Origin: Nitrososphaerota archaeon
GTDB taxonomy: Archaea; Thermoproteota; Nitrososphaeria_A; Caldarchaeales; Calditenuaceae
Length of the DNA: 28,750 nucleotides
Reading direction: 5' to 3'
Assembly (NCBI GenBank): GCA_038741355.1
Contig: JAVYLC010000009.1
Location: 1-28,750, forward strand
Position numbers and translations under genes: made by a program. Below the pieces are notes generated by a model, which was given only the letters and a program-made list of their open reading frames with translations, searched no databases and was not told where the DNA came from. Of this stretch, positions 1-28,750 are shown piece by piece (position 1 is the stretch's first letter; every line of letters starts with the position of its first letter).

Positions 1-205
1 CTCGGGGGTAGCCGTGCGTGCTGCCACCCCTACCCCCACTCAGGTGTTGCCGTTTGGGGGCTGCGCCGCACGTGTGAGCCCGGGTGGGCCATTTGAGGCT
101 TGAAGCCCCGCTACAGCCGCCGGCGCTACGTTCCGAGCCCCCATTCAGGCGCTGCCGTCTGGAGGGTTAGGGCGCCGCGCACAACGGCCGGGGGCGGGGA
201 CGGCA
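1..205. repeat. Two diverged tandem copies of a GC-rich unit of about 105 nt. The array may continue upstream of the window.
   Basis: The core 25-mer at 33-57 (cccccactcaggtgttgccgtttgg) matches 138-162 (cccccattcaggcgctgccgtctgg) at 21/25 positions, and all 4 differences are C/T transitions. Further colinear matches are gcgccgcac (63-71) versus gcgccgcgcac (172-182) and gcccgggtgggcc (78-90) versus ggccgggggcgggg (186-199). Confidence 0.55.
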
Positions 206-701
206 ACTCCTGATGAATACTACTGATGGTCTGCTTGACGACGTTCTCCACATCCATTCCACTTATGTTTCCCGGACACCATGGGGGTGTTTGAGAAAGG
301 TTTGTGGATGGATGCTGGAGACACGAAATGATCTTCAGAGGTTTCCGAAGACAATCCATGACGACCACAGAGTGGAGGTGTGGGGTCCTCCACCCCTCTC
401 CGAGCAGCTGAGGCTGACCCGGAGATGGTGACGGCCATTGGGAGAGGACAGAATACACCAGACAATCGATACATAGCTGTTTATGCGAATCCCAACCCAC
501 ATAGGCCCCGATAGGAGGTCCCGGCCGGAGGCATGCTCTCCGGCGGGGTTTCCCTCCTGTCGGGGAGCACGGCGGCCGAGGCCTCCCGGGAATGCCATGT
601 CCTCTGACGTGGCTGCCTCCTCGGAGGCCCGGGGGGCTTTGTTTGGGGAGGGCCCACGTGGTGGGGAGGGGCGATGCCCCGCCACGGACGAGCCGCCATG
701 C

Positions 702-1721
702 ATGGTCGTCTGCCCGGACGGCCATGCAAGTGGGGGGGTGAGAAGAAGAGGCCCATACCTTCCCAGAGATCTGAGGATTAGACTATACGAAGAGGTTAGG
801 AGGTTAAGAGGGCAGGGATTGTCGTATAATGAAATCATCGACTCGGTGAGGAAGAGTTATGGCGTTGTATTAGGGAGAGGCCAGATTAGCGAGTGGGTTA
901 GGGGAATACGCAGCCCATACAACGGCGTACGAATACCCTCGATAGGGTTTCTAAAACCATGCAGAGAACTTGCATATATTATAGGCGCCGTTGCAGGTGA
1001 TGGATACGTATGGCGGCGACAACGGCCTCGAAAATCATACCACGAAGTGTATGTAGGGTTGAAGGTTAAGGATAGGGAGTTTGCCGAGGAGTTCTCCAGG
1101 TGTCTTGCAGTAGTCTTGAAGAGAGAGCCGCCTAAACCTAGATGGAGGGTCAGACGATTCGTCGTCAAACTAGAAAGTAAGGTCCTCTACGAGCTGCTGA
1201 AGAGGCCTTTAAGGCTGGAGAAGATCAAAAAGTTTGTAGAACACTCTAACCGCTGTAAATCGGCTTTCCTGAGGGGCTTCTTCGACAGCGAAGGAAGCGT
1301 AGATGAGGACGGAGAAGTAACAGTCTGTAATACCGACTTAGCCCTGCTTGGATACGTCAAACAACTTCTCTCTTCTCTAGGGATAGAGACGACAGGACCA
1401 CATCTTTACTCAAGGCGTGGAACGGCCTTCAGAGACCCGAGGACGGGAAAAACATATAGGACTAAGAAGGACGCATATGGGTTATATGTTACCGCTGGCT
1501 CTCGGCTGATGTTCTACAATCGCGTAGGATTCACGGTGAGAAGAAAACAGCAGAGGCTGGAGAACTACCTCATAAGGACTGGACGGCTAAAACCCCCAGC
1601 CAACCCACCCCCCATCTCTTCCCAACCACATCATGATCACGATAATAATGTACAAGGTTTGGGGCCGGCCGGATTCGAACCGGCGACCTCCGCCGTACTG
1701 AGGGGCGGGGCTCAAATCTGA
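702..1721 (+). CDS. Free-standing LAGLIDADG (double-motif) homing endonuclease with an N-terminal helix-turn-helix domain. The start is uncertain: ATG 483, ATG 597, ATG 702 and GTG 738 are all in frame.
   Basis: Both LAGLIDADG motifs are present: LAYIIGAVAGDGYV and SAFLRGFFDSEGSV, each with its acidic catalytic residue. An HTH-like segment GLSYNEIIDSVRKSYGVVLGRGQISEWV precedes them. Codon composition becomes protein-like (AGA/AGG-rich, lower GC) only from about 740 onward. The first 70-85 codons of the 483 ORF are P/R/G-rich and look like translated GC-rich non-coding DNA. Confidence 0.8.
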   Translation: MVVCPDGHASGGVRRRGPYLPRDLRIRLYEEVRRLRGQGLSYNEIIDSVRKSYGVVLGRGQISEWVRGIRSPYNGVRIPSIGFLKPCRELAYIIGAVAGDGYVWRRQRPRKSYHEVYVGLKVKDREFAEEFSRCLAVVLKREPPKPRWRVRRFVVKLESKVLYELLKRPLRLEKIKKFVEHSNRCKSAFLRGFFDSEGSVDEDGEVTVCNTDLALLGYVKQLLSSLGIETTGPHLYSRRGTAFRDPRTGKTYRTKKDAYGLYVTAGSRLMFYNRVGFTVRRKQQRLENYLIRTGRLKPPANPPPISSQPHHDHDNNVQGLGPAGFEPATSAVLRGGAQI

Positions 1722-1775
1722 CCCTCGAGCCTCCCCCCGCGTCAGGGCGGCGTCATACCGCTAGACCACGGCCCC
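1660..1775 (-). tRNA. tRNA-Val (anticodon GAC) with a 44-nt canonical intron between positions 37 and 38. CCA is not encoded.
   Basis: The reverse complement reads GGGGCCG TG GTCT AGCGGTA TGAC G CCGCC CTGACG [intron] C GGCGG AGGTC GCCGG TTCGAAT CCGGC CGGCCCC A. The acceptor, anticodon and T stems are perfect, the T-loop is TTCGAAT, and the discriminator is A. Confidence 0.88.
1696..1739 (-). other. tRNA intron (44 nt) bounded by a canonical bulge-helix-bulge splice motif
   Basis: The central 4-bp helix is CTGA (positions 32-35) paired with TCAG. It is flanked by the 3-nt bulges C-G-C (5' site, cut after G37) and T-A-C (3' site, cut before C38). The outer helix is GGGG:CCCC. The intron also has an internal stem GGCTC/GAGCC. 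Confidence 0.75.
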
Positions 1776-1803
1776 AACCCGCATCAGACCTGATTCAGCA
1801 CTC

Positions 1804-1813
1804 TTTATTTTTA
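1804..1813 (-). promoter_or_regulatory. TATA box for the tRNA-Val gene
   Basis: The minus strand reads TAAAAATAAA and ends 28 nt upstream of the tRNA 5' end at 1775. This is typical archaeal TATA spacing. Confidence 0.55.
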
Positions 1814-1840
1814 GTCTTTTGCTTGTGGGGGGTAAATGTG

Positions 1841-2731
1841 TTAAAGCACCTTGGCGTGGCAGTCTATCCTAATTTTAGGCAGTTGTGAGAGACTTGTTAG
1901 CCTACCGTAGCCTATTGCCGAGAGGGCCCAGAACCTGTCGTTCACGTTGCAAAGCCAAGCCTCGGTTAGGCCTATTGTTTTCCTCCTAACCGCAAGCCCT
2001 TTTGGATGAATGGGGTAGCTTATAGCATGGTGCCCGACCTCTTCGCGGACCGGGCGCGGCTCACGGCCTATGAATACCTTATACTTTTCGAGAATCTTGG
2101 AGTGGAATTTCCTGAGCCACTGTGTTATCTCGAGTCCGAGTGCTGCAGCTGGCCCTGCCCTCTCTATCACCACCACATTATTCTCATCTTCAAGGACTAG
2201 GGAGAATGCGCCTGTGGTAGAGTTGATGGCGCTTATCCAGAGTGTAGACGGCGTGAGTATCTGGAATTCGTAGAGACTTAGGAGCATCATGCTATCACTC
2301 CGGTGGCATTTAAGACTTCTGAAGGTGTCTGCCCAATCTTCACCCTCCTGTTGAAGGTTCAGCTTGAAAAATTTCAACACACCCGCGCACGTCCAAGCAT
2401 AGGCTATAAAACGGCCACCCTCCACATAACCAGTAATCTTCAGAGCCCTGTGCCCGAATACCTCGGCTTCGTATTTTTTAACGTCTGTCCACTTCTCCGC
2501 TTGTCTACTCTTAATGAGCCTCTCAACCCACTGGAGGAGGCCGATGCCATCATAGTTTTTGGACCTGTCAACTATAAGCTCCACTCGAGGATAACCTTTG
2601 TCGGAGAATATAGAGTAGGAGCTGTGTGGCCCTATCCTCTCCGCGGCGAGCCTTAGGGTCTCAGATGCGAGAAACTCTATGCCACGCCAGCCGATAAGCG
2701 TCTGATTAGCTACATCAGACGTGCTAGACAA
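1841..2731 (-). CDS. Hypothetical soluble protein, 296 aa, with no recognisable domain. It is the last gene of the membrane-protein operon.
   Basis: This is a long ORF with normal composition. Its TTG start overlaps the stop of the upstream gene by 8 nt (TTGTCTAG), which suggests co-translation within the operon. Confidence 0.7.
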   Translation of the reverse strand: MSSTSDVANQTLIGWRGIEFLASETLRLAAERIGPHSSYSIFSDKGYPRVELIVDRSKNYDGIGLLQWVERLIKSRQAEKWTDVKKYEAEVFGHRALKITGYVEGGRFIAYAWTCAGVLKFFKLNLQQEGEDWADTFRSLKCHRSDSMMLLSLYEFQILTPSTLWISAINSTTGAFSLVLEDENNVVVIERAGPAAALGLEITQWLRKFHSKILEKYKVFIGREPRPVREEVGHHAISYPIHPKGLAVRRKTIGLTEAWLCNVNDRFWALSAIGYGRLTSLSQLPKIRIDCHAKVL

Positions 2732-3743
2732 GGCCCATCAAGGTCATAAGCGCGAAGGCAGCGGCCCACGCGGCTCCAGCCCTAATCCTCCCCAACCCAT
2801 ACACCACGTTAACTGCATAAGCTCCTAGGCCCGAAATCCAGAGCCAAGCTAAGGGAGAGAGCACCCTTCTGACATAGGTTAGGGCAACCTCATCGCTCGA
2901 CATCTCCGACAAACCCATTATTGTCGCATCAATATATCTGTAGGTTTCAACCTCGGCGGAGCTCCAGTTCAAGTGTAGTGGGGTGACTTGGGAGATGTTG
3001 AATGGGACGGCTATCCTATCCACACCATTAACCACTGCCTCATTGAGCATCAGCCCCTCAATAGTTATCCTTTGACGGCCATCCTCAAGAGCCTTCCTTT
3101 TTTCAGCATCACTCAAACTTGTGAGGTTTATTCTCAACCCCGCGGGATCTAAGACTTCCGCCTTCAGGACCAAGGCGCGCGCGGCAGGCGCATATATAGC
3201 CGAGCCGTTGGACAGTATATCTTCTCTAACACCCGCCGGGACTTCGACACCTTCATAGATCCCGGTGACGGATAGGTCACGAAAACCAACACCATTCGCC
3301 TCATAGCCATAAACAATAATAGTGGATGGGGGAAGAAGGAGACTGATCAGTGAGCCGATGGCAATGAATATGAAGAGTATGAGGAACCCATTCAGGATAG
3401 ATGAAAGGACAGACAGCAGGTTTCCATTCTTCTTTTTAAGGAAGAATGAGAAGATCCACAGCACTCCGAACAATACGCCTATGGCTAGGAAGAAGTATGC
3501 AATCTGCCGCGCAGCGACAAACCTTATGTCCACCGTGGGCGTTGGAATCTTTTCCCCAAAGATATTGATTATTTCAAGCCTAGGCAGAGATACCAACATG
3601 TCCAAAGTGATACTGGAGGCTACAACGAAGAAGAAGATGAGCATCGCTACCCCTGTACCCGGCCTCTCAGAGATCTCAGAAATCACCTTCCTCGGGCTGT
3701 ATATTATCCTGATGGAGCGCGTGAGCTGGGATGAGATAGACAT
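2724..3743 (-). CDS. Yip1-like polytopic membrane protein with a large extracytoplasmic insert
   Basis: The N-terminal region (SPRKVISEISERPGTGVAMLIFFFVVASSI) resembles the Yip1 domain entry. It is followed by hydrophobic helices, a soluble insert of about 170 aa, and a final TM helix. The ATG lies 13 nt downstream of the preceding stop. Confidence 0.7.
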   Translation of the reverse strand: MSISSQLTRSIRIIYSPRKVISEISERPGTGVAMLIFFFVVASSITLDMLVSLPRLEIINIFGEKIPTPTVDIRFVAARQIAYFFLAIGVLFGVLWIFSFFLKKKNGNLLSVLSSILNGFLILFIFIAIGSLISLLLPPSTIIVYGYEANGVGFRDLSVTGIYEGVEVPAGVREDILSNGSAIYAPAARALVLKAEVLDPAGLRINLTSLSDAEKRKALEDGRQRITIEGLMLNEAVVNGVDRIAVPFNISQVTPLHLNWSSAEVETYRYIDATIMGLSEMSSDEVALTYVRRVLSPLAWLWISGLGAYAVNVVYGLGRIRAGAAWAAAFALMTLMGLV

Positions 3744-3756
3744 GGCAGCGTTACAC

Positions 3757-4491
3757 TTAATCTACCCGCTCCTTGATAAGCCCTTTCGAGAACTCCAAGT
3801 ACCTATTCCTCTCCTCGACAGTTATTGCCCTCCAGATGAGGACCTGCTTTCTGAGATCGTCCGCAAAGAAGTAGGCCTGGGTAGCCCACATCGCGTCTGC
3901 TCCGCTAATCTTTGTCATGATTAGCTCGAAGGAGTATCTCTTTGTGGACTCCTCGTAGATGGAGGCTGTTTCTACGTGCTGGTTTATACCCTGCTCGTAC
4001 GGCGCCAGCGAGACATCCAGCCCCAGCCTCATTTCTCCCTTATCGTTCAATACAGGATGCGTGACGTCCCTCACAGTGTAGCTGGGCTTCTGCGCACCAG
4101 CGCCGACATAATACTCGTAGAGGAAGGCCATGAATGCTGCTGCTTCATCCTTGTTGTCGATGCTAAGGGGGAGTGGGAGTCGCCATACCCCCTGCTTAGG
4201 CTTTGTGGGTGGCTTCCACTTCCTCTCGAGGGAGGGTGTGACCAGCATGGCGGCAATCCTTGATGGGTAAACTGAGGCGAGCATAGCGGCCAATATCACT
4301 ATACCCAGTGAGAGCATTACGAAGATAGAGGCATAGTTAAGCGTATAAGTCTTCGGTAAGATTCCAAATTCGATGAAAGCCCTGTTTAGCACGAACCCGA
4401 TCAGATATCCGACTAGTGCACCTAGCGATGCATAGACGGCAGATTCTACGAAGAAGAGGAAGCTAGAGCCTAGGGGCGGCAAGCCTAGCAC
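3757..4491 (-). CDS. Fragment 4: C-terminal FtsX permease helices plus a cytoplasmic tail domain of about 150 aa with no recognisable function
   Basis: Read upstream in frame, the sequence is KTVGWEIVPALIVIDALNTVINLMGSV*ERRREISVYSVLGLPPLGSSFLFFVESAVYASLGALVGYLIG. This is the classic FtsX (ER.rEI..l..lG) signature. TM helices follow, with a terminal SVYPSRIAAM motif. Confidence 0.75.
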   Translation of the reverse strand: MLGLPPLGSSFLFFVESAVYASLGALVGYLIGFVLNRAFIEFGILPKTYTLNYASIFVMLSLGIVILAAMLASVYPSRIAAMLVTPSLERKWKPPTKPKQGVWRLPLPLSIDNKDEAAAFMAFLYEYYVGAGAQKPSYTVRDVTHPVLNDKGEMRLGLDVSLAPYEQGINQHVETASIYEESTKRYSFELIMTKISGADAMWATQAYFFADDLRKQVLIWRAITVEERNRYLEFSKGLIKERVD

Positions 4492-4571
4492 GGAGTAAAC
4501 TGATATCTCCCTCCTCCTCTCCTACACACTTCCCATGAGGTTAATTACGGTATTGAGCGCGTCGATAACTA

Positions 4572-7064
4572 TCAGCGCCGGCACAATCTCCCACCCAACA
4601 GTCTTAAAGCTTGTGACTGGGAGCCCCTGTATGTTGAGCCTCCTTCACCAACATACACTGCGAGGTCTGTAACCATGCTTAAGTCTCTGGCGAGCTGGCG
4701 CATACTCTCGCTGGATTCCCCCTCCGCGGGGTAGATGTTGTATGATGCAGTGTACCCCCCAAGGCTGGTAACTAGTCCATATGGAGCGATAACTAGCCTA
4801 TCCCATGAGAGGGGCGGCGGGATCTGCTGTGCAGGAACTGTTGCCCCGAATGCGATGGACCCGACATAGTAGGGGTTTATAGGCGCCATTGAGAAGCCGC
4901 TGATCTCGAACAGCCTTTCAGCTTCCGCAGTCGAATAGATGCCTACCACTTTTAATGGTAGGCCCATGGCGTAGAGCCGGTCGCCAATCTTCACTCCGAG
5001 CATCTCTGCTAACGTGTCGGGGACGAGTATCTCGTAGGCATACTCTCCACTGAAGATGCTACTTTGGTTGTCCGACCGAATTATGCAGCAGGCTCCTAGT
5101 TGTATGGCCGAGTTGTTCTCCTTTTTTACTAGATGCGCAATAGTTCTCTCAAGGTCAGGCCCTGCGAGACCGAGTAATGCATGGATGTTGTAGAAATCTC
5201 CTGAGAGTGGGTCTTTGCTGAACTGGAGTATAGGTCCCACCGCAGGGTAGATTGAGGCTGGATAGTACCATGCCCTAGCTGCCACCACCATGCCCTGCGC
5301 CTCGTAAGCCTTCAGCACTTCGCGCCCCTCATCACCCATGACGCCGCCAACTGGAATGCCATAGCCAATCCTCACAGAGATCCCGTCTGTTGGTGCACTC
5401 TGTGGTAGCGAGGGAAATGCAACTTCAACTGAGGGGGCCACTGAGGTGAAGATTGAGAGACCGAGCGTCACACCTATAATTGAACCGATTATCAGCGTAG
5501 TTCTCAACCTCCTTCTCCTCATGTTCTCGATGGCGGTATTGTATGCGACGGCCATTATCCCAACCCGACCTATCTCAAGGACATGAGACCCAAGCATTCT
5601 GTAGGATATACTGCGCCTTACGCGTTCAACCTCGTTACCCAGAACTGAGAGCACGATTATGTACAACACTATTGTTAGGAGGCCGAAGACTGCCATGAGA
5701 GCCGTGCTCATAACGCTGAATGCTGGATGAACCTCGGTGAAGATTAGGAAGAGGACGGCGCCTACAGATATTATTGATAGAAGCCTCTTCTTGCCTTCAG
5801 TGTGTATAACTAACCGCTCTACGAAGACGCCGCTCAAGACTATCAGGCCTATAAAGAATAGGCTTGTGTTTGAAGAGTCGTTTATAAGCCCCATAACCTC
5901 GTTGTATGCCCTATAGGCCCAGCCCCACGCAAGCATCGAGTAGGACTGGAAGAGGGCGTACTTTTTGTTGGAGTAGGCCTCCTCGGCCAGACGTAGGTAC
6001 CTCTCCACCTGCTCCAGCTTCTGCTCGATGCTGATGGTCTTAACATTCTTGGAGCTCAGGGCGTCGTACCTGCCCTTGGCAATCCTGTACATGTCAAGTG
6101 CAATCCTATAGGCCGTATTGTAGACTACCAGTTCATGTTCAGACTTGAAGCCGACACCCTCCGTCTCCCTCTCAGTCGAGTTTACGAGGGCTATGAATGG
6201 TACACGGGAGAGGGCGACCCCAGCTCCACCAAGCCTGCCTAGAACCATGAAGACCTCACCCGGCTGTGTGAATACCGTCCCCACGGACTCGTACATATTG
6301 TAGTAAACTCCGTAGAAGAGCAGGTCACCCTTGATCCGGAAGTTGAGTGGGATTATCTGGGCTCCGGCTGTATGATACCACCCGCCTCCGAGTCCAGCTT
6401 GCCCGCCTGTCGTCGGCGCAGCCCACCCTGCCAAGTGTGGATCAGGCATCAGTGCCGGCCTAAAATTGATGAGATCTATGACATCGAAGATGTAGGTTGG
6501 CACAGCTCTGAAGACGACGATCGAGACCTCGTCATAGGGGGTGAGGGGAGATATCGTCGGCGGAATCGACTTAGCACCATAGATGCCTAGGTCTGGGGCG
6601 TATACTATCTCTCCAGTCTCATCGTCGAATCCCCACGCCTCGATGAAATATCTGCCACCAGGGATGAATGGGTAGGGTGCAAGACCCTTAATTGTGAAGA
6701 CTCCATTCTCGTCGGCGAATGTCATCATCTTGTTGAAGGGGTATGGTAATGGCCAGTATCCCGCGCTGAGGGCGCCTATCGCCACTCCACCTCCATAGGC
6801 GATTCCGGCTGTAGGTGTGAAGCCGACGTAGACCCTGACTAGGAGTTTGGGAACGGGCCTATACCATCCGACAGATGCGTTATAGGTTATAACCTTCCCC
6901 CTCAGCTCTATGAAGCCGGCATATTCTGCAAAGCCCCCAGGCTGTATGAACAGGCGTGTAGGTGAGACACTCTGCCAGCTGATCCCCAAACTTTTCTCAT
7001 TCAGAAATGAGTCGATGATGTGGGCTATTGTATAGAGCTGAGGATGGAGGCGCTCCAGATCCAT
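4572..7064 (-). CDS. Fragment 3: extracellular beta-sandwich region, a TM bundle and a MacB-like periplasmic domain
   Basis: GVFTIKGLAPYPFIPGGRYFIEAWGFDDETGEIVY resembles a CarboxypepD_reg fold. Several TM helices follow (FFIGLIVLSGVFV, VGAVLFLIFTEV, AVFGLLTIVLYIIVLSVLG, TTLIIGSIIGVTLGLSIF), then a soluble domain of about 270 aa. Confidence 0.7.
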   Translation of the reverse strand: MDLERLHPQLYTIAHIIDSFLNEKSLGISWQSVSPTRLFIQPGGFAEYAGFIELRGKVITYNASVGWYRPVPKLLVRVYVGFTPTAGIAYGGGVAIGALSAGYWPLPYPFNKMMTFADENGVFTIKGLAPYPFIPGGRYFIEAWGFDDETGEIVYAPDLGIYGAKSIPPTISPLTPYDEVSIVVFRAVPTYIFDVIDLINFRPALMPDPHLAGWAAPTTGGQAGLGGGWYHTAGAQIIPLNFRIKGDLLFYGVYYNMYESVGTVFTQPGEVFMVLGRLGGAGVALSRVPFIALVNSTERETEGVGFKSEHELVVYNTAYRIALDMYRIAKGRYDALSSKNVKTISIEQKLEQVERYLRLAEEAYSNKKYALFQSYSMLAWGWAYRAYNEVMGLINDSSNTSLFFIGLIVLSGVFVERLVIHTEGKKRLLSIISVGAVLFLIFTEVHPAFSVMSTALMAVFGLLTIVLYIIVLSVLGNEVERVRRSISYRMLGSHVLEIGRVGIMAVAYNTAIENMRRRRLRTTLIIGSIIGVTLGLSIFTSVAPSVEVAFPSLPQSAPTDGISVRIGYGIPVGGVMGDEGREVLKAYEAQGMVVAARAWYYPASIYPAVGPILQFSKDPLSGDFYNIHALLGLAGPDLERTIAHLVKKENNSAIQLGACCIIRSDNQSSIFSGEYAYEILVPDTLAEMLGVKIGDRLYAMGLPLKVVGIYSTAEAERLFEISGFSMAPINPYYVGSIAFGATVPAQQIPPPLSWDRLVIAPYGLVTSLGGYTASYNIYPAEGESSESMRQLARDLSMVTDLAVYVGEGGSTYRGSQSQALRLLGGRLCRR

Positions 7065-8173
7065 GAGGGAGAGTCGCTGACAGGTGTTCCTATCCAGGAC
7101 AGTGATGTCTGGGAGGATTGGATTGTGAAGGCTATGCCTCGTGTCTGCTCTGCAGGCTCCGTATCAAGCATGGTTGGATATTGCTGAGAACCCCAGTACA
7201 TCGTATTGGTGAAGAACTCCTTTACAAAGGAGTCGGGTTTTATACCAGTTATCCTCTGGAGATTTGAGACAAAGTCTTCGTCATGAATATAGCTGGTGAA
7301 TATCTGTCTCCTTATCCAAGAGTATCTCACAGTTATCCCCCCTGCGTTGCCTGTCGTTGCGTAAAGGTTGAGCGCACTACCCCTCAAAAGGTCAAGCCCC
7401 GTTCCATAGGGGTCGAGGTCTCCAATCCCTATCATGAGGATTGGCTTGAACCTGCCCTCGGCAACATCCCCAGAGAGGTAGAAATTATCGACGAAGTTTC
7501 TCGGACCGGTTAGCCCCTGCCAATGCCCGCTAAAGAAGACGAACCATGCATTCCAGTATGGCTTGTTTTCTGAATAGTATCTTGCAAGCTCGAGGAGGAG
7601 GGCTGGAGGGATGGCTTCCATTGCCCCTGGGGAGAGAGCGGGGACGGCTGACCAGCTATCAAACCGTGCAGTGAAGATCATAGTTGTTGGGTCTGCACTA
7701 TTAGTGCCATTTAGAGAGCCGACCACATTGTAAGCGGTGGTCTCGATGTATCTCATTCTTACGAAGATCGTTACGCTCGCACCCTTGTCAGCAGCTTCTT
7801 TCAGTTTTTCTCCGGTATCGCCTGTAACGTAGAGCCGGGGAAAGTTGAGTGGAGCGTCGATGAACTTCTTTAAAGAGTCTAAGTAGTGTGGAACTGTTGG
7901 CGGCTCTATAAAGATTACAGCACGAGCACCAAGCTTCGCAGCATTCAGCCAGTGGGAGCCGCTGGAATAATCCATCAAAACAACGCTTCCGACAACATCT
8001 TTCCCGTCAAAATCCTCCAGCTCTCCACGCCCCACATAGATCAAGTGTCCACTAACCCCCTCCCTTCTTGTCATGGAAGTGTGGGGCCCATTCGGCCAAA
8101 CAGCAAACGCATCGAACTTTACCTTCTCGCCGCCTAATTCAAGCTCAATGAACGAGCCCTCGTCAAATGGCAC
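7025..8173 (-). CDS. Fragment 2: PA domain plus M28-peptidase-like domain with degenerate metal ligands
   Basis: The PA-like segment is GKDVVGSVVLMDYSSGSHWLNAAKLGARAVIFIEPP. The M28-like core is ARFDSW..PGAMEAIPPALLLELARYY..FFSGHWQGLTGPRNFV. Confidence 0.7.
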   Translation of the reverse strand: MPFDEGSFIELELGGEKVKFDAFAVWPNGPHTSMTRREGVSGHLIYVGRGELEDFDGKDVVGSVVLMDYSSGSHWLNAAKLGARAVIFIEPPTVPHYLDSLKKFIDAPLNFPRLYVTGDTGEKLKEAADKGASVTIFVRMRYIETTAYNVVGSLNGTNSADPTTMIFTARFDSWSAVPALSPGAMEAIPPALLLELARYYSENKPYWNAWFVFFSGHWQGLTGPRNFVDNFYLSGDVAEGRFKPILMIGIGDLDPYGTGLDLLRGSALNLYATTGNAGGITVRYSWIRRQIFTSYIHDEDFVSNLQRITGIKPDSFVKEFFTNTMYWGSQQYPTMLDTEPAEQTRGIAFTIQSSQTSLSWIGTPVSDSPSWIWSASILSSIQ

Positions 8174-8475
8174 TACGACACTGTACTTCTGTATGATAAC
8201 CTTGAGCCCATTTCCCTTAGTCTGTCAGCAATGTATTGTGCGGCCTTGTAGTGTCCGGGATAGCCTGTCACCCGGCTACCGAGGCTACTGAGATACTCAA
8301 TGTGCTGAGCCATTAGCGAGGTGTTTATGTCGCTGGGTGAGATCTTCTTTAGAGGTGTTTCCTGGGCCTCAGCTATAGGAATGTGAGAAAGAGAGAAAAT
8401 TGGCACAAGTAGCAATAGGGTCAGAGCTATTGTGGAGCTGAGCCTGATTCTTCTCGGATGCGTATTGGAAAGCAT
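8173..8475 (-). CDS. Fragment 1: signal peptide/anchor and the start of the M28-like domain
   Basis: The hydrophobic leader is RRIRLSSTIALTLLLLVPIFSLSHIPIAEAQ. After LREMG the alternative frame continues as GLKVIIQKYSVVVPFDEGSF, which is the start of the next fragment. Confidence 0.65.
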   Translation of the reverse strand: MLSNTHPRRIRLSSTIALTLLLLVPIFSLSHIPIAEAQETPLKKISPSDINTSLMAQHIEYLSSLGSRVTGYPGHYKAAQYIADRLREMGSRLSYRSTVS

Positions 8476-8614
8476 TCCTCCAGCTACACCCTCCCTGATA
8501 CGGCTTTTCCATCAAAAGCTAATTAATAGCAGCCGAACTATCTATGATGAGCACCGGTTGGAAGAATTTTTTAATAACATTTAAGAAGGCTAGATTCGCG
8601 CTTGGTGAGTAGGT

Positions 8615-9682
8615 TTGGGAGAGATTAAGGTTGGGATTATAGGTTGTGGAGGTATTGCACAAAACGTTCACATTCCCGGGTATCAGCGTCTCGAGAATGT
8701 GAAAGTTGTAGCATGTTGTGATGTTGTGGAGTCGGTCGCGAAGACTGTGGCTGAGAAGTTCAGTATTCCGCGTTACTTTAATGACTATGAAAAGATGCTT
8801 AAGAGTGTTGATTTGGATGCTGTCAGTGTCTGCACACCTAACGCCCTCCATAAGGAGCCGACAATAATGGCCCTTGAGCGCGGCATACATGTCCTAGTAG
8901 AGAAGCCCATTGCCACGAGTGCTGAGGATGGGGCTGCGATGGTTCGTGCAGCTAGGATGGCTGGCAGAATACTGATTGTTGGCTTCCAGGAGCGCTTCAA
9001 TCCTTACGGGATGGTGGTTAGGAAATTTGTGGAGCGCGGGGATTTGGGGTGGGTTTACTATAACAGGGCGGTTTATTTGAGGAGGAGGGGGGTGCCGACT
9101 TGGGGGGCCTTCCTGAACAGGGAGCTGCAGGGTGGTGGAGCCCTGATAGATATCGGCGTCCACGCCCTCGACCTAGCTATGTATCTTCAGGGGTTCAAAA
9201 AGCCTGTTAGCGTGCTGGGCAGAGCCTACACGCTCTTCGGAAAGGACAGGGAGGCTGCTGAAGCAAATATTTGGGGCGCATGGGATACTGAGAAGTTTGA
9301 GGTAGACGATAACGCATTCGCGGTAGTGACTATGGAGGATGGCTCATTCCTAGTGCTTGAGACTTCCTGGGCCGGTCACATCAAGTCGCAGGGCCTCTTC
9401 AACGTCTATCTGCGAGGGACGAGGGGCGGTGCGCAGCTTGACCCTCCAGAAATATATATGGATAGGAATGGGGTGGCCTTTGATATGACACCAGTTATCC
9501 ACACCAAGCCGGATTGGAGGGAGCAGTCCTACATTAAGATAAAGAAGTTTATCGAGTCGATTGAAGTTGGGAAGCCCCTCTACGCGCCGGGCGAGGAGGG
9601 AGTGGTTGTGCAGAGCGTCATCGACGCCATCTATAGGTCGACTGAGACTGGGAAGATTGAGCCAGTACACATACCGCTGTAG
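8615..9682 (+). CDS. Gfo/Idh/MocA-family NAD(P)-dependent oxidoreductase
   Basis: The N-terminal Rossmann segment is KVGIIGCGGIAQNVHIPGY and the EKP motif is VLVEKPIATS. The length is typical of the family. TTG is the first possible start after an in-frame TGA. An A/T-rich box at 8566-8577 lies upstream. Confidence 0.85.
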   Translation: MGEIKVGIIGCGGIAQNVHIPGYQRLENVKVVACCDVVESVAKTVAEKFSIPRYFNDYEKMLKSVDLDAVSVCTPNALHKEPTIMALERGIHVLVEKPIATSAEDGAAMVRAARMAGRILIVGFQERFNPYGMVVRKFVERGDLGWVYYNRAVYLRRRGVPTWGAFLNRELQGGGALIDIGVHALDLAMYLQGFKKPVSVLGRAYTLFGKDREAAEANIWGAWDTEKFEVDDNAFAVVTMEDGSFLVLETSWAGHIKSQGLFNVYLRGTRGGAQLDPPEIYMDRNGVAFDMTPVIHTKPDWREQSYIKIKKFIESIEVGKPLYAPGEEGVVVQSVIDAIYRSTETGKIEPVHIPL

Positions 9683-9691
9683 CTTCGTGGT

Positions 9692-9698
9692 GGAGGTG
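9692..9698 (+). promoter_or_regulatory. Shine-Dalgarno sequence for the aldo-keto reductase gene
   Basis: GGAGGTG lies 7 nt upstream of ATG 9706, in the 23-nt gap after the preceding same-strand gene. Confidence 0.55.
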
Positions 9699-9705
9699 TC
9701 TCCGG

Positions 9706-10689
9706 ATGGAATATGTTAATCTGGGCAGGGCAGGGGTCAAGGTCTCCAAGATCTGCCTAGGATGCCTTAACTTTGGCAATGCTCGTGAGTGGATGGTTGA
9801 GTATGATGGCGCGAAGAAAGTCTTTGAGAAGGCGTGGGACCTAGGCATAAACTTCTTCGACACTGCCAATGTTTATTCGCGGGGGAGGTCTGAAGAGATT
9901 CTCGGGATGCTGCTGGAGGGAAGAAGGGATGACGCCGTGGTGGCCACTAAGGTGTTTGGTAGAATGAGTGAGGGGCCGAACCAGGCAGGATTATCAAGAA
10001 AGCATATCATGTGGCAGGTCCGCGAGTCTCTTAGGAGGCTTAGGACAGACTACATAGACCTATACCAAATACATAGGTGGGACTATGAGACGCCGATTGA
10101 GGAGACGTTAGCGACACTTAACGACTTAGTCAGGGCAGGTAAGGTCCACTATATCGGCGCCTCGAGCATGTGGGCTTGGCAGTTCACCAAGGCGGTATAC
10201 ATCAGTAGGATGAAGGGCTACGCCGAGTTCGTCAGCATGCAGAACGTCTACAACCTGTTATACAGGGAGGAGGAGAGGGAGATGATCCCATTCTGTAAGA
10301 GTGAGGGCATAGCGATAATCCCGTGGAGCCCCCTAGCGGTAGGCGTCCTGAGCGGGAAGTACTATGTGAACGGCAGGGTGGTAGTGACGGAGAAGGATTT
10401 AGAGCGTATAAGGCCCGGCACGAATGACTATAACGCGTACATCGCGCCACCTGAGAATGCCGAGATTGTAAGGAGGGTGATTGAGGTGGCGCAGAATAAG
10501 GGTGTGAAGCCATCCCAGATAGCCCTGGCTTGGTTGTTTAAGAAAGGCGTGACAGCGCCTATCATAGGAACGAATAATCCGGCCCATGTGGAGGAGGCTG
10601 TTGAGGCGCTCAAGATAAATCTCAGCGACGATGAAGTCAAGTATCTGGAGGAGCCCTACAGACCTAAGCCTGTCTTCGGACACAGATAA
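9706..10689 (+). CDS. Aldo/keto reductase family oxidoreductase
   Basis: AKR signatures are present: GINFFDTANVYSRGRSEEILG, IDLYQIHRWD, GKVHYIGASS, and the C-terminal IIGTNNPAHVEEAV. Confidence 0.88.
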   Translation: MEYVNLGRAGVKVSKICLGCLNFGNAREWMVEYDGAKKVFEKAWDLGINFFDTANVYSRGRSEEILGMLLEGRRDDAVVATKVFGRMSEGPNQAGLSRKHIMWQVRESLRRLRTDYIDLYQIHRWDYETPIEETLATLNDLVRAGKVHYIGASSMWAWQFTKAVYISRMKGYAEFVSMQNVYNLLYREEEREMIPFCKSEGIAIIPWSPLAVGVLSGKYYVNGRVVVTEKDLERIRPGTNDYNAYIAPPENAEIVRRVIEVAQNKGVKPSQIALAWLFKKGVTAPIIGTNNPAHVEEAVEALKINLSDDEVKYLEEPYRPKPVFGHR

Positions 10690-10691
10690 TA

Positions 10692-12080
10692 TTACAGCAT
10701 AATACCAGGATTCAGGATATTGTTGGGGTCGAAGAGTTCTTTAAGCCTCTTCATGAGGTCTAGCACCTCGCGGTGCTGCTCCCACATGAATTCCTTCTTC
10801 TCTACGCCTACTCCGTGCTCGGCCGAGAGCGCCCCGCCGACTTCTATGGCGTATCTGGTTAGCTCCGCATTAGCCTTCAGTGCCCTCTCCCACTCATCCC
10901 TGTTACGCCTGTCCGTCAGCCAGTTGGCGTGGACGTTTCCGTCCCCTAGGTGACCCATTACTCCAACCCGGACTCCATATTTTTTGGCGAGCTCGTAGGC
11001 CTTGTTAACGGCGTCTAGGAGGCGGGAGAGTGGGACGATTATGTCGCCTATGATTGGTGACCTGCAGGCCTTCAGGATTGACGGGTAAGCCCCCCTCCTC
11101 GCCTCCCATACTCTCTCGGCCTCCGCCTCGTCTTTAGGGACAACAATGCTGACAGCCCCACCCTCCCTCAAAAGGCTAGTCGCGTCCGCAACCTCTTCTT
11201 CCAGCCCAGCTCTCGAGTAGCTGTGGAACTCGAGGATAATCATGCACTCGTGGTCTGGGAGGTTTAGGCCAGACCACTCCGATATGAGTCTTAGATGCGT
11301 CCTGTCGAGAAACTCTATGGCGCCCGGCTCTATTCCGGAGAGCCTGATCCTACCTATGCATCTTACACCGTCCTCGATCGAGTCGAAGTAGGCCGCGATT
11401 GTCCTCCGGTGCCTCGGAAGTGGTCGGAGCCGTAGCGTGGCCTCCGTTATCACTCCCAATGTCCCCTCGGACCCGACAAGCATTCTCGCCAAGTCATACC
11501 CCATAGAATATTTGAAGACCCGCGAGCCTAGGCGGAGGTCGAGACCTACCGGGAAGACGACCCTCAGAGCCAGAACATAGTCTCTCGTCGCCCCGTACCT
11601 CACTGCCTTGAGCCCTGAGGCGTTGTTAGCGATCATCCCCCCGATGGTGCATGATTTGCCGCTGGCCGGGTCGGGTGGGAAGAAGAGGCCGTAGGGTTCT
11701 AGCTCCTTGTTAAGCTGGTCGTAGATTACTCCGGGCTCTACGTCGACTTGCATGTCATGCTGCCTAACCTCCAAGATCCTGTTCATCTTCATCATGTTCA
11801 TGACTATGCCCCCGAGCGTGGGGGTTGATGCACCCGTGAGCCCTGTCCCCCCGCCTCTGACAGTCACCGGTATCCGCCGCTTCGAAGCATACTTGAGGAC
11901 CTCTAAGACTTCTGAGCTGTTTTCAGGCCAGACGACAGCCTCGGGCAGCACTGGCTGGCCGGCGAAGGCGTCCAAAGCATTGGTCACTAGGTCGTATTCC
12001 TCGTTGGAGACGTCTGAAGCGCCTACGATGGAGGCCAGAGCTGCGAGGTCTTCGGGCCTGACTCGGCTATACTCCATCAT
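10692..12080 (-). CDS. FAD-linked oxidase (GlcD / D-lactate dehydrogenase-like)
   Basis: The PCMH-type FAD-binding motif is VTVRGGGTGLTGAS. The C-terminal oxidase motifs are GALSAEHGVGVEKKEFM and LFDPNNILNPG. Confidence 0.85.
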   Translation of the reverse strand: MMEYSRVRPEDLAALASIVGASDVSNEEYDLVTNALDAFAGQPVLPEAVVWPENSSEVLEVLKYASKRRIPVTVRGGGTGLTGASTPTLGGIVMNMMKMNRILEVRQHDMQVDVEPGVIYDQLNKELEPYGLFFPPDPASGKSCTIGGMIANNASGLKAVRYGATRDYVLALRVVFPVGLDLRLGSRVFKYSMGYDLARMLVGSEGTLGVITEATLRLRPLPRHRRTIAAYFDSIEDGVRCIGRIRLSGIEPGAIEFLDRTHLRLISEWSGLNLPDHECMIILEFHSYSRAGLEEEVADATSLLREGGAVSIVVPKDEAEAERVWEARRGAYPSILKACRSPIIGDIIVPLSRLLDAVNKAYELAKKYGVRVGVMGHLGDGNVHANWLTDRRNRDEWERALKANAELTRYAIEVGGALSAEHGVGVEKKEFMWEQHREVLDLMKRLKELFDPNNILNPGIML

Positions 12081-12124
12081 GCTTCATTACAGTGTATCTG
12101 GTTAAAAACTGATACGCATCCATG

Positions 12125-12532
12125 CTAGCTGGTTTGCCACTTTTCTTCGAGGGCTTTTTTGAGGTCTTTTGTCTCGCCCTTCCTGTGGACCATTACCCTC
12201 GACTCCACCTGGACCTTGAGGCCCAGCCTCCGAAACAGGACCAGCAGGTCTCCAGCGTCTATGGGCTCCTCAACCTTGCCCTCTCTCAAGGCTTTAAGGA
12301 GTGCGGCCGAGACTTTTTTAACTAGGTCTGGATTCTCGGAGAGCGCTGCTGCTAACACCTCGTCCCCCCTCTCCGAGATGTGCTTTTTTAGCTCCTCTAC
12401 CGGGTCAGGCTCCGCTGCCTGTTTCTCTTCATGAACAAGTGTTTCCCTCGACTTGGCTAGCTGTGCCATCAAGGTCCTCATCTTCTTCATCTTTATGAGT
12501 TTGAGACTAATGTCCTCGTCCTCCAAGTCCAC
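12125..12532 (-). CDS. PDCD5/TFAR19-like double-stranded DNA-binding protein
   Basis: The size and layout fit the family. There is an N-terminal charged helix (LKLIKMKKMRTLMAQL), a central helical bundle, and a C-terminal REGKVEEPIDAGDLLVLFRRL..VMVHRKG pattern. Confidence 0.55.
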   Translation of the reverse strand: MDLEDEDISLKLIKMKKMRTLMAQLAKSRETLVHEEKQAAEPDPVEELKKHISERGDEVLAAALSENPDLVKKVSAALLKALREGKVEEPIDAGDLLVLFRRLGLKVQVESRVMVHRKGETKDLKKALEEKWQTS

Positions 12533-12537
12533 ACCCT

Positions 12538-13623
12538 CTAGGCTGATGTGGCTAAAAAACCTCCTCCGCCCTCGTGCCCCTCCTCTCGACCGCTCTGTTG
12601 TTCTCTCTTCTTTCTCAGGGCCGCTCGCCTAGCCGCCCGGCGATAGTATTGTATGGGGTTTTTGATGCCGGGGCATAATCTACCGTCCTCGACGCAGAGG
12701 CCGTGCGTCTTCATTGTGCCGCATGAGGGGGGTGTGTATTTGACCCTGCTCCCCTTCTGCCCCGCTATATGCTCTGTCTGGTAGCGCGCTATCTTTTCGT
12801 TGAAGTCGCTCCTCTGGGAGTACATGGCTATGACCTGTTCCTGGGTATATCCTGCTGTGAGCATGAAGGCAGCTAGGGCGAAGTTGGCGAAGTGGCCTAC
12901 ACCAAGCCCTGCGAGGAGCTCTCTCTTTATCTTAGCCATGCATGGCGGCCAGTATTCCTCACTTACCTGCCCAGCCTCAGCCTCATAGCTCCTCTTCGCC
13001 GCAAGCATCTCTCTAACCTTTTTTGCAATGGCTGAGAGGGAGTCGGGGAGGGGGGTCCCGCGCGCATCCTCATATCGGCTCAGAATACGCTTCTGGATCG
13101 CCTCTACAGCAACTCTCGCCAGCTCCTTCGGAGTCAAGTAGGCCCAGCCTTTCCTCACAACTCTATTCACCAGTTTCCACTCGAGGGCGTCTATTCGGGC
13201 GGTCAGTGCCAAATAGTGAGGGACCCACACCTTGTATGCTCCGAGCTCAGACTCGAAGGGCTGTGAGGGCTCAACCTTGATGCCGAGCTCTGTTTTTAGG
13301 AGCTCTGCAACAACCTCGGGAACTTCCTCCTCTAGGAATCTACCGCATCTAAGCGCCTCGGCTAGAGCCCACCGCCGTGCAAGCCAGTTATCACCGACGG
13401 AGGCCACGAGCAGTAGTGCTACGGCAAAGCTGAGAACCTCAACCTCCCCGTCCTGATGTAGCCCGATCACTGCTTCCTCCCCCCTTTCCAGCGCCTCCGC
13501 TATCCGGCCTAGGGCCCTCTCCACGTCGCGACCAAACCTCTCCGAGCCCAGTTCGTCTATGGAGATTCCCCTTCTCGCCAAGTAATCCCTAGCGGGGGCT
13601 ATGAACGGGTACTTGGCCAGCAT
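12538..13623 (-). CDS. priL: DNA primase large subunit PriL. The start is probably ATG 13623, though the ORF extends to TTG 13647.
   Basis: The N-terminus YPFIAPARDYL matches the family. The Fe-S domain cysteines lie in WPPCMAKIK and PPSCGTMKTHGLCVEDGRLCPGIKNPIQYY, and HFANFALAAFML is also present. Confidence 0.85.
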   Translation of the reverse strand: MLAKYPFIAPARDYLARRGISIDELGSERFGRDVERALGRIAEALERGEEAVIGLHQDGEVEVLSFAVALLLVASVGDNWLARRWALAEALRCGRFLEEEVPEVVAELLKTELGIKVEPSQPFESELGAYKVWVPHYLALTARIDALEWKLVNRVVRKGWAYLTPKELARVAVEAIQKRILSRYEDARGTPLPDSLSAIAKKVREMLAAKRSYEAEAGQVSEEYWPPCMAKIKRELLAGLGVGHFANFALAAFMLTAGYTQEQVIAMYSQRSDFNEKIARYQTEHIAGQKGSRVKYTPPSCGTMKTHGLCVEDGRLCPGIKNPIQYYRRAARRAALRKKREQQSGREEGHEGGGGFLATSA

Positions 13624-13803
13624 CCTCTCAGAGCGTAGCAGAGACAAGGGGAGGTCTACACCCAGTCACCATGAGTGTGCAGGCATTGCTTAAATAGGCT
13701 ACACTTCCACAACCTTTTTAGGGATTATCTTTCGGCGAGGTGTGGGTAAACGTTTTTAGACCACACCAGGCGACTTTGGCCCCGGAAAGGGTAGCCCGGT
13801 GGG

Positions 13804-14493
13804 ATGCGCTATCTTGGGCCGCTGGACAGAATAGTAGGCCACTTCTGCGGCGAGGGGTATTCAGTCTCGGTGGGAGATGGGATTGTCTGGCTGAGCAGGG
13901 ACGGCTCTAAGGGCGCGGTCTGGGTCGTACCTATCGGCGGAGGCTTGGATGAAATACTCTGGGCGGTAATGGGTGCGACCGAGTACGCCAACAAGTTTGG
14001 AAACGCCTATGTAGCCCTACCCTTCAACCTCGCCAAACGGATAGATGAAAGCCACTTCTGGACCTATGGCATCGGCCTAGTCGTCTACGATGAGGAGACG
14101 GTTAAGGAGATACTTCAGCCACGCCCAAGAGCCGAGCCCAGGGAGCCGGCCATCACCCATTCTGAACAAAGGGATGTTAAGATGGATGGGGAGATGTGCA
14201 GTTTAGACATTGCGGTGCTCGAGGAGCTGCTTAGACGGGTTGAGAGGCTTGAGAGGGAGATTTCCAAGCTTGAAGCGCTGGAATTGCTGATAACTAGGGT
14301 CGAGGCGTTGGAGAGCAGGGCTGGGACTCAACAGAGGCCACATCATAGGCCCTCGCCACACGCCGCTCCAGCCACAATACAATACCAAACCACAACAGCA
14401 CATGTTTCAAGTAGCCGGAGACAGTCAGAAGACAAGCTCCCATCCTACCTCCAAGACAATCCCTGGCTAGAAGTGCTGGCGTCGAAGAAGTAG
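13804..14493 (+). CDS. Hypothetical protein with an N-terminal alpha/beta domain, a leucine-rich coiled coil and a C-terminal PSYLQDNPWLEVL motif
   Basis: The ORF has normal composition. A heptad-like segment LEELLRRVERLEREISKLEALELLITRVEALE is followed by a low-complexity linker. Confidence 0.6.
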   Translation: MRYLGPLDRIVGHFCGEGYSVSVGDGIVWLSRDGSKGAVWVVPIGGGLDEILWAVMGATEYANKFGNAYVALPFNLAKRIDESHFWTYGIGLVVYDEETVKEILQPRPRAEPREPAITHSEQRDVKMDGEMCSLDIAVLEELLRRVERLEREISKLEALELLITRVEALESRAGTQQRPHHRPSPHAAPATIQYQTTTAHVSSSRRQSEDKLPSYLQDNPWLEVLASKK

Positions 14494-14501
14494 AGGAGCG
14501 C

Positions 14502-15806
14502 CTATCTTATCTCGATGTACTGGTATGCCTCTGTCAGGTTGCTGAAGGCGTAGTGGACCTTGTTGTAATCTTTCCTGAACTCGGCGACCTCCTTCCTGAT
14601 CTTCTTGGGATCCTCACCCCGCACGACTACCCTGGCGATGAACCGAGCTATCTCCTTCATCTCGCTAGCCCCCATCCCCAACCTCGTAACCTCCTGAACA
14701 CCTATCCTGATACCGCTCGGATTCCTATAGTCTGTCTTCAACTCGTAGTCTTTTGGTATGAGGTTTCTGTTCAGCACGATCCCCGCCTCCTCTAGCTTTA
14801 TCTCTGCATCCCTTCCACCCATGAACCTGCTCACATCTATCAGGACTATGTGTGACTCGGTGTATCCTAGCTGCTCGTATAGTGGGGATAGGCCTTCCTC
14901 GTGCAGGGCCTCTGCGATGGCCTTGGCGTTCCTTACGATGTCGCGAGCATATTGGTGGTAGAAGGCTAGTGCCTCTGCTAGGGCTATTGTGACTCCGGCC
15001 ACTGCGTGGAGGTGGTGGTTGCTGTGTAGTGGTGGGAACATTACATTCTTGAGTTGCTCGGCATACTTTTCGTTGCTGACAACCATCCCGTGCTGCGGCC
15101 CGGCCAGAGTCTTGTGCGTGCTCATGGTCATGACATCAGCACCCTCAGCCAGCGGCTTCTGAAAGACTCCACCCGCTATCAGCCCGGCCACGTGGGCGGC
15201 GTCATAGACTACGGCCGCCCCATACTCCGATGCAAGTCCGGCGATCTCCCTAACAGGGTGCGGGAAGAGGAATACGCTTGCGCCGAGCATGAAGATTTTG
15301 GGCCTCACACCCCCCTCCTTCTCGAGGCGCCTCCTAGTCCCATCCACGTCGATGTTGAACCTCTCGTAGTCGAACTCGTATCTAACTACCTCGAGTCCTC
15401 GGACCCTTCCCGCGGTCCCATTCCATGACCGTTTGCCATGGCTTATGTGGCCTCCATGCGGCACGGCGAGGGCGACCATGACGTCCCCAGGCTCTGCGAG
15501 GGCAGTATAGGCAGCCAGATTAGCCACCACACCAGATATCGGTCTCAGATCTGCAAAGGGCGCGTTGAACACCTTCCTCGCAAGCTCAACACCCATAAGC
15601 TCTACCTCGTCGATCCACCTACAGCCTGCGTAGAGCCTCTCACCAGGATACCCTTCGGCATACCGGTTACCAAAATCGCTGGCAAGAACCTCCCTCACAG
15701 CCGGGCTTGGGACATTCTCGCTGGCGACCAGAGGGATGGCGCTCCTGAAAAACTCGTGATGCGCCCTTAAACACTCCAAGACCCTCTTGAAGTACGTGTA
15801 TCCCAT
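14502..15806 (-). CDS. glyA: Serine hydroxymethyltransferase. The ORF extends to 15902, but ATG 15806 gives the family-typical N-terminus.
   Basis: SHMT signatures are LVASENVPSP, RYAEGYPG and TMSTHKTLAGPQHG (PLP lysine). The 5' extension contains a TATA-like CTTAAATAAG (about 15867-15876), which suggests it is promoter rather than coding. Confidence 0.88.
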   Translation of the reverse strand: MGYTYFKRVLECLRAHHEFFRSAIPLVASENVPSPAVREVLASDFGNRYAEGYPGERLYAGCRWIDEVELMGVELARKVFNAPFADLRPISGVVANLAAYTALAEPGDVMVALAVPHGGHISHGKRSWNGTAGRVRGLEVVRYEFDYERFNIDVDGTRRRLEKEGGVRPKIFMLGASVFLFPHPVREIAGLASEYGAAVVYDAAHVAGLIAGGVFQKPLAEGADVMTMSTHKTLAGPQHGMVVSNEKYAEQLKNVMFPPLHSNHHLHAVAGVTIALAEALAFYHQYARDIVRNAKAIAEALHEEGLSPLYEQLGYTESHIVLIDVSRFMGGRDAEIKLEEAGIVLNRNLIPKDYELKTDYRNPSGIRIGVQEVTRLGMGASEMKEIARFIARVVVRGEDPKKIRKEVAEFRKDYNKVHYAFSNLTEAYQYIEIR

Positions 15807-16010
15807 CTCGTAATACTCCTTAGACTGCAGCTCCACTTCGTCCCACGAAGTGGCGAGTCGAAACCTCTTATTTAAGGGTTCAGGACCACATAACCCTCTC
15901 AAAGACTACGGACACATGACCTTTACCAGCCTATAGGCAGTATTGCATCCATCCTTAAAGGGAAATAACGTTGAAGGACGCCCCAGTTCCTAGGCAGCCC
16001 GACACGAATC

Positions 16011-17036
16011 CTATCGACGCCTCGCCAACGCTCTCACTCCTTTCCGTATACAGCCATGCTTGAAGCTCATAACGCTACTAACAACCAGGTTTACGAGTGA
16101 TATTGTGAGGAAGAACAGCGCTACGATATGTGCTGTATTGAAACCACTAAGTAACAATATCTGAAGCGGGGCGTAGAACGGGAATAACATGCTTGCCAAC
16201 GGGCCTGCAAAATACATTACAGCATAGCCTGCCGCAGATGCCCTACTCCTCCTCCTATCTATCCTGACCCCCAAGGCGATGAACAATACCCTATACGGTG
16301 GGCTTATCTTCAATGCTCTAACTAGGTTTGATATGCCGATATAGAAGTTGGAGAATCTTACACCCACAAGCACACCAACTATGAGGTGGAATAGATCATG
16401 TGTAAAGAACCATAGTAGGAGCCATGAAATTCCACATGCCATGAACAGCAGGTACTGGTCAAGACTAAAGTATTGAGCATACACAGGAATCAGTAGACCT
16501 AATATGGTCATTACTGCGCATAATGCTGCGCCCTTGCCTAGGCCTATAATTGTAGGGTCAACATACACAGCCGCACGGCTGCTATCGGCTTCTAGCAGTT
16601 TTCTGATCATCTGGCCTCTATAATTTAATATGCGCGCTATCACTCTCCCGGCAAACCAGTCCCCTATAGGTCCGAGAACGGACCTGAACTCTATCCTATC
16701 CTCTATTACGCTTCTACTGCCATCATCACTTCCATTGCCTCTCCTCCTGACAATATGCTTATGCCTCCAGATAAGGAAGGGTGAGCCGATGGCCTCACCC
16801 GTGAACCCTCTGCCCTCCTCGTAATCCTTGACAATAGTGTACCATTCAAACCGCTGGCCCAGAAGCCTAGCCTCCATCCTTATCTTAGATCCATTAGATA
16901 TCTGCGCTGGTGCCTCAAGCACCCTGAGCCTAAGACTCTCAGGGTATACAAGCTCTATATTTTTTGGATTTGCTATGAATCTGAATGCTGTGTTAGCGTC
17001 TATTCCAACTTCTAAACTTGAGGAGATAACACCCAT
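16011..17036 (-). CDS. Fusion protein: an N-terminal SRPBCC (START/cyclase-dehydrase-like) domain plus a C-terminal polytopic membrane domain carrying an HDLFH motif
   Basis: The N-terminal 150 aa or so show an SRPBCC-like pattern (FRFIANPKNIELVYPE, WRHKHIV, IEDRIEFRSVLGPIGDW). At least five hydrophobic helices follow. Confidence 0.65.
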   Translation of the reverse strand: MGVISSSLEVGIDANTAFRFIANPKNIELVYPESLRLRVLEAPAQISNGSKIRMEARLLGQRFEWYTIVKDYEEGRGFTGEAIGSPFLIWRHKHIVRRRGNGSDDGSRSVIEDRIEFRSVLGPIGDWFAGRVIARILNYRGQMIRKLLEADSSRAAVYVDPTIIGLGKGAALCAVMTILGLLIPVYAQYFSLDQYLLFMACGISWLLLWFFTHDLFHLIVGVLVGVRFSNFYIGISNLVRALKISPPYRVLFIALGVRIDRRRSRASAAGYAVMYFAGPLASMLFPFYAPLQILLLSGFNTAHIVALFFLTISLVNLVVSSVMSFKHGCIRKGVRALARRR

Positions 17037-17198
17037 TATTACTCCTCCCGATGCATTAGCGCTATGCTGCTATTATAAACTCCACGCCATTCACTATCTT
17101 CGAGTTTATGTTGCTGTAGGTCCTGTCCCTCCCATCCTAGGAGCTGGATTTAAGGCTCTTATACTGAGCGCGGCTCGCTTTATCCTCGGAGCCTAGGG

Positions 17199-17765
17199 GT
17201 GGGGTGTCTGGGCAAGAAGTACGGGCGTGGAGACAGCGGTGAGACGGACCTCTTCGGGGGCGGGAGGGTTTCGAAGAGTGATTTAAGGGTTGAGTGTTAT
17301 GGCGAGGTTGACGAGCTATCGTCGATTATAGGCCTCTGTAGGGCGGTGCTGGGTGAGAAGTATCCCGAGATTAATAGGATCTTGCAGGATGTTCAGACGG
17401 CTTTGTTTAGAGTGGCGGCGGAGCTAGCGAGCGGTGATCCTGTGAAGCTGGGGCTGGAGTTGATAGGGGAGCGTGATGTCGCTGTCCTCGATGAGCATGT
17501 GGAGAGGATAGAGTCTAGGCTTCCAAGGCTAAGACACTTCATCTATCCAGGAGGATCACTCCCTGCCAGCATTCTCCACGTAGCGAGGGCAGTCGCGAGG
17601 AGGGTTGAGCGTAGAGCAGTAGCATTAAACAGTAGGGAGGGTATTAACCCGCATATCCTCAGCTATCTAAACAGGCTATCAACACTCTTCTTCGCATTGG
17701 CCAGATACGTGAACATGGTGGAGGGGGTCTCGGAGGACACCTGGCCTGGAAGAGGTGTGGAATAG
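17199..17765 (+). CDS. PduO-type ATP:cob(I)alamin adenosyltransferase
   Basis: The motifs are GRGDSGETDLFGG.RVSK, YGEVDELSSIIGL and the C-terminal LNRLSTLFFALARY. The start is GTG. Confidence 0.82.
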   Translation: MGCLGKKYGRGDSGETDLFGGGRVSKSDLRVECYGEVDELSSIIGLCRAVLGEKYPEINRILQDVQTALFRVAAELASGDPVKLGLELIGERDVAVLDEHVERIESRLPRLRHFIYPGGSLPASILHVARAVARRVERRAVALNSREGINPHILSYLNRLSTLFFALARYVNMVEGVSEDTWPGRGVE

Positions 17766-17766
17766 C

Positions 17767-18399
17767 TTATGTTGGCTTGGAGCCCTTCTTCTTCGCCTTG
17801 ACCAGCTCGGAGACGAGGTACTCGGCCGAGTCCACCGCCTCCTCTGCGGTGAAGATGCCGAGGTATGAGGAGCTGAACATGATGTTTGCTGTGGGTGACC
17901 TGTAGATTCTCTCATCACCGACCCAGAGCTGGAGCAGGAGCCTCATCATGGGGAATAGGTTGAAGGAGTAGCTTAGCCCGCCGAACTTCTCCTTTTCACC
18001 GTCAATAGCCCTACAGGCCGCGTCAAACCCCACCGGGTCGTAGCCGAAGTGTTCGATGAGCGGCCTATAGACCCGCCTCATCATATTCCCGGCGTATGAT
18101 TGGCCGTTTGGAAACTTCTCCAGCGGGACCCACTCTCCCGGCTTGGCACCCATATATTTGGCCAGATATTTTACGAGTAGATGCGCCAGCCTGGGCTGTG
18201 ATGATTTGTGAGTTACAGCATCAGTGACAACCCCGGAGGATAGGTCTAAGACATATGAGCCGTTGAGGACATTCACTAGGAACCTGTCACCCTTTCCCTC
18301 TCTTGGCGGGAGGTGGACGACGTGACAGAGCTTCACAACCTGCTCGGGCGGCCGCTGTCTAAGCTCGGCTAAAAGGGCGTCCAACTCCTCCCCTTGCAT
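17767..18399 (-). CDS. Hypothetical cytoplasmic protein, possibly DUF3786-like
   Basis: This is a clean 210-aa ORF convergent with the adenosyltransferase gene. The family assignment rests on weak recollection of the overall pattern only. Confidence 0.5.
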   Translation of the reverse strand: MQGEELDALLAELRQRPPEQVVKLCHVVHLPPREGKGDRFLVNVLNGSYVLDLSSGVVTDAVTHKSSQPRLAHLLVKYLAKYMGAKPGEWVPLEKFPNGQSYAGNMMRRVYRPLIEHFGYDPVGFDAACRAIDGEKEKFGGLSYSFNLFPMMRLLLQLWVGDERIYRSPTANIMFSSSYLGIFTAEEAVDSAEYLVSELVKAKKKGSKPT

Positions 18400-18475
18400 A
18401 CATTTTTTGAGGTCTAGCCTACATAAAACGATTTTAACTATTCTCCCAGCCTATAAGCCTTGGCCGGCGGATCCC

Positions 18476-18973
18476 CTAATCATGCCCCGTATGAGGGCCC
18501 TCAGCCTGGGTCTCTAGGCGCTGCTCCTTAGCCTCGAAATCCACTGTGGCTCCGCTGCTCAACATCAGCCTAACCTTGATGGCTTGAACGCCCTCAGGGA
18601 TACTCCCTATAAGCATGATATGGTACCCATCACCCTCGACGCCTAAGGCCCTAACCTCTCCCCGCGGCGGGATACATATCTTCTCAACACCCTGCATCCT
18701 TGCCACGCCGTTCTCGATTACTGTGCGGTGTAGCTCAGCCCTAATACCTGCCGGCTCGAGAACCTCAGCGCCTACAATGCACGCCTCGACTAATCCGTGA
18801 TTATGCGCTATAAAGAACACTCCTCCACCCGTCGCCCCCCTCCTAAAGAAGGCCCCATGCACCTCAACACCCTCACCACCCTGGGTTGAGAGTAGGAGAA
18901 ATACACCAGCCCCTACAGCCGCAACAACTACTACAGAGATAGAAACCAGCCACACCCTCTGGAGACCAGCCAT
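18476..18973 (-). CDS. Copper chaperone PCu(A)C (DUF461)-like, membrane-anchored
   Basis: The N-terminal TM anchor is VWLVSISVVVVAAVGAGVFLLL. The His/Met motifs are AHNHG, ELHRTVIENGVARM and GYHIMLIG. ATG 18973 is preferred over the upstream start at 19009. Confidence 0.65.
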   Translation of the reverse strand: MAGLQRVWLVSISVVVVAAVGAGVFLLLSTQGGEGVEVHGAFFRRGATGGGVFFIAHNHGLVEACIVGAEVLEPAGIRAELHRTVIENGVARMQGVEKICIPPRGEVRALGVEGDGYHIMLIGSIPEGVQAIKVRLMLSSGATVDFEAKEQRLETQAEGPHTGHD

Positions 18974-19086
18974 ATGGCAGAGCTTGTTCCCACGGGATAA
19001 GACCCGCATAGCCTCTCAGCCGCCACTCATAACGCTCTAAGTATAAAAGCTTTCCTCACATCACGACAGAATGGTTCTATCAACAT

Positions 19087-19095
19087 GTTAAAATC
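19087..19095 (+). promoter_or_regulatory. TATA box for the DUF1464 gene, implying a leaderless or near-leaderless mRNA
   Basis: GTTAAAATC ends 24 nt upstream of ATG 19119. Confidence 0.45.
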
Positions 19096-19118
19096 TTCTT
19101 CCTCTAGAATTGGTGAGA

Positions 19119-20207
19119 ATGCCTCTCCGAGTAGTCGGGATAGATCCGGGTACTAGAAGTTTTGACGTCTTTGGATTAGAAGACGAGCATGTGGTTGTTG
19201 ATGTCTCTATACCGTCTGAGGAGGTTGCTTTAAATCCGAAAATCCTCATAGACCTGCTCCACGGCTTAGAGCCTCTGGACCTAGTGGTTGGACCCTCAGG
19301 TTATGGAATCCCGCTTAAACATATCTCAGAAATAAGTGGCGAGGACGTCTTCCTCATGACGCTTGTAAGGCCAGATGACAGAGACATACCGGTCCTAGTT
19401 GGGTTGAGCAGAGTCGTCCAAGAGCTGAAAAAACACGCCTTCAACATCTACTTCATACCGGGCGTGATACATCTCCCCACAGTCCCGCCGCACAGAAAGG
19501 TCAACTCTATAGACCTTGGAACTGCCGATAAACTTTGCGTCGCGGCCCTAGCAATATTCGACTACTCTAGAAGACATGGCGTGCCGTTTAGAGAAGTGTC
19601 TATACTGGTTGTGGAGGTGGGCTATGGATACAACGCCGTAATGGCGGTAGACCATGGAGTTATAGTTGATGGGGTGGGGGGGACAAAGGCGGGTCCTGGA
19701 TTTCTAACCGCGGGCGGGCTCGACGGCGAAGTCGCTTATCTATTGGGGACCTTGAGGAAGGATATGCTCTTCAAGGGTGGCGTAAAGAGCATAGCCGGTG
19801 TAGACGTAGAGCCCGAAGACTTCTACAGACTGGCCCAAAGCAGCATGTCTGTGAAGATGGCGTGGGATGCCTTCATCGAGGGTATAGAGAAGACGGCCTG
19901 GTCCCTGACTCCTGTTCTCAGCAGGGTAGACGCGATACTCCTTTCAGGAAGGCTAAGTAGGGTTGAGCCAATATACAGCGAGCTGTCTAAGCGCCTGAAA
20001 CGTATAGCTCCGGTTGAGAGGGTTAACGGCTTCGGGGCTAGGTCGAAAGAGGCTGCACAGGGCGCGGCACTGATCGCCAACGGATTGGCAGGCGGCTTCG
20101 CAAAAGAGTTAGTAGAGCATTTGAGGATAAGGGAGTCAGATGGCACGGTGCTGGACAACGTATACATCGAGAATTTGAAAGAAAAGATGGGCGTCCACCG
20201 TGTTTGA
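19119..20207 (+). CDS. DUF1464 / ASKHA-fold (predicted butyrate-kinase-like, COG2441) protein
   Basis: The N-terminal phosphate-1 motif is RVVGIDPGTRSFDVFG. There is a second glycine-rich region VDGVGGTKAGPGFLTAGGLDGE. Confidence 0.65.
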   Translation: MPLRVVGIDPGTRSFDVFGLEDEHVVVDVSIPSEEVALNPKILIDLLHGLEPLDLVVGPSGYGIPLKHISEISGEDVFLMTLVRPDDRDIPVLVGLSRVVQELKKHAFNIYFIPGVIHLPTVPPHRKVNSIDLGTADKLCVAALAIFDYSRRHGVPFREVSILVVEVGYGYNAVMAVDHGVIVDGVGGTKAGPGFLTAGGLDGEVAYLLGTLRKDMLFKGGVKSIAGVDVEPEDFYRLAQSSMSVKMAWDAFIEGIEKTAWSLTPVLSRVDAILLSGRLSRVEPIYSELSKRLKRIAPVERVNGFGARSKEAAQGAALIANGLAGGFAKELVEHLRIRESDGTVLDNVYIENLKEKMGVHRV

Positions 20208-20277
20208 CTATATAATGTTTAATTCAAGTTACGATTAATGTTTAGACTATTAAGCCGAGGAAACGCGTCATCTTCAC

Positions 20278-20285
20278 ATATATAT
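20278..20285 (+). promoter_or_regulatory. Candidate TATA box for ppdK
   Basis: ATATATAT lies in an AT-rich intergenic region, 34 nt upstream of the TTG start at 20319. Confidence 0.4.
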
Positions 20286-20318
20286 CGTGCCTGGTTAGCC
20301 TAAACCACGAGGACAGGA

Positions 20319-22973
20319 TTGGGCAGGGTTTATCTCTTCCACGAGGCCAAGGGTTTGACGCGGTTCGAGCTTGGAGGCAAGGGCTACGGCCTCGTAGAAA
20401 TGACTGCTGCGGGTTTGCCAGTACCTCCAGGATTCACGATACTTACATCAGCGTGTAAGGAGTACTACGCGAACGGAGGAAAGATTCCCAGCGGGCTGCT
20501 AGGCGAGGTTCGTGAGAAGCTGAAGAAGCTGGAGGAGATGACTGGGAAGAGGTTTAACGACCTTGAGAGTCCTTTGCTCGTCTCTGTGAGATCTGGAGCT
20601 CCCTACTCCATGCCTGGAATGATGGACACCATACTCAACCTTGGACTAAATGACAGGGTTGTTGAGGGGCTTGCAAAGCTGACAGGAGACCGTCGCTTCG
20701 CATACGATGCTTACCGCCGCTTCATCCAGATGTTTGCGAGGATAGCGATGGGCGTTAAAGGCGAGCTATTCGAGCAAGCCCTTGAGAGGGCGAAACACAG
20801 GCTAGGAGTGAAGCACGACTATGAGATCTCAGCGTCGGAGCTCGAGAAGCTTGTGCAAGAGTTTAAAGAAATCGTGAGGAGGGAGACGGGGAGGGACTTT
20901 CCACAGGATCCCTGGGACCAGCTTGTCATGGCCATTGAGGCCGTTTTCAAGTCTTGGAACAATCCACGCGCGATAGAGTATAGACGCTACTATAAGATTC
21001 CAGACGACCTCGGCACGGCAGTCAACGTCCAGTTGATGGTCTTCGGCAACATGGGTATGGACTCAGGCTCGGGCGTCGGATTCACTAGGAATCCATCCAC
21101 TGGCGAGGCAAAACTCTACGGCGAATACCTCCCCAACTCCCAGGGTGAGGACGTGGTCGCGGGGATAAGGACCCCCATCCCGATAGACAAGGTCGACCCC
21201 GCAATCTATCGGCAGCTGGTCGAGATTGCGGGGAAGCTTGAGAAATACTTCAAGGATATGCAGGATTTCGAGTTTACGGTTGAGCGCGGAAGGCTCTACA
21301 TGCTCCAGACGAGGAATGGTAAGCGCACTGCTCAAGCGGCTGTGAAGATCGCTGTGGACATGGTCAGGGAAGGCCTCATAACCAAGGAGGAAGCGTTGTC
21401 CAGGATTGAGGCCAACGATCTAAACCAGCTGCTACACCGCAGGCTAGACCCGAAGGCCAAGGTTGACCCGATAGCTAAGGGGTTGAACGCATCCCCAGGA
21501 GTAGCCACTGGGAAGGTAGTCTTTGACACGGACGAGGCTGCTGAGCTCGGCGGAAAGGGTGAGAGGATAATACTCGTTAGACCTGAGACGACTCCAGAGG
21601 ACATTAAAGGCGTCATTGCTGCCCAAGGGGTTCTCACGAGCAGGGGTGGGATGACTAGCCACGCAGCTGTCGTCGCGAGGGGGATGGGGAAGCCGGCGGT
21701 TGTAGGTTGTGAGAGCATTAAGATAAACATGGAGGAGGGCTACTTCGTAACAGATAAGGGAGTCCGCGTCAATAAGGGCGGCATAATCACGATAGACGGA
21801 ACCACCGGCTACGTTATCCTCGGAGAGGCTCCGACAATCGAGCCAGAGTTGACAGAAGAGTTCAGGCTCCTACTTTCCTGGGCTAACGAGGTCAAGAGGC
21901 TGGGTGTAAGGGCTAACGCTGACACACCTGAGGCGGCTGCAAAGGCGCGGGAGTTCGGGGCGGAGGGCATCGGCCTATGCAGGACTGAGAGGATGTTCAA
22001 CGCTCCGGACAGGCTGCCTATCGTGAGGGAGATGATCATGGCTGAGACGGAGGAGGAGAGGAGGAGGGTGCTTGAAAAGCTCTTCCCACTCCAGCTGGGC
22101 GACTTCATAGAGATATTCAGAATAATGAAGGGACTGCCGGTGACCGTGAGGCTTCTCGACCTACCGCTCCACGAGTTCCTACCCTCCGAAGCACAGCTAC
22201 TCACAGAGATCTATGAGCTAAAGTCCAAGGGCGCGCCGCAGAAGGAGATAGACGAGAAGATGAAGATACTCCAGAAGGTCCGCCAGCTCCAGGAACATAA
22301 CCCGATGATAGGGCATAGAGGCTGCAGACTCGCCATAAGATACCCTGAGATATATGAGATGCAGGTCAGGGCAATACTCACTGCGGCGATAAGGGTGTTG
22401 AAGTCCGAGGGTGAGACAGTCCACGTCCAGATAATGATTCCACTTGTCTCGGAGGCCTCGGAGCTAGCATACCTTAGGGAAATAATCGACAAGACGGCTG
22501 AGAAGGTCTTCCAAGAACAGGGGATAAGGATACCGTACAAAGTCGGGACGATGATAGAGACGCCCAGAGCCGCGCTGACCGCCTATAGTGTAGCCAAGGT
22601 CGCAGACTTCTTTTCATTCGGGACCAACGACCTAACACAGACAACATTTGGATTTAGCAGGGACGACGTCGAGGCCAAGTTCATGGCAGACTATCTCGAG
22701 AAGAAGATTTTGAAGGAGAACCCCTTCGAAGTGCTTGACACAGAGGGTGTTGGGAGGCTTGTAAAGCTCGCGACCGAGGAGGGGAAGAGGGCTAATCCAC
22801 ACTTGGAGGTTGGAATCTGCGGCGAGCATGGCGGGGAACCGAACAGCGTCAAGTTCTTCCACTCAGCAGGCCTCGACTATGTCAGCTGCTCACCTTATAG
22901 GATACCGATAGCGAGAATAGCGGCGGCCCAGGCAGCAATAGCGATAAAGGAGAAGGCCCCAGTCACGGTTTAG
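20319..22973 (+). CDS. ppdK: Pyruvate, phosphate dikinase
   Basis: The ORF is 884 aa. It has an N-terminal ATP-grasp region (GGKGYGLVEMTAAGLPVPPGF), the phosphohistidine motif GGMTSHAAVVARGMG, and the C-terminal PEP-utiliser motifs FFSFGTNDLTQ and GICGEHGG. Confidence 0.95.
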   Translation: MGRVYLFHEAKGLTRFELGGKGYGLVEMTAAGLPVPPGFTILTSACKEYYANGGKIPSGLLGEVREKLKKLEEMTGKRFNDLESPLLVSVRSGAPYSMPGMMDTILNLGLNDRVVEGLAKLTGDRRFAYDAYRRFIQMFARIAMGVKGELFEQALERAKHRLGVKHDYEISASELEKLVQEFKEIVRRETGRDFPQDPWDQLVMAIEAVFKSWNNPRAIEYRRYYKIPDDLGTAVNVQLMVFGNMGMDSGSGVGFTRNPSTGEAKLYGEYLPNSQGEDVVAGIRTPIPIDKVDPAIYRQLVEIAGKLEKYFKDMQDFEFTVERGRLYMLQTRNGKRTAQAAVKIAVDMVREGLITKEEALSRIEANDLNQLLHRRLDPKAKVDPIAKGLNASPGVATGKVVFDTDEAAELGGKGERIILVRPETTPEDIKGVIAAQGVLTSRGGMTSHAAVVARGMGKPAVVGCESIKINMEEGYFVTDKGVRVNKGGIITIDGTTGYVILGEAPTIEPELTEEFRLLLSWANEVKRLGVRANADTPEAAAKAREFGAEGIGLCRTERMFNAPDRLPIVREMIMAETEEERRRVLEKLFPLQLGDFIEIFRIMKGLPVTVRLLDLPLHEFLPSEAQLLTEIYELKSKGAPQKEIDEKMKILQKVRQLQEHNPMIGHRGCRLAIRYPEIYEMQVRAILTAAIRVLKSEGETVHVQIMIPLVSEASELAYLREIIDKTAEKVFQEQGIRIPYKVGTMIETPRAALTAYSVAKVADFFSFGTNDLTQTTFGFSRDDVEAKFMADYLEKKILKENPFEVLDTEGVGRLVKLATEEGKRANPHLEVGICGEHGGEPNSVKFFHSAGLDYVSCSPYRIPIARIAAAQAAIAIKEKAPVTV

Positions 22974-22977
22974 AGAC

Positions 22978-23337
22978 CTAGTAGCTTGTTTTAGTTCTAC
23001 TGTTTATTATTGCTAGGTGGGATAGCTCGGAGTCTGGTGCAGCGCCGTGCCAATGCCTTTCACCAGCCGGTATTAGAACTATATCCCCCTCCCTGACCTC
23101 CTTTTCCTCGCGCTCATCACCCACAAATCCGCGGCCCCTGAGAATGAATAATATCTGCTCGTGGTCATGTGTATGGAGTTTAGTTCTTGCGCCTGGCGAG
23201 AAAGTCACAATGACGGCCATGAACTCTTTTGAGCCGTTTTCCTCGCTGATAAGAGTTGCCACGTTTACGGTCCCCTCGAATAGGCCGCCCTTCCGCTCCT
23301 CACCCCTGACACTCCCACTGCTAACGATTATCATCAA
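22978..23337 (-). CDS. Cupin-domain protein
   Basis: The cupin motifs are GARTKLHTHDHEQILFILRG and GDIVLIPAGERHWHG. Confidence 0.8.
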   Translation of the reverse strand: MMIIVSSGSVRGEERKGGLFEGTVNVATLISEENGSKEFMAVIVTFSPGARTKLHTHDHEQILFILRGRGFVGDEREEKEVREGDIVLIPAGERHWHGAAPDSELSHLAIINSRTKTSY

Positions 23338-23361
23338 AACCTAAAAGGCTTATCCTGAAAT

Positions 23362-23817
23362 CTAAATTTTTCTAGAGCTTTTTTTCGTCCGAGCTCTGGC
23401 TATGCCATTTTCGCTGACTTCTTCCCTAATCTTGAGAGTAGGCCCCCTATCGTGTGACTGGCTTCTGTCTTCCAAGCGTATCACCCACTTCCCTCCCCAA
23501 TACCTAAGATAATCTAAGAGTGGCCTGAGATCAATTGCCATCTCAGTCAGTGAGTATTTTACACTGAAGGGATGAGTACTCACAATCTCCCGCGACACTA
23601 GCCCCGCCTCTTGCAGTGATTTCAGCGTTCTGGAAAGGGTCTTGGAGTTGATTCTGGGCACTGTCCTTAACAGCTCGTTAAAACCTTTCGGACCATCTAG
23701 GAGGTAGCTGATGACGACGAGAGCCCACATGCTCCTCAAGAGTTTTGAAGCTGCAAGGACGGGGCAAACCTTTACCCCATCGCCGTTTGAATTGTATCTA
23801 CACTGCGAGTTAGCCAT
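23362..23817 (-). CDS. HxlR-family winged-helix transcriptional regulator. Start placed at ATG 23817.
   Basis: CPVLAASKLLRSMWALVVISYLLDGPKGFNELLRTVPRINSKTLSRTLKSLQEAGLVSREI..YSLTE is a textbook HxlR core. The longer ORF to 23919 would run through the shared promoter palindrome. Confidence 0.85.
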   Translation of the reverse strand: MANSQCRYNSNGDGVKVCPVLAASKLLRSMWALVVISYLLDGPKGFNELLRTVPRINSKTLSRTLKSLQEAGLVSREIVSTHPFSVKYSLTEMAIDLRPLLDYLRYWGGKWVIRLEDRSQSHDRGPTLKIREEVSENGIARARTKKSSRKI

Positions 23818-23837
23818 CTGGTGGCATATCTGCCCCC

Positions 23838-23852
23838 TACTATTTAAAATAG
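23838..23852. promoter_or_regulatory. Perfect 7-1-7 palindrome ACTATTT-A-AAATAGT. It is a candidate shared TATA element and HxlR operator.
   Basis: It lies between the divergent hxlR-like (ATG 23817) and doxX-like (ATG 23893) genes. A direct repeat TAGTGGC (23850-23856 and 23868-23874) follows it. Confidence 0.5.
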
Positions 23853-23892
23853 TGGCACTTCGCCATCTAGTGGCGCTAGGTGAGCGCTCTAA

Positions 23893-24369
23893 ATGGCAGT
23901 GTTCGGATTCCTCGAGCAATACAGCGATGTCGCGTTCCTGATACTTAGAATAGCCCTAGGCTTCATGATGGTTGTCCACGGGTTTCCAAAGCTGTTCGGA
24001 CCCGCTAGGCCTCAGATGAGGTCTGGCATGGCCCAGCTGGGAATTCCGCAGACCCTCTTCGACTTGGTTGGGCTACTAGAGTTTCTCGGAGGAATATTCT
24101 TGATAGCAGGGTTTCTTACCAGGATAGTCGCAATACTCTTCGCCTTAGAGATGGTGGGCACGATATTTCTCTATTTATCAGCCCTCGGGAAGTTTACCCC
24201 TCCGCCCGAGGTGCTTAGCCAGATGGTAGCCAACTCTAGAAGGGTCATGCGCGGATTCGTAGCCGGTGTTGGTGGATGGGAGTTAGACCTGCTAATACTG
24301 GCGGCGGTCCTCCTGCTCCTTACCACAGGTGCAGGCGCGTTCTCGATAGACGCGTTATTGGGGATATAG
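23893..24369 (+). CDS. DoxX-family membrane protein
   Basis: There are four hydrophobic helices. The DoxX-type N-terminus is LRIALGFMMVVHGFPKLFG. Confidence 0.82.
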   Translation: MAVFGFLEQYSDVAFLILRIALGFMMVVHGFPKLFGPARPQMRSGMAQLGIPQTLFDLVGLLEFLGGIFLIAGFLTRIVAILFALEMVGTIFLYLSALGKFTPPPEVLSQMVANSRRVMRGFVAGVGGWELDLLILAAVLLLLTTGAGAFSIDALLGI

Positions 24370-24432
24370 CCGGATACCGCGGCAGTGAGGCTGCCCCTGC
24401 ACGTCTTTATCCCTTTTACGGCCACCGAAATC

Positions 24433-26370
24433 CTAGCGTTGATGCTTAACTGCTTGTGCGAGCGCTTCGCTCTGCTGATGCATAACCCTCCTCTCAGCCC
24501 TCTTGATTATCTCTAGGAGCATGCGCCTATACGTCCACCCCATGTAGCTGCAAGCCCTGCGGAGGTGGCCGTCCCACACCCAACCCGGGTTAGGATTCGC
24601 CTCCAAGAAGTAGGGCACCCCGTCGCTGCCAAGCCTCCAGTCGAACCGGGCATAGTCTCTGCACTCCAGCCTCTTAAACAGCTGGATGGACCATTTCGTC
24701 ATCATGGATTTTATGCTTGGCGGTAGGCTGGCAGGCACAGATCTCACAGCACCGTAGCTGCTCGCGGGTATCCATTTTGCCTGATAGGTGCATATCCTAG
24801 GTAGGCTGGCTGGGACTCCGCTGTAGTCTTCCCTCAGTATCGGGGCTACTACATAGTCGTGGGGCGGGTTGCCTATGATGGAGACGGTCAAGTCCTCACC
24901 CTCGATATACTCCTCTACAAGGATGGGGCCGCCGTATCCCCACCCCCTCCGCAGGTTCTCGATGGAGGCTACAAGATCCTCCGAGCTCCGAGCGATGCTC
25001 TTCTCAGTTATGCCCCAGCTATTGTCTCCGAAGTTGGGCTTGACTACGAGCGGATACTTCAGGCCCCTAACGCGGAATGGAGCCTCTCCAGGCTCTAGCA
25101 GTACAGACCTCGGTGTAGGTATTCCCATCTGGTGGGCTACTAGTTTCACCAAGTTCTTATCGTAACACAATGTGAGGCAGCGTTGTCCAGCACCGGTGTA
25201 CGAGAGGCCGAGCATATCGAGCATCGCTGGTATGTGCGGCTCTTTGAATGGGTCGTTGTGGAGCCCATCGTCGCAGAGATTCAGCACTAGATGTATTCTG
25301 GAGTGGTCCTGCTCTAATATTCTAAGCATCTCGGAGTGGTTGTCTATGAACTTGAACTTGTAGCCTTTTATGCCGTAGAGGGCCGACTTGAGCTCGTTTA
25401 CCGCATACTGGTCATCCTCGTCAAATACTGAGCCGGGCTTCACTGGATTGGGGATGCGGGGATCGCCCAGTAGAACATACACCTCCTTTCCTCCCTCCTG
25501 CTCCCCATTCTCCTTACCAGCCAACGCTGTCACTATCATACGTGTAGCCATTAATCCAGGATCACTGCTCGAATCCTCGGAATCCATAAGCATTCTGAGG
25601 GTGACATTGACGAATCCTGCAGACTCGAGTATGCTCTTGAGCTCTGCGAAGGAGTAGAGTCTGACGGCGTAGACATTGTCGGCGCGAACCCCGTTCTCCA
25701 CATCTATTACAATTTCCCTTGTTATGATTCTTTCACCATCCGTCGACATTTCCCTCTCCCTAACCACGAGTGTCCTGTCGTCTACCCACTCCCAGCTCCT
25801 CTTCGCATAATTCTGCCTTACAGCGTCTCCGGCGGCTAGGTCCATGAGCAGCCTACCGTAGGGTCTTAAAACCCTATAAATCTCTCTAAGCACTTTTATG
25901 TCATCGTTCTTGTTTGCAAAGTAGCCGAAGCTATTACCCATCAGCATCACAGCGTCGAACATGTTGTTTGGGTACGGGGTGTTCCGAGCATCACCTAGCC
26001 TGAATGACACCTTAATACCTTGTTCACGCGCTGTCTTCTGCGCCAGCCTGACTAGATATTCTGATAGGTCGAGCCCCTCCACGTTTCTGAAGCCTCTTCT
26101 ACCCAGCTCGATGGAGTGCCTCCCCTGGCCACAGCAAAGGTCCAATATTCTTTCAGAGGGCTCAAGATCCAGCATCTGGATGATGAGGTCTACCTCTCTC
26201 TTCGTGAGGCTTTCATTCATTACTACGTCTGAGTCTGTCTTGAGATAGACTTCATTGAAGATCTTTGACCACCACTCAGGATCTAATAGCTGCTCCAGCG
26301 GAGTCCCCGCACACCTGCCCTTAAACGGTTTGAGTGTAGTGGATGGAGGGGGATTCCCCAACTGGCTCAC
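24433..26370 (-). CDS. Fusion of a class I SAM-dependent methyltransferase (N-terminal) and a D-Ala-D-Ala-ligase-like ATP-grasp enzyme (C-terminal)
   Basis: Methyltransferase motif I is ILDLCCGQGRH, and the post-I and motif II regions include VLRPYGRLLMD. The ATP-grasp motifs are YPLVVKPNFGDNSWGI, ILVEEYIEGEDLTVSIIG and ARFDWRLGSDGVPYFLEANPNPG. Confidence 0.8.
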   Translation of the reverse strand: MSQLGNPPPSTTLKPFKGRCAGTPLEQLLDPEWWSKIFNEVYLKTDSDVVMNESLTKREVDLIIQMLDLEPSERILDLCCGQGRHSIELGRRGFRNVEGLDLSEYLVRLAQKTAREQGIKVSFRLGDARNTPYPNNMFDAVMLMGNSFGYFANKNDDIKVLREIYRVLRPYGRLLMDLAAGDAVRQNYAKRSWEWVDDRTLVVREREMSTDGERIITREIVIDVENGVRADNVYAVRLYSFAELKSILESAGFVNVTLRMLMDSEDSSSDPGLMATRMIVTALAGKENGEQEGGKEVYVLLGDPRIPNPVKPGSVFDEDDQYAVNELKSALYGIKGYKFKFIDNHSEMLRILEQDHSRIHLVLNLCDDGLHNDPFKEPHIPAMLDMLGLSYTGAGQRCLTLCYDKNLVKLVAHQMGIPTPRSVLLEPGEAPFRVRGLKYPLVVKPNFGDNSWGITEKSIARSSEDLVASIENLRRGWGYGGPILVEEYIEGEDLTVSIIGNPPHDYVVAPILREDYSGVPASLPRICTYQAKWIPASSYGAVRSVPASLPPSIKSMMTKWSIQLFKRLECRDYARFDWRLGSDGVPYFLEANPNPGWVWDGHLRRACSYMGWTYRRMLLEIIKRAERRVMHQQSEALAQAVKHQR

Positions 26371-26465
26371 CAGCTACCATGGCCATACCAGCTTTCACGC
26401 TCATCACCAAATGGGATGTTATTAAGGTTCAATGAGTTATTACAACCGGAACTGAAATAGCATTA

Positions 26466-26912
26466 TTAAGACCCGTCCACTTTCTTCAGGTTTTCAATAT
26501 TTGGCCTCTCACTCTCATCAATCTTCTCTACTGCGAGCCAAGCGTCTATTATCTCCCGCGCAACCTCAGGGGTAGTTAGCCTACCACTCAGTGCGAGGAC
26601 GTTGGCGTCGTTCCAGAGGCGGGCGCCCCGCGCTGTCTGGGCGTCGAAGCATAGAGCTGCCCTAACACCCTTGACCTTATTCGCGGCGATCGAGACACCT
26701 GTTCCGGTGTAACACACTACTATTCCCCAATCCACTTTCCCCTCCGCGACCATACGTCCAACTTCAAAGCCGACCTCGGGCCACGGCTCCACCTTCCCGC
26801 TCTTCAGAGAACCTAGCTCGATAATCTCGAACCCCTTCTCTGCGAGATACTTGGCCGCCTCCACCGCCGCGGCATACCGGTCATCAGAGCCTACAGCCAC
26901 TCGCCTCCGCAC
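26466..26912 (-). CDS. rpiB: Ribose-5-phosphate isomerase B (RpiB/LacA/LacB family)
   Basis: The motifs are VAVGSDD, VVCYTGTGVSIAANKVKGVRAAL and NDANVLALSGR. Confidence 0.82.
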   Translation of the reverse strand: MRRRVAVGSDDRYAAAVEAAKYLAEKGFEIIELGSLKSGKVEPWPEVGFEVGRMVAEGKVDWGIVVCYTGTGVSIAANKVKGVRAALCFDAQTARGARLWNDANVLALSGRLTTPEVAREIIDAWLAVEKIDESERPNIENLKKVDGS

Positions 26913-27001
26913 AGATATCCTACTTCACTGCCTAGGCTTTAAAGGATTTAGCCCAGCAAAGCCCGACACAAACTAGCTTAGCGCGGAGACGTGGGTGATA
27001 T

Positions 27002-27553
27002 TTGCCTCTACTGCCTATTGAGCCGCACAGGTTCCGGCGGTATAAGGCGGAGCTAGTCGAGGCCTTTACGAGGCATGCCAGCAGGGTTCTAGAGGTTGGG
27101 TGTGGTCTACGGCTTTACGAGGGCTACTGTAGAAGTCTGGAGTACGTGGGGGTGGATGTGGATGCGTCTGTAAGCCCGAATATTCTCGCCGACGCCGTGA
27201 GGCTGCCCTTCCGCGACTCTTGTTTTGAAGGGATTATTATGCTGGATTCCCTCGAGCATGTAGCAGATGCGGAGGCCGCCCTAAGGGAGTGTGCACGGGT
27301 CCTCAAGGATGGCGGCAGGCTGTTAATTACAACACCCAACACCCGCGGGTTTGGGCTTTACGATAGCTTCGCTGACAGGACACACATACACCACTTCAAC
27401 TGGTCTAGCATAGAAGGTATGCTTAGGAGAAATGGGTTGAGGGTGGAGAGGAGGATACCGCTCCACCTACACATATTCTGGCCACTACGCCTCCTACGCT
27501 CCCCGCTACTAGTTCCGCTGCAACAGTCGATCTGCCTGGTGGCTAGGCGATGA
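27002..27553 (+). CDS. Class I SAM-dependent methyltransferase (type 11-like)
   Basis: Motif I is VLEVGCG. Other matches are FEGIIMLDSLEHV and LKDGGRLLITTPN. The start is TTG. Confidence 0.78.
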   Translation: MPLLPIEPHRFRRYKAELVEAFTRHASRVLEVGCGLRLYEGYCRSLEYVGVDVDASVSPNILADAVRLPFRDSCFEGIIMLDSLEHVADAEAALRECARVLKDGGRLLITTPNTRGFGLYDSFADRTHIHHFNWSSIEGMLRRNGLRVERRIPLHLHIFWPLRLLRSPLLVPLQQSICLVARR

Positions 27554-28587
27554 GTAGGGTGAGACGCCTCCTCAGGGCCTCCCTAGCCGGCCTCCTAGCA
27601 AGTGCAGGCATAACACTCCTCATAGCCACCCTGTTCAATATACCGCTGTCGACACTACTCTCTATCCCACCCTCCCTCCTACTCCTATCCCTAGGCCTGT
27701 GCCTGGCGAGGCTACTGGCACAGGGGGTGAGATTCTACCTCCTGGTGGAGCGCCTCTCATCTACGTCTATGAGCATGGGTGAGGCGTTTATGATTAGGAG
27801 TGTGAGCGAGTTCTTTGCACTCACCACAATCCCATTCATGGCGGACGAGGCGGTCAGGGCCTGGATACTGACAGAGAAGGGCGAGAACCCTATAGTAGCC
27901 CTCTGGATAGCATTCACCGAGCTAATCCTAGACGTGCTTGTCGCAGCACCGATAGCCCTCCTAGCAGGCGTAGCGGCCATGTCCCACGGCGCGATAAGCG
28001 TGGCTATGTTGCTGATCACCATACCTGCTCTACAACTCATACTGGTCACCAGCTTGCTCATACAGTCTAGGCGTCAGGGGTTGGAGCGCCTCCGCAGACT
28101 GACGAGCCGGCTTGAGATGCACCTCTCAGTATTTGGAAGAGTGTTAAACATGCTTAAACAGGTGGGCCTCAACTCGCTGGGTCTTCTCGAGCCGCTGAGT
28201 TTTAGTCGGGGCAAATCTATTTCCGCAGGCCTCCTAGCCGCTACGGTGGCCGTGATGCTTATACCCGCCGCCACGCTCTACGCTGTCTTCTCAAACTATG
28301 CGGCGATTGGATTCATAGACGCAATCTACGCTTTTCACGCAGGGAATACACTGGGGATCCTTCCTGTGACGGTAGGGGGCGCGGGCTTGACTGAGGCTGG
28401 AGTCTACCTCTTCTCCAGCAAGGTCTTGGGGGTTTACTCGTGGATCGCCGTCGTGGCGTGGCGGATACTCACTTATTACTTGACGCTACTCGTGAGCGGC
28501 GTGATGTTTACCTACTATGCGTCGAAGAGGCTGAGGGAGGGTCTTAAGGTTTCTGGAGGAGGAAGAGCGGCTGAAGACCCTCCATGA
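27550..28587 (+). CDS. Polytopic membrane protein, flippase-like / UPF0104 (lysyl-PG synthase TM-region-like)
   Basis: There are about eight hydrophobic helices. The ATGA start/stop overlap with the preceding methyltransferase implies translational coupling. The family call is from overall pattern only. Confidence 0.6.
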   Translation: MSRVRRLLRASLAGLLASAGITLLIATLFNIPLSTLLSIPPSLLLLSLGLCLARLLAQGVRFYLLVERLSSTSMSMGEAFMIRSVSEFFALTTIPFMADEAVRAWILTEKGENPIVALWIAFTELILDVLVAAPIALLAGVAAMSHGAISVAMLLITIPALQLILVTSLLIQSRRQGLERLRRLTSRLEMHLSVFGRVLNMLKQVGLNSLGLLEPLSFSRGKSISAGLLAATVAVMLIPAATLYAVFSNYAAIGFIDAIYAFHAGNTLGILPVTVGGAGLTEAGVYLFSSKVLGVYSWIAVVAWRILTYYLTLLVSGVMFTYYASKRLREGLKVSGGGRAAEDPP

Positions 28588-28605
28588 GAGAGCCAAGCCA
28601 CTGGC

Positions 28606-28750
28606 TTAGAGGTAGCGGGCTTTCAGGGAGTTTAGAACCGTGTCCAGCCGCCGAGCCCCCGTCGCAAGAGGTCTTGCCTGCTTGGAGGCAGGTGCACTCA
28701 GTCTCGGAGTATACTTGTAGAGCCTATGCAGTTTTCCGTCACTACTCGAC
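28606..28750 (-). CDS. 3' end of a minus-strand gene that continues beyond the window (partial, function unknown)
   Basis: A stop-free frame reads ..DGKLHRLYKYTPRLSAPASKQARPLATGARRLDTVLNSLKARYL* with TAA at 28606-28608. It is convergent with the flippase-like gene and too short to classify. Confidence 0.35.
   Translation of the reverse strand, partial: SSSDGKLHRLYKYTPRLSAPASKQARPLATGARRLDTVLNSLKARYL

What the first reader, a model, noticed from the sequence alone, without database searches (positions are those of the whole stretch)
1..740. About 740 nt of GC-rich, apparently non-coding, hairpin-dense sequence ending abruptly where the endonuclease coding signal begins
By hand count, 501-560 is about 68% G+C and 781-840 is about 43%. 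The change occurs near 740. All six frames across 1-740 give overlapping P/R/G/W-rich ORFs, which is typical of non-coding GC-rich DNA. In hyperthermophiles, local GC excess is the classic signature of structural RNA.

Four helices were verified by hand:
- 246-259 pairs with 306-320 (5+8 bp with one mismatch and one bulge).
- That helix encloses an inner hairpin, 275-280 with 286-291.
- 372-378 pairs with 387-393, a perfect 7 bp.
- 525-530 pairs with 538-543, a perfect 6 bp.

I could not match the region to conserved motifs of rRNA, SRP RNA, RNase P RNA or group II domain V. It may be one or more undescribed structured RNAs, possibly functionally tied to the adjacent HTH-LAGLIDADG gene as a long structured leader or a cargo RNA of a mobile cassette.
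Basis: partly seen in the sequence, partly recalled or inferred. Interest (0 to 1): 0.7.

Follow-up and report, generated by a model that had tools for sequence, protein, structure and literature searches.

The report
Structured RNA leader of mobile endonuclease gene
The GC-rich stretch is mostly a conserved, hairpin-forming RNA leader that buries the start codon of a mobile LAGLIDADG endonuclease gene, and the same undescribed leader also sits in front of an unrelated, IS110/TasR-like (RNA-guided-recombinase-like) gene family in related hot-spring archaea.

Summary
G+C is high only in 1-210 and 501-740 (72% each, against 53% for the window). Positions 211-500 are average, and the count of perfect hairpins is no higher than in shuffled sequence.

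Positions 506-~740 are a real, strand-specific structured element. It folds far better than shuffles (z -5.2). Homologous copies exist in 16 distinct loci, plus 8 near-identical copies of one further locus. It shows covariation: 91% of cells paired against 46-57% in slid controls, and 14 pairs with compensatory changes. It has no Rfam match. Its parts are a long hairpin (506-565) and a hairpin that encloses a conserved, in-frame ATG at 597. The 53 codons after that ATG change like structured RNA rather than protein.

The same leader precedes a large unannotated protein family whose predicted fold matches TasR and the IS621/ISCro4 bridge recombinases. It is therefore a shared 5' module of mobile genes, not something specific to LAGLIDADG.

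Positions 245-505 are conserved in only two relatives. Positions 1-244 show no excess folding and only weak similarity to upstream RNA domains elsewhere.

The most likely function is cis control of translation. A guide-RNA role is not excluded. The host is an Aigarchaeota-like archaeon, not Thermoprotei.

The parts
1..244 (+). GC-rich (72% in 1-210) upstream domain, probably cut by the window start. It is a weak homologue of the structured domain upstream of the leader in other loci.
   Evidence: No excess folding on either strand. It is absent from the closest relative, L002. Local similarity: 93-217 to L199 (z 7.1), also L206 (z 4.7) and L010 (z 5.9), and 57-108 to L211 (z 6.3). Several consensus helices are kept in alignment A10. 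Arms 40-53 and 145-159 are both complementary to 199-213.
245..344 (.). Conserved hairpin module.
Evidence: Positions 275-344 are 95.7% identical to L002 701-770, and 270-357 are 74% identical to L006 3278-3365. The inner helix 275-280/286-291 and a 6-bp helix 247-252/303-308 are kept in all three. Found in no other locus. The strand is undecided: 245-505 folds better on the minus strand.
345..425 (.). Lineage-specific insert holding the perfect 7-bp hairpin 372-378/387-393.
   Evidence: The whole segment is missing from L002 and L006. The hairpin is listed. There is no evidence of conservation.
426..505 (+). A/C-rich linker in front of the leader hairpin. It is shared with L002, with 449-479 identical. 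An A/T-rich TTTATG lies at 480-485, about 25 nt before 506.
   Evidence: Alignment A1. Comparable A/C-rich, poorly paired linkers precede the block in the other loci. A promoter role is inference only.
506..565 (+). Long leader hairpin. P1 is 506-518 with 553-565 (13 bp).
   Evidence: Arm pairs; present in the MFE structure. Found in 16 distinct loci. P1 cells are 94% paired with only wobble changes. P2 has 7 of 14 pairs with changes on both sides. Spacing between the conserved pieces varies by 5, 7, 12 and 16 nt, which excludes a reading frame.
566..593 (+). Segments c and d. They contain a repeat of the CGGCGG motif of P2's 3' arm and GGCCTCCCGGGAA with the palindrome TCCCGGGA. Arm 581-590 can pair with 628-637.
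   Evidence: These are nearly invariant columns in A4/A7. The arm pair 581-590/628-637 is 90% complementary and is used in the MFE structure. Alternative pairings (b':a', b:c, a:d) appear in the MFE of 6 of 14 homologues.
594..613 (+). Start-codon hairpin: 594-601 pairs with 606-613, and the ATG at 597-599 lies in the 5' arm.
   Evidence: Predicted in 17 of 18 loci. Six of 8 pairs show changes on both sides, and 93% of cells are paired. L010 lost the ATG (ACA) but kept the helix through matching changes. L114 has a G-C/C-G swap.
597..755 (+). Open, in-frame 53-codon 'leader peptide' region that overlaps conserved hairpins at 658-666/677-685 and 699-710/717-728.
   Evidence: It is in frame with the core in all intact LAGLIDADG relatives, although the length varies from 26 to 116 codons. 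Differences from L002 by codon position are 15/9/12, with 3 synonymous and 20 non-synonymous changes. The core gives 42/42/75, with 42 synonymous and 70 non-synonymous. Hairpin 699-728 keeps all 12 pairs through 3 double and 2 single changes. The homologous N-terminus of the L103-type protein is predicted to be disordered.
756..1721 (+). HTH-LAGLIDADG endonuclease core. The ORF runs to 1721 and overlaps the tRNA.
   Evidence: Pfam LAGLIDADG_3, E 4e-17. 183 homologues found, the best at 74% identity. Alignment A3.
1660..1775 (-). tRNA-Val(GAC) with an intron of about 45 nt, lying tail to tail with the endonuclease gene. It marks the right-hand limit of the mobile unit: homology to L002 ends at 1692.
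   Evidence: Rfam tRNA, 56 bits. Homology limit. The same arrangement, with many different tRNAs, occurs in 34 of 63 related loci scanned.

Best explanation
Positions 506 to about 740 (possibly starting further upstream) are the sense-strand structured RNA leader of a mobile HTH-LAGLIDADG endonuclease gene. It is a modular 5' cassette with four parts:
- a long imperfect hairpin (506-565);
- a conserved GGCCUCCCGGGAA segment;
- an 8-bp hairpin that encloses the AUG at 597;
- further hairpins inside the first 50 or so codons.

Those codons encode a Gly/Pro/Arg-rich, probably disordered N-terminal extension, and they are constrained by RNA pairing rather than by protein sequence.

The same cassette heads a second, unrelated family of mobile-element genes whose predicted fold matches IS110 bridge recombinases and TasR. 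The endonuclease gene therefore either acquired it from such an element or exchanges it with them.

The most likely function is cis control of expression. The start codon is masked, and mutually exclusive pairings between repeated GGAGG/CCUCC and CUCCGGCGG segments could decide whether it is exposed. One example would be making read-through transcripts untranslatable, as in IS10 and IS50. Another would be temperature dependence.

Shown: conservation, strand specificity, covariation, the in-frame ATG, and sharing between two gene families.

Inferred: transcription, the switch, and the regulatory role.

Positions 1-505 are a more variable upstream part. Positions 245-344 are conserved in two relatives only, and 1-244 are a diverged, window-truncated copy of an upstream domain seen in other loci.
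For: Folding: 500-760 has z -5.2 on the + strand and -2.6 on the - strand.

Homologues of the block were found by nhmmer and by covariance model in 16 distinct loci, plus 8 copies of a further locus. Sense-strand scores are 54-122 bits and antisense scores 19-37 bits.

Pair counts on A9:
- 91.1% of cells paired, against 46-57% when partners are slid.
- 14 pairs with changes on both sides, against 6.8 +/- 1.6 in shuffles (0 of 500 reach it).
- In the start-codon hairpin, 6 of 8 pairs covary.

The start-codon hairpin is predicted in 17 of 18 loci. It survives loss of the ATG in L010.

Spacings upstream of the ATG are not multiples of three. The ATG is in frame in all intact LAGLIDADG loci.

Positions 597-755 lack a third-position bias. 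Hairpin 699-728 has 3 compensatory doubles against L002.

The leader is kept across LAGLIDADG proteins only about 50% identical to each other. Selection therefore acts without any recombinase present.

The same leader lies directly upstream of L103-type genes. Those proteins match IS110 in NCBIfam at E 7e-6. Their predicted fold matches TasR, ISCro4 and IS621 at E 4e-9 to 1e-7 over the full length.

No Rfam match.
Against: - There are no expression data, so transcription, the 5' end and processing are unknown.
- The pair counts come from an alignment fitted to the model, and several sequences are close relatives.
- P1 shows only wobble-type variation.
- The proposed switch rests on MFE predictions, one compensatory pair in b':a' and a poorly aligned b:c region.
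- Most related LAGLIDADG loci (about 75 of 85 fetched) lack the leader, so it is dispensable for the gene family.
- Positions 1-244 show no excess folding.
- Positions 245-505 fold better on the opposite strand.
Confidence: 0.55

Rival explanations
1. The region is, or descends from, a trans-acting guide-type RNA of an IS110/TasR-like RNA-guided system, that is, bridge-RNA-like or TIGR stem-loop-like. On this reading the RNA is made as a separate, processed molecule that binds a recombinase or nuclease and specifies DNA targets. In the window it would be either a relic left when a LAGLIDADG gene replaced the recombinase gene, or still in use.
For: The homologous leader lies immediately 5' of genes whose predicted fold matches the IS621/ISCro4 bridge recombinases and TasR. 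That is the position of IS110 bridge RNAs (PMC11208160).

The two-stem layout (P1/P2, then a second helix around the AUG hairpin) recalls the description of a bridge RNA as 'a single two-stem unit' (PMC12045711).

Several relatives carry 4-6 copies of a locus-specific 12-17-nt motif in hairpin arrays upstream. This recalls the TIGR stem-loop arrays described in PMC12045711.
Against: - The window has no recombinase gene and no repeat array.
- The internal loop of P1/P2 is only 1 nt by 4-8 nt. That is too small for the paired guide segments of a bridge RNA.
- The element overlaps the start codon and the first codons.
- It stays under structural selection next to LAGLIDADG genes that lack any recombinase.
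- There is no complementarity of 10 nt or more between the leader and the downstream tRNA junction in 5 loci, although this is a weak test for split guides.
Confidence: 0.17
2. The conserved hairpins act at the DNA level. They would be the end structure or recognition site of the mobile unit, for example a target or donor site for the endonuclease or for the IS110-like recombinase, rather than an RNA.
For: Homology between independent copies begins only about 20 nt upstream of the block (L006 against L007). In the P0134 loci the block starts 23 nt after the neighbouring gene. The block therefore sits at the extreme 5' end of the unit.

It contains the palindromes TCCCGGGA and CCATGG. Positions 245-505 fold at least as well on the other strand.
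Against: Many conserved pairs are G-U (U-G in 7 of 15 sequences at one P1 pair, and common in P2 and the AUG hairpin). On the other strand these would be A-C mismatches.

Covariance-model scores are 3-5 times lower on the antisense strand. MFE is -162 on the sense strand against -130 kcal/mol on the antisense strand.

Covariation in hairpin stems has no obvious use for a double-stranded protein-binding site.
Confidence: 0.13
3. Nothing functional beyond a GC-rich, low-complexity N-terminal extension and upstream spacer. The hairpins would be what any GC-rich sequence gives, and the conservation would reflect recent common ancestry.
For: The perfect-hairpin count equals the shuffled expectation. 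Positions 1-244 have no excess folding. ORFs are open in GC-rich DNA by default. Positions 345-425 are lineage-specific.
Against: - z -5.2 against dinucleotide shuffles for 500-760.
- Block homologues occur next to proteins as diverged as 50% identity, and next to a different protein family.
- Compensatory changes exceed both controls.
- The helix is retained after loss of the ATG in L010.
Confidence: 0.08

Closest known systems
Fold-back inhibition leaders of insertion sequences (IS10, IS50): structures in read-through transcripts that mask the transposase start site (from general knowledge, not tested here)
   Same: It is a mobile-element gene whose start codon lies inside a conserved hairpin at the 5' end of the unit. 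Repeated complementary segments allow mutually exclusive pairings.
   Different: This element is much longer (about 100 nt of leader plus about 150 nt of structured coding start). It is archaeal and is shared by two unrelated gene families. The transcription start, and therefore the logic of the switch, is unknown.
IS110-family bridge RNA (IS621, ISCro4; PMC11208160)
   Same: It is a structured RNA of 100-250 nt encoded at the 5' non-coding end, directly before the gene. In relatives (L103, L214-L221) that gene encodes a protein with the bridge-recombinase fold. The layout has two stems.
   Different: In the window the gene is a LAGLIDADG endonuclease, not a DEDD recombinase. The internal loops are too small for target and donor guides. 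The element overlaps the start codon. No guide complementarity was found. The proteins are too diverged to pass the IS110 family thresholds.
TIGR-Tas stem-loop arrays (PMC12045711)
   Same: The top structural match of the associated protein family is TasR (9mty). Some relatives have arrays of hairpins carrying a locus-specific constant motif.
   Different: There is no 36-nt dual-repeat periodicity. The window has no array at all. Box C/D-like motifs were not established.
HEARO / omega RNA of IS200-IS605 elements and the lariat-capping ribozyme upstream of the I-DirI homing endonuclease gene (from general knowledge)
   Same: These are precedents for a conserved structured RNA physically coupled to a mobile nuclease gene.
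   Different: There is no sequence or Rfam match. The partner protein is different, and there is no evidence of catalysis or guiding.
Archaeal rRNA introns (BHB or group I) carrying LAGLIDADG genes (PMC6125680)
   Same: A LAGLIDADG_3-type gene is embedded in GC-rich structured RNA in a thermophilic archaeon.
   Different: There are no rRNA exons and no intron model match anywhere in the window. The gene abuts a tRNA gene on the opposite strand.

Membership tests
Any Rfam 15 family | Covariance-model score at or above the family's gathering threshold | tested here: not met
   Only the tRNA at 1660-1775 passes. At E <= 10, positions 1-740 give only two sub-threshold microRNA-precursor hits, 25.6 and 24.4 bits against cut-offs of 63 and 53. 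Nineteen related loci also give only tRNAs.
IS110 bridge RNA | Encoded in the non-coding end next to an IS110-type DEDD recombinase gene | tested here: not met
   In the window the adjacent gene is HTH-LAGLIDADG. The homologous leader does precede bridge-recombinase-like genes in L103, L100 and L214-L221.
IS110 bridge RNA | Two internal loops carrying guides complementary to target and donor DNA | tested here: inconclusive
   The P1/P2 internal loop is 1 nt by 4-8 nt. No shared stretch of 10 nt or more with the downstream junction in 5 loci. The element ends are not mapped, so split 4-7-nt guides cannot be tested.
TIGR array | [quoted passage not shown] | tested here: not met
   No tandem repeat in 1-800, and no repeated motif in 1-505 beyond an 11-mer pair. 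Relatives L211, L103, L135 and L010 have 4-6 copies of a constant motif at irregular spacings of 26-93 nt.
Intron (BHB or group I) with a homing endonuclease ORF | Insertion within an rRNA or tRNA host gene with flanking exons, plus an intron core or bulge-helix-bulge junction | tested here: not met
   No rRNA or group I match in the window. The ORF lies outside the tRNA and on the opposite strand. Homology to L002 ends inside the tRNA 3' half.
Cis-regulatory leader that masks the start codon | Start codon base-paired in a conserved helix supported by covariation | tested here: met
   Helix 594-601/606-613. It is predicted in 17 of 18 loci, and 6 of 8 pairs have changes on both sides.
Cis-regulatory leader that masks the start codon | Transcribed as part of the mRNA, with an effect on translation | not testable with these tools
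   No transcriptome or reporter data are available.
LAGLIDADG homing endonuclease (the adjacent gene) | LAGLIDADG domain above the Pfam threshold | tested here: met
   PF14528, 62.7 bits against a cut-off of 22.5.

The most novel reading that the evidence does not exclude
The leader is an RNA partner rather than a mere regulator. On this reading it is a diverged bridge- or tigRNA-type module that a tRNA-gene-flanking LAGLIDADG element captured from an IS110/TasR-like element and still uses. It might be processed from the mRNA 5' end and bound by the HTH domain to direct or license insertion next to tRNA genes. That would be the first RNA-associated LAGLIDADG system, and a case of a guide-RNA cassette being exchanged between unrelated nuclease families.
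Probability: 0.1. Interest if true: 0.92.

Novelty: new variant of a known kind. Interest (0 to 1): 0.62.

Why it matters
Structured RNAs physically coupled to mobile nuclease genes have repeatedly turned out to be functional partners. Examples are the omega RNAs of IS605 elements, IS110 bridge RNAs and tigRNAs.

Here an undescribed RNA module with covariation support heads two different mobile gene families in thermophilic Aigarchaeota-like archaea:
- a LAGLIDADG endonuclease family that sits next to tRNA genes in many copies;
- a large unannotated family with the bridge-recombinase/TasR fold.

Even if the module is only a translational control element, three things are worth knowing. It would be a rare documented structured leader in archaea. 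It shows that the annotated N-termini of hundreds of these proteins are really RNA structure. And it marks a clade of IS110/TasR-like proteins that current family models miss. If it is more than a regulator, it bears directly on how RNA-guided systems diversify.

Tried and rejected
- **Known RNA families.** Rfam at gathering and E-value thresholds, on the window and 19 related loci, gave only tRNAs.
- **Protein-coding reading of 1-740.** The ORFs have no Pfam hits. Spacings upstream of ATG 597 break any frame.
- **rRNA intron or group I intron.** There are no exons and no model hits. Archaeal group I introns are reported only in rRNA genes (PMC6125680).
- **Integrase-type element with a tRNA att repeat.** L002 has a tRNA 3'-half-like copy after the gene. 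No repeat of the tRNA end occurs in 1-740.
- **Repeats within the window.** Nothing links 1-740 to the rest of the window, and there are no tandem repeats.
- **Recovering the sequence upstream of position 1.** The only other contig carrying the neighbouring gene ends inside the tRNA. The exact ORF is not on record.
- **Metagenome pattern scan.** The pattern was too loose. Of 120 hits, only 5 were real.
- **Viral contigs, phage and plasmid collections.** No match.
- **RNAalifold on the MAFFT alignment.** It gave an alternative fold rather than the long hairpin. This led to the two-state idea but did not settle it.
- **Guide complementarity to the tRNA junction.** None found.
- **Counting perfect hairpins.** This does not separate the region from shuffled sequence.
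Full report
**1. Checking the observation**

The window averages 53.3% G+C (sd 5.7% per 100 nt). The GC excess is not continuous, though. Positions 1-210 and 501-740 are 72% each, while 211-500 is 51.7%. The only comparable stretch in 28.7 kb is the tRNA gene at 1660-1775.

All six frames carry P/R/G-rich ORFs with no Pfam match. The four helices are present. Perfect hairpins are not more frequent than in dinucleotide shuffles, however: 4 against 2.8 +/- 2.1.

Folding energy separates the parts:
- 1-244: not better than shuffles on either strand (z -0.6 and -1.1).
- 245-505: significant on both strands, and better on the minus strand (z -3.3 and -5.7).
- 500-760: strongly structured, and better on the plus strand (z -5.2 and -2.6; -162 against -130 kcal/mol).

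**2. Known families**

Rfam gives nothing in 1-740 at its gathering thresholds. At E <= 10 there are only two sub-threshold microRNA-precursor hits. Phage, plasmid and viral-contig collections have no match.

**3. The gene and its relatives**

The ORF 483-1721 carries a LAGLIDADG_3 domain. Its 183 detected homologues come from Aigarchaeota / Candidatus Caldarchaeum / Nitrososphaerota MAGs, not from Thermoprotei.

A scan of representative genomes returned 80 loci. The family is multi-copy, with more than 20 loci in one MAG (JAVVGN01), and it is often found at contig ends.

In 34 of 63 loci scanned, a tRNA gene lies tail to tail directly after the endonuclease gene, 845-1027 nt from a fixed anchor in the protein. 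At least 14 different tRNA identities are involved. The window's tRNA-Val follows this pattern.

**4. Extent of the unit in the window**

The closest relative is L002 (74% protein identity), which sits in a different gene neighbourhood. It shares DNA with window 245-344 (275-344 at 95.7%) and 426-1692 (82%). It does not share 1-244, and 345-425 is missing from it. Homology ends inside the 3' half of the tRNA.

The mobile or shared unit is therefore about 245-1692, and 345-425 is a lineage-specific insert.

**5. The conserved leader block**

Protein alignments first hinted at it. Distant homologues share 'PPGKAM...DPGPRGEG' upstream of the true core.

At the DNA level, window 506-599 (CCCCGAYAGGAGG ... 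CCUCCUGUCGGGG ... GGCCUCCCGGGAArGCCAUG) recurs in the following loci:
- L002, L006, L007, L010, L028 and L067;
- five metagenome contigs;
- the contigs encoding P0013, P0018, P0031, P0036, P0037 and P0055.

The distances between its conserved pieces differ by 5, 7, 12 and 16 nt. A reading frame upstream of the ATG is therefore excluded.

A covariance model built from 14 sequences finds the same set and nothing else among 94 sources. Sense-strand scores are 54-122 bits and antisense scores 19-37 bits.

On the model alignment of 16 sequences:
- 91.1% of cells form standard pairs, against 46-57% when partners are slid by 1-3 columns.
- 14 of 35 pairs have changes on both sides. Shuffles give 6.8 +/- 1.6, and 0 of 500 reach the observed value.

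Two caveats apply. The alignment is fitted to the structure, and some sequences are close relatives. P1 (506-518/553-565) varies only by wobble. P2 (520-530/538-548) has 7 covarying pairs.

**6. The start codon**

The ATG at 597 ends the block. In every intact LAGLIDADG relative it is in frame with the core, although the distance varies from 26 to 116 codons. It is therefore very probably the start codon.

It lies in the 5' arm of an 8-bp hairpin (594-601/606-613). That hairpin is predicted in 17 of 18 loci and has the strongest covariation, with 6 of 8 pairs changed on both sides. L010 has lost the ATG (ACA) but restored the pairing with UGU. L114 swaps a C-G for a G-C.

The next 53 codons behave like RNA rather than protein. 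Against L002, their differences fall 15/9/12 by codon position, with 3 synonymous and 20 non-synonymous changes. The core shows 42/42/75, with 42 synonymous and 70 non-synonymous.

Hairpin 699-710/717-728 keeps all 12 pairs through three double and two single substitutions, while the encoded peptide changes. Hairpin 658-666/677-685 keeps its pairs through two one-sided changes.

**7. Alternative pairings**

Two pairs of segments repeat each other:
- The c segment after P1 repeats the CUCCGGCGG of P2's 3' arm.
- The d segment (GGCCUCC) repeats the CCUCC of P1's 3' arm.

Single-sequence MFE predictions split accordingly. Eight homologues form the long hairpin. Six pair b' with a', b with c and a with d. 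RNAalifold also chose b':a'.

The b':a' helix is compatible with nearly all sequences and has one G-C to A-U exchange (L010/L114). The c region is too poorly aligned to test. In L135 and L212, where arm b is truncated, c is changed to a sequence that still pairs with it. A two-state leader is therefore plausible but not shown.

**8. The leader is not specific to LAGLIDADG genes**

In L103, L100 and L135, the same block, ATG hairpin and G/P-rich first codons lead into a different ORF.

The L103 protein belongs to a family of more than 620 clusters. All are 'hypothetical', none has a Pfam domain, and many sit on short contigs. It matches NCBIfam's IS110 RNA-guided transposase model only weakly (E 7e-6, 25 bits against a cut-off of 140).

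Its AlphaFold model has mean pLDDT 78, with residues 1-50 disordered. The model matches the following over its full length, at E 4e-9 to 1e-7 and TM 0.5-0.6:
- TasR (9mty);
- ISCro4 (9t56);
- IS621 (8wt6, 8wt9).

In eight contigs carrying a 70%-identical homologue (P0134), the block starts 23 nt after the stop of the preceding primase gene. The minimal unit is therefore the block plus the ORF.

The N-terminal peptide similarity between the two families runs up to a 'GRGS(K)' motif. After that motif, one family continues into the RuvC-like first strand and the other into 'YLPRELR'.

Only about 10 of the roughly 90 LAGLIDADG loci examined have the leader.

**9. Upstream of the block**

*Positions 245-344.* This module is conserved in L002 and L006 only. 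The inner helix 275-280/286-291 and a 6-bp helix 247-252/303-308 are kept.

*Positions 426-505.* This is an A/C-rich linker, identical to L002 over 449-479. A TTTATG in the window, and TTATACAA in L002, lie about 25 nt before the block. That position would suit a TATA box, but this is inference.

*Positions 1-244.* Position 1 is probably inside this domain. Positions 93-217 align to the structured domain 86-207 nt upstream of the block in L199 (z 7.1), and also L206 and L209. Positions 57-108 align to L211 (z 6.3). Several consensus helices of that domain are retained in the window sequence.

*Other relatives.* Some carry 4-6 copies of a locus-specific 12-17-nt motif in hairpin arrays upstream of the block. 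The window does not. In L206, L207 and L209/L210, the GC-rich region is the spacer between the endonuclease gene and a conserved, divergently oriented gene of 375-412 aa of unknown function.

**10. Interpretation**

The best-supported reading is a sense-strand structured leader that masks the start codon of a mobile gene and is shared, as a cassette, by two mobile gene families. Its conservation next to LAGLIDADG genes that have no recombinase argues for a role in expression of whatever gene follows, rather than a role tied to the recombinase.

The position directly 5' of bridge-recombinase/TasR-like genes keeps a guide-type origin or function open. Against that reading:
- the internal loops are small;
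- the element overlaps the start codon;
- no complementarity to the tRNA junction was found.

A DNA-level role is disfavoured by the many G-U pairs and the strand asymmetry. Chance is disfavoured by the z-scores, the cross-family conservation and the covariation.

**11. Verdict**

The finding is real in its core (506-740) and overstated at its edges. The RNA is undescribed in Rfam and in the papers read. I file it as a new variant of a known kind: a structured RNA coupled to a mobile nuclease gene.

Noticed in passing
window 1660-1775 (-), and 34 of 63 related loci scanned (for example L012-L017, L021, L023, L046, L049, L052, L059, L062, L078): Genes of this HTH-LAGLIDADG family lie tail to tail with a tRNA gene at a fixed distance (845-1027 nt from the YLPRELR anchor). 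At least 14 different tRNA identities are involved. This suggests a homing endonuclease family that targets the 3' flank of tRNA genes in general.
   Followed up: partly
window 1660-1721: The endonuclease ORF has no stop before the tRNA and runs 62 nt into the tRNA-Val gene on the opposite strand. ARAGORN reads the 3' part of this intron-containing tRNA as tRNA-Leu(CAG), whereas Rfam aligns the full tRNA with an insert of about 47 nt after the GAC anticodon.
   Followed up: partly
L002 2016-2048 and 2240-2349: In the closest relative, the endonuclease gene is followed by a tRNA 3'-half-like fragment homologous to the window's tRNA-Val 3' half. About 190 nt later comes a complete, different, intron-containing tRNA. 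This looks like the footprint of movement between tRNA loci.
   Followed up: partly
L103 1835-2851, L100 72-1025, L214-L221: This is a family of more than 620 protein clusters. All are 'hypothetical' with no Pfam domain. The predicted fold matches TasR and the IS621/ISCro4 bridge recombinases over the full length. It is a diverged archaeal clade of RNA-guided-recombinase-like proteins that family models miss.
   Followed up: partly
L211 2255-2486; L103 1410-1538; L135 287-498; L010 3258-3518: These loci have arrays of 4-6 GC-rich hairpins that share a locus-specific constant motif (CGCGGGYTCCCCGG, CTGCGGTGCCCGCG, GCTGGAGTTGGCTCCG or GGTGCCATGCGCC) at spacings of 26-93 nt, upstream of the leader block. 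They recall the TIGR stem-loop arrays but lack a regular period.
   Followed up: partly
L206 1031-2158 (-), L210 17-1255 (-), L207 554-1333 (-): A conserved protein of 375-412 aa (50% identity between L206 and L210), with no family match, is encoded divergently upstream of the leader in one subgroup. The downstream neighbours differ, so it may belong to the same mobile unit.
   Followed up: partly
L006 3376-4010: L006 is a composite locus. The leader block and ATG lie 530 nt from the endonuclease core and out of frame with it, and the ORF from the ATG stops after 52 codons. The 385 nt before the core are 99% identical to L003-L005, which lack the block. This looks like one element inserted into the 5' part of another.
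   Followed up: partly
window 1747; L001: A Logan assembly contig carrying the window's genes 1841-4491 ends at window position 1747, inside the tRNA. Related LAGLIDADG genes are very often within 1 kb of a contig end. This is consistent with repeat-induced assembly breaks or strain variation at these sites.
   Followed up: no
window 245-505: This stretch folds better as the minus strand (z -5.7, -108.7 kcal/mol) than as the plus strand (z -3.3, -96.4 kcal/mol). That is the opposite of 500-760. An antisense or divergent transcript, or a DNA-level role, is not excluded.
   Followed up: no
window 40-53, 145-159 and 199-213: Two similar 14-15-nt segments (TCAGGTGTTGCCGT and TCAGGCGCTGCCGTC) are both complementary to one segment, GACGGCAACTCCTGA. 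This gives mutually exclusive long-range pairings within the GC-rich 5' block.
   Followed up: no
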